A DNA stretch of 64,000 bases. It comes from Alphaproteobacteria bacterium (lineage in GTDB: Bacteria; Pseudomonadota; Alphaproteobacteria; UBA828). This document shows positions 1-64,000 of the stretch, piece by piece. Location: contig CAXXVO010000004.1 of the NCBI GenBank assembly GCA_963422645.2, positions 32,001 through 96,000 of the forward strand. Direction: 5' to 3'. The position numbers and the translations under genes are program-made. The notes under the pieces were generated by a model, which saw nothing but the letters and a program-made list of their open reading frames with translations, searched no databases and had not been told where the DNA came from. The first letter of the stretch is position 1. Every line of letters starts with the position of its first letter.

Positions 1-10
1 CAGGAACACG

Positions 11-1876
11 ATGGAATGGTTTCAGCTTCTCGATCTATGTCGCAGGCACGACACGGTTCTGGTTGAGGACTGCCACATCTACTGCCCGAGCCGGGACGAC
101 GACTCCCTTGTCCTGGGGATCAAGGGAACCGTGAGCGCCGCTGAGCTGTCTCTTATTCGCGCCCGGATGGAGGGCGGAAAGCGGAACAAGGCGCTTCGTG
201 GCGAGTTGTACTCGCGCGTTCCGATCGGATTTGTGCGGGATGGCTCGACTTTGCGGAAGGATCCGGATGCCCGGGTTCAGGCGGCGATTGCAACGGTCTT
301 TGCGCGTTTTCGGCAAGCCGGTTCGGCCCGCCAGGCGACGATGCTGCTGCGTGAGGCGGGCGAGGATGTTCCCTCTCGCCGGCACCCGGGGGCAGCATTG
401 GAATGGGGCCCGGCGCGCTATGAACGGGTGTACCGCATCCTCACCAACCCGGCGATGGGCGGCGCCTATGCCTACGGCTTCAAACGCGGCGTTGGTCACG
501 GTGCGCCGCTGCGGCCGGTCCAGGAGCGCTGGGATATTCTTCAGCCGGAGAAGCATGAGGGATATGTCAGTTGGGCAGAATGGCTTGAAGTACAGGAGCA
601 GCTGGCCCGCAACCACATGGCTCCGGACGGAGCCCGCGGCGCGGCGCGGGAAGGGTCGGCTCTGCTCCAGGGTCTCGCGGTCTGCGGCGGCTGCGGATTG
701 CCGATGACCGTCTACTACAGCAAGACGGGCTGGGGGTATGAGTGCCGCAAGCGCGATGCTGCGCGCCGGCGCGGCGGTTGTTGGTCGACAGGCGGCAAGC
801 GCGTTGATGCGGAAGTTGCCCGTCTGTTTCTCGATGCGGTCACGCCGGCGGGGGTGGAGGCGGCCCGGCAGGCGGCTTGTGATGTTGCTGAACGCGGCCT
901 GCGCGCGTTGCGCCGTTGGGAGCTGGATCTTGAGCACTGCCGGTACGAGGCGCGGCTTGCCGAGCGGCGCTACAAGCAGGTCGATCCCGACAACCGTCTG
1001 ATTGCGGCAACGCTGGAGCGCGAGTGGGAGAAGGCGCTTCGCGCCGAGAAGGCTGCACAGGAAGCGCTTGAGGCGGCACGGGCGCGTCAGCCCGCGGCCC
1101 CTGCCCCGGCGGTTTTCGAGGGTCTCGGCGCGCGCCTGTCGCAGGTCTGGGGGGCGTCGTCGACGACCATGCGCGAGCGCAAGCGCCTGCTCGCCTGCCT
1201 CCTCGACGAGGTGACGATCGAGCTTGCGCGACAGGAGCGTGAGATCATGGCAACATTGCGCTGGCGTGGCGGGCAGATCGACGAGATCACTTTGCCGATG
1301 CTCGCGGGCTCTCCGACACCCCGGCGCGATGAGCGCAGCACGGTCGAGCTCGTGCGCAAGCTGTCATGCTTTTACAACGACCGGGAGACCGCGAAGGTTC
1401 TCACCCGCCAGGGACGGCGCACAGCACGGGGTCTGGATTTCACGGCCGAGCTTGTTGGCAGCCTGCGTCGCCGCCATGGCATTGCGCCCTACCAGCCCGA
1501 CGGGGACGAGCCGGTGCTCATGGGCGTTGCCGATGTGGCGAAGGAGATCGGAGTCTCGGATGACACCATCTATCGCTGGATCCGCGAGGGGCTGGTTCCG
1601 GTTGCCCAGCCCGATATCGAAGGTGCTCCTCTTCGGATCCGGATGACCCCGACCTTGCGCGAGCGCTTTCGTGAGGCGCCTCCGGAGGGGTTTGTTCCCC
1701 TCGCTGTGGCAATGGATCGTCTGGGTGTCACGCGGCAGACGGTCTGGGAACGGATCAAGGCGGGCAGGCTGGACAGCTGCCATGTGACCCGCGGCAAGAC
1801 GCGCGGACTGTATGTGCGTTTGCCGGTCGAGGACGAACTGCCGCTGCTGCGCGGGCTCAACGGTGATGGGGGGTGA
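11..1876 (+). CDS. Large serine recombinase (recombinase + Zn-ribbon + C-terminal HTHs), 5' end probably outside window
   Basis: LVLGIKGTVSAAELSLIRARM resolvase helix, ILTNPAMGGAY recombinase domain, LLQGLAVCGGCG..YEC Zn ribbon, VDPDNRLIAATLEREW coiled coil, MerR-like HTH (VADVAKEIGVSDDTIYRWIREG). Confidence 0.9.
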   Translation: MEWFQLLDLCRRHDTVLVEDCHIYCPSRDDDSLVLGIKGTVSAAELSLIRARMEGGKRNKALRGELYSRVPIGFVRDGSTLRKDPDARVQAAIATVFARFRQAGSARQATMLLREAGEDVPSRRHPGAALEWGPARYERVYRILTNPAMGGAYAYGFKRGVGHGAPLRPVQERWDILQPEKHEGYVSWAEWLEVQEQLARNHMAPDGARGAAREGSALLQGLAVCGGCGLPMTVYYSKTGWGYECRKRDAARRRGGCWSTGGKRVDAEVARLFLDAVTPAGVEAARQAACDVAERGLRALRRWELDLEHCRYEARLAERRYKQVDPDNRLIAATLEREWEKALRAEKAAQEALEAARARQPAAPAPAVFEGLGARLSQVWGASSTTMRERKRLLACLLDEVTIELARQEREIMATLRWRGGQIDEITLPMLAGSPTPRRDERSTVELVRKLSCFYNDRETAKVLTRQGRRTARGLDFTAELVGSLRRRHGIAPYQPDGDEPVLMGVADVAKEIGVSDDTIYRWIREGLVPVAQPDIEGAPLRIRMTPTLRERFREAPPEGFVPLAVAMDRLGVTRQTVWERIKAGRLDSCHVTRGKTRGLYVRLPVEDELPLLRGLNGDGG

Positions 1877-2051
1877 CCATGCCCGGACCGTCAGGCAAAA
1901 CGCCCGATGCAGATCCGCACCTCCAACGTGCGATACTGGAAAATCACGTCCGGCACGATGTAAAGGTCGCCGCGGCGGCAACAACGGAATCCAAACCGCC
2001 TTTTCTATCAATGCGGTAGAAACGCCCGCCCACCTGCACAACGGAGAAGCA

Positions 2052-2781
2052 TTATGAAGCCTTCATCTCCACCAGAACCGGGCGCGCTCCGAAGCGCGCC
2101 TCCCAGTCGCCGGGCAGCTGGCGCAGCGCCATCGACAGCGCTTTCGACGCCAGGTTGTCGACCCGGACCCAGGGAAAGATCAGGAAACGCGTGTGACCCA
2201 CGACCAGATCGAGGTGCTTGCGGAAGCCTTCCGCCGGCCACCCGATCCACTCGTCGCGGCAGGGCACCGCGCGCGACGCCCGGGCAAACAGAAGGCAGCC
2301 CAGAGGCCGCCCGTGGCGGTCCAGGAGAAAATAGCGCAGATGCGCGCCGACCAGACGATGCAGCCCGAGATAGTGGTGGCGCGCGACGAACTCGTTCCAC
2401 AGCCCGCCCTCCTCCTTGCCCGCCGCAATCGACAGGCGCAGCGGCATCAGCGCGGCCAGGTCCTCCGCGATCGCCGCGGCCGGCGCCGTCCGCTCGCTCC
2501 GGGCCATCGCCTCCTGCGGCCCCCGCACCTGCGCCTCGTCCCGCGCCGGCAGGGTCAGGATGCCCAGCCGCTCCAACTCCTCCAGCATCCGCAGGCAGAC
2601 CGCGACACGGTTCCGCCCGCTCGGCGCGCGCCAGTTCAAATGCTCGCAGATCGTGTGCCCGAGCTCGTTGCGGCTGATCGCCGGAAACAGCGCCACCGTC
2701 TCCTGGATGTCGGCAATCTGCCGGCGGGTCAGACGTCTGCCGAAAAAGGTCGTCGACTTCAGCGCGGTGATGCGGGGGTCC
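2052..2781 (-). pseudogene. DUF4338 (DruA-like) domain protein of an IS, 3'-truncated
   Basis: WNEFVARHHYLG, RDEWIGW, RFLIFPWVRVDNLASKAL and YGxRPVLVE-type motifs; sequence diverges right after PVLVE (~2065), where the recombinase element abuts. Confidence 0.8.
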
Positions 2782-2952
2782 ATGGGCCGGCTCCACTGAC
2801 AGGGGGACAGCCACAGTGTGCCAAAGCACACGCCGCCGGTCAATCCCCCTCGTGCGGGAAACGCCGAGACCGACAATCCACACAAGAAATCAACTCGTTA
2901 CGACACCACCAAAAAACCCCGGAACAATCTTCGCGCCAAATGAATGCCATTG
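2066..2952 (-). mobile_element. Left part of a DUF4338-carrying IS inserted in sthA
   Basis: Terminus CAATGGCATTCATTTGG (minus strand, from 2952) abuts sthA codons GCC GGC CAT exactly. Confidence 0.6.
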
Positions 2953-4311
2953 GCCGGCCATCGGGCAGCGATACAGGCGGCGAAGCTCGGCAAGAAAACA
3001 GCCGTCGTGGAACGTCAAGCGGTTGTCGGCGGTGCATGCATCAACACTGGCACCATCCCGAGCAAGACGCTCCGGGAGGCGGTACTGCATCTCTCCGGCT
3101 ACCGGGAGCGCAATATCTACGGCGCCTCCTACCGGGTGAAGAAGGATATTTCGATGGCGGACCTGCTGGTCCGCACCGACAACGTCGTCGCCCACGAGCT
3201 CGACGTGAACCGCCATCAGCTACTACGCAACCAGGTCGAACTGCTGCAGGCAGAAGCGGCCTTCGTCGACCCGCACAGGCTGCGTCTTGCCGGCCTCGAC
3301 GGGCGGGGAAACTGGGAAGTCACCGCCGACCGGATCGTCATCGCCGTCGGCACGACGACGACGCGCGAGAGCCATGTCGATTTCGATGGTCAGCAGATCT
3401 TCACCAGCGACGAGATCGTGACCCTGAAGAGGCTGCCGCGCTCGCTGATTGTCATCGGCGCAGGTGTCATCGGCCTCGAATACGCGACCATCTTCGCGGC
3501 ACTCGGTGTCAGGGTCACCGTTGTCGACAAACGGCCACGACTGCTGAGCTTCATCGACTTCGAGATCATCGATACGCTGGTCTACCAGATGCGGCAGAAC
3601 CGTATGACGCTGCGCCTCGGCGAAGAGGTCAGCAGCCTTGAGCGGCTGGACGGCAACAAGGGCGAGAAGGTTCGCGTGCATCTGGCCAGCGGCAAGCAGA
3701 TCCAGGCGGATTCCGCCCTTTACAGCATCGGCCGAACCGGCGCCACGAAGACGCTCGATTTGAGTGCGGCCGGGTTGAAGGCGGCCGATCGCGGCTTGAT
3801 CGCCGTCAACGAGTCCTTTCAGACCGAGGTTCCGCACATCTACGCGGTCGGCGACGTGATCGGCTTCCCGAGCCTGGCCTCCACGTCGATGGAGCAGGGC
3901 CGTATCGCCTCATGCCACGCCTTCGACGCGCCGGCGGAAAGCACCCCCAACCTGCTGCCCTATGGCATCTACACGATCCCGGAGATCTCAATCGTCGGGC
4001 GCAGCGAGGAAGAGCTGACCGACGCAGGCGTTCCCTACGAAGTCGGCAGGGCGGCCTACAACGAGATATCCCGCGGCCAGATCCTCGGCGACTCGGAGGG
4101 CATCCTGAAGCTGACCTTTCACCTTGAGACCCACGAGCTCTTGGGCGTCGCGATACTCGGCGAGGGCGCCACGGAGCTGATTCATATTGGCCAGGCGGTG
4201 CTCACGCACGGCGGCAAGATCGACTATTTCGTCGATACGGTGTTCAACTATCCGACATTGGCAGAGTGCTACAAGACAGCCGCCTTCGACGGAATCAATC
4301 GTCTCGACTGA
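2953..4311 (+). pseudogene. sthA: Soluble pyridine nucleotide transhydrogenase lacking its N-terminal GxGxxG start
   Basis: GGACINTGTIPSKTLREA, VIGAGVIGLEYA, GFPSLASTSMEQGR, VFNYPTLAECYK; begins at ..AGHRAA, mid-way through the FAD-binding motif. Confidence 0.9.
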
Positions 4312-4609
4312 ACAATAGTGGTAGGGCATTCGAGATGAGAGATGTCGCGCTAGTGACAGTCTGTCCCCGTGTCGCTATGTCGCGTCCTGCATAATCGCCT
4401 GTTGCAAAGCCATATTTCGTGGTTCGGCCACTCAACGGCGACAACGTCCACCCACAAACATGGCGCACACGCGAGCTCTCCTTGCTTGCCGCATTCCACA
4501 TGCGATGGCGCTTTCTATTCTATACTAACTCAATGCTACCGACCCAATGCACCACGGTCCGGAGTGTCGGAAGAGGCGTTGGACCGGGGCCGGCGGGGCG
4601 CGACGGCCC

Positions 4610-5425
4610 ATGATCTCATCCAGAACCGAGGCTGTCGAGACCGCGAAGCGCTATCCCTTCCCGCGGCCAGGGTATTCCTTCCTCTATGTGGACGGCGAGG
4701 CGTGGCGCCTGCTCTCGCTCGGCGACGCGCTGGAAGACGCGGAGGTCGAAGTCGACGGGCGGTGCGTACCAGCAGGCACCCTGCTGCGGCAAATCGGGAT
4801 CGCCGCCCCGGTGCCGCTCAGCCAGCGCACGCCGGTGCTGGCCTACGGCGCCAACGCCGCGCCCGAGCGACTGCAGCGAAAGTTCGGGCCCGTCGGGCCG
4901 GCGGTGTTTCCGGTCCTCCAGGCGAGGCTCCATGGCTTCGATGTCGTCCACGCCGCCCACATCTCCAGCTACGGCGCGGTGCCGGCGACCATCGCCCCCT
5001 CCCCCGGCACGGTCTGCGACATCGCCATCACCTGGCTCGACGCGCGCGAGCTCGCGCGCATGCACCAGACCGAGTTCCGCCGCCACACCTACCTCTTTGG
5101 CCCCCTTCGAAACATCCGGCTCGAGCCCAACCTGCTGCCGCCCATGGAGACGGTGAGCACCTATGTCGGCGGCTACGGCCACATCGCGCCGGAGGGCGCC
5201 CCGCTCGCGCTCGCGGCCATCCGGGCCGAGGGCCGGCGCTTCCGCACCTGCTCGCAGACGGAGGCGCTACGGGCGATACAGGCCATGCTCGGCGTGCCGG
5301 GGCCGTTGGACGACTTCATCCTGGGTGCCGTCGACAACGAGGCAGTCAGACTCGAGCGCACAGCGCGGCTCAGGGCGCAAGCGCAGCCCTTCTCCTACGC
5401 GGACTTTTCGCTTACGGCGAGTTGA
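4610..5425 (+). CDS. Hypothetical protein, gamma-glutamylcyclotransferase-like
   Basis: PVLAYGANAAPERL resembles the GGCT (F/L)AYGSN motif; GC3-biased ORF. Confidence 0.55.
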   Translation: MISSRTEAVETAKRYPFPRPGYSFLYVDGEAWRLLSLGDALEDAEVEVDGRCVPAGTLLRQIGIAAPVPLSQRTPVLAYGANAAPERLQRKFGPVGPAVFPVLQARLHGFDVVHAAHISSYGAVPATIAPSPGTVCDIAITWLDARELARMHQTEFRRHTYLFGPLRNIRLEPNLLPPMETVSTYVGGYGHIAPEGAPLALAAIRAEGRRFRTCSQTEALRAIQAMLGVPGPLDDFILGAVDNEAVRLERTARLRAQAQPFSYADFSLTAS

Positions 5426-5428
5426 CCG

Positions 5429-6322
5429 TCAGCCAATGCCCTGCGCGGCGACGATGCCGGCGAAGAGAGCGAGGCCGACCAGGCTGTTGTTCTTGAATTT
5501 CGCGAGGCAGTCGGGAGGGCTGTCGATGCGCACGCGCAGCGCCTGCCAGGCGAGCAGGAGCGCGGCCACCGCCACGCCAACGAAGTAGGGCCAGGCCACC
5601 TGCGCCGCCACGCCCGCCCCGGCGAAGCCCGCCACCGCAGCCACGTAGAACGCGATCAGGAAGGGCCTCGTCCGCTGGCCGAGCGCGAGGGCGCTGGACT
5701 TCACCCCGATCAGCAGGTCGTCCTCCTTGTCCTGATGGGCGTAGATCGTGTCGTAGCCGAGCGTCCAGGCGATGCCGCCGGCGTAGAGCAGCCCCGCCGG
5801 CCAGCCGATGCCGCCCTCCACCGCCGCCCAACCCAGCAGCGCACCGTAATTAAACGTAAGTCCCAGAAAGGCTTGCGGCCAATAGGTGATGCGCTTCATC
5901 AGGGGATAGAGCGCCACCAGCAGCAGCGAGCCCGCCCCGAGCAGGATCGCGAAGAGGTTGAGCTGGAGCAGGATGGCAAGGCCTGCGGCCAGCAGCACCG
6001 CCATGAAGGCGACGGCCCCCTTCACCCCGATGGCGCCGGAGGGTAGCGGGCGCCGGCGGGTGCGCTCCACGCGGGCGTCGAAGTCCCGGTCGAAGATATC
6101 GTTGAGTGTGCAGCCGGCGGCCCGCATCACGAAGGCACCGGCGGTGAAGAGCGCCAGCAGGCCGATATCCGGCAGGCCGTCGGAGGCGAGGCCTATGGCC
6201 CAGAGGCAGGGCCAAAGCAGGAGCCAAACACCGACCGGCTGGTCCAGCCGCGCCAGCGCGACGAAGGGGCGCGCGAAGGGCGGCATCGCCCGCTCGACCG
6301 GCCCAGGCCCTCTAGCCTGCAT
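5429..6322 (-). CDS. ubiA: 4-hydroxybenzoate polyprenyltransferase
   Basis: RLDQPVGVWLLLWP, NDIFDRDFDARVERTRRRPLPSG, YDTIYAHQDKEDD. Confidence 0.95.
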   Translation of the reverse strand: MQARGPGPVERAMPPFARPFVALARLDQPVGVWLLLWPCLWAIGLASDGLPDIGLLALFTAGAFVMRAAGCTLNDIFDRDFDARVERTRRRPLPSGAIGVKGAVAFMAVLLAAGLAILLQLNLFAILLGAGSLLLVALYPLMKRITYWPQAFLGLTFNYGALLGWAAVEGGIGWPAGLLYAGGIAWTLGYDTIYAHQDKEDDLLIGVKSSALALGQRTRPFLIAFYVAAVAGFAGAGVAAQVAWPYFVGVAVAALLLAWQALRVRIDSPPDCLAKFKNNSLVGLALFAGIVAAQGIG

Positions 6323-6806
6323 TTCTCACCACCAACACGGTTGGGCGCGCCGTCGCGCATAACCATTTCATTTCAATAGCTTGGGAGAAGACACGAGCGT
6401 GCGCCCGACGCCGGAACGAGGAAAATAATCACCCAGTAACCACCCCGAAGTAAACTCCAGACCACTCCTGACCTCAAAAGCCCGCGGAAACCCCGGCAGC
6501 GGGATCGCCGCCCCGTCCTCCGCAGCCGCGCACGGCCCAGCCATGCCGTCGCCCATCCGGGCCTCGGCGGCGCCGCAGGGCCGCCCGGCCCGGCGGCGTG
6601 CGGCCCCCCGCCTTCAACCCGCATCACGATCCTTGCTCCGCGCCGGCGCCCTCACGCCGGCAGGAGGGAGAGCCCGGCCTGAAGCGGGGCGCGGCGTGCG
6701 GCGTCCGGCGAGAGGCGTCCTCGCCGCTTCCACTCACAGGCTAGCGGGAGGCGGCACATGCAGATCAACGGCACACTCCATGGAAACGCCCGAACCTACC
6801 TCACCC

Positions 6807-8131
6807 CACTAGTGTCCCATTAAAACTACAATAGAATCAGTTGCTTATCTTCGCGGCTCTGGCCCACCGGGAGTGCCTTATGCGTAAGTAGCGCATTGAG
6901 CGGGATTTTTTCGAACAGGGTGAGGCTCAGGGTCTGTAGAATTGTGTAGAGGCTGGCATCGAGTCTCAACCTCTTCTTGATGATGGCAATCAGGACGTAG
7001 ACGGAGACTGCGATCCAGATTTGGGTCTTTACGGCATTTTCGGAGGTGCCGAAGAAGGCCTTGATGCGGAGGTTTTGCTTGATCCATTTGAAGAAGAGTT
7101 CGACCTGCCAGCGATAGCGGTAGAGCTCTGCGACGGTGAGGGGCGGAACAGCGAAGTTGTTGGTCAGGAAGTTGAAGGTCTTGTTGGTTTCAGTATCCTT
7201 GTAGCCGACCCTGCGGAGCGGCTTTGGGTAGCGGCTTTTGCTCGCCTTTCCGGTCAGGACGATGGTTTGATCGCAACGCAGTCCGGCGTCTTTGTCGACG
7301 GTACGGGAGTATTGGCGCCGGTATTTCGTGTTGGCCTTTGCGCGGATGACGAAGAAGCTTCCCGCCATATCCAGGGCGTTGAGGCGCTTGAAGTCGAGGT
7401 AGGCGCGATCCATGATGTAGAAGGCGCCGGGCTCCGGAATGATGATGTCCAGGACATTCACATCGCCGAGCTTGCCGTCGGAGATGTGAATGAAGGCCGG
7501 GATACTGCCCTGCAAGTCAAGGAGAGTGTGAAGCTTGACGGCCGACTTGGTTGAGCGGAACAGAGCCCAGGGGAAGACCGACAGGCACAGATCGATGGTC
7601 GACGCGTCGAGAGCGTACACGGTATTGTCGAGTTGAAGACCGAGGTCCTCGCCGGCATAGAGTGGGCGTGCGATGTCGATCAGTTCCTGGGCGAACTCGG
7701 CATAGATGCGCCAGTCGCGTTGCGCGTTGGCGTTCGCTAAAGTGTTGCGCGAGACCGGTCCCCGAATTCCCATGTGATAAAGCTTGTTATTCTGGGCACG
7801 CAGACAAATCTCGATGTCGCGCAGGCTTTCTCGATAGGACAATTGTGCGAAGGCCATGCAGAAAAACTGGCTCAGGCATGAGAACGATTTGACGTACCGA
7901 TTACCATCGTATTGTTCGACGCATTTGCGGAACGAATGCAGGGGCAGATGGTCCATCACCTGCGAGAAGACAAGTTGTCCCGTGGACATGACCGGGCTCC
8001 CTCTGGATCGGAGAACCCAGCCTCGGCACTCGCGCCGGCCACTTCAAGTCGGTAACAGCGCGAAATGGCGCTTAATCGCGCTTTGTCAATAACTTAACAA
8101 GGGTCTCTCCAATTTTCTTGGGACACTAGTG
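6807..8131 (-). mobile_element. Complete IS4-family element (1325 bp)
   Basis: TIR CACTAGTGTCCCA at both ends; 9-bp TSD ACCTCACCC at 6798-6806 and 8132-8140. Confidence 0.95.
6826..7989 (-). CDS. IS4-family transposase (DUF4372-type N-terminus)
   Basis: YALDASTIDL, MDRAYLDF, YRYRWQVELFFKWIKQ (YREK-like motif). Confidence 0.95.
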   Translation of the reverse strand: MSTGQLVFSQVMDHLPLHSFRKCVEQYDGNRYVKSFSCLSQFFCMAFAQLSYRESLRDIEICLRAQNNKLYHMGIRGPVSRNTLANANAQRDWRIYAEFAQELIDIARPLYAGEDLGLQLDNTVYALDASTIDLCLSVFPWALFRSTKSAVKLHTLLDLQGSIPAFIHISDGKLGDVNVLDIIIPEPGAFYIMDRAYLDFKRLNALDMAGSFFVIRAKANTKYRRQYSRTVDKDAGLRCDQTIVLTGKASKSRYPKPLRRVGYKDTETNKTFNFLTNNFAVPPLTVAELYRYRWQVELFFKWIKQNLRIKAFFGTSENAVKTQIWIAVSVYVLIAIIKKRLRLDASLYTILQTLSLTLFEKIPLNALLTHKALPVGQSREDKQLILL

Positions 8132-8546
8132 ACCTCACCCACCTGTTCGGGCAAGGGCTCGATGACCAGCGCTACGTGGTCGAGCGGTACCTGTCCGACT
8201 ACTAGGGCCAGATCCGGCCCTGGCGGCCCGGCAAGGGATCGAAGGGCGGACGCAAGCAGGCGCGCAAGGCGATGAGCTTGCGGGCCGTTCAGCGGCTGCG
8301 GCCCGAGCGCCACGAGGTCATCGTCTGCACCGGGGTCAACCTGACGGACTCGGGCATGCAAATGTGGGGGAGCTACGCGGCGGGCATTTTCGTCGACGCC
8401 CGGCGCCGCTGATCCACCGTCGGCGGGGTGTCCGCTGCGGGCGCCCCGCCGCCTCTTCGTCTCTCCCTGCCGTCTTCAACGACCGGGCTCGCCATGGCAC
8501 GATGCGTCTCGATCCCCGGCATCAGCCCTCTATCCCGGACACGACC

Positions 8547-10640
8547 ATGCCCGAAGCCGATCTTCTGCAAGCCTGCCTCGACGAGCTCGACGGCTTCGAC
8601 GACTTCCTCGACCGAAGGGAGCTGGCGGAGCAGCACGCGCCGGTGCTTCTCGGCAGGACGGGCATGGCTTCCATGCTCGCCGCCCGCATCGCGCGGACCG
8701 CGGACTCGGAGCGCAACGCTCCGCTCGACCTGTTCGGGGTCCTGGTCGAACGGGCGCAACGCGATGCCGAGAACCGACGCCGCTTCGGCGAGCCCTTCCT
8801 CGCCGAGGCGCGCGGCGCCATCGATACCCTGGCCGCCCGCGGCGACCTCCCGGACCACGCCGCGCTCGGTCTGGCACGCGCCTTCATCCGCGCAGGCCTG
8901 GATGCGCCGGAATGCCTCTTCCCGATCTTCGCCGGCGAACCCGGCACCGGCCAGGCGCTTGCCGCGTTTCCCGGCCTGCTGGACGGGGAGATCGACCGTC
9001 TCGCGCGCCATGCGGGCGGCGACGATCATCTGCTGCACGACCTCCTCGCCAACCTGATGGCGGTCCTTCCGTCCGAGTTCAGGCCGACCTTCGTCCACCA
9101 TGTTTCGGGGCGCGAAGAGGAGCGGTACGGCCGCGCCGCCCTCTACTGGCTGCTGGACCGCTCGCCCGAGGTTCGCCTGGCGGCCGCCAGCGGCCTCTCC
9201 GGCCGGGTGCGGGGCGACGCCATGGAGCCCGCCCTGCCGGCGCTCGTGCCGCTCATCCGGAACTGGATGCCGGCGGATTCCGCGCGTCCCTTGCTGGATA
9301 CCGCCCTGCGCGAGACCCGGCTGCGGGGCCGCTTCCACCCGATGGCGCGCCCCGCGGGCCGTCCGACGCGTTTCCTCGCCGCCCTGCCGGCCGGCTCGAG
9401 CATGCAGCATCTCGCCGCCATGCTCGACCCTGCGGACGGACCCGCTTGCGCGGTGGTGGTGGTCAAGGCCGGCCACGGCGTCACCATCGCGCGCATCTTC
9501 CGGGACGACGAAGCCCTGAGTGCCGCGTGCAACCTGGAGGACGAGCTGGGGGCGCTCGACGTACCGTTCGAAGCCTTCGAGACCGCGCTTTCCGCCGCGC
9601 TCGCGGACGGACTTGCCGAAGGGCGGCCTCCACCGGCCTATCTGATCGACGTCGCCGCCGGCTTTGGCCTTTCCGAGCTGCGCCCGCGGGCGATGACGGC
9701 GCCCGACTGGCTCACGGAACTCGACCCGGGAGGCGCGATCGCCGGCCTGCCCGACGCGGAGCGGGACGAGCTGATCCGCCGCAGCTCTGCGTGGCCCGAC
9801 GACCGGCCGATCATGGACACATGGTTCGAGGGCACGGCGCTGCTGGACGAATCGCTGAAGGCCGCTGACGGTCCACGGCAGACGCTCGAAGCTTTCCGGG
9901 CGCGCCTCGAAGAGAGGCGCGGCGACTGGGCCCTTCTCGTGCTGCGCGCCGCCCATGTCCTGAAGGCCGCCGGCGACGCCGACTGGCGCTCCTTCGCCGC
10001 CGTGGCCTCGGCCCTGCTCGACGGACGCGCGCTCAAGGGCATCCCGATCATGGATAGCATCTTCCTCGCCACCGTCGACGCCTGGCACGAGGAGGAACGC
10101 CGGCTTCGCGCCGGCGACGCAGGGCGTCCGGACCCGTTGGCCGCCCTTGCCGAGGCGGCGGCGTGGCCGGAGGGGGACCTGCATTGCGCTGCTTCGCTGG
10201 CCTGGCTCGACGGCTACGTCGCGGCCGCGGTGCTCGCGCCCCGGGAGCCCCGTCCCGCGGAATGGCTGCACGCGCTCGCGGACGGGGTCCGGGGCATCGG
10301 CGGCGAGGGGACCGGGGAGTTCCTGCGCCGCGCACCGGAGCGCCACAACGAGTTCGACCGCGGTATCGGAGAGAGCGGCTTCGCCGCGGACGCGCTCGCC
10401 GCTCTCGGCGACGGCGAGCTGACGACCTGGGCGCGAGGATTCGCTCAGGGGGTGCGCATCCTCGACGACGACTGGCCGAGAGACGAGCTCGAAATCGAGG
10501 ACTACCCCGCGCTGTCCCTGCTCACCGCTCTCGCCGGCGGCGAGCCGTCCGGCCCCGCGGCTCGCGCCGATCTCCCGATCTTCTTCGAACGGAGGAAGCG
10601 GATGCGCGTCTCCTCCCTCAACCTTCCCAACGAGGCCTAG
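8547..10640 (+). CDS. Large hypothetical protein with C-terminal UPF0149/YecA-like domain
   Basis: Long GC3-biased ORF; C-terminal WLDGYVAAAVLAP..P.EWL and WARGF motifs; start chosen at MPEADLL. Confidence 0.65.
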   Translation: MPEADLLQACLDELDGFDDFLDRRELAEQHAPVLLGRTGMASMLAARIARTADSERNAPLDLFGVLVERAQRDAENRRRFGEPFLAEARGAIDTLAARGDLPDHAALGLARAFIRAGLDAPECLFPIFAGEPGTGQALAAFPGLLDGEIDRLARHAGGDDHLLHDLLANLMAVLPSEFRPTFVHHVSGREEERYGRAALYWLLDRSPEVRLAAASGLSGRVRGDAMEPALPALVPLIRNWMPADSARPLLDTALRETRLRGRFHPMARPAGRPTRFLAALPAGSSMQHLAAMLDPADGPACAVVVVKAGHGVTIARIFRDDEALSAACNLEDELGALDVPFEAFETALSAALADGLAEGRPPPAYLIDVAAGFGLSELRPRAMTAPDWLTELDPGGAIAGLPDAERDELIRRSSAWPDDRPIMDTWFEGTALLDESLKAADGPRQTLEAFRARLEERRGDWALLVLRAAHVLKAAGDADWRSFAAVASALLDGRALKGIPIMDSIFLATVDAWHEEERRLRAGDAGRPDPLAALAEAAAWPEGDLHCAASLAWLDGYVAAAVLAPREPRPAEWLHALADGVRGIGGEGTGEFLRRAPERHNEFDRGIGESGFAADALAALGDGELTTWARGFAQGVRILDDDWPRDELEIEDYPALSLLTALAGGEPSGPAARADLPIFFERRKRMRVSSLNLPNEA

Positions 10641-11734
10641 CCCGACCTATTCGTGGAGAGCCTTGCACTTGAGGCTCGATTGATGGGTCGCGTCGGGGCC
10701 AGACGCCGTTTGGCGCCGGGATCTGAGGATGGTCGTTATCGGGTTGAGGGTTGAACGGGCCTGGGTGATCGGGGCTCGGCGCCCCTTCGCTCAGGGACCT
10801 GCCGCGGCGAGACGGCCTGCCAGCAGGCGGAAGAGAGCGGCGTCGGGGCAGGCCGAGGTGAAGTGGATGCGGACGCGGGTGGCCTTCTCGATGACGCGGG
10901 CGCCGATCTTGAGCAGTCTCAGCCTCAGGGTTGCGAACTCTGCACGGGCGAGGGGCGCGGCACGGGGGATGGCGTCGCGCAGGGTGAGCATGAGCCAGTA
11001 GGCTGCGGTGTGCAGGACCAGCCTGAGCTGGTTGGCGATCGGGCTCTGGCAGGAGGTGCGGTCCGAGGCGAGCTGGCCCTTGTGCAACTTGATCAGGTTC
11101 TCGGCCTGGCCGCGGGCGCAGTAGACGTCTTCGTAGAGACGGCGGGGATCGCCTTCGAGCGAGGTGACGATATAGCGGGCATCGAAGCCGCGCGTGCTCG
11201 CCTCGAGCCGGGCGACGACCCGGCGTTCGCGGTCCCAGGAGCGGGCGGCGTAGGCGAAGGCGGCGAAGGCCCGCATCCTGTCTGCGCCGGCCTCTGCGCG
11301 GCGGACCTTGAGATCGTCGGCCGCCTCGTATGCGAGAGCGTGCAGCGCGCGATTGCCCGCGAGGCCGAAGATGTAGTCGACGCCGTTCTCCTCGCACCAG
11401 GCCATGGCTTGCGTGCGGCCGTAGTGGCTGTCTCCCTGGAAGACGATCCGGGTGCGCGGCCAGTGCCGGCGGATGCGGCGGACCAGATGCTTGACGAGGG
11501 TACGGACCTCGGACCCCGACGGCGTCTTTCCCGGGCGCAGGAGGACCGCCACCGGCTTGCCACGTTCCACATGATAGACGTGAACGGGCAGGAAGCAGCG
11601 CGTGTCGTAATGAGCGTGGAAGAGCGAGAGCTGCTGGTGGCCGTGCACGGCATCGCAGGTGTCGTCGATATCGAGGGTGATGGCGGCGGGAGGGGCGGGG
11701 AAGGAGCGACAGAAGAGATCGACCAGCGCCGCCG
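10641..11734 (-). mobile_element. IS1380-family element, 5'-truncated (transposase fragment 10791-11734)
   Basis: ITLDIDDTCDAVHGHQQ, GDSHYG, YCARGQAENLIK; terminus CCCGACCTATTC near 10641; cut at ~11735 by an IS21-type end. Confidence 0.9.
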
Positions 11735-12351
11735 TGTCGGTGATCATCCAAAAGCGCGGATAGTTGATCATTTTGCCCGGTGGGCGCGGTGAGGCGCTTG
11801 CCGCCGCTATGGCGGTTGGAGGCGTTCCTCGACGGAGCTGTGGTTAAGTAGCCCGCCGCAGCGACCGGCGACGAGTCTGGCGGCGGCGGGCTACTTTTCC
11901 ACAGCGGGCATCCAGCACGCGGCCAGCGGTCCCTCGGACCTGACAGCGGGATCGGCGGGAGTACACTCGGCCGGCTGAGAACGATGCGACGCCGGCCCGA
12001 TCTGCTTGGCGGCAACGGCCGGCGCCGCACCCCCCGGGCCATGCCGGGCACGGCCCAGACGCGCAGTATCGTGCGGCTTTTGGCGGGGGTCCACCCCGTT
12101 CTCATCGGTCGCGATGAAGAACGCCGCCCGCCTGTTCGCCTGCGCCTCCTGTCACCGTCAGGTCGTCCTTTGCCGGCGCTGCGACCACGGCAACATCTAC
12201 TGCTCCAGGGGTTGTGGCGATCGGGCGCGGCAGCATGCGCAACGCCTTGCCGGGCGGCGCTACCAGAACAGCCGGCGGGGCCGTCACAAGCATGCGCAGC
12301 GCCAGCGCCGCTACCGCGAACGCCGCCGGCGCCGGGCGCCGGAGAAGCGGC
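11735..12351 (+). mobile_element. Left end of an IS21-like element carrying a Zn-finger ORF, truncated
   Basis: TG-starting end with repeated TGATCAT motif (TGTCGGTGATCATCC...TTGATCATTTT) that interrupts IS1380. Confidence 0.55.
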
Positions 12352-12422
12352 TATGGCGCGACAATCTGAGTGAGACGCGCGCGGCAATCAGGATAAGATT
12401 CCTGGCGGCGGCGGCGTGCTGA
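12114..12422 (+). CDS. Small basic Cys-rich (Zn-finger) protein; native C-terminus cut at ~12352
   Basis: MKNAARLFACASCHRQVVLCRRCDHGNIYCSRGC followed by an Arg-rich helix. Confidence 0.7.
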   Translation: MKNAARLFACASCHRQVVLCRRCDHGNIYCSRGCGDRARQHAQRLAGRRYQNSRRGRHKHAQRQRRYRERRRRRAPEKRLWRDNLSETRAAIRIRFLAAAAC

Positions 12423-12572
12423 GGATTCCGCTCCGTGGCGGTTATTGCAAGCTCTTTTTGGTTTTGATTGTCGCGGCGCGACAGTTTTTTGGAGCCGCCA
12501 GATTGACGCAGAGAAGAAGCGGCCCGCGGGGGTCGATCTCCCGCGGGCCGCGAGTGGATCAGTGGTGGCGGG

Positions 12573-13415
12573 TCAGTCCTTGGTGGTGTTTTTCTCGGTG
12601 GCGAAGTTCGCCGGGCGCCCCCGCTTTCTCTTGCTCTTATCGAGTGCGGCCCGGCGCCGGAAGCTCTCGACGTTCATCTCAAGGATGGTGGCATGGTGGA
12701 CCAGGCGATCGACGGCGGCCACCGCCGTGGTTTCGTCTGGGAACACCTTGCCCCACTCCCCGAAGGGCTGATTTGCGGTGATCAGCAGCGATCGGCGCTC
12801 ATAGCGTGCGGAGATGAGTTCGAAGAGCACGCCGGTCTCGGCCTGATCCTTCCGCACATAGGCGAGGTCGTCGAGGATCAGGAGGTTGAAGCGGTCGAGC
12901 CGGGCCAACAGGCTTTCCAGCGCGAGCTCGCGCCTTGCAACCTGCATGCGCTGCACCAGATCGGTGGTTCTGGTGAACAGCACGCGGTATCCGTTCTCGA
13001 CCAGGGCGAGGCCGATAGCGGACGCGAGATGGCTCTTGCCGACGCCTGGCGGGCCGAAGATCAGGCAGTTGGCGCCCTGGGTGAGCCAGGCGTCGCCGGC
13101 GGCCAGCGCGTTGACCTGAGCCTTTGAGATCATCGGCACGACGTTGAAGTCGAAGGAGGCGAGGGTTTTGCCAGGCAGCAGCTTTGCCTCCTTGAGATGC
13201 CGCTCGATCCGCCGCCGGTCGCGTTCGGCGAGCTCGTGCTCGGTCAGGGCTGCGAGGAAGCGGGCCGCGGTCCATCCCTCCTTGTCGGCCCGCTTGGCGA
13301 AGCTCTGCCAGAGTTGGCTGATCGTCGGCAGGCGGAGATCGGTGAGCATCAAGGAGAGCTTCATGGCGTCGACCTTGTTGGGGTCGGGCGCGGTCATGTC
13401 GTCCTTGTCGGTCAT
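12573..13415 (-). CDS. istB: IS21 helper ATPase
   Basis: GPPGVGKSHLA Walker A, LLILDDLAY Walker B, AAVDRLVHH. Confidence 0.95.
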   Translation of the reverse strand: MTDKDDMTAPDPNKVDAMKLSLMLTDLRLPTISQLWQSFAKRADKEGWTAARFLAALTEHELAERDRRRIERHLKEAKLLPGKTLASFDFNVVPMISKAQVNALAAGDAWLTQGANCLIFGPPGVGKSHLASAIGLALVENGYRVLFTRTTDLVQRMQVARRELALESLLARLDRFNLLILDDLAYVRKDQAETGVLFELISARYERRSLLITANQPFGEWGKVFPDETTAVAAVDRLVHHATILEMNVESFRRRAALDKSKRKRGRPANFATEKNTTKD

Positions 13416-13726
13416 GCCGCGTCTCCCGCGCTCAGCAGTGCGCCGTAGCCGACAAGCGGCGCCCTGGCGATGTCGACGCTGGGCATCTTGCCGCGCTGCG
13501 GCGCGAAGCGCGGCTTGAGCTCGCCGGGATCGGGCAGTTGGCCGGCCTTCAACGCACGATCGATCTCCGTGGCCAGCTCGGCCTCGCAGCTCTCCTCATG
13601 CGCGAGCGCCAGGAGGCCGACGGCGAGGCGGCAGGCCTCGCGCTCGCTCAGCCGCTCAAGGGCTCTCTCGAAGCAGCGCCGGTAGGCCTCGCGCGGGAAC
13701 AACTCGTCGCGATAGACCAGATGCCG
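13412..13726 (-). pseudogene. istA: IS21 transposase C-terminal fragment
   Basis: RHLVYRDELFPREAYRR...LLALAHEESCEAELA overlapping the istB start. Confidence 0.85.
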
Positions 13727-13989
13727 TAATGGGGCTCGGCACCAATCGGCACCGTTGAAGCCTGTCGCGATGGTAGCGAATCGGGTGTCGTTGCCCTTAC
13801 ACGCTCAGCGTGTTCACGGGGTCTTGCCGCAAGGCGCGCCCCAATTCCTCGAAGGAAAGGGCAACGACATGGACGTCTATATCGGGCTGGATGTATCGCT
13901 GGCAAGCACGTCAATCTGCGTCATCGGCGAGAAGGGGAAGATCGTTACCGAGGCGCAGGTAGCCAGCACGCCTGAAGCACTCGTTGCTT
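13727..13989 (+). mobile_element. IS110-family left end with non-coding leader and transposase N-terminus (ATG 13869), truncated by IS3
   Basis: MDVYIGLDVSLASTSICVIGEKGKIV is the DEDD RuvC-like N-terminus. Confidence 0.85.
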
Positions 13990-14028
13990 TGAACCGCTCC
14001 GGCTTTCCCGGAGGCAGTTTGGTTTGAG

Positions 14029-14934
14029 TCATGCAGCCATATTGAGGTTCTCGCTGGCGGCATAGTGATTTGCTTCGGCCTCAGCGGGCGGGATGTTACC
14101 GATGGGGCCGAGCAGGCGTTGATTATTGAACCAGTCCACCCATTCGAGGGTGGCGTATTCGACGGCCTCGAACGATCTCCACGGGCCGCGCCGGTGGATC
14201 ACCTCGGCCTTGTAGAGGCCGTTGATCGTTTCGGCCAACGCGTTGTCGTAGCTGTCGCCGACACTGCCGACCGATGGATCGATCCCGGCTTCGGCCAGAC
14301 GCTCGGAGTATTTGATCGACAGGTATTGGACGCCGCGGTCGCTGTGATGCACGAGGCCCGATCCCCTGGCGGGCTTCCGGGCGTGTATCGCCTGTTCCAG
14401 GGCATCCAGAACGAAGCTTGCATGAGCCGTGCGGCTCACCCGCCATCCGACGATCCGGCGTGCGAAGGCATCGATCACGAAGGCCACATAGACGAACCCG
14501 GCCCAGGTCGCGACATAGGTGAAGTCCGCCACCCACAGACGATTGGGCCCGGGCGCCTGGAACTGCCGGTTCACCTTGTCGAGCGGGCACGCCGCTCCCT
14601 TGTCGCTGACCGTGGTCTTCACCGGCTTGCCCCTGATCGCCCCGGCAAGGCCGAGATCGCGCATCAGCCGCTCGACGGTGCAGCGGGCAACGTCCAGGCC
14701 TTCGCGCCGTAGCTGGCGCCAGATCTTGCGGGCGCCATAGACCGAGTAGTTCGTCTCGAAGACGCGCTCGATCTCCGCCATCAGTACCAGATCACGCCGG
14801 GCACGATCCGGCAGCAGCGACGGATCGCGCTGTCTGCCGGCATGAAGCCGGTACGTGGACGGGGCGATCGGCAGAACCTTGCAGATCGGCTCGACCCCAT
14901 AGGTATCGCGATGCTCGTCGATGAAGGCGATCAT
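14029..14934 (-). CDS. IS3 OrfB DDE integrase core
   Basis: [35 protein letters not shown]. Confidence 0.95.
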
Positions 14935-15180
14935 CGCTTGAGTGGGCGGTCGAGCTCCGCCTGGGCAAAATAGGCACTGGCTTTGCGCAGAATCTCGTTC
15001 GCCTGGCGCAGCTCGCGAACCTCGCGTTCCAGCGCCCTGACCCGCGCACGATCGTCGCTGGTCATGCCCGACCTGGCGCCGCTGTCTTGTTCAGCCCGAC
15101 GGACCCACCGCCGCAGCGTCTCGGTCGTGCAGCCGAACTTCGCCGCGATCGAACACATCGCCGCCCATTGCGAGCCATGC
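14931..15180 (-). pseudogene. IS3 OrfA, 5'-truncated
   Basis: [41 protein letters not shown]. Confidence 0.9.
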
Positions 15181-15860
15181 TGTCAATCTCAATGCGCATG
15201 TATCTTCGCTTCCTCGTATCGGAGGGCAGCGTAGCGGCGGCGCTGGTCGAGGTCGTGCCGACAGTACCGCAGTGGCGGTTGTCGACCCTGCCACGGTACA
15301 TCCCGGCCGAAGATGTCGAGCGCACCATCGCGTCCTGCGGTGACGGCTTCGTAGGCGTACGCGACCGGGCGATCCTGCTGCTCTTGGCACGGCTAGCGCT
15401 GCGGGCAGGGGACATCGCTGCTCTGCGTCTCGGTGACATCGACTGGGACAGGGCGGAGATTCGTGTTCCCGGAAAATCACGACGGCACACGGCATTACCG
15501 CTGCCCCAGGACGCCGGCGATGCGCTCTATGCCTATATCACGACGGCGCGGCCGAAGGTGGACGAACCGCAGGTGTTCCTCTGTTCGAGAGCGCCTTATC
15601 GGCCGTTCGCCAAGAGTGCTGTCACCGCCATAGCCCGTCGCGCTCTGGACCGAGCCGGGGTCGCGACCCCCGCTACACGCGGGGCCCATGTGTTCCGGCA
15701 CAGCCAAGCCACGAACCTGCTCCGGTCCGGCGCCTCACTGGACGCGATCCAGTTGCTGCTTCGGCACGCTTCCCCGAACACCACCATGATCTACGCCAAG
15801 ACGGATGCGCTAATGCTTGGCGAGATCGCCCAGCCCTGGATCGGAGGGATGGGAGAATGA
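15181..15860 (+). pseudogene. RitA-type tyrosine recombinase, 5'-truncated
   Basis: RDRAILLLLARLALRAGDI, AHVFRHS, LRHASPNTTMIYAK. Confidence 0.85.
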
Positions 15861-16705
15861 AGAACTCAGCCCGTATGACCGAGCATGTGGAGCGCTTCGT
15901 CGCGATGAAACGGAACCTCGGCTATCAGTTTAAGCAACAGGAATGGACGCTCTCGGGCTTTGCTCGATATGCCGAAGACCGTGATGAGACATTCATCCGT
16001 TCCGAAACCGTCCTTGCGTGGATACGGTCATGCGAGGCGTCATCGCCAAGCCAGCGCATCGCAAAACTGCATCTCTTGCACGCATTTGCCGGCTGGCTGC
16101 ATGCCGAGGACACACGCCACGAGGTGCCGCATCGTGATGCCCTGGGTCATCAGCGGAAGCGAAGACCGCAGCCCTATCTGGTATCCGCTCCGCAGATCCG
16201 GAAACTGCTGACGGCGGCGCTGTCCGCCGCACCAGCCGGCACAATCACCCCGCTGACTTGGCATTACCTGTTCGGTCTCATCGCCGCCACGGGCCTGCGT
16301 TGCAGCGAAGCCCTCGCACTGACCCTGGACGACGTTACCGCAGACGGCCTCATCATCCGCGAGACCAAGTTCCGCAAATCCCGCATGGTCGCGCTACATC
16401 CGACCACTTGTGACGCGTTGAACCGCTATCTTCAGGTGCGATGCAAGGAGAAAACCGCCGACCGGCATCTGTTCGTAATCACGACCGGTGGGCGGCCAAG
16501 CAGGCACTGTGCGAAATCAGCGTTCCGTAAACTTGCGGAACAAACAGGCCTCCGAAAACCCAGCGCGGCACGCGGACCGACGATCCACTCATTGCGGCAC
16601 TCCTTTGCCGTCCGGTCCATCGAGAACCTCGATCTCGGCGCCGATCCAGGCCGCCACATGCTCGCGCTTGCCACATATCTCGGCCACGCCAAGGTCTCCG
16701 GAACC

Positions 16706-19064
16706 TCAGACTTCCTGACCTCTGCTGATTTTAGGTGACACGAGCCGCGCGGATTCCGAGGCCCCGTCGATGTCGTAGACTATGCGCAGACGGGTGCCGG
16801 GGAAGACCGTTTCGGTGGCGTTCAGGTCGCTCAGAACCGCATCGATCCAACGGTCGCAGGCGTCGTTTGCGAGGCCAAGAATGTGGACCCGCAGGAGGCC
16901 ATTGCCAGGATCCGGCAGGATGTCGGCATCGGCGGTGAGCAGCGCTTGAAGCAGTTTCCGGGGATGGGGCTTGTGGCCCTGCGCCTGCATGACGGGAAGC
17001 ATCATGCGGGTTTCGGCGCGGTAGGCGATCATCCGGATGACGTCGAGGAGGAGGCGCTCGCGCGCGGGCAAGGCATCGAGCTGCTCGGCTTCGTCGAGGT
17101 CGCCGGCCCGGCAGTGCTTGGGCGTCTCCCTGCGGCTGGCCCTGACGATGTCGCGGACATCCTGGAGGTCCCTGACTTCCCTCCTGAGTTCCGCCGTCGG
17201 CTGCTTCTTCCGGGCCGTGTCGGCGATGCGGTTGCGCAGGCGGCCAAGCTGGCGGTCGAGGCGATGGATTGCCTTGTCATAGGCCCGCCGCAGCGGGTTG
17301 ACGACCATGGCGGCGGGATCGAGAGGCTCGAGCTCGTGGGTCGGCAGGGCGTCGAGATTGAACTCGTCACGCATGTACTTGAAGAAGTTCTCCTGCGACC
17401 AGCGCGAGAACATGGCGCCCGCAACCTCAGCCATCGGCTTGTGCGGATCGGTGGTGATCAGCGGCACCTGACGGCCGTTGTCGAGCAGGCGGCGGATCTG
17501 GCGCACCCTGAAGCCGTTCGGCAACGTCACCGGCTTCTCAGCCAGCCGCATGGTGGCGCTGCCGTCCGCCGCCGGTCCGTGAATGGGAACGGTCATCGCG
17601 CCGAAGTCCTCGGCCGGCCAGTCCTCGCCCCTGAAGTTCTTGTGCCAGGTCAGGCAGGCGACGCCGCGCCTCGCCAGCCGGCGGAACAGATCCGGGCTCC
17701 AGCCCTCGCGGTCGAAGACCAGGGTGAGCGCCGGCTGGCCGGGATGCTCGGCGGTCAGGTCCGGCGCCCCGGCGCCAACGATCCCAAGCTCCTGCAGCGC
17801 CGGCACCACGTCGGCTTCGATGGCCGCGACCATCTTCGGGTCCAGCGGCTTGTGCAGACAGAGCAGCGGCTTGCCGCCCAGAGCGTTGATCCAGTAGCTG
17901 GCGCTCGCCGGCAGGCACAGCTTCTCGCGCGAGACGAAGTGCTTGGGCAAGCGCCCCTTGCGGCCGGAGTAGACCTTGACGTGCCCGTCGATGGCCAGCG
18001 TCGCCCAGAGCTCCGGCTCGTCGGCCTTGCCAGCGCCTGGCAAGGGCGAGCTGCCACGCCCGCACGCCGGCCTCGTCGTCGGCGATGAGAGCGATCTTGC
18101 GGCGCAGCGTCTTGACCTCGGGGCAGCGATCGAGGCCGAGAATGGCGCCCCATTCGCCCGGCGCCTGGTAGCGCAGGCTCTCGGGGTTGCGCACCCGCGC
18201 CAAGGTCATGAAGGCCAGGAAGAGCAGGATCGTAGGCAAGCCGTAATAGCCCTTCGGCAGCAATGGCAGGAGACCGGTCTCGGAGAGAAGACCTTCCTTC
18301 AGCAGGGCCGGCAGGGCGGCGAGCACGCCGCCGAAGCGGACACCGCGGGCGGCGGCGGCGAACTGCGGTTCGACCGGCCCCGCCTGTCCACAACTGGCCA
18401 GAACCCGAGCCGGAACATCGCAAGTCGCACGCCCCATCGGCGCCTGCCGGTCCCGCCGATCGCGCGCGCTGCGATCCGTTTGCGGCTGCGCTTCCAGCCC
18501 CGGCGCCGTCTCCGGCCCCGGGGCACCGGTACTCTCTTCATCGACACGGCCTTCAGGAGCCGCACCCGCGTCAGGCGGCGCAGCCAGCGCTGAGCGTCCG
18601 GGCTCCCCATCCGCCTCCGTGTTGCCGATCAGTCCCTGACGGCGCCACTTGTTGACCGATGGCGCTGACACGCCGAGAACCCGGGCCGCCGCAGAGCCGC
18701 TCAGGCCCGATGCCAGCAACGCCGTCGCCTTCTCCGCCAACTCCGGAGTGAACACCGACGGCCCGCGACCGCGCCGGGGCTTCATGAACCCCGCTTCGCC
18801 CTCGGCCAGGTAGCGCCGTCGTGCGCGCTGCACCGTCGCGCGCGAGACAGCGAAAGCGTCAGCCAGTTCCTGCGGCGAGACCGCGCTGATCGCCGCGAGG
18901 CGGCCGATCCGCAAGAGCATGGCCGTGCGGTCATCGGCGGCGTGGCTGTCAAAGGGAATGAGGTTGGAAAAGTAGGTGAAGGTGTCGTCCGAGATCAGGA
19001 CGGCGAAGCAGCTGTTGCCGATCGAGACCGCCTCTGGAGGGCACATTGGGAGGGTACTGGGCAT
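16706..19064 (-). pseudogene. Putative transposase of about 785 aa with one frameshift near 18028
   Basis: N-terminal HTHs; IDGHVKVY, VFDREGW, RWSQENFFK acidic motifs; ORFs 17538-19064 and 16706-18043 join if one base is removed; stop codon lies at the TIR. Confidence 0.75.
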
Positions 19065-19218
19065 GGTTGAGACCGTGCAATTGGTATCAAATTATAATAT
19101 CAGACCTCGGGCGCGACACCCAGCGAAAAACCGCCTGAAACAACCGAAATGTATCAGAATTCAAGGAGTTCCCGGCACGCTGCCCAGAACAGCCAGCATC
19201 ACGAGGTCAGGAAGTCTG
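16707..19218 (-). mobile_element. Unclassified IS (2512 bp) with a large DDE-like transposase
   Basis: Perfect 16-bp TIR CAGACTTCCTGACCTC; 5-bp TSD AACCT (16702-16706, 19219-19223). Confidence 0.9.
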
Positions 19219-19534
19219 AACCTATTGGTACCTGGAGGCAACGCCCATTCTGTTACGCGGCATTGCCGAGGCCACGGAACAGACGCACAGAAATGGAGGA
19301 AGTTGTCATGACTGATCTCGCTCCCCACCTCACCGCGTTCCTGCAGGACTATTTGCCCAACGAGCGGCGCTTCAGCCGCCATACCGTACGCAGCTACACG
19401 GATTGCTTCCGGCTCCTCGTACTCTACGCGGCGGACCAGATCAAAGCCCGTCCCAGCGCCATGAAGATCGAGCACTTCACGGTAGCGCTCCTGGTAGCCT
19501 TCCTCGAATCCCTGGAGAAAGATCGAGAAAATAG

Positions 19535-21423
19535 GTAACTGCCCAGGTCGTCTGATTTGTCATTTTGGGCCAGTGGATTGAGGCGTTTCTCGTTCGGAGT
19601 TGGTGGAAAGGGCTTGACGGGAATTTCGGGAAATGACTCAACAACGACATGAGCAATCCCGAGTCGCCGCGCGGCCCTTCGACGGGAGCAGCGCCCGAAA
19701 CGCCCGCGCAGAAGATCGCCCGCCTGGAGGAGGAGAACGCCCGGCTTCGGGAGGAAAATGCCTGGCTTCGGCAGCAGAACGCGCGGCTGGAAGAGCAAGT
19801 CGCGCGTCTCGTCGAGCGCATCGAGGAGTTGGAGCGCCGTCTCGGCCTCAACAGCGGCAACAGCGGCAAGCCGCCTTCGAGCGATGGGCTGAGGAAGCCG
19901 AATTCGAAGCGGCGAACCCGAAGCCTGCGCGGCAAATCGGGCCGCAAGCCCGGTGGCCAGCCCGGCCACAAGGGCAAGACGCTGCGCCGCGCCGATCACC
20001 CGGATCGGGTGAAGGATCACGTCCCGGCTTCCTGCAAGGGATGCGGTTCGCCGCTTTCGGACGCGGCCAGGGCGGGAACGCCCGTCGCCCGCCAGGTGTT
20101 CGATCTGCCCGAGCCGAGCCCCCTGGAGGTGACCGAGCACCGGGCGCATGCCAAGTGCTGCGGGCATTGCGGGACGGTGACCCGGGCGGCGTTCCCCGAC
20201 GGGGTGTCGGCGCCGGTGCAGTACGGCCCGCGCATTGCCGGGGTGGCGGTCTACCTTCAGCACGCTCACTTCCTGCCGGAGGATCGGCTGTCGCAGGTGA
20301 TGGCCGAGCTCTTCGGCGCGCCGGTGACGGCTGCGACGTTGGCGACGATGAGCGAGAGGGCGGCCGAGCGGCTTGCGGGACGCGGCCTTGCACATACAGG
20401 ACCTGGCGGCGGGCACGGCGCGGGTGAAACACATGGACGAGACCGGCTTGCGGATCGGCGGTCAGACGCAGTGGCTTCATGTGATCTGCACGCCGCTGCT
20501 GGCGGCGTACCGGGTCAGCGGCAAGCGCGGCGCCCTGCTCTCGGGTGTCTCCGGCATCGTCGTGCACGATCACTGGAAGCCGTACTTCGCGATGGAAGGG
20601 GTGGAGCACGGCCTGTGCAACGCCCATCACCTGCGGGAGTTGCAGGCGCTGGTGGACATCGAAGGGGAGGCTTGGGCCCGGCGGATGCAGCAGCTCCTGC
20701 GCCGAGCCAATCGCGCCGCCCGCATCGCGCTGGACAAGGATATCGCCGTTCCGGCGAGGCTTGTGGCGCTGATCGAGCGCCGATACGACGAGATCATCGC
20801 CGATGCGCTGGCCTTTCACGAGAGCCAACCACCGTTCTCGCCTGGCAAGAGGAAGAAGCGCCGGAAGCGAAGGATCGGTCACAATCTGGCCTTGAGGCTG
20901 CGCGACCACAAATGCGCGGTGCTCCGGTTCCTGATCGACCTCGAGGTCGGGTTCACGAACAACGAGGCCGAGCGCGACCTTCGGATGATGAAGCTGCGCC
21001 AGAAGATCTCCGGGGGCTTCCGGTCCGCGCAGGGGGCCGAGAACTTCGCCATCCTGCGCAGCGTCATCACCACCGCCAGAAAGCAGGGCTGGAATATCAT
21101 CGAAGCCCTGACCAGCCCATCGGATCGGCTCATCGCCACCGTCAAGTGCGCGTAAGCTCACCTGGCACGGGTTCTCCAACAGCGGAGCCATTCTCATAAA
21201 CGATCATGGTCGACGCCGTGCTGGACCACCCCATAGAATGAAAATCGGTGCCCGTCGCGCGGGCGGACTTCGGGCCACATCGGGGTAGCTTACCGGTCGC
21301 AGTCCGCAAGAGGGGCATCGTGAGCTGTGAAACCCGGCGACCCCAGAGGAGCACACGGGCGTCGCGTGGGTAGCGTTGTGCCGAATCCCAGAGAATTTTC
21401 ACAGCAAGAACCTGGGCAGTTAC
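19535..21423 (+). mobile_element. IS66-family single-ORF (ISBst12-like) element
   Basis: TIR GTAACTGCCCAGGT/ACCTGGGCAGTTAC; 8-bp TSD GAAAATAG/AAAAATAG (7/8). Confidence 0.92.
19649..21155 (+). pseudogene. IS66 transposase, frameshifted near 20380
   Basis: NSGKPPSSD, Zn fingers, HMDETG, CNAHHLREL, TNNEAERDLR split across two frames. Confidence 0.88.
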
Positions 21424-22207
21424 AAAAATAGTATCGGTAGCCGCAATAACCGCCTCGCCGCCATCAAGGCATTCTTCCGTTATCTGGAATACCGTGTCCC
21501 GAGCTGCCTGGACCACGCACTGCAGGTACGCGCCATCCCTCATAAGCGCGCCGACAAGCCCCTGATCGACTGGCTGGATCAAACCGAAATGCAGTCGATC
21601 CTGGATGCTCCGAATACCCGGACGGTGGCGGGCCTTCGTGATCGGGCGATGCTGCACCTGTGCTACGCCGCCGGGCTGCGGGTCTCGGAACTGACCGCGC
21701 TCACGCTGGACAGCCTCACGTCTCCGCAGGCTGAGGCCATCCGTATCCTGGGTAAGGGACGGCGTGAGCGCGAACTGCCACTGTGGAAGGAAACGAAAAC
21801 CGTCCTTCTTGCATGGCTGGATGTCCGGCCGAATGTAAATAACCGCTACCTGTTCCTGAACGCTCGGGGACGGGCGATGAGTACGGACGGCTTCGCATAC
21901 ATCCTCAAACAGCATGTCGTCTCGGCATCGCAGACGATCCCATCGCTCAAGGAAAAGCGAGTGACCCCGCATGTGCTCCGTCACTCGACGGCGATGGCGA
22001 TACTGCACGCTACCGGGGACATCCGGAAGGTCTCGCTGTGGCTTGGTCATGCGGATATCAGGACCACTGAGGTGTATTTGCGCGCTAGTCCGGCCGAGAA
22101 GCTGGAAATACTTGCTGCTAACGCTCCCCCAGGCATCAAGCGCGGTACCTTCGCTGGCGTGAAGGATGACCTGATGAAGATTCTCCGCGGGACCTGAAGC
22201 CCAAGAA

Positions 22208-22275
22208 TTAATGCCGAGCGGATGTGCGGAAAACCCGCACTGACGAGCCGTTTTCTGCACGTCGCTCGGCATTAA
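22208..22275. repeat. Inverted repeat at the RIT right end
   Basis: TTAATGCCGAGCG...CGCTCGGCATTAA perfect 13-bp arms, extending imperfectly to about 26 bp. Confidence 0.8.
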
Positions 22276-22919
22276 GAACTTATCGGTATTACATCCCCTG
22301 TGGTGAGCGCCGTGAACCGCCTGCCGGCGGTCGCGGACAGGGCCGCGCAGCGGCTGACGCCGCTTTGGGGGAGGGGAGGGACTGCTCCCCGTCGTGAAGT
22401 CCAATCGTGCCACACGTGCTCGCTACAGCAACCCTGCGGGTCCTCCGGTCGCTCCGCTCCCTGCGGCCTGGCCCAAGAAGCTCTAGGGCGGGCCGTGAAA
22501 GTCGCCGACCGTGAAGATCGCTTGCGTGTAATCGCGAACCGCCTCGCGTGGGGCACGCCGGCCCCTGAAGCGCGGGGCCGGCGTATCGGGCCGGCGCTAG
22601 CTAACCGCCCGGCATCCGCTCCCCGGCGCCCAACGCCTCGCGTGAAGGCACGGTCTCGCAATCATCCCGCACGCCCGTGCCTGAACGGGCGCCACGGAGC
22701 GGACGCCTCGAAGGCCTACTGAAAACGCGGCCAGTCCCCAAGGCGGCGCGCCGGCCCTCCCCAGACGGCACGAACGCGATCTTCCGCACCATCGGCGACT
22801 TTCCGCACCAACCCCGCCCAAGAGCTTCTAGGGCCAGGTGCTTCCGCTGCGCGCGCGTGTCCCGAAAGGACATCACGACGGGGCACAGGGTCCCGGAGGA
22901 TGAACAGAAGGAGATCGTC

Positions 22920-23840
22920 ATGATCGACACTCACATCGACACCCAGACCGCATCGCCCACCGCCGCCGTCTGCGAGAGCCTCGCGCTATACGGCGGAAGC
23001 CCGGAGCGCGGCGAGTTCGACAGCCGAGACGTCTGGGACCAGGACGACGCCCTGGATGCGCTGTCGGAAGCGATCCGCGTCATCGTGGACGGCGTCACCG
23101 TAGACGGGACCCAGATGGCGGACGAGCGCGAGCCGCTGCTATGGGGCTTCGTGAACACGCTGCACAGCCAGGTCGCCCGCCTCGACCGCGCCGTCGACCG
23201 CATCGCCCCGGAGATGCGGGACCTGGAGCGCGCACAGGACGGCACCGAGGTGAAGGCGTGGGAGTTGGAGATCCTGACCGACCGGGCGCGGAACTTCGGC
23301 GACCGGCGGGACGCGTTCGAGAAGATGCGCGATCTCGCCGCCGATGCCTACCGCGTCGAGACCGGAGATACCTGGCGCCCGCGTCACGGATCGCACGCGA
23401 GCCAGACCGGCCAGCTCACCTCGGCCGCCATCGACGCCCGCGACTTCCGCCGCGCACGGAAGGACCGCGAGACCCAGGCGCACCTGCCGGACGGCACCCT
23501 CGTCGCCATCACCGGCGGGAAGACCGTCGCCAATGCGGACGCGGTCTGGACCACGCTGGACCGCGCACGCGAGAAGTACGGCGACATGGTGCTGCTGCAC
23601 GGCGGCGGCCCGGGCTACGAGAAGATCGCGGCGAGCTGGGCGGACGCGCGCGGCGTCGACCAGGTGGTGTGCCGCCCGGACTGGAACGCGCACGGGAAGG
23701 CCGCGCCGTTCAGGCGGAACGACGAGCTGCTGAACCTGCTGCCGAAGGGCGTCATCGCCTTCCCCGGCTCAGGCATCACCGGGAACCTCGTCGACAAGGC
23801 CCGCCAGCTCGGCATCCCGGTCATGACCGTCAGCGAGTGA
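22920..23840 (+). CDS. DUF2493/YspA-like SLOG-domain protein
   Basis: LVAITGG, VLLHGG.PG, AAPFRRNDELL, VIAFPGSGITGNLVDKA; AAGGAG RBS. Confidence 0.85.
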   Translation: MIDTHIDTQTASPTAAVCESLALYGGSPERGEFDSRDVWDQDDALDALSEAIRVIVDGVTVDGTQMADEREPLLWGFVNTLHSQVARLDRAVDRIAPEMRDLERAQDGTEVKAWELEILTDRARNFGDRRDAFEKMRDLAADAYRVETGDTWRPRHGSHASQTGQLTSAAIDARDFRRARKDRETQAHLPDGTLVAITGGKTVANADAVWTTLDRAREKYGDMVLLHGGGPGYEKIAASWADARGVDQVVCRPDWNAHGKAAPFRRNDELLNLLPKGVIAFPGSGITGNLVDKARQLGIPVMTVSE

Positions 23841-24239
23841 GCGCGGCGCGCCTGCCACCCGCCAGGCCGGTCTCTCGCTTCGGCGAGGGATCGGCCTTTC
23901 TTTTTGCGCCGTGCCCGGTGTCGCGCATCGCGGCGCGGCGCTTCGCGCCTGCGCCGCTCGCGCTCCCGGCGCCGCCGTCCCGCCCCGCGCCGCCCGACCG
24001 GGCCTCGCGTCCGGCTCGGCGCAAACGCGCCGTCGCCGGGCGCTCGCCAATGCTTCCTGTTCAGCCAATGTCCCTCCGTCTTCAGCGCGTCGGATCGCCG
24101 TTCTGCGAGCGACAATCGCCGCCGCGCTTCGCGCGCCGCCATCGTCGACCCTCCCGGATCTCCCTCTTTCCGTCATCGCATCCAACACCGCCGACACCCG
24201 ATGGCTTGGAGCCTTGTTGGAGGAACACTCGCTCCCTTC

Positions 24240-25767
<1,528 letters not shown>

Positions 25768-26110
25768 TCGCTCCCTTCGGTCGCTGCGCGCTACGCTTGC
25801 GGGTGCGAACGGGACGACCCCGCCTTTCCGCCGCCGTGGCTCGGTCGCTCCGCTCCCATCGCCGGCGGCTCTTCCCGACGCCTTGCCCACGCGCATCGCT
25901 GCGCGTCGCTTCGCTCCGCCCTCGCTTGCGCCCGCCTCGCCGCCCTTCGGCGGCTCGCCTTCCCCGCTGCCTCGCAACAGGCTCGGCGCTGACGCGCCAT
26001 CGCCGTTGCTCGCGCTTTTTCCCAATATCCCCCACATCGCATATCGGCCACGGCTCATCGCTCTTCGAGCGATATCGCCCTCTCGCGCCCGGCGCTTCGC
26101 GCCTGCGCGC

Positions 26111-26416
26111 TCAGAACGGATCGCCACCTTCCTCCGAAGCCGTGGCATTCGCCACGGACTTCGCCGCCTTGCGTCCCGGCAGCTCGCCCTTGTCGAGGAA
26201 CGCCTTGAGGCTCCTCTCCCCGATCTCGATGCCTCGTGCTTTCAGCACTTCGTGCATCTGCGCCACCGTGACGCCCTTGGCCCGTTGCTCGACCATACGG
26301 TCTCGCAGACGGTCCAGGACATCCTTCAGCGACAGCTTCGGCGGCGCCAGCTTCGCCAGGTCGCCGTCAATGCCCTCGAAGTCGATATCCGTTTCGTTGA
26401 AACGCCTTGCAGCCAT
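26111..26416 (-). CDS. Small probable relaxosome accessory/DNA-binding protein
   Basis: AAGGAG RBS; HTH-like KGVTVAQMHEVLKARGIEIGERSLKAFL; divergent from the relaxase. Confidence 0.6.
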   Translation of the reverse strand: MAARRFNETDIDFEGIDGDLAKLAPPKLSLKDVLDRLRDRMVEQRAKGVTVAQMHEVLKARGIEIGERSLKAFLDKGELPGRKAAKSVANATASEEGGDPF

Positions 26417-26613
26417 TGTGTCTCCTTCCTTCTTCGACCACTACATCTGGTGTGTCCGCATGATCGCCCGACCGCCCCATGGTGTCAACGGACGTCCCGT
26501 TCGGCCCTTGCGACGGAGCCCCACCCGGCACGATCTTTCCCTGCCCCTGCGATGGAACCCGTGTCATGCACGGAGTCTCCCTTGTTGAAACCACGGAACG
26601 TAGAAAAAGCCTC

Positions 26614-26640
26614 TGCACACCTGTGCAAGCTTACGCTTGC
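26614..26640. promoter_or_regulatory. Candidate oriT hairpins
   Basis: Overlapping palindromes TGCACA-CC-TGTGCA and GCAAGC-TTAC-GCTTGC between divergent mob genes. Confidence 0.4.
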
Positions 26641-26822
26641 GGGACCACTCCAAGGACATACTATCGACCATAGAAAGACGATTCGTTCGATCGTAATAGG
26701 GAAATGGCCCGTACGTTCAAGTCGTTACGGACCGAACGCACGACGAAGCCGGCGTCCACGACAGGAATCGAGACGTTCATGCCAATCATCGCCGTCCTGG
26801 TCAGCCTTGAGGACACCCAGCC

Positions 26823-29800
26823 GTGGTAGCGTCCATCGGCCAGATGGCGTCGGCCGAGTACTACCTGGAGAGCCAGCGCTCCTTCCGGCACCCCAACGAG
26901 TACTACACCGCAGGCGAGGAACCGGACGGCACCTGGTTCAATCCGAAGGGTCTGTTCGAGCAGCAGGACGGGGCGAAGGTCGACTCGCGCGCCTTCCAAC
27001 GCCTCTACAACGGCTTCGCTCCGGACGGGTCCGGCAAGCTGGTCCAGCGCGCGGGCAACCCGGACCGCTCCCCCGGCGTCGACATGACGTTCTCGGTAGA
27101 CAAGAGCGTCTCCGCGCTCTGGGCCATTGCGGAGCCGAAGATGCGCGAACGGATCGAGGCGATGGCGACGGCCGCCGCAAGAGCAGCGCTGGAAGACTCC
27201 GTTCTCAAGCATTGCAGCTACACTCGCCTCGCTGAGAAGGGCGTGACCCGCCCTGTCGAGGCCGACCTCATGGGCGCTACGTTCGTTCACGGCACCAGCC
27301 GCGAGAACGACCCGCAGCTTCACGTCCATTGCACGATCTTCAACGTCGCGAGGACCCGCGAGGACGGCAAGTGGCGGGCGCATCACCAGTACCCGGTCTA
27401 CAGCTGGAAGAAGGCGGCGGGCGCGCTGTTCCGGGCCAACATGGCCTGGGAGCTGAAACAGGGTCTCGGGGTCCGGATGGAGCAGTACGGCCCCAACAAC
27501 GAGTTTACCCGCATCACCGGCATGCCCGACGACCTCAAGGCCTTCTGGTCCAAGCGGCGCAAGGCCATCGTCGCCATGGCGGGCGAGCTCGGTATTTCCG
27601 CGCTCGGGAACGCGTCCCGCATGGCGGGCGTGAACAAGATCACGCGCGAGGGCAAGTCCCACGACAACGACCCGGAGATACGCCACGGGCGCTGGCGCGG
27701 CGAGGCCGAGGGCTTCGTCGAGCGCGAGGAGCTGATCGCCTCGGTGACCGGGCACGAGGTGGAGATCGGGCGAGACCGGATCCGGGAGCTGACCGACCGT
27801 CTCGACGATCTTCCCGCCCATCTCGCGCGCGAGGAAGCGGTGTTCCGGCGCCCGGACATGGTGGAGGCGGCCGCGAACGCGGCGGCTGGTCTGATGGGCC
27901 GGGAGGCGGTGGGGACGGCGATCGAGCGTCTGCGCCGCAACCCGGAGATCGAGCGGCTGGAGCCGAAGAAACCGACCGCCGAATCCAGGGCAGGCATGGT
28001 TCACACCGAGGTCTATTCCACCCGGCACAACCTGGGGCTGGAGCAGGCGGTGCGCGACATGGCGGAGGCCATGGCCGCCGATACCGGCCACGCCCTGCCG
28101 GAGCAGGCGGTGGAGGAGAAGGTGGAGACCCTGATGGAGCAGGGCTATCCGCTGAGCCAGGAGCAGTCGCTGGCGATCCGGCATGCGACGATCAGGGGTG
28201 GACGCGTCGCGGTGATCGAGGGCGCGGCGGGATCGGGCAAGACCACCACGCTCAGGCCCATAACGGACCTGCACAAGGAGCACGGCTACGAGATCGTGCC
28301 GACGGCGGTGGCCTGGCGGACGGCGGTGGCGCTGGGCGACGACTGCGATGCGCGCGCCTGGTGCGTCGACAAGCTGCTGAAGCTCGCCGCGAAGGGGCAG
28401 GTCGAGATCGGCCGCAACACCCTGATCGTGGTGGACGAGGCGGGGATGCTGTCCACCCGCCAGGCACACCACATTCTCCAGCTCTCCGAGCGCCACGGCG
28501 CCAAGGTGGTGTTCGCGGGCGACACGCGGCAGCAGCAGCCCGTGGAGGCGGGGCCGGGGTTGAGGCTCGTCCGTGACGTGGCCGGCAGCATTCGTGTCGA
28601 CCGCATCAGGCGCCAGAAGGCGGACCTCGAGGACGTGCTCACGCATGTCCAGGGCGAGACGCCCGAGCAGGCACGCTTCCGGGCGGGGCTGACCTCGCGG
28701 GAAGAGCGAACAAGCATCCTCGCCGAGTACGAGGCGATGGAGAGGAAGCCGGTGTTCACGCCGTGGCAGGTGGCGGTGTCGGAGGCGCTCAGGGACGGCG
28801 AGGCGGAGAAGGCGATCGAGGCGTGGCATCTGCGCAACCGCCTCCATCTCTGCCACGACGAGGAGAAGACGCTCACGAAGCTCGTGGATGACTGGGAGCG
28901 CCATGTGCGCGCACGGCCCGGCACGTCCACCGTCGTGCTCGCGCGCACGAAGGCGGAGGGCCGGGCGCTATCGTGGCTGATGCGGGAGTGCATGCTTGCG
29001 CAAACCCCCGACGCGAAGCGCGCCGTCATCGAAGTCAGCCGGGACCTGGACGGGCGCCTGACGGAGCCGCTGGAGGTCGCGGTCGGCGACCGCATCCGCA
29101 TCGGGGCCACGCAATGGGAGAAGCAGCTCTTCAACGGCACCGTGGTCACGGTCGAGGACCTGGAGGTCAGGCGCCCGGACGAGGCGGCGGTCACGCGCAA
29201 GGCGCGGAACCGGCAAGCCGGCGGACGGCATCCGGACGCGGACACGGGCCTCTCCGAACTTGAGTCTTCCGTCTATATCACGGCGCGCATGGACGACGGC
29301 AGGCGCGTCACGTTCCGGCACGACGAGATCCGCGACTGGCACGACAACATCCGCCTCGACTACGGCTACGCGATGACCATTGCCTCGGCCCAGGGGCTGA
29401 CCGTGGACAGGGCGTTCCTGCTGGTCGACGACCGGCCGGCGCGGGAGACCATCTATCCCGCCGCGACCCGGCACCGCGAGGCGCTCGACATCTACGTCAA
29501 CCGTGCGCCGCTCGCCTTCGACATTGCCGAGAACCGGCCCGAGGACGAGGCGGAGCGGCCGGTCCTGGACAGCGACGTCCGGGCATATCTGGCCGAGCGC
29601 TGGTCGCGCTCGCAGCCCAAGGAGGCGGCGCTCGACTACGTCTCCGACGGCAAGTGGCGGGATGCGCGGGAGGACGCGCAGCATCACCGGCGCGGCGCCG
29701 GAGAGGCGCGGTCGGGGACGGCCGAGGCCCCTGCCGCTGCGAACGACAACGCGCTGGTGCGCGTCGCCCGGGACATCCGTCATGCGGTCAACGGCTGGCG

Positions 29801-30758
29801 CCACGGCGCGGCGGTGGACGCCTTCGCGTCCGAGCGTAACGAGGTTCTGGCGGCCTGGGACGAGCTGCGCGAGCGCGCCCGGCAGGAAGGCGACGCCGTT
29901 GCGCTCAGCCCCGCATTCCGCGAGACCCTCGACCGCCACGGCGTGCTGATGAAGCAGGCGGCTTCGTTCAGGACCCGTCCGCAGACCTTCGAGCGGCTGC
30001 TGGCCGATCGCGCCGGGATCGGCCAAGGCGAGATCGAGGAATTCGGGAAAGTCTATGCCCGGGCGGGAAGCTACCGCCGCGCCGCCGCCGCCAGGGCCGC
30101 GCACGCGCGTCATGAGGCGCCGGAGAGGGCGCAGGAGGCCGCTCCCGCAGTCGAGCCGGTCGAGACGGCGGCCCGTCCTTCCGAGCGCCCCGCAGAGGCA
30201 CGGCGGGCGGGAGAGTCTGGGCCGCCGGCGGTTTCGCGCACCGAGTACAGCAACCTGCGCCTCGACTGGGGCAGGCACGTCGGCCGCGCCGAACGGGCCG
30301 GCGTCTCCCCCTACGATCTCGACGGCGCGGCGGAGCTCGTCCGGCGCATCGCGGCGTTCGCGCAGAACGAGCGGGTCCCGGCCGAACCGCGCCGGCGTCT
30401 CCAGGCCATGGTCGACCGTTACCGCGCACACGAACGGGCGCGCACCCGCGTGCGGGACTGGCTCCAGACCGCCGACCGCCACTGGCAGGGCTTCGACGAC
30501 CTCGCCCGCCGCGCCCGCGCTCTCGGCGTCCGCCCCGAGGACCTGCCCGCGTGGCCGGACTGGCTGGAGAGCAACGAGCGCCTGGTCCGCGAGGGCAGGG
30601 CGATCCTCGACGACCCCGGCACCTACGGCGTCCATCTCGACCGCATGAAGGGCAGCAGAGGATCCCTGCGCGACACGGTCTCCCGGATGGAGCGGTTCAC
30701 GCCGCAGCACCGGACGCGCTCCCACGGCCGCGACAGGGGGCCGTCCCGGAGCATGTAG
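26823..30758 (+). CDS. MOBF (TrwC-like) relaxase-helicase
   Basis: EYY..EYY catalytic tyrosines, DMTFSVDKSVS, HGTSRENDPQLHVH, GAAGSGKTT, VDEAGM, YAMTIASAQG; C-terminal RGPSRSM. Confidence 0.95.
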   Translation: MVASIGQMASAEYYLESQRSFRHPNEYYTAGEEPDGTWFNPKGLFEQQDGAKVDSRAFQRLYNGFAPDGSGKLVQRAGNPDRSPGVDMTFSVDKSVSALWAIAEPKMRERIEAMATAAARAALEDSVLKHCSYTRLAEKGVTRPVEADLMGATFVHGTSRENDPQLHVHCTIFNVARTREDGKWRAHHQYPVYSWKKAAGALFRANMAWELKQGLGVRMEQYGPNNEFTRITGMPDDLKAFWSKRRKAIVAMAGELGISALGNASRMAGVNKITREGKSHDNDPEIRHGRWRGEAEGFVEREELIASVTGHEVEIGRDRIRELTDRLDDLPAHLAREEAVFRRPDMVEAAANAAAGLMGREAVGTAIERLRRNPEIERLEPKKPTAESRAGMVHTEVYSTRHNLGLEQAVRDMAEAMAADTGHALPEQAVEEKVETLMEQGYPLSQEQSLAIRHATIRGGRVAVIEGAAGSGKTTTLRPITDLHKEHGYEIVPTAVAWRTAVALGDDCDARAWCVDKLLKLAAKGQVEIGRNTLIVVDEAGMLSTRQAHHILQLSERHGAKVVFAGDTRQQQPVEAGPGLRLVRDVAGSIRVDRIRRQKADLEDVLTHVQGETPEQARFRAGLTSREERTSILAEYEAMERKPVFTPWQVAVSEALRDGEAEKAIEAWHLRNRLHLCHDEEKTLTKLVDDWERHVRARPGTSTVVLARTKAEGRALSWLMRECMLAQTPDAKRAVIEVSRDLDGRLTEPLEVAVGDRIRIGATQWEKQLFNGTVVTVEDLEVRRPDEAAVTRKARNRQAGGRHPDADTGLSELESSVYITARMDDGRRVTFRHDEIRDWHDNIRLDYGYAMTIASAQGLTVDRAFLLVDDRPARETIYPAATRHREALDIYVNRAPLAFDIAENRPEDEAERPVLDSDVRAYLAERWSRSQPKEAALDYVSDGKWRDAREDAQHHRRGAGEARSGTAEAPAAANDNALVRVARDIRHAVNGWRHGAAVDAFASERNEVLAAWDELRERARQEGDAVALSPAFRETLDRHGVLMKQAASFRTRPQTFERLLADRAGIGQGEIEEFGKVYARAGSYRRAAAARAAHARHEAPERAQEAAPAVEPVETAARPSERPAEARRAGESGPPAVSRTEYSNLRLDWGRHVGRAERAGVSPYDLDGAAELVRRIAAFAQNERVPAEPRRRLQAMVDRYRAHERARTRVRDWLQTADRHWQGFDDLARRARALGVRPEDLPAWPDWLESNERLVREGRAILDDPGTYGVHLDRMKGSRGSLRDTVSRMERFTPQHRTRSHGRDRGPSRSM

Positions 30759-30918
30759 GGGCCGGAAGCGAGGCGACCGCCCGCGGGCTGGATCAGGGTC
30801 CGCGCGCCGGCCGACTAGCTCTGCCCTCCCGAATTGCTCGCGAGGGAGTGAACCACGGGCCGGCCGGGTCGGCGCGGCCGTGCAAGGAGACCCGGATGCC
30901 GTGCCGCGGCAGGCCGCC

Positions 30919-31257
30919 TCACCGCTGCGGATCCGCCACGGCGACGATGCGGCTCTCGCCGGGACCGGTCCCCCGGATCGCCTCCGCGATAGCGGGCACC
31001 GCGGCGGTCAGCCGGGAAACGCGATTGTCGTCTACCGCGACGATGGCGATGGCGGAATGGCGTTGCTCACCCGCCATGCGCTTGTCGGTCGTCACCAGCG
31101 TCGTGAAGCCGTGCTTCGCCGCCTCCGCCAGCAATTGGTCGTCACGCAGGGCGCGCCACCCGCGGAACGCGACCGTCTCCACGGCAGCGCCCTGGAGCCG
31201 ATCCTGGAGCGGGCGCCGCAGGCGCGGCGAGACCGCGACGTCAAGAAGAACCTTCAA
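30919..31257 (-). CDS. PIN-like toxin (DUF5615/VapC45-like)
   Basis: MKVLLD, GWRALRDDQLL, LVTTDKR. Confidence 0.8.
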   Translation of the reverse strand: MKVLLDVAVSPRLRRPLQDRLQGAAVETVAFRGWRALRDDQLLAEAAKHGFTTLVTTDKRMAGEQRHSAIAIVAVDDNRVSRLTAAVPAIAEAIRGTGPGESRIVAVADPQR

Positions 31258-31266
31258 GCGCCGGGA

Positions 31267-31542
31267 TCAGGAGCTCTTGGCACAGCCGGGACTTCGAGCG
31301 GCGGCGTCGCGGACCGCGCTTGCGCCCGCGCGCAGGACGGCCTCCGCCGCCCTGGGATCGATCTGGAACTCGCGGACGAACCGGTCCAGCGCTATTCCGT
31401 CCTCGAGCCAGTCGAAGAGCTGCTGCACGGGCAGGCGGGTGCCCCGGAAACAGGGGACTCCGCTCATGCGCGCAGGGTCCAGCCAGACCGCCTCTTCGAG
31501 CGACATGGGCGGCTCCGGCTCGGTCTTGGCAAGCGTCTTCAT
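31267..31542 (-). CDS. DUF433 antitoxin (VapB45-like)
   Basis: DPARMSGVPCFRGTRLPV motif, directly upstream of the PIN gene. Confidence 0.88.
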   Translation of the reverse strand: MKTLAKTEPEPPMSLEEAVWLDPARMSGVPCFRGTRLPVQQLFDWLEDGIALDRFVREFQIDPRAAEAVLRAGASAVRDAAARSPGCAKSS

Positions 31543-31778
31543 GGCCGTCGCTGTGTGCGGGGCAGGAATTGGACCCCGAAAGCATACGCCCGAGCGTCCA
31601 AGTGTCAACGAATCCAATGAATTCCAGTAACTACCCAGGTACCCCGCCGCCAGTTCTGAGTGCGTGCTGATGTTGCTTGCCGTCGGTGCCGTTTCGCCGT
31701 CGGCGCGTCGTTGATCCCCGCTTGACTGTATAGGTTCTCTCGCCTATGGGTTGCACTCTCGCATGAGAGGAGCAGCCG

Positions 31779-32447
31779 GTGGGGTATTTCGGGTCGAAGG
31801 CGACGACCGGTCTGAGCCAGGCGCTGATTGCGCTGATGCCGCGGCACTCTGTCTATATCGAGAGCCATCTTGGGGGCGGGGCGCTGATGAAGCGCAAGCC
31901 TGCGGCCATGCGCTCGATCGGGATCGACCGCGACGAGCGGGCGCTTGAGGCCTTTGGCTGCGACTACCCGGTGGAGTTGGTGCACGGCTGCGCCCATTCC
32001 TTCCTGGCCTCGTTCCCGTTTCTGGGCCCGGAGCTGGTCTACAGCGATCCGCCCTATCTGCACGCGACCCGGCGTTCGTCGCAGCGCTACCGCTTCGAGT
32101 ACGAGGAGGCCGACCACGTCGCGCTCCTCGAACTGCTCAAGGGTCTGCCCTGCCAGGTGATGGTCTCGGGCCACCCGTCTGCGCTCTATGACGAGCTGCT
32201 GGCGGGCTGGCGCCGGCTGGCGCTGCAGGTGACGACCCAGGCCCAGGTGCGGACCGAGGTCGTGTGGTTCAACTTCGCGCCTGACCGGGTGCACTGGGCG
32301 AGCTTCGCCGGCCGGAACTTCACCGAGCGCCAGTGCATCAAGCGCAAGGCGGCCAACTGGGGCCGGCGCTACGAGGCCATGCCGGCGGGCGAACGCCTGG
32401 CGGTGCTGGCCGCGATCATGGCCGTCGAGGCCGACGAGGGTTCGTGA
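31779..32447 (+). CDS. Short Dam/D12-like N6-adenine DNA methyltransferase
   Basis: YFGSK, YIESHLGGG (motif I variant), YSDPPY (motif IV), QVMVSG; GAGGAG RBS. Confidence 0.85.
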   Translation: MGYFGSKATTGLSQALIALMPRHSVYIESHLGGGALMKRKPAAMRSIGIDRDERALEAFGCDYPVELVHGCAHSFLASFPFLGPELVYSDPPYLHATRRSSQRYRFEYEEADHVALLELLKGLPCQVMVSGHPSALYDELLAGWRRLALQVTTQAQVRTEVVWFNFAPDRVHWASFAGRNFTERQCIKRKAANWGRRYEAMPAGERLAVLAAIMAVEADEGS

Positions 32448-33985
32448 CAGTGTCGCGCTGGCACGAGGACCTCGCTGCCCACGACGAGGCCTTCGCGTGC
32501 CTGCAGGACCTTTTCACCCCACAATCCTTCGCAATGACCGCCGTCAAAGCCATTCGGGAATGGGGCCAGAGGTTGCTGCGCCTGAGCGCGGCCCTGGTCA
32601 AGGAGAACGACGCGCTGGAGCGGGAGAACGCCCGCTTGCGCGAGCGGATCGCCGAACTCGAGCGCAGCGCCGCGCTCGACAGCACCACCAGCTCCAAGCC
32701 GCCGGCCAGCGACGGTCTGAAGAAGAAGAGCGGTGACCGGGAGAAGCGCACCCGGAGCCAGCGCGGCAAGTCCGACAGGCCCAGTGGCGGCCAGCCGGGC
32801 CACAAGGGAACTACCCTGGAGCGGACCGCGACGCCCGACCATGTCGTCGATCATGATCCGTCCGCCTGTGAGGGCTGCGGCGCGCCGCTGTCGGACGCTG
32901 ACCGTCACGGAGCCCCCGTCTGCCGGCAGGTCTTCGATGTGCCCGAGCCGCAGCCCCTCGAGGTCACCGAACATCGCGGCCATCGTTGCCTCTGCGCTGC
33001 CTGCGGCACCGTGACGACAGCCGTCTTCCCGAACGGCGTGAGCGCACCGGTCCAATACGGGCCGCGCATCACCGCGTGGGTGACCTACCTGCTGCACGCT
33101 CAGTTCATTCCCGAGAAGCGGGTCGCCGAGGTCATGAGCGACCTCTTCGCGGTCAAGCTCTCAACAGCCACCATCGTCGCCATGGGAAGGCGCACCGCCC
33201 GGCGCTTCGAGGGCTTCCTCGATCGCCTCGCGGAGATCATCCGCACCGCAGCCCCAGTCAAACACCTCGACGAGACCGGCATCCGCATCGCCGCCCGGAC
33301 CCATTGGCTCCATGTGCTGTGCACCCCGTTGCTCACCATCCTGCGCGTCGCCACCGGGCGCAGCCACATCGACGAGAAGCTCAACGGCATCGTCATCCAT
33401 GACGACTACGCCACCTACTTCGCTCTCGAGGGCGTGCGCCACGGGGCCTGCAACGCCCATCACCTGCGCGAGCTCCAAGCCCTCATCGAGATCGAGAAGG
33501 AAGACTGGGCAACGAGCACGCACCGGCTCCTCATCCGTGCCAACAGAGCCGCCCGCTTCGCCCACAAGAACGACCGCGACGTGCCCGCCTCACTGGTGGC
33601 CCGCATCTCGCGAGCCTGGGACCGCATCCTCGAACGTGCCATCGCCTCTCACGAAGAAATGCCACCGCTCCAGACCGGAAAGCGCGGACGACAAAAGCGC
33701 CGCATCGGTCACAACCTCGCCCTCCGACTCCAGAAGTACAAGGAGGGGTGCCTGCGCTTCCTCACCGATCCGCGAACCCCCTTCTCCAACAACGAGGCCG
33801 AGCGCGACCTCCGAATGGGCAAGCTGCGCCAGAAAATCTCAGGCGGCTTCCGCTCGATACAAGGCGCCCGCGACTTCGCAAACCTGCGATCCGTCATCGC
33901 CACCGCTCGAAAACAGCGCTGGAATGTCCTCGAAACCCTGGCGCACCCCGATCCAATCCAGCTGATCCCCGTATTGCGCTTCTGA
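32444..33985 (+). CDS. IS66 transposase (intact)
   Basis: SSKPPASD, HLDETG, CNAHHLREL, SNNEAERDLR; GTG start overlaps the MTase stop (GTGA). Confidence 0.92.
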   Translation: MTVSRWHEDLAAHDEAFACLQDLFTPQSFAMTAVKAIREWGQRLLRLSAALVKENDALERENARLRERIAELERSAALDSTTSSKPPASDGLKKKSGDREKRTRSQRGKSDRPSGGQPGHKGTTLERTATPDHVVDHDPSACEGCGAPLSDADRHGAPVCRQVFDVPEPQPLEVTEHRGHRCLCAACGTVTTAVFPNGVSAPVQYGPRITAWVTYLLHAQFIPEKRVAEVMSDLFAVKLSTATIVAMGRRTARRFEGFLDRLAEIIRTAAPVKHLDETGIRIAARTHWLHVLCTPLLTILRVATGRSHIDEKLNGIVIHDDYATYFALEGVRHGACNAHHLRELQALIEIEKEDWATSTHRLLIRANRAARFAHKNDRDVPASLVARISRAWDRILERAIASHEEMPPLQTGKRGRQKRRIGHNLALRLQKYKEGCLRFLTDPRTPFSNNEAERDLRMGKLRQKISGGFRSIQGARDFANLRSVIATARKQRWNVLETLAHPDPIQLIPVLRF

Positions 33986-34087
33986 AATCCTGCGCTGCTC
34001 CGGGAAAGCGCCGCCTGACCCCTGGCTGGTCAGAACCATCAATCCATCACGTCCGAGTGCTCGGCAGAATCAGACCTGGGCAGTTAC

Positions 34088-34696
34088 CTTATTGGCAACA
34101 TTTTTCAATCCGCTTTCCAGCACTTGACCACGCGCTTCGGTGTCTGTGAACGTTGCCACGGCCGTCAGCGCCTCGGCCGTGAGCTGCGCGCGGAGTTCAT
34201 CGCGGAAATTATCCCCGATCATCACGTCATTCAGATGGTAAGTCGGGTTCCGGTGATCAACTGTTTCGTCCGCCGTACGCGGTACGAACCACAGACTGAG
34301 GGTTTCACCGGGTTTCTTGACCGAGCCGACGATCGCAACATCGGCGTTCCAGTTATCCAGGGCCGTGCGTGCGCCTTTCCGCATTGCCGGCCGCCACTCG
34401 TCTGCAGCCCCTCGAGCCTTCACGACGCGGGTGGAGCGAACAAGTTCTATGCCTTTGATGTCTCGGAATACTTGCTCGACAGTTTTCGTGTCGGGTCCAC
34501 CGGCATCGTCCTCCAGCCAGCACAGCACGATGCGAAAGCGCTCATTGGATCGCAGCGGCTTGGACCGGAGTCTATTATGGATTGACCGGAATCTATTACA
34601 GATTGCTAGACACACCCGTTGTGGCGATGGCAGGAGGGGACGAAGCCAGTCGATGAGTTTCGCTAACAACTGCATTTCCTCGCGAGCAAATACCAT
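34088..34696 (-). pseudogene. Hypothetical protein truncated at its 3' end by IS66
   Basis: 208-aa ORF runs into the IS66 TIR. Confidence 0.55.
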
Positions 34697-34789
34697 AACC
34701 AGTGGAATATCATGCGTCCTCGGTACGCGGCTATCAGACCAGAGTCTGGACGCTCACTCGCACCAACTCCCGCGCTTCCTACCGCCATA

Positions 34790-34983
34790 GTCCAGCCCGT
34801 GTCCAGCTGCGAGTCTACCATGGGCTGCGCGTCAAACACCTCCAAATCTACCTTGATGGGTTCATTTTTCGCTTCAAACGGCGCCGAAATCGCCTCGCCG
34901 CCTTCCAGCCATGCTTCGACAGGCCATCCGCATCTGGCCTCGCCCCTACGACATCCTCATCAAGCCGGAAATCAGCGTATGAG
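34790..34983 (+). pseudogene. IS1595-family transposase C-terminal relic
   Basis: VYHGLRVKHLQIYLDGFIFRFKRR resembles the IS1595 HLxxYLxEFxFRxNRR motif. Confidence 0.7.
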
Positions 34984-35010
34984 GAAATTCAACACATAGT
35001 CTCGCCGATA

Positions 35011-38000
35011 TCATTCCACATCTTCTTTTTCGCGCACTCGTCGGAAAATTTCCCTGGCAAGATGTTTGTGCGCGGTCGAGCGGAACCCGGCGTCCATCAT
35101 CACTCTGGAGAATATATCCTCGTTGCCCTCCATCCGTGCGATGAACAGCTCGTCGAGAATGCGATCCAGATAGGCGGAAAAGTCGGCCAGGTTGTTGGCG
35201 CGCGCCGCCTCCGCGATGCTATCGTCATTTTCCGCCGAGACCCTTATCTGGTCGAAGAACAGCTGATCCGCCCCGTTGAAATCGGTGCCGAAACGCTCAT
35301 TGAGGTGGTCGATCAGGCTGGAAAGCGTCACCTCCGCGTCCTTGGCGCCGGCCGTGCCGACATCCGTCGGCCCTTTCAGAGGATCGGCCTCGCCCTCCGA
35401 GAGGTCGATGGAACCCTCGGACATCTGCTGAAGCCGGAAGAACCGCAGCGCCACCTCATCATCCAGAGCAAACGCCTGGCCATCGCCCGGCGGCGGGAGC
35501 TTCGCCAGAAGGTTCCTCACGAAGGCGTAGAGACGTTCAAGATCGCTGTCCTGGTAGGGAATGATCTGGGAGAGGAAAGCGTAGAGGTTTCGATAGGCCT
35601 TCAGCTGGCCGCGAAACTCCTCTCGCTCATCCTCCTCGCGATCCCGGAACCGCCGAACGACACCATCGAGAACGGCATTCATCGTCCGATGATCGCTCGC
35701 CGAGTGGTCGCGCCTGGCGCGATACCAGGTTTTGGCGAAGGCGGTCACATCGACCGGCGTGAAGATCGCTCGTTCAAGCAGACGATGTTGCAGCTCCGAC
35801 AGGCGCTGTGGATCGGCGTTCTCGCCGACAGGCGTCGTCTCGTAGTAGGGTTTGAATGCCTTGTAGACATCTTCTTCCTCGTTGGCGAAATCGAGGACGA
35901 AGGTGCGCGACTTGCCGGGCGCGATGCGGTTGAGCCTCGAGAGCGTCTGAACCGCCTGAACGCCGGCCAGCCGCTTCACCACATACATTGTCTGCAGCAA
36001 GGGTTGATCGAAGCCGGTCTGATACTTCTCCGCGACCAGCAGCACCCGGTAATCGTCGCGACCGAAGGTCTCCGGGAGTTCGCTCTCGGCAAGACCGTCG
36101 TTCATCGCCACTTCGGTCCAAGACGATCCGGCGGCGTCCGGATCCTCGACCGTCCCCGAGAAGGCCACCAGCGAACGGATACCGCTGTAGCCCTGCTCCT
36201 CGATGTAGCGATCGAATGCGAGTTTGTATCTCACGGCGGCAAGACGGGAGCCTGTGACGACCATGGCCTTCGAGCGCCCGCCGAGCTCATGCATCACGTA
36301 GAGCCGGAAATGCTCGACGATGACGGAAACGACCTGCTCGATATTGACGGGATGAAGCTCCAGGTAGCGGGTAAGGGCCTTTGCAGCCTCCCTGTGCGGC
36401 ACATCCGGATCGTCCTCGATCTGCTTGATCAGGCCGAAGAAGCGTTTGTAGGTCGTGTAGCTCTGAAGCACATCCATGACAAAGCCTTCCTCGATGGCTT
36501 GCCGCAGGGTGTACTCATGGAAGGGCGATGCGCCGGTCGGGCCGGGCTCGTCGAACAGGGCCTTGGTCTTGAATTTCGGCGTAGCCGTGAAAGCAAAGAA
36601 GCTGAGGTTCGGTTGCCGGGCGCGCTGCAGCGCGTCGCGCAGCACCGTTGCCTTCGCGTCGTCGGAAAGGTCGTCGTCCTCCTCTTCGGAGAGCTGCGCG
36701 GCAATCGCCGCCTCGATGCCTTCCTTGTTCAGCATGCCCTTGAGAGCGGTCGCGGTCTCGCCGCTCTGGGACGAATGCGCCTCATCGACGATGACGGCGA
36801 AGCGCTTGTCCGCCGTGTCGATCTTCACCCCGGAGCCCTTCTTCTCAAGGGTCGATAGCGCTTGGCTGATGAAGGGAAATTTCTGGATCGTCGTGATGAC
36901 GACGGGCGTGCCCTGGGATAGCGCTTTGACGAGCTGTCGGGTGTCCTCGTCGATCCTCTCGACCACGCCGATCTTGTGCTCGAACTGATAGATCGTCGCC
37001 TGCAACTGCTGATCGAGCACGCGCCGGTCGGTCACCACGATGACGGAGTGAAACACTTTCTCATCGTGATCGTCATGCAGGCCGGCCAGCCTGTGCGCGA
37101 GCCAGGCGATCGAGTTCGATTTGCCCGAACCGGCCGAATGCTGAATCAGGTAGTTCCGACCCGCGCCATGGGCCTTGGCGTGCGCGACCAGCTTCCGAAC
37201 TGCATCGATCTGGTGATAGCGCGGAAAGATCATCGTTTCCTTCCGCACGGTGCGCACGCCCTTGTCGCTCCCGACCTGCCTCTCCTTCACCTCGAGATGC
37301 ATGAAGCGTTGCAGGATTTCCAGAAGGCTGTCGGCCGCCAGGACCTCGTCCCAGAGGTAATGGGTCTTCCAGTTCCCCTCGACAGGAGGATTGCCCGCCC
37401 CGTGGTCGTTGCCTCGGTTGAAGGGCAGGAAAAAGGTCTCCCTACCCTTCAGCTGCGTGGTCATCCACACCTCGTCCGGGTCCACGGCGAAATGGACCAG
37501 GGCGCGCTTCTTGAAGGCAAAGAGAAGATCGCGTTCGTCCCGCTCGTCCGCATATTGGCGCATCGCGTCGGCGGCGCGCTGTCCGGTCAGCGGGTTCTTG
37601 AGTTCGGCAGTGACGACCGGGATGCCGTTGACGGCCAAGGTCACGTCGATGATGCAGCGGCGGTTCTTGCCGTCGGCCTTCTTCCTGACCGAGGTAAAGG
37701 CGACCTGGCGCGTGATGGTCAGCCGGTTACTGGCATAGTTCTCCGCTGCCTCGGGATTCATCCTTGTGTTCGGCTGGAACCAGGCCATGCGAAAGGTCTT
37801 GCCGTAGCATTTGAAGCCGTGGCGCAGGACATGAAGTGCGCCCTTGGACTCCAACTCCTTCGCGAGGCCGTCCAGCACGGTCGCAGGCGTCTTCGGCCCG
37901 AGCAGCGCCTCCAACGCCTCCCACCTGGCCGGTTGGCTATCCTTCAGGAAGCCGATGATATCGTCGGGGAAAAGGGCAAGCCCCTCGTCCCAGGCGCTCG

Positions 38001-38082
38001 GGCCGCGCTTCTCATAGCCGCCGGAGCCGGTCAGCCCGGCTTCGATCGCTGTCTCGAAATCGCGCTCGGTATGGCCGGTCAT
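35011..38082 (-). CDS. hsdR: Type I restriction endonuclease subunit R
   Basis: IDVTLAVNGIPVVTAELKN nuclease motif, HSAGSGKS, VDEAHSSQ, FTATPK, QTLSRLNR. Confidence 0.95.
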   Translation of the reverse strand: MTGHTERDFETAIEAGLTGSGGYEKRGPSAWDEGLALFPDDIIGFLKDSQPARWEALEALLGPKTPATVLDGLAKELESKGALHVLRHGFKCYGKTFRMAWFQPNTRMNPEAAENYASNRLTITRQVAFTSVRKKADGKNRRCIIDVTLAVNGIPVVTAELKNPLTGQRAADAMRQYADERDERDLLFAFKKRALVHFAVDPDEVWMTTQLKGRETFFLPFNRGNDHGAGNPPVEGNWKTHYLWDEVLAADSLLEILQRFMHLEVKERQVGSDKGVRTVRKETMIFPRYHQIDAVRKLVAHAKAHGAGRNYLIQHSAGSGKSNSIAWLAHRLAGLHDDHDEKVFHSVIVVTDRRVLDQQLQATIYQFEHKIGVVERIDEDTRQLVKALSQGTPVVITTIQKFPFISQALSTLEKKGSGVKIDTADKRFAVIVDEAHSSQSGETATALKGMLNKEGIEAAIAAQLSEEEDDDLSDDAKATVLRDALQRARQPNLSFFAFTATPKFKTKALFDEPGPTGASPFHEYTLRQAIEEGFVMDVLQSYTTYKRFFGLIKQIEDDPDVPHREAAKALTRYLELHPVNIEQVVSVIVEHFRLYVMHELGGRSKAMVVTGSRLAAVRYKLAFDRYIEEQGYSGIRSLVAFSGTVEDPDAAGSSWTEVAMNDGLAESELPETFGRDDYRVLLVAEKYQTGFDQPLLQTMYVVKRLAGVQAVQTLSRLNRIAPGKSRTFVLDFANEEEDVYKAFKPYYETTPVGENADPQRLSELQHRLLERAIFTPVDVTAFAKTWYRARRDHSASDHRTMNAVLDGVVRRFRDREEDEREEFRGQLKAYRNLYAFLSQIIPYQDSDLERLYAFVRNLLAKLPPPGDGQAFALDDEVALRFFRLQQMSEGSIDLSEGEADPLKGPTDVGTAGAKDAEVTLSSLIDHLNERFGTDFNGADQLFFDQIRVSAENDDSIAEAARANNLADFSAYLDRILDELFIARMEGNEDIFSRVMMDAGFRSTAHKHLAREIFRRVREKEDVE

Positions 38083-38153
38083 GGATCAGGCCTCGCGTGC
38101 GGAAACGTCGGGAGGGGCGCCGGAAGGCTCGAAACGTGTCGCGGCATCACAAA

Positions 38154-39470
38154 TCATCTCAGCTCCGGAAGCTGTCCCGTGACGGCGGCCGTGATCAATG
38201 CCGAGCGGTATTCCAGAAGTCTGTCGACAGACTGTGCGATCAGTGCGCGCTGCTCATCAAGCCGTGCCGTCTTGTCATCCAGAAACCGCGCGATCCGCCG
38301 CTGCGTGTCGAGCGGGGGAAGCGGGAGCGGTTGATGGCCTACAATCTCCCAATCCGCACGGGGCATCTTGGTCCCGAAAGTCTCCGCGTTGATCGCGTCG
38401 ATGAAGACTTTGGAGGCAAGCAGGTAGAAGAGAAAGCGTGGCTCAACGTCATGCGATGGCCGCAAGCAAAGCAACTCTCCTGAGCTCACTCCGTCGAATG
38501 TCGCGTGATAGACCTTGGCAAGATAAGGGCGGAGCTTGTTGAAAAGAACATCATTTTCCTGAAATGTCCTGCTGTCCGCCTCAGCCGGTTTCGGATTCTC
38601 GATCAGGAGTTCCCCGGTCCAAGACGCGATATCCTCATTGGAAATGTATGGAAGGACCTCTTGCTCCTCTGCTGTCGGGCGCTTCGTGGACAGATCAACA
38701 GACCACTTCAGCCAGTTTCTGTCCCAACCTTCCGGGGCTTGTGCCGCCCATTCAGGTAGCTCATCGCTGCACGCGAAGTAGCTCACCCCACCAACCCCTT
38801 CAGCAGCTTCGCTATTTCTCCCTTCGAGCTTGGCGGTATCTGCCTTGATGCCTCTTGTAACGGCGCGGGTTATGAGAGCTTGGCGTTTCTCGGCCAGCCG
38901 GTCCATGAGCGCGCGCTTTTTCTCGATCAGCTCGTCGATCCGCGCCGTCTTGTCATCCAGGAACCGCGCAATCCGCCGCTGCGTGTCGAGCGGGGGCCAT
39001 TTCCAGGGGAGCTTCAGGATGTCGGAAGGGTTTACTCGCTGGTGAGAACGCGTCACGGACTGAACGATGGCGGATAGCCGTTCTGTGACTTTTTCACTGC
39101 ACCAGAGATAGTACGCGTAGTGACGGTCCATCTCTTCTGAACATATCGCGACAAACTCGCCGGAAGCGAGCGTAGGATACTCTGAATGAGGTTCTGCGAT
39201 GCAAATCGTCTTCTTTCGCGGATTCAGTTTTGAGACCAGCAGTGTTTGGGCATCAATTAGGAGTTTGCTGCTATCGATATCACTTGCTGGCTCGATGAGA
39301 GGCCCGCCCGTCTCTTCAACTTGGGGAATAGAATAGTGCGCGACGAGGTCATCGCCGAACTTATCGGGATTAACTGTTACGCGATATCGACTGCAAAGAA
39401 AGTCGGCCCGCTTCTCTGTCCAAGTAGCCGGCAGATCACTTAGCCAACGCTGTTCAAACTCGTCGCTCAT
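38154..39470 (-). CDS. hsdS: Type I RM specificity subunit
   Basis: Two TRDs, each followed by an identical PPLDTQRRIARFLDDKTAR; lower GC. Confidence 0.95.
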   Translation of the reverse strand: MSDEFEQRWLSDLPATWTEKRADFLCSRYRVTVNPDKFGDDLVAHYSIPQVEETGGPLIEPASDIDSSKLLIDAQTLLVSKLNPRKKTICIAEPHSEYPTLASGEFVAICSEEMDRHYAYYLWCSEKVTERLSAIVQSVTRSHQRVNPSDILKLPWKWPPLDTQRRIARFLDDKTARIDELIEKKRALMDRLAEKRQALITRAVTRGIKADTAKLEGRNSEAAEGVGGVSYFACSDELPEWAAQAPEGWDRNWLKWSVDLSTKRPTAEEQEVLPYISNEDIASWTGELLIENPKPAEADSRTFQENDVLFNKLRPYLAKVYHATFDGVSSGELLCLRPSHDVEPRFLFYLLASKVFIDAINAETFGTKMPRADWEIVGHQPLPLPPLDTQRRIARFLDDKTARLDEQRALIAQSVDRLLEYRSALITAAVTGQLPELR

Positions 39471-41644
39471 GCTACCGGCCCGTCTAGGAGCCCGGCGATC
39501 TCCCCTTCCAGCTTGGTGATGTCCGCCTCGATCTCGTCGAGGGGCCGCGGCGGCTTGTAGACGTAGAAATGCCGGTTGATCGGGATTTCGTATCCGATCT
39601 TTGTTTTGCCGTAATCCACCCAGGCGTCGGGCACATGGGGCAGCACCTCGCGTGCGATATAGGCATCGATGTCGCCCCGGAAGGCCTCAACCAACCGGTC
39701 GTTGGGTTTGTCCGGCCCGAAGTCCATCGGCAGAGGCAGCACCGTTCCGGGCGGCAAGGGGATGTTCTCGGTGTCCCGAAGCTCGCTGTCGGGTTCCGGC
39801 CGCCCCTTGCTGTCCCGACAAACCTCGGCGTTCGGGTCGCGCTCTCCCAAGGCAGCGAAGATCGCCTTCTTGATCGGGTTGGGAATTTTGAGGCCGACGA
39901 TCTTCGCATCCTTCATCACATCGGCTTCGAATGCCTTCCGGTCCATGTAGCGCCCATTACCTTCGAGCGTCGCGAGCACGGCGCGGATGGCCTCCTGCTG
40001 CTTTCGCCCCTCCTCGATTTCGCGTTCGGCCGCCGCCGCGTCCTTCCACTTCTTCGATGTCGCCAGATTCACGAAGGCTCTCTGTTCGTCGAGCTTCGCG
40101 ATGCGCTCGGGTGTGGCCTCGAAGTTCAGGCGCAAGGGGCGTTCGACCGTAACCTTGAGAAAGCCGAACTCCCGGTTCTCGAAGATGCGGGAAATCACGC
40201 GGGTCTCGGTCTGGCCATCGATTCGAACCTCGGCCGTCTCGCCGTCCCGACAGTTGCCATAGACTCGGGTGAGATGGCGGATCTGCTCCTCGGCGATCTC
40301 GTTGCGCTTGTTGTTGAGGCTCTTCTTCATCTTCCGGAAGAAGCGGGCGCCGTCGATGAGCTGCACCTTGCCGCGCCGCTCGGGCGGCTTGCGGTTCGTC
40401 ACGAGCCAGACATAGGTGAAGATGCCGGTGTTGTAGAAGAGCTGATCTGGCAACGCCACGATGGCATCGAGCCAGTCTTTCTCGATGATCCAGCGGCGGA
40501 TATTGGACGGCCCCGATCCGGCGTCACCCGAGAAGAGCGGCGATCCGTTGAAGACGATGGCGATCTTTGATCCCGGCCGGTCCTCGTCTCCCTCCGCGTA
40601 GGGGTGCATCTTGGCAATCATGTGCTGAAGGAAGAGGAGAGAGCCATCGTTGATGGCCGGGAGGCCGGCGCCGAACCGGCCCGAGAGGCCCAGGGTCCTG
40701 TGCTCGCGCCTGACCGCCGCCTTCTGGTCCTTCCATTCGACGCCGAATGGCGGGTTGGCCATCAGGTAGTGAAAGCGTTCTTCCTCGAAGCCGTCACCGG
40801 TCTTGCCGTCGCCCAGGGTGTCGCCGAGCACGATGTTGGCCGTGTCCTCGTCCTTGATGAGCATGTCGGAGCAGCAGATGGCCCAGGACTCGTCGTTGTA
40901 CTCCTGGCCGAAGAGCGCCAGCTCCGCCCGCTCGTTCTGCGAGAGGATCAGCTTCTCGGATTCGGACAGCATCCCGCCGGTTCCGCACGCCGGATCGTAG
41001 ATCGTGCGATAGATGCCGGGCCGATAGACATCCTGTTCGCCGGTGTAGACGAGGTTCGCCATCAGGCGGATGACCTCGCGAGGCGTGAAGTGGTCCCCGG
41101 CCTCCTCGTTGGCCTGTTCGTTGAAGCGCATCACCAGATGCTCGAACAGATAGCCCATCTGGAGGTTGTCGATCCGGTCGGGGTGAAGATCGACATCGGC
41201 CATCGCCTTGACGACCGTGAAGAGACGGTTGTTGTCGTCGAGCTTTTCGATCTGGTCGGCGAACTTGAAACGCTCGAAGATGCGCCGCGCCGTCGGAGAG
41301 AAGCCGTTGATGTACGACACGAGATTGGGTGCGATGTTCTCGGCGTCGCCCAGCAGCCGGGCGAAGCTGTAGGGGCTCGTGTTGTAGAGCGGATGCTTGC
41401 GCCGGGGGTCGGCCGCCTTGCCGAGCAGACGGTCCGTTGCCGCTGCGGGCATCCGCTGCGCCTCCAACTCGTCCCGCCGATTCAGAACGGCATCCCTGGT
41501 CGGCTCCAGAACGCAATCGAGCCGCCGCAAGACGACCATGGGAAGCATGACAAAGCGATATTGGGGCGGGCGGTACGGTCCTCTGAGCCGGTTCGCGATT
41601 TCCCAGATCTTGGCTTTCAGTTCTTCGTGTGCCTGTACGTTCAT
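39467..41644 (-). CDS. hsdM: Type I RM methyltransferase subunit
   Basis: GDHFTPREVI, YDPACGTGGML, MANPPFG; overlaps the hsdS start. Confidence 0.95.
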   Translation of the reverse strand: MNVQAHEELKAKIWEIANRLRGPYRPPQYRFVMLPMVVLRRLDCVLEPTRDAVLNRRDELEAQRMPAAATDRLLGKAADPRRKHPLYNTSPYSFARLLGDAENIAPNLVSYINGFSPTARRIFERFKFADQIEKLDDNNRLFTVVKAMADVDLHPDRIDNLQMGYLFEHLVMRFNEQANEEAGDHFTPREVIRLMANLVYTGEQDVYRPGIYRTIYDPACGTGGMLSESEKLILSQNERAELALFGQEYNDESWAICCSDMLIKDEDTANIVLGDTLGDGKTGDGFEEERFHYLMANPPFGVEWKDQKAAVRREHRTLGLSGRFGAGLPAINDGSLLFLQHMIAKMHPYAEGDEDRPGSKIAIVFNGSPLFSGDAGSGPSNIRRWIIEKDWLDAIVALPDQLFYNTGIFTYVWLVTNRKPPERRGKVQLIDGARFFRKMKKSLNNKRNEIAEEQIRHLTRVYGNCRDGETAEVRIDGQTETRVISRIFENREFGFLKVTVERPLRLNFEATPERIAKLDEQRAFVNLATSKKWKDAAAAEREIEEGRKQQEAIRAVLATLEGNGRYMDRKAFEADVMKDAKIVGLKIPNPIKKAIFAALGERDPNAEVCRDSKGRPEPDSELRDTENIPLPPGTVLPLPMDFGPDKPNDRLVEAFRGDIDAYIAREVLPHVPDAWVDYGKTKIGYEIPINRHFYVYKPPRPLDEIEADITKLEGEIAGLLDGPVA

Positions 41645-41898
41645 GGGCTGTCTTTCGAGTACATCTGCTCGGTCTGCGGTCTGTGTTCACGCCGCGGCCG
41701 GGAGGCGACGTTTGCCGGTCAGGCCATGAGAGCCGGAGTGGGGTCGTCGGAATCTTCTGGCGGCAGTCGGCAAATCGCCGTCGTTTTCCAGTACGCGGGC
41801 ATCGGGAGCCTGGCGCCGGAGGCCTGAGGACGGCGTCACGTCCTCAACGAAATGCTGGCGCATGAGCACACCCTGGCCGGGCTCTGGAAAGGTTGCTG

Positions 41899-42921
41899 TC
41901 ACGCTGTCAATCCGTTGGCTCGCGCCTCGAGCAGGGCGCATCGTTCCATCAACATGTCGAACGACTCGTTGTCGTCGAGCAGCATGCCGTCCGCCAGCAT
42001 TCTCGCGTAGTCGTCCGCGAGCACGGCGTGGGCGGCGCCTTCGGGAACGAGCTGAAGGTGTCCCGAGACTGCCGCCTCATAGTCGATTCGTACGCCGCGG
42101 GCGTCGTTCTCGGCGAAGAACATCGCCTTGTGGCGGGCGACCGACAGCGCGAGGGCGCGGTCGGCGAACGCTTTTGCCGCGATCCCGGCCTCGTCGAGGC
42201 GCGCAAGATCATGCCAGTGCCTCGATAGACGCTCGCCGCGCCGGCGCTCCTGGCGGCAGAAGACATGGATGGCGGTCGCTTTTTCCCAGAAGGTCCGTTC
42301 CGCCAGCATGACGGTGGGGTGCGCTTCGGGAAACGCGAGACCGGGAAGATAGGCGGCCGCGTCGCACACAACGGGCCGGTTTGCGTGAGGCTCGCCCGTC
42401 GATCGGGCGCCGAACTCGACGATGACTTCCGGGGCGACAAAGCCGCTTGTCTCGAGCAACGGTTCATACGCAACGTAGAGACGCTCCGCTTCCACTCCGC
42501 ACGTTGCCACGAATCCGGCGTCGGAGAGACCTTCTTCGACAATGGGACAGGCCTCGTCGAGGACCCATTGTGAGAGGCGGGCACGGATGGCTCGCGTCCA
42601 GCTCTTCTCCTGGCTGCGCGTGGGCGGAAGCGCTTCGTCGCCGGCGCCGGAAACCAGATCCGGCGCAAACGCCCGGATATCGTAGGTAATGTCGAGGTCT
42701 TCCGAGAATCGGCGGATCACGCGCCACACCTTCGACAGCGACGTGCCGCCTTTGAAGATCAGATTCCCGGCGAACGGCGCATCGAAAAGGACGCCAAGGG
42801 TCGCGACGACCCAGACATCCTTCTCCAGAAGATGCGCCTTGTGGCTGCCGCTTCGCTCCGCCACCTCAAGAGCGTCGCGCCTGTCGTCGGGCGAGAGGTT
42901 CTGGAATCCCTGCTCAGCCAT
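41899..42921 (-). CDS. abiEii: AbiEii-family nucleotidyltransferase toxin
   Basis: LEKDVWV, FKGGTSLSK..IRRFSEDLD, RTFWEK, SRHWHDL. Confidence 0.92.
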   Translation of the reverse strand: MAEQGFQNLSPDDRRDALEVAERSGSHKAHLLEKDVWVVATLGVLFDAPFAGNLIFKGGTSLSKVWRVIRRFSEDLDITYDIRAFAPDLVSGAGDEALPPTRSQEKSWTRAIRARLSQWVLDEACPIVEEGLSDAGFVATCGVEAERLYVAYEPLLETSGFVAPEVIVEFGARSTGEPHANRPVVCDAAAYLPGLAFPEAHPTVMLAERTFWEKATAIHVFCRQERRRGERLSRHWHDLARLDEAGIAAKAFADRALALSVARHKAMFFAENDARGVRIDYEAAVSGHLQLVPEGAAHAVLADDYARMLADGMLLDDNESFDMLMERCALLEARANGLTA

Positions 42922-43510
42922 GCGCAAGGCGCGCGCTCACCGGCTCCGCCATCCAGATCGGCATGATGGCCCGCGCGGCCGCGAGCTCTTCCCGGTCCGC
43001 CTCGGAGAGCGTCTTCAGAACCGCTTCCAGGCCATCCTCGACCTCTTCGGGACCGAGCCATGCGAGGGCGCGGATGACGTCGCCCGCCTTTCGGTGCGGC
43101 GCCGCCAGCTGCCAGCGCGGCGCGTGACGCAGCTCGACGATGGACGAGCCGAAGTGCAGCCGTCGGTTGGGACCGGAGGTGAGGTAGACCGCACGGACCG
43201 GATTCTGCGTGGTGAGGCGCAGGCAATTGGCCGCCGCGCCGCCGCACGGCACGATCGTTTCGCCCCACATCTGCGACAGCGCGGCGATCGCCTTGGCAAC
43301 CCGGGGCGCCCGAACGCCGAAGCGGGTCTCGATCGGGCGCATGTAGACGCCCTGGCAGATCCGCATGAGGTGGCCCGAGCGCGCGAGGCGCGACAAGGCC
43401 TGGTCGACGGCCGCCCGGTTGCCGAGGTGCAACAGGGCGGCCGGACACAGCGGCGTAGCCTCCGGCAGGGCTTCGGCGTGCTCCATGATGCGACGGGAAA
43501 GGCCGCGCAT
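42914..43510 (-). CDS. abiEi: AbiEi-like antitoxin (DUF6088)
   Basis: wHTH AAVDQALSRL...RICQGVY, AANCLRLTTQNP..VYLTSG; overlaps abiEii. Confidence 0.85.
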   Translation of the reverse strand: MRGLSRRIMEHAEALPEATPLCPAALLHLGNRAAVDQALSRLARSGHLMRICQGVYMRPIETRFGVRAPRVAKAIAALSQMWGETIVPCGGAAANCLRLTTQNPVRAVYLTSGPNRRLHFGSSIVELRHAPRWQLAAPHRKAGDVIRALAWLGPEEVEDGLEAVLKTLSEADREELAAARAIMPIWMAEPVSARLAHG

Positions 43511-43668
43511 GATCGTATCTCCATGCTCAATCTGTCAGAAATTTAGCGGCAAGACTATCGCGATGCAACGCCGGACACAATCAATTCCGAGCCCGCACGG
43601 AGGGATACGAAAGACGCGTCGCGTGCGTCGTGCCATCGCGCCGGAACCCCGGGGACGAGTCGTTCCGC

Positions 43669-44019
43669 CTACTCGGACCCTTGTTTCGGGCTGGATCCTG
43701 ACGCCGCCGCGTCCGGGGACGGCGATGGGTTGATGGTGGACCCGGGCACCAATGACGCAACGAACTGCAGGATTTCCTCGACCTCATCCTTGCGTCCGTC
43801 TGCAATGAGGCCGCGCCGAAGGACCTGGGCGGCGAACAGCGCGGCCTTTGCGACCTGGATATCGAGCTCGGTGCGCGGCCATTCGCGCCGGTCGAGGGCC
43901 TCCATGACGAGCTCGACCACGAGCCGGTTCGCAGAAATATCGCGGTCTTTCGCGATTTTTTCGATGCGCGCCCACTGCTCCGGCGTGACCCGGATGGTCC
44001 TCGTCAACGTATCCGCCAT
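43669..44019 (-). CDS. Small ribbon-helix-helix-like protein
   Basis: TRTIRVTPEQWARIEKIAKDRDISANRLVVEL beta-alpha-alpha pattern. Confidence 0.65.
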   Translation of the reverse strand: MADTLTRTIRVTPEQWARIEKIAKDRDISANRLVVELVMEALDRREWPRTELDIQVAKAALFAAQVLRRGLIADGRKDEVEEILQFVASLVPGSTINPSPSPDAAASGSSPKQGSE

Positions 44020-44176
44020 CGCTTTCTCGAATTTTCTTACCCGACTTCGATCACGGTACGGTACGACAGCTTCGCCGGAATTCGTATCGATCGGTGCATC
44101 GTAAGCGGTGGCCTGACCCCATATCGGGATCGGGGTTGACTTCAGGGATATTGGAAGGGCGGCTTGAGCGCCGGCG

Positions 44177-45829
44177 TCAGCCGGGGTCGGTCGCGGGCTC
44201 GAAGTTCCAGGGCAGCAGTTCGTGGATCCGCGATTGCGGATGCCCCGCGGCGATCTTCTCCAGCGTGCTCTTGAGCCAGGCGTAGGGCTCGACGCCGTTC
44301 ATCTTGCAGGTCTCGATCAGCGAGGCGACGCGGCCCCACGCGGCAGCGCCTTCGTCATGGCCCGCGAACAGCGCGTTCTTCGCGGTCAGCTTCACCGGGC
44401 GAATGCGGTTCTCGACGAAGTTCGTGTCGATCTCGACGCGGCCGTCGTACAGGAACGCCAGCAGCCCGTCCCACTGGTTGGCGATGTAGGTCAGCTTCTC
44501 GCCGAGGCGCGAGCGCGGCGAGATCCGCGAGCGCTGCTCGTCGAGCCACACGCCGAAGCCGTTCACGAGCGGCGCCGATTCCGTCCAGCGGATTGCCTGG
44601 CGCGTCGCCGCCGGCTCGCCCCGGATCTTCTCCTCGATCGCATAGAGCCGCGCGATCCGTTGCAGACCGGCCTTCGCGATCGCGGACCCGCTTGAGTCGA
44701 ACACCTCCTTCAGCCCGCGCCTCGCGTGCGCCCAACAGGCGGTGAGCGTCAGCGCCCCGTCCGGCCGGTCCGACCGGCGCAGCCGGTTGTACCCGGAGTA
44801 GCCGTCGATCTGCAGCGTCCCCGAAAAACCCTCGAGAAGCTTCTCGCCATGCTTGCCGCCGCGGCCGGGCGCATAGGAATAGACGACGCCCGGCGGATCC
44901 GCGCCCGACCACGGCCGCTCGTCGCGCACCATCGTCCACATGTAGCCCGTCTTCGTCCTGCCCCGGCCCGGGTCGAGAACCCGAACCGTGGTCTCGTCCA
45001 TGCCCAGCTTCGCCGATGTCTTCAACGCCCTCGCCAGGCAGTCGACCACCGGCCGCAGGTGGAACGAGGCCCGGCCCACCCACGAGGCCAGCGTCGAACG
45101 GTGCAGCTCGACCCCGGAGCGCGCGTAAATCTGAGACTGCCGGTAGAGGGGAAGGTGGTCGCCGTATTTCGAGATCAGCACATGCGCCAGCAGGCCCTCG
45201 GTCGGAAGACCGCCCTCGATCAGCGACGCCGGAGCCGCAGCCTGCACCACCCCGCCGCCCTTGCACCTGTTGCAGGCATAGCGCGGGCGCACCGTCTCGA
45301 TCACCAGGAACCGCGCCGGCACGATGTCGAGCCGTTCGCTGCGGTCCTCGCCGATCTTCGCCATCTCGCCGCAACCGCAAGGGCAGAGCGTGCTCGCCGG
45401 CTCGATCACCTCCACCCGGCGCTCAAGCCGGGCCGGGAACCGTGCCCCGGGGCGCGCCGCCCGCCGCCGGCGGCGGGCCTCGGCCTCCCCGCCCTGTTCG
45501 TCCGCCGCCGGCTCGCCGCCGGCTTCCGCGACCGCCGTCCCAAGATCGTCGAACGACAGCTGCCGCTCGTCCTCGCCCAGCTTCTCCGACTTCCTGCCGA
45601 ACAGCGCCTTGCGAAGCTCGTCATTGAGATGCTCGAGGCGGCGGACCTGCTCCGCGATCTCCGCGTTCTCGGCCTCCAGCCGTGCCGCTAAGGCCTCCGC
45701 CGTCTCCCGTGCCGCCTCCGCCGCCCGGCGTGCGGCCCGTTCCCGCTCCAGAGCCGCGAGCGCCGCCGAAACCACCGCCGGCGGCGGCGAGCCAGCGGTG
45801 GCAGGGGCGATGGGCGTCGCGCTCGGCAT
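44177..45829 (-). CDS. IS66 transposase TnpC
   Basis: LFGRKSEK, KYGDHLPLYRQ, MDETT, CWAHARR, DTNFVENRIR. Confidence 0.95.
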   Translation of the reverse strand: MPSATPIAPATAGSPPPAVVSAALAALERERAARRAAEAARETAEALAARLEAENAEIAEQVRRLEHLNDELRKALFGRKSEKLGEDERQLSFDDLGTAVAEAGGEPAADEQGGEAEARRRRRAARPGARFPARLERRVEVIEPASTLCPCGCGEMAKIGEDRSERLDIVPARFLVIETVRPRYACNRCKGGGVVQAAAPASLIEGGLPTEGLLAHVLISKYGDHLPLYRQSQIYARSGVELHRSTLASWVGRASFHLRPVVDCLARALKTSAKLGMDETTVRVLDPGRGRTKTGYMWTMVRDERPWSGADPPGVVYSYAPGRGGKHGEKLLEGFSGTLQIDGYSGYNRLRRSDRPDGALTLTACWAHARRGLKEVFDSSGSAIAKAGLQRIARLYAIEEKIRGEPAATRQAIRWTESAPLVNGFGVWLDEQRSRISPRSRLGEKLTYIANQWDGLLAFLYDGRVEIDTNFVENRIRPVKLTAKNALFAGHDEGAAAWGRVASLIETCKMNGVEPYAWLKSTLEKIAAGHPQSRIHELLPWNFEPATDPG

Positions 45830-45886
45830 GACCCCGATATGGGGCGAATCGCCGCCCCGGCGCCACCGAATAATCCCGGCCGCGCA

Positions 45887-46237
45887 TCATTCCGCCGCCA
45901 GCGGGCGGCGAACCGGCCGTGCCCGCACGAGGCGCCAGTCCAGACCCTCGAACAACGCCTCGAACTGGCCCTTGCTGAGCCGTATCATCCCGTCCTCGAT
46001 CCCGGGCCAGGCGAAGCGGCCCTGCTCCAGGCGCTTGTAGATCAGAACCAACCCGGTCCCGTCCCACGCCAGCATCTTCAGCCGGTCGCCCCGCTTCGAG
46101 CGGAAGATCACGATCACCCCGGACCAGATGTCCAGGCCGAGCTCGCCCGCCGCCGTCGCCGCAAGCGCGTCGTGGCCGCGGCGAAAATCCACCGGGCGCG
46201 TCGCCACCACGATGCGGACCGACGGATCGGGAAGCAT
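45887..46237 (-). CDS. IS66 accessory protein TnpB
   Basis: PVDFRRGHDAL, DRLKMLAWDGTG, YKRLEQGRFAWP. Confidence 0.93.
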   Translation of the reverse strand: MLPDPSVRIVVATRPVDFRRGHDALAATAAGELGLDIWSGVIVIFRSKRGDRLKMLAWDGTGLVLIYKRLEQGRFAWPGIEDGMIRLSKGQFEALFEGLDWRLVRARPVRRPLAAE

Positions 46238-46485
46238 CACCAGGCCCGCCCAAGCCCCGAGGCGACGGCCACGATCCGCTCCGCCGGGCTGTCCCCGGGA
46301 AGGCGCACCACAACGCCGCATGCCTCGATCGTCACCGCCCGCTCCGACGCCGCATCCTCGACCACAACCGGGACAAAACAGTCATGGTCCCCGCGGTTCT
46401 GAGCCACCCCGTGGCATGAAACAGGAGCGGTTCGGCTGACGTTTTCCTTGCGCTTGCACCCATTTGCCGTGTCAGGATGGGTATT

Positions 46486-46668
46486 GGCGGAGGTGGGGAC
46501 GTGTGAGCGTCGTTATATCGGTGACGTAGTTCCCGATGACAAAACTGCTTCCGGCGGCCGGCTCCGCACCCCGTATTGTACCCGGCCCGTGGCCGTGGAC
46601 GCGCGGCAAATTGCACCGCACCCGCTCGTCGGATGCGTGTTCTTCCGACCGCTGTCCCCGCCTCCACC
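46486..46668 (+). ncRNA. Putative IS110 bridge RNA core
   Basis: 15-bp closing stem (46486-46500 with 46654-46668) encloses target-matching GACAAAA and donor-matching CGGCAAA. Confidence 0.65.
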
Positions 46669-46730
46669 GTGGCGATGCCACGGCGTGATCGTACGCCGCC
46701 GTGGCGAGAGCGCAAATGAGGAGGAAGGCG

Positions 46731-47981
46731 ATGAAGACGGAAGGCTTGCACGTCGTCCGGCCGCGCGCGGCGGGTCTGGACGTGCACAAGATGGAGATCA
46801 CCGCGACGGTTCGCCTCTGTGAGGGCGAGGGTGAGCCGGTGGTGGAGACGCGCTGCTTCGGCACGCTGCCGAGCGGTCTGGAGGAGATGGTCGCGTGGCT
46901 GACCGGTCACGGCGTCGAGGCTGCGGTGATGGAAGGGACCGGGGTCTACTGGCAGGCGCCCTTCGCGGCCCTGGAGGCGGCCGGGCTCGAGGCGATCCTG
47001 GTGCATGCGCGTCAGGTGAAGCAGTTGAAGGGGCGCAAGACCGACGTGGCGGACAGCGTGTGGCTGGCCTGCGTGTGCCAGTTCGGGCTCTGCACGCCTT
47101 CCCACGTTCCGCCTGAGCCGTTCCGGGAGCTGCGCGCACTGAGCCGCCAGCGCCGCGTCCTGGTCAGGCAGCGCTCCGCCGTGCGCAACCGCGTGCAGAA
47201 GATCATCGACCGCGCCGGTGCGCGCATCGGCGGCATCCTCTCCGACGTCTTCGGCGTCAACGGCCGGAAGATCCTCGACGGCCTGGCGCAGGGGACGGCG
47301 CGCGAGGTCATCCTCGCCTCGCTCACCAGCCACGTTGCGAACAAGCTGGAGGGGCTCGGCGAGGCGCTCACCCTGAGCCTGGGCGACAACGACCGCTTCA
47401 TGCTCAACGACCTGCTGGAGGAGCATGACGCGCTTGAGGCGCGCATCGCGTCCTACACCAGGAAGATCGACGGGCAGATGACACCGTGGGAGGAGCAGCT
47501 CCGTCTGCTGACCACCATCCCCGGCATCGACCGCACCGCCGCCTCGACCATCCTCATCGAGATCGGCCCCGACATCGGCGTGTTCGCCTCCAAGGAGCAC
47601 TTCGCCGCCTGGGCCGGGCTCTGCCCCGGCAACAACGAGAGCGGGGGCAAGCGCCGCAACGCACGCACCCGCATGGGCTCCAAGACCCTGCGCGCCTGCC
47701 TCGTCGAGTGTGCCCACGGCGCGGCCCGAACCAAGGGGTGCCAGTTCGAGGCTCATCACCGCGCCCTCGCCGCCCGGCGCGGCTACAAGCGCGCCATCGT
47801 CGCCGGCGCTCACAAGATGCTGCGCATCATCTATGTGGTGCTCAAGACCGGCAGGCCCTACTACGACCGCACGGCCGACTACGACGCTCTGATGGTCAAG
47901 CGCAACGCTCCTCGGTGGATCCGCATGCTCCGCCGCTACGGCTACATCGAGCCCGTAGGCGCGGAACTCAAGGCCGCCTGA
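46731..47981 (+). CDS. IS110-family recombinase
   Basis: GLDVHK, MEGTGVYW, KTDVADS, TIPGI, NNESGGK; GAGGAGG RBS before ATG 46731. Confidence 0.95.
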   Translation: MKTEGLHVVRPRAAGLDVHKMEITATVRLCEGEGEPVVETRCFGTLPSGLEEMVAWLTGHGVEAAVMEGTGVYWQAPFAALEAAGLEAILVHARQVKQLKGRKTDVADSVWLACVCQFGLCTPSHVPPEPFRELRALSRQRRVLVRQRSAVRNRVQKIIDRAGARIGGILSDVFGVNGRKILDGLAQGTAREVILASLTSHVANKLEGLGEALTLSLGDNDRFMLNDLLEEHDALEARIASYTRKIDGQMTPWEEQLRLLTTIPGIDRTAASTILIEIGPDIGVFASKEHFAAWAGLCPGNNESGGKRRNARTRMGSKTLRACLVECAHGAARTKGCQFEAHHRALAARRGYKRAIVAGAHKMLRIIYVVLKTGRPYYDRTADYDALMVKRNAPRWIRMLRRYGYIEPVGAELKAA

Positions 47982-48591
47982 GCGGCCCGCATCTCGTCAG
48001 CCGGCTACGCGGGACCGCTTCGGACCACATCGGGGAAGTCCACCGCTCGTCTCCGCCGCGCCGACCCTGGCGGTCTCAGCCAACGCCGTGACCTCGGGGT
48101 TGGAGCGTCACCGCGCGTCCCTCGCCAGAATCTGTTTCACGGCAAAGGCGGCGCGGCGCCCGCCGTCACCGCCGGGAGAAACCCCTCCCGCGCCCGACGC
48201 CGCCACCGGCTGAGGCTCCACGTGGCGATGCCGTGGCGGGCCGCAACCCCAACCACCGTCGCACCCGGCTCATGGCTCTCCGCGACAATCCGCGCCTGCT
48301 CGGCGCTCGACCAACGACGCCGAGTGACGCGGCGCCCAGAGGCCCGGGCCTCCGGCGCCCCAGCCCCGTCAACCGCACAACCGCCGCCGCCCGCCGTCAA
48401 GCCAAAATCGGTCATCCCGATCCCTCCTCCAAGCCTCGTTGCCAAGGCGTAAAGTCAGACCGAAAAGAAGACCCGGCGAAAGTATGGGGCGCGCTAACCG
48501 CTTACGGTATTCCCGCGCCTTTAGAGGTGTGCAATAGGTTGCCGGCCGCAACGCGGGCGCAGGAAGCGATTCGGCAAGTAGGAGGAGTTCA

Positions 48592-51330
48592 ATGCCTGAC
48601 AAGCGCGCAGGTCGGCGCAGCCGTCGCCGGTCCGGGGCTCCGGCCCCGGTGTTCCGGGGCTGGCTCTCGACCGACGAGGAGGAGATCAAGCGGCGGCAAT
48701 GGCGCGGCCGAACGGAGATCTCGGAAGTCCGCGCCGTCGACGAGGACAACTCGCCCTTCTGCGATTACACGGTGGCCTCCTCCAGCGGGACTTCATACAG
48801 GGTGGAAATCCGCAGCATCGGGGAACGCATCAACACCTGCGGCTGCCGGGACCATCAGACCAACCGGCTCGGCACGTGCAAGCATATCGAAGGCGTGCTG
48901 CGACGTTTGCGGCGTGTAGGTTCGAACAAGTCCAGCGGCCGCATCGAGATATTTCTGGACGAGCGTGACGATCGGACCCTGCGCCTCTCGGTGCCGGACA
49001 GCGTAGCGGGAGAAAACCTCGCGCTGGCGGCTGACGTCGAGAGGCTGTTCGGTGAACTGCAGAAAGGCTCCGGGGACGCCCTTGCGGGATTGCACCGCTT
49101 GGCAGGGGAAGACGCGCGCTCCATGCGCGTTTCGCACCTCCTGGAGAAGTGGGCCGCCGCCCTCCGGACGGAGAGCGAGCACCGACTTGAGCGCGCCCGC
49201 TTCGAGGAGGATCTCAAGGCGGGGCGCCGCTCGATGGACATCCTCAAGCTCCCGCTTCTGCCCTACCAGACCGAGGGGGCTCTGCACCTGGCCTTCGGCG
49301 GGCGTGCGCTGCTGGCGGACGACATGGGCCTCGGCAAGACCGTGCAGGCCATCGCCGCCTGCGCCCTGCTTCGCGAGCTGCGCGGGATCGAACGGGTCCT
49401 CGTCGTCTCGCCCGCCTCGCTCAAGGCGGAGTGGCAGGAGCAGATCGCCCGCTTTTCCGACCTGTCGGCGACCGCGGTTTACGGCAACGTCCCTGCTCGT
49501 CGTGCCGCCTATGCCGAGGGCTCGTTCTTCACTCTGTGCAACTACGAGCAGGTGGTGGCGGACGGCTGCGACATGATCGATGCCGTCGCGCCCGACGTTG
49601 CGATCCTCGACGAGGCGCAGCGCATCAAGAACTGGCAGACCAAGACCGCGAATGCGGTCAAGAAGATGGAGAGCCGGTACGCCTTCGTGCTCACCGGGAC
49701 GCCGATCGAGAACCGGATCGACGAGGTCTATTCGATCGTCCTGTTTCTCGATCCGGAGCTTCTGGGCCCGCTCTTTCGCTTCAACCGGGAGTACTACGTT
49801 CTGGACGACAGGGGCCGTCCTACGGGCTTCAGGAACCTGGAGGGGCTCTCCGACCGGATCTCCAATGTCATGCTCCGCCGCCGCAAGGACGATGTGGAGA
49901 CGCAGCTTCCCGCGCGCACGAGCAAGACCTTCTTCGTTCCGATGACCGAGGCGCAGACCGAGGTCTACGAGGACTACGAGTATCTGGCGAGGAGGCTGGC
50001 CTCGATCGCCGCGCGGCGGCCGCTGACGGCCGAAGAGTTCCAGATGCTGCAAAAGTTTCTCGCCTGCATGCGCATGGTCTGCGACACGCTCCACATCCTG
50101 GGTGCGGAGCAGGACATCTGCCCCAAGATGGAGGAGATCGAGAAGCTGGTGCCCGACATCCTGGACGATCCAGAGTGCAAGATCATCGTCTTCTCCGAGT
50201 GGGTGCGCATGCTGGAGCTGGTTCGCGCGTTTGCGGTCGAGGTCGGCATTGAGTTTGCCTGGCACACGGGCAGCGTCCCGCAGCCCCGACGGCGCGACGA
50301 GATTCGCAGGTTCCGCGAGGACCCGGCCTGCCGCCTGTTCCTGTCCTCGGACTCCGGCAGCGTCGGGCTCAATCTCCAGGTCGCCGATACCGTGATCAAC
50401 ATGGACCAGCCCTGGAACCCCGCCAAGCTGGATCAGCGGATCGCGCGGGCCTGGCGCAAGCACCAGCAGCGCACCGTGAGGGTGTTCAACCTGGTGAGCG
50501 AGGGGACGATCGAGCACAGGATGCTGGGGCTGCTGGACGCAAAGAGGACCTTGGCCGAGGGTGTGCTCGACCGGCGCGGCGACCTTGCCGATATCCCACT
50601 GCCCACGAGCCGGGCGGCGTTCATGGAACGCCTGAACGCCGTCCTGGGCACGGACGAGGCGGAGGCGCCGTCGACGGCCGCAGCTTCGATCTCTCCGCTG
50701 GAAGCGCTGCGGGATCGCCTGATCGCCGACCATGGCGCTGCCTTTCAGCGATTGTTCGGGCACGAGAGCGGGGCGGCGGCACTGGCGGTGATCGACCTGG
50801 CGCCCGAGCGGATGAGCGATGAAGAGGAGCGTCTGGCGGGAGTATCGGAGTTGGCGGTCACGGTAATCGATCCCGCGACCCACGACTCGATGCTGCGGCT
50901 GGCGAAGTCGGGTCTGATTACCTTGCCGACCGACACGATGAGCGCGATCTATCCCATGCCGGGGGAACGAGAGGGCAGGGACGTGAGCGCGGGGCTGCTT
51001 CGGGCCCGGTCGCTGGCAGAACGTGCCGATCACAAGCTCAAGGCGGCGCGGCTGCTGGTCGGCGGGGGCTTCGCCGAGGAAGCGCGCGCGCCGGCCGTCG
51101 ACGCGATCTGCCTGACCACCGGCTGCCTGGCAGCCGTGGCGGCGGAAGCGGAGCCCGAAGGCGCCGACGAGGCGGCCGCCTTTCTGGCCGAGCGGGACCC
51201 GGCAAGCGATCTCGGTGGCGCGACGCTCGACGCGGTGAGAGTCCTCTCCGGCGATGCCGGGGAGACGGATTCTGTCGAAACTGCTACCGCATTCCTGGAC
51301 CAGGTGTCGAAGCGGATTGAGGAGATGTGA
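48592..51330 (+). CDS. SWIM Zn-finger + SNF2 helicase with an extended C-terminus
   Basis: CGCRD..LGTCKHI (SWIM), LADDMGLGKT, LDEAQRIKN, LTGTP, WNPAKLDQRIARAWR; AGGAGG RBS. Confidence 0.92.
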   Translation: MPDKRAGRRSRRRSGAPAPVFRGWLSTDEEEIKRRQWRGRTEISEVRAVDEDNSPFCDYTVASSSGTSYRVEIRSIGERINTCGCRDHQTNRLGTCKHIEGVLRRLRRVGSNKSSGRIEIFLDERDDRTLRLSVPDSVAGENLALAADVERLFGELQKGSGDALAGLHRLAGEDARSMRVSHLLEKWAAALRTESEHRLERARFEEDLKAGRRSMDILKLPLLPYQTEGALHLAFGGRALLADDMGLGKTVQAIAACALLRELRGIERVLVVSPASLKAEWQEQIARFSDLSATAVYGNVPARRAAYAEGSFFTLCNYEQVVADGCDMIDAVAPDVAILDEAQRIKNWQTKTANAVKKMESRYAFVLTGTPIENRIDEVYSIVLFLDPELLGPLFRFNREYYVLDDRGRPTGFRNLEGLSDRISNVMLRRRKDDVETQLPARTSKTFFVPMTEAQTEVYEDYEYLARRLASIAARRPLTAEEFQMLQKFLACMRMVCDTLHILGAEQDICPKMEEIEKLVPDILDDPECKIIVFSEWVRMLELVRAFAVEVGIEFAWHTGSVPQPRRRDEIRRFREDPACRLFLSSDSGSVGLNLQVADTVINMDQPWNPAKLDQRIARAWRKHQQRTVRVFNLVSEGTIEHRMLGLLDAKRTLAEGVLDRRGDLADIPLPTSRAAFMERLNAVLGTDEAEAPSTAAASISPLEALRDRLIADHGAAFQRLFGHESGAAALAVIDLAPERMSDEEERLAGVSELAVTVIDPATHDSMLRLAKSGLITLPTDTMSAIYPMPGEREGRDVSAGLLRARSLAERADHKLKAARLLVGGGFAEEARAPAVDAICLTTGCLAAVAAEAEPEGADEAAAFLAERDPASDLGGATLDAVRVLSGDAGETDSVETATAFLDQVSKRIEEM

Positions 51331-51449
51331 CAACACCGGCAACGCCGCTCAGGGAGGGGTAAACTCCGGACGCGGAGTCACAGCCGAAAACGAGGCGGGC
51401 CTTCGCCGCTGTGCCCTCAAGCGAGAACGCAACCGGCGGGTGCGCCAGT

Positions 51450-51830
51450 GGCTAGTTCCCGCTCTCCCGGATGAGCCGCTCACCCTTGCACAACAGCAGG
51501 CTGGCGATCCCGCCATCGGGATCGAAACATGTCAGCCGCTGCCACGCGGTCTTGGCCCCGGGGCCGGTCTCGCCCAAGCCGCACGCGTAAACAACCTCGA
51601 TCGGGCCGGCGCCGGCGTGCCGGCCGAGAGGCCGTCCGCACGTGCCGTTGCCGGCGCAGGCTCCAGCGCCGAACGCTCCACGTCGAGAGCGCTGGCCTCT
51701 TCGCGCTGCGCCGACATGAGGTCTGCGACGCTGTCGTCCGAGGCGAGAAAGGCGTCTCCTTCACCCCCGGTCCCTTCCTGAGCTGCACCACAGCCGCCGC
51801 AGGACCGTCCGCTACCTCCATCGCTGCCGG
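51450..51830 (-). pseudogene. Degenerate paralogous fragment of the 8547-10640 gene
   Basis: Peptides ADGPAAAVV, ALDV..ALE..A.ADGL, FDPDGGIASL..RLIRES across three frames align with the middle of that protein. Confidence 0.6.
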
Positions 51831-52120
51831 TTGGCCAATCAAAACGGACCATCGGCATTGAACCTGCCCAACCCTTAACATTGGCGCAGGAGTTCTCCCT
51901 TGTGCGGCACGCGGGAACGCCGCACGTGGAACGGCTCTGGAATTGGAGTGCGGGACTTGTAGTCGACCATCCTGGATATCACTATTGGATCGTCATTCGG
52001 TGGTGCTCATAGAGCAGCGCAAGACGGGAGGGCAAGTCAATCGAAGAGTTCTACACGGATATCCGCGATGCGACCGAGTTCGATGAACGGCTGGAAGCTC
52101 TTGCCGGCCTGATCGCCTCG

Positions 52121-54454
52121 GTGATCCGGCCCGGCGACTACTGCGCCCATGGGCGGCTGTTCGCTCCGATGCCGCGCGTCGAGGCCGGCGCGGCCGGAGT
52201 TCTTTCCTTTCCGATCCCGGCGGTTCAGGTTCAGGCGCTGATCGCCGGCGCGGAACGTGCACCCTACGGTAGGGGCGAGGAGACCGTCGTAGACCGGTCG
52301 GTGCGCGATTGCCTGCAGATTGAGCCAGATGAGATCGGCGTCGGCGGGCGGACATGGGCCGAGACCTTCGGGGACGTTCTGGGTCGGGCGAGCGAAGGTC
52401 TCGGTTGTCCGGCGGACGCGGTCACGACAGGGCTGTACAAGCTTCTGGTTTATGAGACCGGCGGCTTCTTCGCGCCGCACCGGGATACGGAAAAGGCCGA
52501 CGGGATGGTGGCTACGCTGGTGATCTCGCTGCCTGTGGCCGGTTCCGGCGGAGAGTTGGTCATTCGCCACCAAGGCCGCGAAACCGTCGTCGACATGAGA
52601 ACCGAGGAACCGTCGGAACTGGTCTTCGCCGCCTTCTATGCCGATTGCGAGCACGAGATTCTGCCTGTCACGGACGGCCATCGCGTCTGCCTGGTCTACA
52701 ACTTGATGCTTCGGGCGGACGGCGGTATCGCGACCGAGGCGCCGGACTACGGCGCGGCGACCGAGGCCATCGCAACCGAGCTTGCGGTGAGGTGCCGGGA
52801 CCCGGGGGCCAGCGGGAAGCTGGTCTGGCTGCTGGAGCACGACTACAGCGCGGCAGGGCTTTCGTTCGGCACGCTGAAGAACGTCGATGCCGCGATCGGA
52901 CGAGTGCTGTCTTCGGCGGCGGAGCGCGCCGATTGCCTCGTGCACGCGGCGATCGTGCATATCGAGGAGACCGGCTCGGCGTCGTACTTCGGCTACGAGC
53001 GCGAGGTCGAGGACATCGCCGACGACGAGTACGAGTTGATCGAAATCCACGACATCGATTGCTGGCTTGACGGCTGGGCGCGTCCTGACGGCGAAGCGGG
53101 GGAGTATGGCGCGCTGCCGCTGCTTGCGGGTGAGCTGATGCCGCCGGGCAGGCTCGCCCCCGGGGTGCCAGACACACAGCGTCTGACCGAGGCCAGCGGC
53201 AACGCGGGAGCCACGATCGAACGTCTTTATTGCCGCGCTGCGCTGGTGGTCTGGCCCAAGGCCGACAGCGCGCGGGTTCTGGCGCAGGCCGGCGCGGGCT
53301 CGCTTGCGGCGTTTCTCGCTGGCGAGTGGCGACGCGCATCGGCTGACGTGCCGACAAGCGGTCCGATCCGAGACTTGGCGTCTCAGGCGGTGGACTTCTG
53401 GCCCCTGCCCTCGAGGCATCCCGCGCGATCGAAGCGCGAGGCGTGGGAGGGGCACACCAGCGAGACATTGGAGCTGCTGTGCTCGATCGGAAACAGGGAG
53501 GCGACGCTTCGCTTCTTGCGCGAGGTGGTGGTGCCGCATTACGGCGGCGGGCTGAACGGCGCGATCGTGACCGCGGCGGCGGAGATCGGTGCCGAAAAGA
53601 TGCGGGAATTGTTGTGCCCGCTCGTCGCATCCAACCTTTCCCGCCATGCGAAGGGCATCGTCGATCTGGGGGACCGGCTTTGCGCGCGGCTGGAGGATGG
53701 CGGCGATGAAGCATGGCGGGATGCGCTGCGGGAGATGGTCGTGGCCATGTGCACCGCGATGCCGACCGTTGGCGGGCCGTTGGACGGGAACGATCGAAAG
53801 GGAGCGCGTGTCCGCCCAACGCCGCTTGTGCCGGTAGCGTTGACGGCGGTCACGCTGGAACGGTTCTTCGCGCTGCTGTGGCGTTTCGGTCTGGACAGCG
53901 AGGCCGAGGCTGCGGCGCGGCTATTCATCGGGCGCCCGGATCTGGCCTCCCCGGATCGCATCGTACCGGCTCTTCTTGACGCGCTGCATTCGGCGACGGG
54001 TGCGAGGGGCGGGTCTGCCTTCGCCGCGCTGTGGCATCACGGGTCCGGGTTCCTGTTGTCGCGGAGCAGGCTGCCACCGGCACCGCCGGCGGACTGGGTC
54101 GTCGAGGCGGACGGTCTGTCTTGTGCGTGCGAGCATTGCGCGGAACTGCGCCGGTTCTGTGCCGCTCCGAATGCGGAGGTTGGACGCTTCGCCGTCCGGC
54201 AGGATCTGCGGGAGCACCTGCGGCATGAGATCAAGAGCGGCGGCATCGACATACGCTGCGAGACCGAGAGGCGGGGCAGGCCGTACACCCTTGTGTGCGT
54301 CAAGACACGCAGAGCATTCGAGAGGCGACTGCGGCAGTACGAAGAGGACATTGTCTGGATGCGCCGTCTTGTTGGGGCGGCGGAGGCTGTCCCGGGATCG
54401 GCCGACATCGCGGAGGCACTTCGAGCCGCGATCGGGCAGTCGGGGCTGCGCTGA
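52121..54454 (+). CDS. 2OG-Fe(II) oxygenase with a long C-terminal extension
   Basis: YKLLVYETGGFFAPHRDTEK (HxD), DCEHEILPVTDGHRVCLVYNL; C-terminal CACEHC; frame is open from 52013 without ATG, so the start is uncertain. Confidence 0.88.
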   Translation: MIRPGDYCAHGRLFAPMPRVEAGAAGVLSFPIPAVQVQALIAGAERAPYGRGEETVVDRSVRDCLQIEPDEIGVGGRTWAETFGDVLGRASEGLGCPADAVTTGLYKLLVYETGGFFAPHRDTEKADGMVATLVISLPVAGSGGELVIRHQGRETVVDMRTEEPSELVFAAFYADCEHEILPVTDGHRVCLVYNLMLRADGGIATEAPDYGAATEAIATELAVRCRDPGASGKLVWLLEHDYSAAGLSFGTLKNVDAAIGRVLSSAAERADCLVHAAIVHIEETGSASYFGYEREVEDIADDEYELIEIHDIDCWLDGWARPDGEAGEYGALPLLAGELMPPGRLAPGVPDTQRLTEASGNAGATIERLYCRAALVVWPKADSARVLAQAGAGSLAAFLAGEWRRASADVPTSGPIRDLASQAVDFWPLPSRHPARSKREAWEGHTSETLELLCSIGNREATLRFLREVVVPHYGGGLNGAIVTAAAEIGAEKMRELLCPLVASNLSRHAKGIVDLGDRLCARLEDGGDEAWRDALREMVVAMCTAMPTVGGPLDGNDRKGARVRPTPLVPVALTAVTLERFFALLWRFGLDSEAEAAARLFIGRPDLASPDRIVPALLDALHSATGARGGSAFAALWHHGSGFLLSRSRLPPAPPADWVVEADGLSCACEHCAELRRFCAAPNAEVGRFAVRQDLREHLRHEIKSGGIDIRCETERRGRPYTLVCVKTRRAFERRLRQYEEDIVWMRRLVGAAEAVPGSADIAEALRAAIGQSGLR

Positions 54455-54706
54455 GCGGACGAGGTGTCGGTAGTGCACCTTTGCCCGGCGCGTCGGTTAG
54501 ACGCCGATCGGCTCTGCGGCGAGTCAAGCCAAGGGCCTGACTTGAGCCACAGGGGCTGAACCCGGGCCGCGGTCGCGGCGGTCTGGAGCGTTCCGGTAGC
54601 CACGCCGGCAATCGCTTGGTGCGCTTCCAGGCTTCCAAGGGTGGCCGCAGGAGCGAGTTCGATCCGCCAACGCCAATTGTACGGGCGCCTGAAATGCACA
54701 GAGCTC

Positions 54707-55174
54707 CTAGAGCAGCTTGATGAGCGCGACGATAAGGGCCACGGCGCCAACCATCATCGCACCCAGGCGAATGATCATGCGCTGCTCCAGCTCGCGCATC
54801 TGGCCCCGCAGCGTTCCGATCTCGCCCCGCAGCGCCGCTTCGGTCTTCTCAAGGCCGCCCCGCAGCGCCGCTTCGGTCTTCTCAAGGTCCCCCCGCAGCG
54901 CCGCTTCGGTCTTCTCAAGGTCCCCCCGCAGCGCCGCTTCGGTCTTCTCAAGGTCCCCCCGCAGCGTTCCGATCTCGCCTCGCAGCGCGGCTTCGGACTT
55001 CTCGACTTCGGCCCGCAACGACGCTTCGGTGCTCTCCAGGTCGGCCTTGGTTGCCAGGGTCTCGGTCATGCCTTCGGCGAAGGTGTCGACCAGGATCGCG
55101 GCCTGCCTCTCGTCGAAGCCGCCTTCGTCGCGCAGCTTGCGCGCGGCCCTCAATGTGTCGAACGCCACTGACAT
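54707..55174 (-). CDS. DUF1640/CCDC90-like coiled-coil membrane protein
   Basis: AFDTL..L..GGFDERQA, LATKADL, C-terminal TM segment. Confidence 0.85.
   Translation of the reverse strand: MSVAFDTLRAARKLRDEGGFDERQAAILVDTFAEGMTETLATKADLESTEASLRAEVEKSEAALRGEIGTLRGDLEKTEAALRGDLEKTEAALRGDLEKTEAALRGGLEKTEAALRGEIGTLRGQMRELEQRMIIRLGAMMVGAVALIVALIKLL
54807..54980. repeat. In-frame tandem repeat: 4 x 33 bp flanked by two 21-bp units
   Basis: CGCAGCGCCGCTTCGGTCTTCTCAAGGTCCCCC starts at 54828, 54861, 54894 and 54927; encodes LEKTEAALRGD. Confidence 0.92.
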
Positions 55175-55349
55175 GCGCTCATCCTATCGGCGCCGGCGGC
55201 GGTTGCAACCATCGGCGCGGCCGCGACGGCCGCGGCGATCCCGACCGGCTCTTCCGAAGGCGGGCAGCTCGGCGGTGACGGCGGCGCGTCCGGTGACGGG
55301 CGGGGCGGCTTGCTTCCGGCGCGGGTCTGCCGCGCGCGCCGGCGAGATG

Positions 55350-55632
55350 TGACCTGCCCCCGTCGACTGGTCCGGTTTGAATGTTAGTGCATTGACGGTT
55401 TCTCGGCCAAGCTGGATGGCCGGCGGAGCGTAGCGGAGCCGGGCGGCCAGCTTGGCGTGACGATCGTTTCCGGGGCCGGCGGCCGGTATCCCAGGCTGCT
55501 GTGTGGGCGTATGGCGTTGTAATGGCGCCGCCAGGATTCGATGAGAACCTGGGCTTCCTTGAGGGTATAGAAGATCTCCCCGTTCAGGAGCTCGTCGCGC
55601 AGCCGCGCGTTGAAGCTCTCGATATAGCCGTT
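55350..55632 (-). mobile_element. IS3-family (IS407-like) right-end relic
   Basis: [36 protein letters not shown]; end TGACCTGCCCCCG. Confidence 0.88.
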
Positions 55633-55684
55633 ATCGTCGATTGACGAATGCAAACGCCGGCGTTCCGTCGTTACATCCGCATGA

Positions 55685-57455
55685 TTTGCCGTGAAACAGA
55701 TTCTGGCGAGGGACGCGCGGTGACGCTCCAACCCCGAGGTCACGGCGTTGGCTGAGACCGCCAGGGTCGGCGCGGCGGAGACGAGCGGTGGACTTCCCCG
55801 ATGTGGTCCGAAGCGGTCCCGCGTAGCCGGCTGACGAGATGCGGGCCGCTCAGGCGGCCTTGAGTTCCGCGCCTACGGGCTCGATGTAGCCGTAGCGGCG
55901 GAGCATGCGGATCCACCGAGGAGCGTTGCGCTTGACCATCAGAGCGTCGTAGTCGGCCGTGCGGTCGTAGTAGGGCCTGCCGGTCTTGAGCACCACATAG
56001 ATGATGCGCAGCATCTTGTGAGCGCCGGCGACGATGGCGCGCTTGTAGCCGCGCCGGGCGGCGAGGGCGCGGTGATGAGCCTCGAACTGGCACCCCTTGG
56101 TTCGGGCCGCGCCGTGGGCACACTCGACGAGGCAGGCGCGCAGGGTCTTGGAGCCCATGCGGGTGCGTGCGTTGCGGCGCTTGCCCCCGCTCTCGTTGTT
56201 GCCGGGGCAGAGCCCGGCCCAGGCGGCGAAGTGCTCCTTGGAGGCGAACACGCCGATGTCGGGGCCGATCTCGATGAGGATGGTCGAGGCGGCGGTGCGG
56301 TCGATGCCGGGGATGGTGGTCAGCAGACGGAGCTGCTCCTCCCACGGTGTCATCTGCCCGTCGATCTTCCTGGTGTAGGACGCGATGCGCGCCTCAAGCG
56401 CGTCATGCTCCTCCAGCAGGTCGTTGAGCATGAAGCGGTCGTTGTCGCCCAGGCTCAGGGTGAGCGCCTCGCCGAGCCCCTCCAGCTTGTTCGCAACGTG
56501 GCTGGTGAGCGAGGCGAGGATGACCTCGCGCGCCGTCCCCTGCGCCAGGCCGTCGAGGATCTTCCGGCCGTTGACGCCGAAGACGTCGGAGAGGATGCCG
56601 CCGATGCGCGCACCGGCGCGGTCGATGATCTTCTGCACGCGGTTGCGCACGGCGGAGCGCTGCCTGACCAGGACGCGGCGCTGGCGGCTCAGTGCGCGCA
56701 GCTCCCGGAACGGCTCAGGCGGAACGTGGGAAGGCGTGCAGAGCCCGAACTGGCACACGCAGGCCAGCCACACGCTGTCCGCCACGTCGGTCTTGCGCCC
56801 CTTCAACTGCTTCACCTGACGCGCATGCACCAGGATCGCCTCGAGCCCGGCCGCCTCCAGGGCCGCGAAGGGCGCCTGCCAGTAGACCCCGGTCCCTTCC
56901 ATCACCGCAGCCTCGACGCCGTGACCGGTCAGCCACGCGACCATCTCCTCCAGACCGCTCGGCAGCGTGCCGAAGCAGCGCGTCTCCACCACCGGCTCAC
57001 CCTCGCCCTCACAGAGGCGAACCGTCGCGGTGATCTCCATCTTGTGCACGTCCAGACCCGCCGCGCGCGGCCGGACGACGTGCAAGCCTTCCGTCTTCAT
57101 CGCCTTCCTCCTCATTTGCGCTCTCGCCACGGCGGCGTACGATCACGCCGTGGCATCGCCACGGTGGAGGCGGGGACAGCGGTCGGAAGAACACGCATCC
57201 GACGAGCGGGTGCGGTGCAATTTGCCGCGCGTCCACGGCCACGGGCCGGGTACAATACGGGGTGCGGAGCCGGCCGCCGGAAGCAGTTTTGTCATCGGGA
57301 ACTACGTCACCGATATAACGACGCTCACACGTCCCCACCTCCGCCAATACCCATCCTGACACGGCAAATGGGTGCAAGCGCAAGGAAAACGTCAGCCGAA
57401 CCGCTCCTGTTTCATGCCACGGGGTGGCTCAGAACCGCGGGGACCATGACTGTTT
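55685..57455 (-). mobile_element. IS110-family element, copy 2 (inverted)
   Basis: Same length and identical ORF translations as 46376-48146. Confidence 0.93.
55850..57100 (-). CDS. IS110-family recombinase (identical to 46731-47981)
   Basis: Identical translation. Confidence 0.95.
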   Translation of the reverse strand: MKTEGLHVVRPRAAGLDVHKMEITATVRLCEGEGEPVVETRCFGTLPSGLEEMVAWLTGHGVEAAVMEGTGVYWQAPFAALEAAGLEAILVHARQVKQLKGRKTDVADSVWLACVCQFGLCTPSHVPPEPFRELRALSRQRRVLVRQRSAVRNRVQKIIDRAGARIGGILSDVFGVNGRKILDGLAQGTAREVILASLTSHVANKLEGLGEALTLSLGDNDRFMLNDLLEEHDALEARIASYTRKIDGQMTPWEEQLRLLTTIPGIDRTAASTILIEIGPDIGVFASKEHFAAWAGLCPGNNESGGKRRNARTRMGSKTLRACLVECAHGAARTKGCQFEAHHRALAARRGYKRAIVAGAHKMLRIIYVVLKTGRPYYDRTADYDALMVKRNAPRWIRMLRRYGYIEPVGAELKAA

Positions 57456-57601
57456 TGTTGAGGTAACCCACCCCTTCCATCCATGGCTGGGTTGTCAATC
57501 GGCTTTCAATACTGACCCCCGATTGGAGTGGGCCCCTGGGGTCGGACAGGTGGACTGAAATGATTTGACCGGTGCGCCGGGCATTCGAAGGATCGACGCC
57601 C

Positions 57602-57961
57602 ATGGCCAAGCACCGAACCCATCGCACCCATAGCATCGCCTTCAAGCGCCAGGTCGTTCAGGAGTATCTCGCCGGTGAGACCCTCCACGGCCTGGCCCGC
57701 CGCCATGACCTCTCCCGCACCCTGATCAGGATCTGGGTGGACAAGTACGAGGCCGGCACCTTCGACGAGGACGCCGAGGCGGCTGACACGATCCAGGAAT
57801 ACGAGGCCCGGATCGCGGCGCTCGAGCGCCTGGTCGGCAAGCAGGCCCTGGAGCTCGAGTTTCTAAAGGGGGCTCAGCGGCACGGACGACGGCCGAGAAA
57901 CGCGCCCATGTCCGTCATCACCGGCCCCAAGGTCTCTCCGTCGCAGAAGGATGCCGACTGA
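57602..57961 (+). CDS. IS3 OrfA
   Basis: HSIAFKRQVV..LARRHDLSRTLIRIWV..IAALERLVGKQALELEFLK. Confidence 0.9.
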   Translation: MAKHRTHRTHSIAFKRQVVQEYLAGETLHGLARRHDLSRTLIRIWVDKYEAGTFDEDAEAADTIQEYEARIAALERLVGKQALELEFLKGAQRHGRRPRNAPMSVITGPKVSPSQKDAD

Positions 57962-58755
57962 TGGGGATCGCGCGTTCTACCTACTACCGCGCTTCGGGCG
58001 GCTCGGCCGACGACACCGCGCTGGTGGAGGCCATGCACGCGATCAAGGAGGAGTTCGAGGCATACGGCTGGCGGCGCATGCAGGCGGCGCTGAGGCATCG
58101 CGGCTGGGTCGTGAACCACAAGAAGATCAAGCGCCTGATGCGCCAGCACGCCTTGCATCCGCCGCGCCGGCGCCGCTTCGTCGCCACCACGGACAGCGAC
58201 CACGACGAGCCCGTCTTCCCCGATCGCTCCAGGGAGCGCGAGGTCGATGGCCCGAACCAGCTCTGGGTCGCCGACCTGACATACATCGCCATCCTCGGCG
58301 GCTTCGTCTATCTGGCGGCGATCATGGATGCGTGGTCGCGGCGCATCGTGGGCTACGCCCTCGGCCGACGGATCGATGCCCGGCTGACCCTTGCGGCGCT
58401 CACGACGGCGATCGAGAACCGCCATCCGCCACCCGGCTGCGTCCATCACTCCGATAGAGGCTCGCAATACGCCGCCCAGGCCTACAGGGCCCTGCTCGAC
58501 GAACACGGCCTGGTCGGCTCGATGGGGCGCCGCGGCAATCCCTACGACAACGCGATGATGGAGAGCTTCATGAAGACGCTGAAGGTCGAGGGCGTCTACC
58601 CCATGGCCTTCGAGAGCGCGGAAGACGTGGCGGAGCACCTGCCGCGCTTCATCGACAGCTACAACGAGAGACGCCTACACTCCGCCCTCGGCTATCTCAG
58701 CCCCAACCGCTTCGAGGAGAAACAACCCCGCACCCCGGTCAAAACCGCCGCATGA
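57961..58755 (+). CDS. IS3 OrfB DDE integrase core
   Basis: LWVADLTYI, HHSDRGSQY, YDNAMMESFMKTLKVE. Confidence 0.95.
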   Translation: MGIARSTYYRASGGSADDTALVEAMHAIKEEFEAYGWRRMQAALRHRGWVVNHKKIKRLMRQHALHPPRRRRFVATTDSDHDEPVFPDRSREREVDGPNQLWVADLTYIAILGGFVYLAAIMDAWSRRIVGYALGRRIDARLTLAALTTAIENRHPPPGCVHHSDRGSQYAAQAYRALLDEHGLVGSMGRRGNPYDNAMMESFMKTLKVEGVYPMAFESAEDVAEHLPRFIDSYNERRLHSALGYLSPNRFEEKQPRTPVKTAA

Positions 58756-58957
58756 AACTGTCCGACCCCAGGGGCCCACTCCAGATCGGCGTGCAAAATT
58801 GACCCCCCTGAGTGGCACGGCGGAGGTTGTCCCGGTAGCCAATAGGGGGGACCCGCGCGGCTTCGTGTGGCGCCCTGCGCTACGCGGAGCGAAGCCGCGT
58901 GGGGGGTCCCTGTTGGCCCACCGGGGCAACCGGGCCGCAAGGGAGGCCGGCGGCGGG

Positions 58958-59686
58958 TCAGGAGCGGTTCTTGAAGCGCCAGCTCTCGTTGCCGGTCTCG
59001 ATGATCTCGCAATGATGGGTGAGGCGATCGAGCAGCGCTGTGGTCATCTTGGGGTCGCCGAAGACGGATGGCCATTCGCCGAAGGCGAGGTTTGTGGTGA
59101 TGACGATCGAGGTGCGCTCGTAGAGCCGGCTCATCAGATGGAAGAGCAGCTGCCCACCGGCCTGGGCGAAGGGCAGGTAGCCGAGCTCGTCGAGGATGAC
59201 GAAGTCGCGGCGGACGAGCTGGTCTGCAGTGCGGCCCTGGCGTCCGGCGCGAAGCTCGGCCTCGAGGAGGTTGACCAGGTCGACGACGTTGTAGCACCGG
59301 CCGCGCGCGCCCTTGCGGATGCAGGACCGCGCGATGGCGACGGCGAGATGGGTCTTGCCGGTACCGGTGCCGCCGACCAGCACGATGTTGCGTTTGCCCT
59401 CGAGGAAGCCGCCGCCGGCGAGCTCCTGGATCAGGGGCTCGTTGACCGGCGAGGCGGCGAAGTCGAAGTCGGCCAGCTCCTTGACCGTCGGCAGCTTGGC
59501 GGAGGCCATCTGGTACTTGATCGAGCGGGCCCTCTTGTCGGCGATCTCGACCTGCAGCAGCGTACCGATGATCTGTTGCACCGGATGGCGGCGCTTGAGC
59601 CCGTCGGCAAGGATGTCGTCGTAAGCGGCGCGCATACCTGCGAGCTTCAGCTGGGTCATCATCTCCAGCACATCATGACGCTCCAT
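58958..59686 (-). CDS. istB: IS21 helper ATPase
   Basis: [27 protein letters not shown]. Confidence 0.95.
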
Positions 59687-59850
59687 GACCGGCCTCCCTC
59701 AGGCTGTCGTAGCGCTGACAGTCGGCTACCGGCTTGTGGCGAAGCTGCAGGCCCTCGGGCGTCGGGATGATTGCCGGCGGTGCCGGCTGGCGCTGCCGGG
59801 CGAGGATGTTGAGCACCACGTCGGCGCTGCAGGCACCGCAGTCGAGCGTC
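59673..59850 (-). pseudogene. istA: IS21 transposase C-terminal fragment
   Basis: [26 protein letters not shown]. Confidence 0.8.
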
Positions 59851-60008
59851 TCGGCACACCCCGAGCGCTTCAGGTGGGCGCCGACCGCATCGCGGAGCTT
59901 GTCGTCGAGAGGTGTCATGCGGGCGAACGTAATTGGAACTACCGCCGTTGATAATTGTCTTGGTTAGGGAATATCCTGCGCCACGCGGCATCCACGCAAG
60001 GAGCGGCC

Positions 60009-60677
60009 ATGCAACCCGACACCCCGCGAGAGAACCTCAAAGAGGCCCTTTGGAAGAACGGCGCCTCGCTCGCCGAAGCCTCCCTCGCCATCGGCAGGAA
60101 CAAGGCCTACCTCCAGCAGTACCTCGCAAGAGGCATGCCCCGGGTGCTCTCGTTCCGCGACTCCGAAACGCTCGGCGAGCTGCTCGGGTGCGACCCCGCC
60201 CGGCTCCGCCACGACGCGCTGCCCGCCCCGAAACCATGGACCGGACCGAAGCGCCGGCGCACCGCCGGCGCCTCGGTGCCCGAGATGGAGGTCGAGGCCG
60301 CCGCCGGCCCCGGCGCCTGGCACGAGGACTTCGTCCACGAGAAGGCCCGGTGGCGCCTGCCCGAGGCCATGGTCCGCCACGAGGGCGACGCCGACCCCGA
60401 GGCGGTGCGCATCCTCCGGGTGCGCGGCAACTCCATGGAGCCCGAGCTCCGCGAAGGCGACCGCCTCGTCGTCGACACCGCGCGCCGCGTCCCCGCCGCC
60501 GGCGAGCTCTTCGTGCTCTGGGACGGCGCCGGGCTCGTGGTCAAGCGCATCGACGCGCTCACCGCCAAGGGCACGCTCCACCTCGTCTCCGCCCACCCCG
60601 ACTACCCGCCCTACGAACGCCCGGCCGACGAGGTCCACATCGTCGGCAAGGTGCTGTGGAAGATCGTGCGCGCCTGA
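60009..60677 (+). CDS. Phage-repressor-like HTH + S24 peptidase regulator
   Basis: SLAEASLAIGRNKAYLQQYL HTH, VRGNSMEP (catalytic Ser), VVKR (catalytic Lys); AAGGAG RBS. Confidence 0.9.
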   Translation: MQPDTPRENLKEALWKNGASLAEASLAIGRNKAYLQQYLARGMPRVLSFRDSETLGELLGCDPARLRHDALPAPKPWTGPKRRRTAGASVPEMEVEAAAGPGAWHEDFVHEKARWRLPEAMVRHEGDADPEAVRILRVRGNSMEPELREGDRLVVDTARRVPAAGELFVLWDGAGLVVKRIDALTAKGTLHLVSAHPDYPPYERPADEVHIVGKVLWKIVRA

Positions 60678-61223
60678 ACGCGCGCCAGGAGCATCGGCGC
60701 GCTCCGCCGCCGCGCCGGGAAGCGCGGGCGCCGACGGCCTCATCTCGAGGCGCCGCGCGGAACGAGCACGGTCTCCCGGGGCGCATCGCCTTCCACGGCC
60801 GCCCGCCACTGCGCGAATCCGTCCGTCCGTCCGCGGGCGCCCGCCGGCGAAGATGCGGGCGGCGCAGGCGGCAACAACCGGACGACATTCGCCAGGGTCG
60901 TCAGCAGGGACCCGGTCGCGCGGCGCAATGCCCGGTTCCCGCGCTCCGGGGCATCGAGCCGTTCGCGGTCGCCCCGGATCGGCCCACCGCCCCTCACCAG
61001 CGGATCGCTGGATGAATCTCAGGGATAAGCAGGTTTGTATTTGGTATAAGGGCGCGATAGCGCCGCGGTGAACGCACCGGCGTCGAGAGGCATGTGATGG
61101 GTACTCGGAGAACGAGCGGACAGGTGAACGGCCCTGGGCATATGGCCGATGCACGGGCATCGTTCCCTCGGGGAGGCTCGACGGGGCCGGCATTGGAAGC
61201 GCCCGCGCAAGGGGCATGTCGTC

Positions 61224-64000
61224 GTGCGTCTTGAGGATTTGAAGCCGGGCGCGTTCGTCGGCGGTCTGGCGCCCGGCGGGGCGACCAGGCGGTCAAGATC
61301 ACCTACGAAGACGTGTCCGGCGCGGTCGCGAACCGTCTCGTCTACCGCAACGAGGAGCCTGCGCTGGACGTGATCGAGGCCGGACGTCCGTGGTCGTTCG
61401 ACGGCGACGGGGCGCTCCTGCGTCTCGTCTCGGAAGCCTGGCGTATCCGGCTCGCCCACCTGTTCGACCCCTATCTCGCCGTGCACGCCGCGCGCATCGA
61501 GCCGCTGCCGCACCAGATCGCGGCGGTCTACGGGGAGATGCTGCCGCGCCAGCCGCTGCGGTTCCTGCTGGCCGACGATCCGGGCGCCGGCAAGACGATC
61601 ATGGCCGGTCTGCTGATCAAGGAGTTGATGATCCGGGGCGATATCGAGCGCTGCCTGATCGTGGCGCCCGGCGTCCTGGCGGAGCAGTGGCAGGACGAGC
61701 TCGACGGCAAGTTCGGCCTGCCCTTCGACATCCTGACGCGCGAGCAGGCGGAGGCGGCCCGGATCGGCAATCCGTTCGCCGGGCGCGACCTGCTCATCGC
61801 CCGCCTCGACATGCTGTCGCGCAACCCGGAGATGCAGTCGCGGCTCACGGCGGCGCGCGAGTGGGATCTCATCGTGGTCGACGAGGCGCACCGCATGTCG
61901 GCGAGCTTTTTCGGGGGTGAGGTCAAATACACCAAACGTTACCGGGTCGGCCAGCAGCTTGGCGGACTCTGCCGCCATTTCCTGCTGATGACGGCGACAC
62001 CCCACAACGGCAAGGAGCAGGATTTCCAGCTCTTCATGGCGCTGCTCGACGCCGACCGCTTCGAGGGCCGTTTCCGCGACGGCGTGCACCGTGCGGACGT
62101 GTCGGACCTGATGCGCCGGCTCACCAAGGAGGAGCTGCTGCGCTTCGACGGAAGGCCGCTCTTTCCCGAGCGCCGCGCGGAGACCGTCAAATACATGCTC
62201 TCCGACGCCGAGGCCGCGCTCTACGCGGCGGTGACGGATTACGTGCGGGACGAGATGAACCGCGTGGAGCGCTTCGCAGCGGAGGGCGGCGACCGGCGGA
62301 TGCGGAACGTCGGCTTCGCGCTGACCATCCTTCAGCGCCGTCTCGCGTCCTCGCCCGCCGCCATACACGAATCGCTCCGCCGACGGCGCGAGCGGCTCGA
62401 GGCGCGCCTCGCCGAGGAGCGGCTGGCGAAGCGCGGCCGGGAGGCTCGGCCCGGCGCAGGGGTGGGCCTCCCGGAGTGGTTCGACGAAGACGAGGACGCA
62501 CTCGATGAGGCGCCCGGCGCGGAGGCGGAGGCGGAGGCGGCCGAGGACGCCATCGTGGATCGGGCCACGGCGGCGCGCACCGTTGCCGAGCTCGAAGCCG
62601 AGATCGCGACGCTGCGCCGCCTCGAGGCGCAGGCCGCGGCCCTTCGCCGCGCGGGCGCGGACACCAAGTGGACCGAGCTCAACGGGATTCTCGACCACCC
62701 GCTGATGACGGACGGCGACGGCAACCGCCGCAAGCTCATCGTGTTCACCGAGCCGCGCGATACGCTTAACTATCTCGCCGAGCGCATCCGCACGCGGCTG
62801 GGCCGCCCGGAAGCCGTCGTGGCAATCCATGGCGGCGTCGGACGCGAGGAGCGCCGCAAGGCGGTCGAGGCGTTCACCCACGACAAGGAGGTGCTCGTCC
62901 TGGTGGCCAACGACGCCGCCGGCGAGGGAATCAACCTGCAGCGCGCGCACCTGATGGTGAACTACGATCTGCCCTGGAACCCCAACCGGCTGGAGCAGCG
63001 CTTCGGGCGCATTCACCGCATCGGCCAAATGGAGGTGTGCCACTGCTGGAACCTGGTCGCCGACGATACGCGCGAGGGCGAGGTGTATGCGCGGCTGCTC
63101 GACAAGATCGAAGCGGCGCGGGCGGCGCTCGGCGGCAAGGTGTACGACGTGCTCGGGCGCCTTTTCGAGGCCCGTGCGCTGCACGAGCTGCTGATCGACG
63201 CGATCCGCTACGGCGATCGGCCGGAGGTGAAGGCGCGCCTGCTCCAGACAGTGGACGATGCGGCGGGACGGCAGCAGCTTCTGGATCTGATCGAGGAGCG
63301 GGCGCTCGTCAGGGACACGATGAGCGCGGCGGATGTCGCGCGGATGCGCGAGAACATGGAGCGCGCCGCTGCGCGGCGACTGCAACCCTTCCACATCCAG
63401 AGCTTTTTCCTCGAGGCGTTCCGTCATCTCGGCGGCAGGGCGCACCGGCGCGAGACCGGGCGATGGGAGGTCGCGCGGGTGCCCGGCCCGGTGCACGACC
63501 GTGACCGCCTGATCGGGACCGGCGCGCCCGTGCAATCGCGATACGAGCGCATCTGCTTCGAAAAGGAGCGGATCGACCGCGCACCCGTAGCCGCTTGGCT
63601 CTGTCCCGGCCATCCGTTGCTCGATGCGACGCTGGACCTGGTCCTCGAACGCCACCGCGACCTGCTGAAACAGGGCGCCGCGCTGGTGGACGAAACCGAC
63701 GGCGGCGCGGCGTTGCGGGTGCTGTTCTATCTCGAGCACGCGGTGCAGGACGGGCGTACGGGCCGCGACGGACGGCAGCGGGTGGTCTCGCAGCGACTCC
63801 AGTTCATCGAGGTGGACGGAAGCGGACGCATCCGCGACGCGGGTCCGGCGCCCTATCTCGACTACCGGCCGCTCGAAGAGGGCGAACGGCCGCGGATCGC
63901 GGATGCATTGAAGGCGTCCTGGCTCACGGAGGACCTCGAGGGCACGGCCGTCGACCACGCGATCGCCCAACTCGCGCCGCGCCATGTGGAGGAGGTTCGC
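61224..64000 (+). CDS. SNF2-family helicase (DrmD/DUF3883-like), frameshifted near 61282, runs off the window
   Basis: Translated by hand from 61283: IEPLPHQI, RFLLADDPGAGKTIMAG, VDEAHRM, MTATPHNG, DLPWNPNRLEQRFGRIHRIGQ; absent from the ORF track because no stop occurs in the window. Confidence 0.88.

What the first reader, a model, noticed from the sequence alone, without database searches (positions are those of the whole stretch)
46379..46730. IS110 leader contains motifs matching both its targets and its own donor junction (bridge-RNA signature)
Seen: the two copies define the element. The reconstituted targets are cgggACAAAA|ggcgg and ctcaACAAAA|tcatg, and both restore reading frames. 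The donor circle junction is caCGGC-AAA-cagtc. In the 350-bp leader, a 15-bp stem (46486-46500/46654-46668) encloses GACAAAA (46538-46544; target left + core). It also encloses CGGCAAA (46604-46610; donor left + core), followed by a hairpin and TGTT (46638-46641; complement of donor AACA). Known: IS621-type IS110 elements use bispecific bridge RNAs with target- and donor-binding loops. Inference: this is a bridge recombinase with an A-rich core rather than CT and with little right-target constraint.
Basis: partly seen in the sequence, partly recalled or inferred. Interest (0 to 1): 0.8.

Follow-up and report, generated by a model that had tools for sequence, protein, structure and literature searches.

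The report
IS110 element with bridge RNA
This is an ordinary-in-kind but very active IS110-family jumping gene whose upstream leader encodes a bridge RNA, with one loop spelling its insertion site and another spelling its own end.

Summary
The two motifs are real and are guides. The element (46378-48143 plus an AA core on each side) is an IS110-family insertion sequence. It has 48 copies at 37 loci in its own genome. A covariance model built from 24 homologous leaders gives a supported fold. In that fold GACAAAAC (46538-46545) and CGGCAAA (46604-46610) are unpaired.

Across 46 loop/left-flank pairs from 25 different loops, the four bases before AAAC equal the four flank bases in 46, 44, 41 and 30 pairs. 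The donor loop tracks the element's right end in the same way, in 14, 14, 14 and 13 of 14 pairs.

The core is AA, and each left guide has only four programmable bases. The 97%-identical relative with the same left end lacks it, and nothing covaries with it.

A right-target guide probably lies at 46510-18, 5' of the left-target guide. That order is the reverse of IS621. In this element it does not match the observed flanks.

The left junction keeps a full target match, which explains six tandem arrays. Bridge RNAs of IS110 elements are well known, so this is a new member of a known kind. RNA expression and activity were not tested.

The parts
46376..46377 (+). Core AA at the left junction (left target ...GACA | AA | ACAGTC... 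of the element)
   Evidence: Flanks of 48 copies and an unoccupied paralogous site GAACA-AA-GTGCATG.
46378..48143 (+). Body of the IS110-family element, copy 1 (right-donor end ACAGTC... to left-donor end ...CACGGC). The unit with one core is 1768 bp.
   Evidence: 100% identical to copy 2 and to 46 further full copies in the genome. The tandem period is 1768 or 1769 bp.
48144..48145 (+). Core AA at the right junction
   Evidence: AA follows CACGGC in 32 of 33 distinct sites.
46378..46730 (+). Left end (non-coding leader, 353 nt). It is longer than the 162-nt right end, as in the IS110 group.
   Evidence: The IS110-group layout is described in PMC11208160 section 12.
46489..46665 (+). Bridge-RNA domain closed by long stem P1 (46489-46499 with 46655-46665)
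   Evidence: RNAalifold. Pair counts on 24 and on 46 distinct sequences: 92.7% and 93.0% of cells paired, against 36-51% with slid partners. Covariance model R1 scores 206 bits here.
46505..46550 (+). Target-binding loop, closed by stem P2 (46505-46509 with 46546-46550) and containing hairpin H1 (46519-46524 with 46531-46535)
   Evidence: P2 pair 30:78 is GC, UA or AU in 14, 8 and 2 of 24 sequences. H1 pair 48:61 is AU or GC in 14 and 10. Coordinates.
46538..46545 (+). Left-target guide GACAAAAC: four programmable bases (GACA), core AA, then AC
   Evidence: The loop equals the left flank at positions -1 to -4 in 46, 44, 41 and 30 of 46 pairs, and at -5 in only 8 of 46. Mutual information equals the full entropy at 46541 (34 of 34 identical).
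46510..46518 (+). Variable strand X (UCGUUAUAU), 5' of H1. It is the probable right-target guide of the family but is not matched to this element's own right flanks.
   Evidence: Complementarity of X to the right flank summed over 22 X variants is 91, against 73.1 +/- 4.0 when partners are permuted; 1 of 6676 permutations reaches it. The top-MI columns for right-flank positions +1 to +4 all lie at 46511-46515.
46552..46654 (+). Donor-binding domain, closed by stem P3 (46552-46561 with 46645-46654) and containing hairpins H2 (46577-46586 with 46592-46601) and H3 (46613-46618 with 46630-46636)
   Evidence: All 5 pairs of the outer part of P3 show changes on both sides in the 46-sequence alignment. 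H3 is poorly aligned in distant relatives (73-76% of cells paired).
46604..46610 (+). Left-donor guide CGGCAAA: four bases matching the element's right end (CGGC), core AA, then A
   Evidence: The loop equals the right end at -1 to -4 in 14, 14, 14 and 13 of 14 pairs, and at -7 and -8 in 0 of 14. CGGC, CAGC and CAAC co-occur in loop and end. Position 46605 is identical in 29 of 29.
46637..46644 (+). No role is assigned.
   Evidence: Not conserved in L031/L032, which have the same left end. No covariation with the left end.
46731..47981 (+). Recombinase gene (416 aa), preceded by GAGGAGG
   Evidence: Pfam PF01548 (E 1.8e-23) and PF02371 (E 4.5e-21). NCBIfam NF033542 'IS110 family RNA-guided transposase', 270.3 bits against a cut-off of 140. 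In the IS621 alignment E68, D105, D108 and S304 face identical residues in the motifs IEATG, KTDTVD and ESG.
47982..48143 (+). Right end (162 nt), ending ...CTGTTTCACGGC
55688..57453 (-). Copy 2 of the element. Its bridge-RNA domain hit is 57155-57353, left-target guide 57286-57293, left-donor guide 57221-57227.

Best explanation
Anatomy. The 1768-bp unit is an IS110-group insertion sequence. Its left end is read as a structured bridge RNA of about 180 nt (46489-46665). Within it, a target loop carries GACA-AA-AC. This has the sense of the top strand of the left flank plus core, so it would pair with the bottom strand. A donor loop carries CGGC-AA-A, which has the sense of the element's right end plus core.

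Proposed mechanism. By analogy with IS621, the DEDD/Ser recombinase bound to this RNA would bring the joined ends of the element (CACGGC-AA-ACAGTC) together with a target NACA-AA-A and exchange strands at the AA core. The result is an insertion with no duplication other than the shared core.

Consequences of short guides. Each left guide has only four programmable bases, so the target is about 7 bp long. This fits the 33 unrelated insertion sites. The left junction (GACA-AA-AC) still matches the whole target loop after insertion, so a new copy can land next to a resident one. The right junction (CGGCA-AA) is a near-match. These two routes would give tandem junctions with three A and four A respectively.

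Shown versus inferred. Shown: the anatomy, the fold covariation, and the covariation of loops with flanks and ends. Inferred: that the RNA is made, binds the protein and guides recombination.
For: - Protein family and catalytic residues.
- Copy number: 47 full copies at 100% identity plus one copy with a ~20-nt deletion just 3' of the bridge-RNA domain, at 37 loci.
- Target logo from 33 distinct sites: A at -3 in 29, C at -2 in 33, A at -1 in 32, G at -4 in 17, AA core in 32, A at +1 in 24.
- Fold: 92.7% of cells paired on 24 sequences, and 93.0% on 46 distinct sequences, against 36-51% with slid partners. 12 of 44 pairs and 25 of 44 pairs show changes on both sides. 0 of 500 shuffles reach the covariation score.
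- Target loop against left flank: 46, 44, 41 and 30 of 46 identical at -1 to -4. At family level, 87.2 of 100 matches against 29.2 +/- 3.8 for permuted partners, with a maximum of 43 in 1281 permutations.
- Donor loop against right end: 14, 14, 14 and 13 of 14.
- Model R1 hits only the two leaders in the window, and hits 69 places in 73 sources, all on the recombinase strand.
- Tandem arrays: 6 arrays holding 17 copies, with 11 junctions, 6 carrying AAA and 5 carrying AAAA.
- Known mechanism: PMC11208160 and PMC11208158 (passages read).
Against: - No RNA evidence for this organism. Only contigs of metatranscriptomes from relatives could be laid, and these cannot show that an RNA exists or where it ends.
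- Thermodynamic folding alone is uninformative. The leader's MFE z-score is -0.11. The covariation structure scores -52 kcal/mol against an MFE of -84.8.
- No right-donor guide was found.
- The putative right-target guide does not match this element's own flanks.
- No sigma-70-like promoter was found across a tandem (circle-like) junction.
- Variation at the donor guide is small: three variants of the four bases.
- Homologous sequences are related, so shuffle statistics overstate independence.
Confidence: 0.85

Rival explanations
1. The leader is a structured 5' UTR or DNA-level recombinase-binding region that controls transposase expression or end recognition. On this view the loop motifs are not guides. 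Their likeness to flank and end comes from protein-read DNA sites or from shared ancestry.
For: No RNA or binding data exist. The region ends about 65 nt before the start codon, next to the ribosome-binding site. The donor motif varies little, with 3 variants. An inverted copy of the right end, CATTTGCCGTG at 46461-46471, also sits in the leader.
Against: The left flank is not part of the element, yet its last four bases equal the loop in 25 different loops. Ancestry or a protein site inside the element cannot produce that. Compensatory changes in four helices point to a folded single strand.
Confidence: 0.06
2. Only the target loop acts as a guide (a seekRNA-like minimal system), and the ends of the element are read by the protein. 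On this view CGGCAAA is conserved for another reason.
For: The donor loop has low variation. No right-donor guide was found. The preprint 10.1101/2025.10.25.684509 reports that an RNA holding the target loop alone supports one transfer step in another IS110 element (passages read).
Against: CGGC, CAGC and CAAC change together in the loop and at the right end in 14 of 14, 14 of 14 and 14 of 14 pairs at -1 to -3, and in 29 of 29 at 46605.
Confidence: 0.07
3. The motif matches are chance 7-mers.
For: Short A-rich words do occur elsewhere. GACAAAA is found 4 times in the window against 2.54 expected, and CGGCAAA 17 times against 9.42 expected.
Against: By my arithmetic, about 0.007 and 0.026 occurrences are expected in the leader on one strand. 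Covariation across homologues rules chance out.
Confidence: 0.01

Closest known systems
IS621 bridge recombinase and bridge RNA (E. coli; PMC11208160, PMC11208158)
   Same: - DEDD RuvC-like domain plus Tnp domain with a catalytic Ser.
- RNA encoded in the left end, with the target loop 5' of the donor loop.
- Left guides have the sense of the top strand and include the core.
- A core dinucleotide is shared by both junctions and there is no other duplication.
   Different: - The protein is 416 aa; the solved IS621 chain is 328 residues. Similarity is weak (E 6e-16).
- The core is AA, not CT.
- Left guides have 4 programmable bases. IS621 has a nine-base left-target guide that includes the core.
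- One long stem closes both loops.
- The donor domain is a multi-branch loop.
- The probable right-target guide lies 5' of the left-target guide, whereas IS621 runs stem, LTG, stem loop, RTG.
- No right-donor guide or handshake guide could be recognised.
- No junction promoter was seen.
seekRNAs of IS1111-type elements (ISEc11, ISPa11, ISKpn4; PMC11187229)
   Same: The order of the two target matches is the same: the complement of the top strand lies 5' of the match to the bottom strand (passages read).
   Different: Their RNA is encoded downstream of the transposase gene, and they have longer subterminal inverted repeats. Here the RNA is upstream, and the only repeat is CTGTTT/AAACAG around the donor.
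Subgroup of long IS110 transposases (395-455 aa) named in PMC11187229
   Same: Protein length of 416 aa and an upstream non-coding region.
   Different: No named ISfinder member was recovered. The best 120 homologues listed carry no IS name. Membership of this subgroup therefore rests on length alone.

Membership tests
IS110 family (bridge recombinase elements) | Recombinase with a DEDD RuvC-like domain and a Tnp domain carrying the catalytic Ser | tested here: met
   PF01548 and PF02371. NF033542 scores 270.3 bits against a cut-off of 140. The alignment to IS621 chain 8wt6_A places E68, D105, D108 and S304 opposite identical residues in the motifs IEATG, KTDTVD and ESG. I read these as IS621's E60, D102, D105 and S241 (residues named) by motif, not by counted numbering. 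D17 lies in the invariant GLDVHK of 11 relatives but is outside the pairwise alignment.
IS110 family (bridge recombinase elements) | Site-specific insertion with a short core shared by donor and target and no other target duplication | tested here: met
   AA is found at both junctions in 32 of 33 distinct sites. An unoccupied paralogous site GAACA-AA-GTGCATG fits exactly. Two other paralogous sites have AG at the core.
IS110 group (as opposed to IS1111 group) | Long left end that holds the RNA, a short right end, and only short subterminal repeats | tested here: met
   Left end 353 nt, right end 162 nt. The model hits lie upstream of the gene in all full loci.
Bridge RNA | Structured RNA with two loops, the target loop 5' of the donor loop | tested here: met
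   Covariation-supported helices P1, P2, H1, P3 and H2. The architecture differs from IS621 in having a closing stem and a multi-branch donor domain.
Bridge RNA | Left-target guide matches left flank plus core and covaries with it | tested here: met
   46, 44, 41 and 30 of 46 at -1 to -4. Permutation control 87.2 against 29.2 +/- 3.8.
Bridge RNA | Left-donor guide matches the element's right end plus core and covaries with it | tested here: met
   14, 14, 14 and 13 of 14 and 29 of 29 at 46605. Only three variants exist.
Bridge RNA | Right-target guide complementary to the top strand of core plus right flank | tested here: inconclusive
   At family level, strand X is more complementary to its own right flanks than to others' (91 against 73.1 +/- 4.0; 1 of 6676). 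Runs of six occur in three X variants (loci L057, L093, L039). For this element the best run is 4 among 8 flanks, and it does not fit the preference for A then T seen in 33 sites.
Bridge RNA | Right-donor guide complementary to the top strand of core plus left end, with handshake guides | tested here: not met
   No column of the model covaries with the three variable bases after AAAC, and none is complementary to left-flank positions -1 or -2. The bases nearest the core (AA-AC) are invariant and so cannot be tested by covariation.
Bridge RNA | Promoter rebuilt across the joined ends of the circle | tested here: not met
   A consensus scan across a tandem junction found 0 sites. The scan covers sigma-70 consensus only, and the host has 67% G+C (composition).
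Bridge RNA | RNA is expressed, binds the recombinase and is needed for recombination | not testable with these tools
   Only assembled contigs of metatranscriptomes from relatives were available.
IS621-like clade | CT core and the order stem, LTG, stem loop, RTG | tested here: not met
   The core is AA. The left-target guide abuts the 3' arm of P2, and the only RT-related strand is 5' of H1.

The most novel reading that the evidence does not exclude
A left-end-encoded bridge RNA of the long-transposase IS110 subgroup with these features:
- Its target loop has the IS1111-type guide order: right-target guide, hairpin, left-target guide.
- Its left guides have only four programmable bases and run on past an AA core into the element's own first bases.
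- As a result, insertion regenerates the target at the left junction, and the element piles up in head-to-tail arrays.

If this layout is real and undescribed, it is a natural minimal-specificity, permuted form of the bridge RNA. It would link the IS110-type and IS1111-type designs.
Probability: 0.25. Interest if true: 0.55.

Novelty: new member of a known kind. Interest (0 to 1): 0.35.

Why it matters
The finding shows that a bridge-RNA signature can be read from raw sequence and then confirmed by covariation alone.

The element is a useful natural extreme. Its guides have four programmable bases around an AA core, which gives a target of about 7 bp. That goes with a burst to 48 identical copies at 33 unrelated sites and with tandem arrays. 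It illustrates the trade-off between guide length and promiscuity. It is also a counter-example to the suggestion in preprint 10.64898/2026.08.14.744561 (passages read) that IS110 insertion does not regenerate a target.

For engineering it is a poor tool, but it is informative about which contacts are dispensable.

The kind itself is established. NCBI already names the protein family 'RNA-guided transposase'. A 2026 preprint catalogues 32,190 bridge RNAs in 86 models, with 12 to 40 programmable bases (10.64898/2026.10.21.760802, section 2.4 read).

Tried and rejected
- Rfam. No family matched the leader at gathering score, nor at E up to 10 beyond chance-level hits.
- Single-sequence folding. 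The z-score is -0.11. Unpaired probabilities of the two guides are 0.54 and 0.59, against a mean of 0.35. This is too weak to use.
- TGTT as right-donor guide. Rejected.
- The variable island UAUU at 46574-46577 as right-donor or right-target guide. It matches the left end only in the L057 and L058 types. Its last base tracks one base of the left end in 20 of 23, but that column also pairs with an invariant G. Rejected as unproven.
- The base after AAA in the donor loop as a reader of the second right-flank base. It fits this element (U against T in 14 of 33) but none of the other families looked at by eye. Left unexplained.
- The leader segment CATTTGCCGTG (46461-46471), complementary to the right end plus core. 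It is perfect only in this element. Close relatives carry an extra C, and it overlaps a small hairpin. Treated as unexplained.
- Class-wide search with model R1. It found 0 of 150 other genomes, one per family. This means not found in those searched; it does not show absence.
- Metagenome scan. It gave only 15 loci.
- Five related genomes. They added almost no new copies.
- RNA runs. Five metatranscriptome runs held small shares, and four were laid. All are contigs of relatives at 90-99% likeness. One contig joins the right end (48146) to the leader with 163 unlike letters between, which could be a circle, a tandem junction or DNA carry-over. Parts without cover prove nothing.
- Junction promoter scan. 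0 sites.
- Supplementary files of the papers were closed. Extended Data and supplementary figures of PMC11208160 and of the 2026 preprint may already show this RNA layout, and I could not see them.
- Literature searches. None of the listed titles or read passages describes an AA-core IS110 element with reversed guide order in the left end. This is not proof that none is in print.

Full report
What is there. The window holds two inverted, 100% identical copies of a 1.77-kb element (46373-48146 and 55685-57458). Each carries one 416-aa gene (46731-47981) with Pfam DEDD_Tnp_IS110 and Transposase_20. NCBIfam NF033542, 'IS110 family RNA-guided transposase', scores 270.3 bits against a cut-off of 140. 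An alignment to the solved IS621 recombinase (8wt6, E 6.3e-16) places E68, D105, D108 and S304 opposite identical residues in the motifs that hold IS621's catalytic Glu, two Asp and Ser. The leader is 353 nt and the right end 162 nt, which is the IS110-group layout. Copy 1 sits inside an IS66-family element, between its HTH gene (48140-48445, - strand) and its TnpB gene (45890-46321, - strand).

Boundaries, core and target. The window's own genome (5.9 Mb, 23 contigs) holds 48 copies. Of these, 47 are full length at 100% identity and one has a ~20-nt deletion just 3' of the bridge-RNA domain. They lie at 37 loci, 33 of them with distinct flanks. Every copy reads left flank, AA, ACAGTC ... CACGGC, AA, right flank. 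A multi-copy paralogous sequence without the element reads GAACA-AA-GTGCATG where the occupied copy reads GAACA-AA-[element]-AA-GTGCATG. This fixes a two-base core. Two other paralogous empty sites have AG at the core. One of these insertions lacks three bases at its right junction.

The motifs. From the window shuffles, about 0.007 and 0.026 occurrences are expected in one strand of the leader; this scaling is my arithmetic.

Homologues. A scan of species-representative genomes gave 57 loci with recombinases 97% to 42% identical. A metagenome scan gave 15 more. An alignment of 24 leaders (A1) folded by RNAalifold gives the following structure:
- Stem P1: 46489-46499 with 46655-46665.
- Stem P2: 46505-09 with 46546-50. 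It encloses a variable strand X (46510-18), hairpin H1, and then AU plus GACAAAAC.
- Stem P3: 46552-61 with 46645-54. It encloses hairpin H2, then CG plus CGGCAAA, hairpin H3, and the strand holding TGTT.
On A1, 92.7% of cells pair, against 38-51% with slid partners, and 12 of 44 pairs change on both sides. A covariance model built on this structure (R1) hits 69 places in 73 sources, always on the recombinase strand. In the window it hits only the two leaders. On the resulting 46 distinct sequences, 93.0% of cells pair, against 36-51% slid. 25 of 44 pairs change on both sides, and 0 of 500 shuffles reach this. That alignment is fitted to the model and leans towards it, and the sequences are related.

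Guides. Loops and junctions were read by script from the model alignment and the loci. There are 46 distinct pairs of loop and left flank, from 25 different loops. The base before AAAC in the loop equals the base before AA-AC in the flank in 46 of 46. The next three positions agree in 44, 41 and 30 of 46. Positions -5 to -8 agree in 8, 9, 14 and 16. With one flank per loop, 87.2 of 100 positions match, against 29.2 +/- 3.8 when flanks are dealt to other loops (maximum 43 in 1281 permutations). The donor loop equals the right end at -1 to -4 in 14, 14, 14 and 13 of 14 pairs, and at -7 and -8 in 0 of 14. CGGC, CAGC and CAAC change together in loop and end. By column, mutual information equals the full entropy for left flank -1 with 46541 (34 of 34) and for right end -3 with 46605 (29 of 29). 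So each left guide has four programmable bases followed by an invariant AAA. This is the second refutation test, and it is passed.

Right guides. The strand X varies between families. Its longest complementary run to core plus right flank, summed over 22 X variants, is 91, against 73.1 +/- 4.0 for permuted partners; 1 of 6676 permutations reaches it. Runs of six occur in three X variants (loci L057, L093 and L039). The highest-MI columns for right-flank positions +1 to +4 all fall at 46511-46515. X is thus the probable right-target guide, and it lies 5' of the left-target guide. IS621 has the opposite order: stem, LTG, stem loop, RTG (PMC11208158, passages). The seekRNA paper reports top-strand complement before bottom-strand match for IS1111-type elements, and the reverse for its IS110-type example (PMC11187229, passages). 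In this element X does not fit the observed right flanks (best run 4). No right-donor guide was found. The three bases after AA-AC vary among families (AGT here) and covary with nothing. TGTT is not kept in L031/L032, which share the left end.

Tandem arrays. Six arrays hold 17 copies. Of their 11 junctions, six read CACGGC-AAA-CAGTC and five read CACGGC-AAAA-CAGTC. My inference is as follows. The left junction GACA-AA-AC still matches all eight bases of the target loop, so a second insertion there gives the AAA junction. The right junction read as GGCA-AA is a near-match, and flanks with G at -3 are used at 3 of 33 sites. Insertion there gives the AAAA junction. Homologous recombination with a circle could also give AAA junctions. 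Tandem duplication of whole IS110 modules has been reported (n = 437; preprint 10.64898/2026.08.14.744561, passages).

What is not shown. No RNA data exist for the host. Laid metatranscriptome contigs come from relatives and cannot show a transcript. No sigma-70-type promoter spans a tandem junction. Folding energy alone says nothing.

Standing. Bridge RNAs are established for IS110 elements. They were predicted in 85.7% of ISfinder IS110-group members (PMC11208160 section 12), and 32,190 have been catalogued with 12-40 programmable bases (preprint 10.64898/2026.10.21.760802 section 2.4). This element is a new member of that kind. It has a short-guide, AA-core layout and probably a permuted target loop. 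I could not check that layout against the published figures or supplements.

Noticed in passing
window 14860-14976 (-): Rfam ALIL pseudoknot (RF01497), 120.4 bits. As I recall, this is the frameshift signal of an IS3-family element.
   Followed up: no
window 44177-48445 (-): An IS66-family element (HTH gene, TnpB, and a 550-aa DDE transposase with zf-IS66 and LZ domains), split by copy 1 of the IS110 element near the end of its first gene.
   Followed up: partly
own genome, e.g. G000:C3:13649, C5:53397 (about 100 places): Another element is present in about 100 copies. Exact 25-mers from its body and from its end (ending ...GGGCAGTTAC) occur 106 and 99 times. The genome is heavily loaded with insertion sequences. 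One IS110 copy (C6:66373) sits inside one of these and one (C21:59025) sits at the end of another.
   Followed up: no
G000:C6:66373-68137: Aberrant insertion. Paralogous empty sites read GGACA-AG-GATATCGCC, but the right junction reads CACGGC-ATATCGCC. Three bases are missing and the core is not AA.
   Followed up: partly
G000:C16:23524-25256: The only non-identical copy. It has a ~20-nt deletion downstream of stem P1, in the hairpin region before the ribosome-binding site (window equivalent about 46676-46695). The bridge-RNA domain itself is intact.
   Followed up: no
window 46461-46471: CATTTGCCGTG in the leader is the reverse complement of the right end plus core plus A(TG). It is perfect only in this element; close relatives have an extra C. 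[quoted passage not shown] The right flanks of this genome favour A then T at +1 and +2. Unexplained.
   Followed up: partly
window 46538-46545 and every other copy: The DNA that encodes the left-target guide is itself a perfect target (GACA-AA-A). No copy among the 37 loci is inserted there.
   Followed up: partly
run X15, contig laid on 48017-48146 then 46542-47098: A contig from a marine metatranscriptome of a relative joins the right end to the leader, with 163 unlike letters between. It could be a circle, a tandem junction or DNA carry-over.
   Followed up: no
window 48592-51330 (+): A 912-aa open frame next to the IS66 element. By eye it looks like an SNF2-type helicase with an N-terminal zinc-finger-like CxC...H region. 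It was not searched.
   Followed up: no
window 20952-21110 and 33782-33940: A 159-nt direct repeat, 79% identical, 12.8 kb apart.
   Followed up: no
window 55600-55684 and 57456-57505 (-): Copy 2 interrupts an open frame that I translated by eye. It ends in a motif (...NGYIESFNARL) that I recall as typical of IS3-type DDE transposases. This is another case of insertion into a mobile element. The frame stays open across the virtual joint (117 aa).
   Followed up: partly
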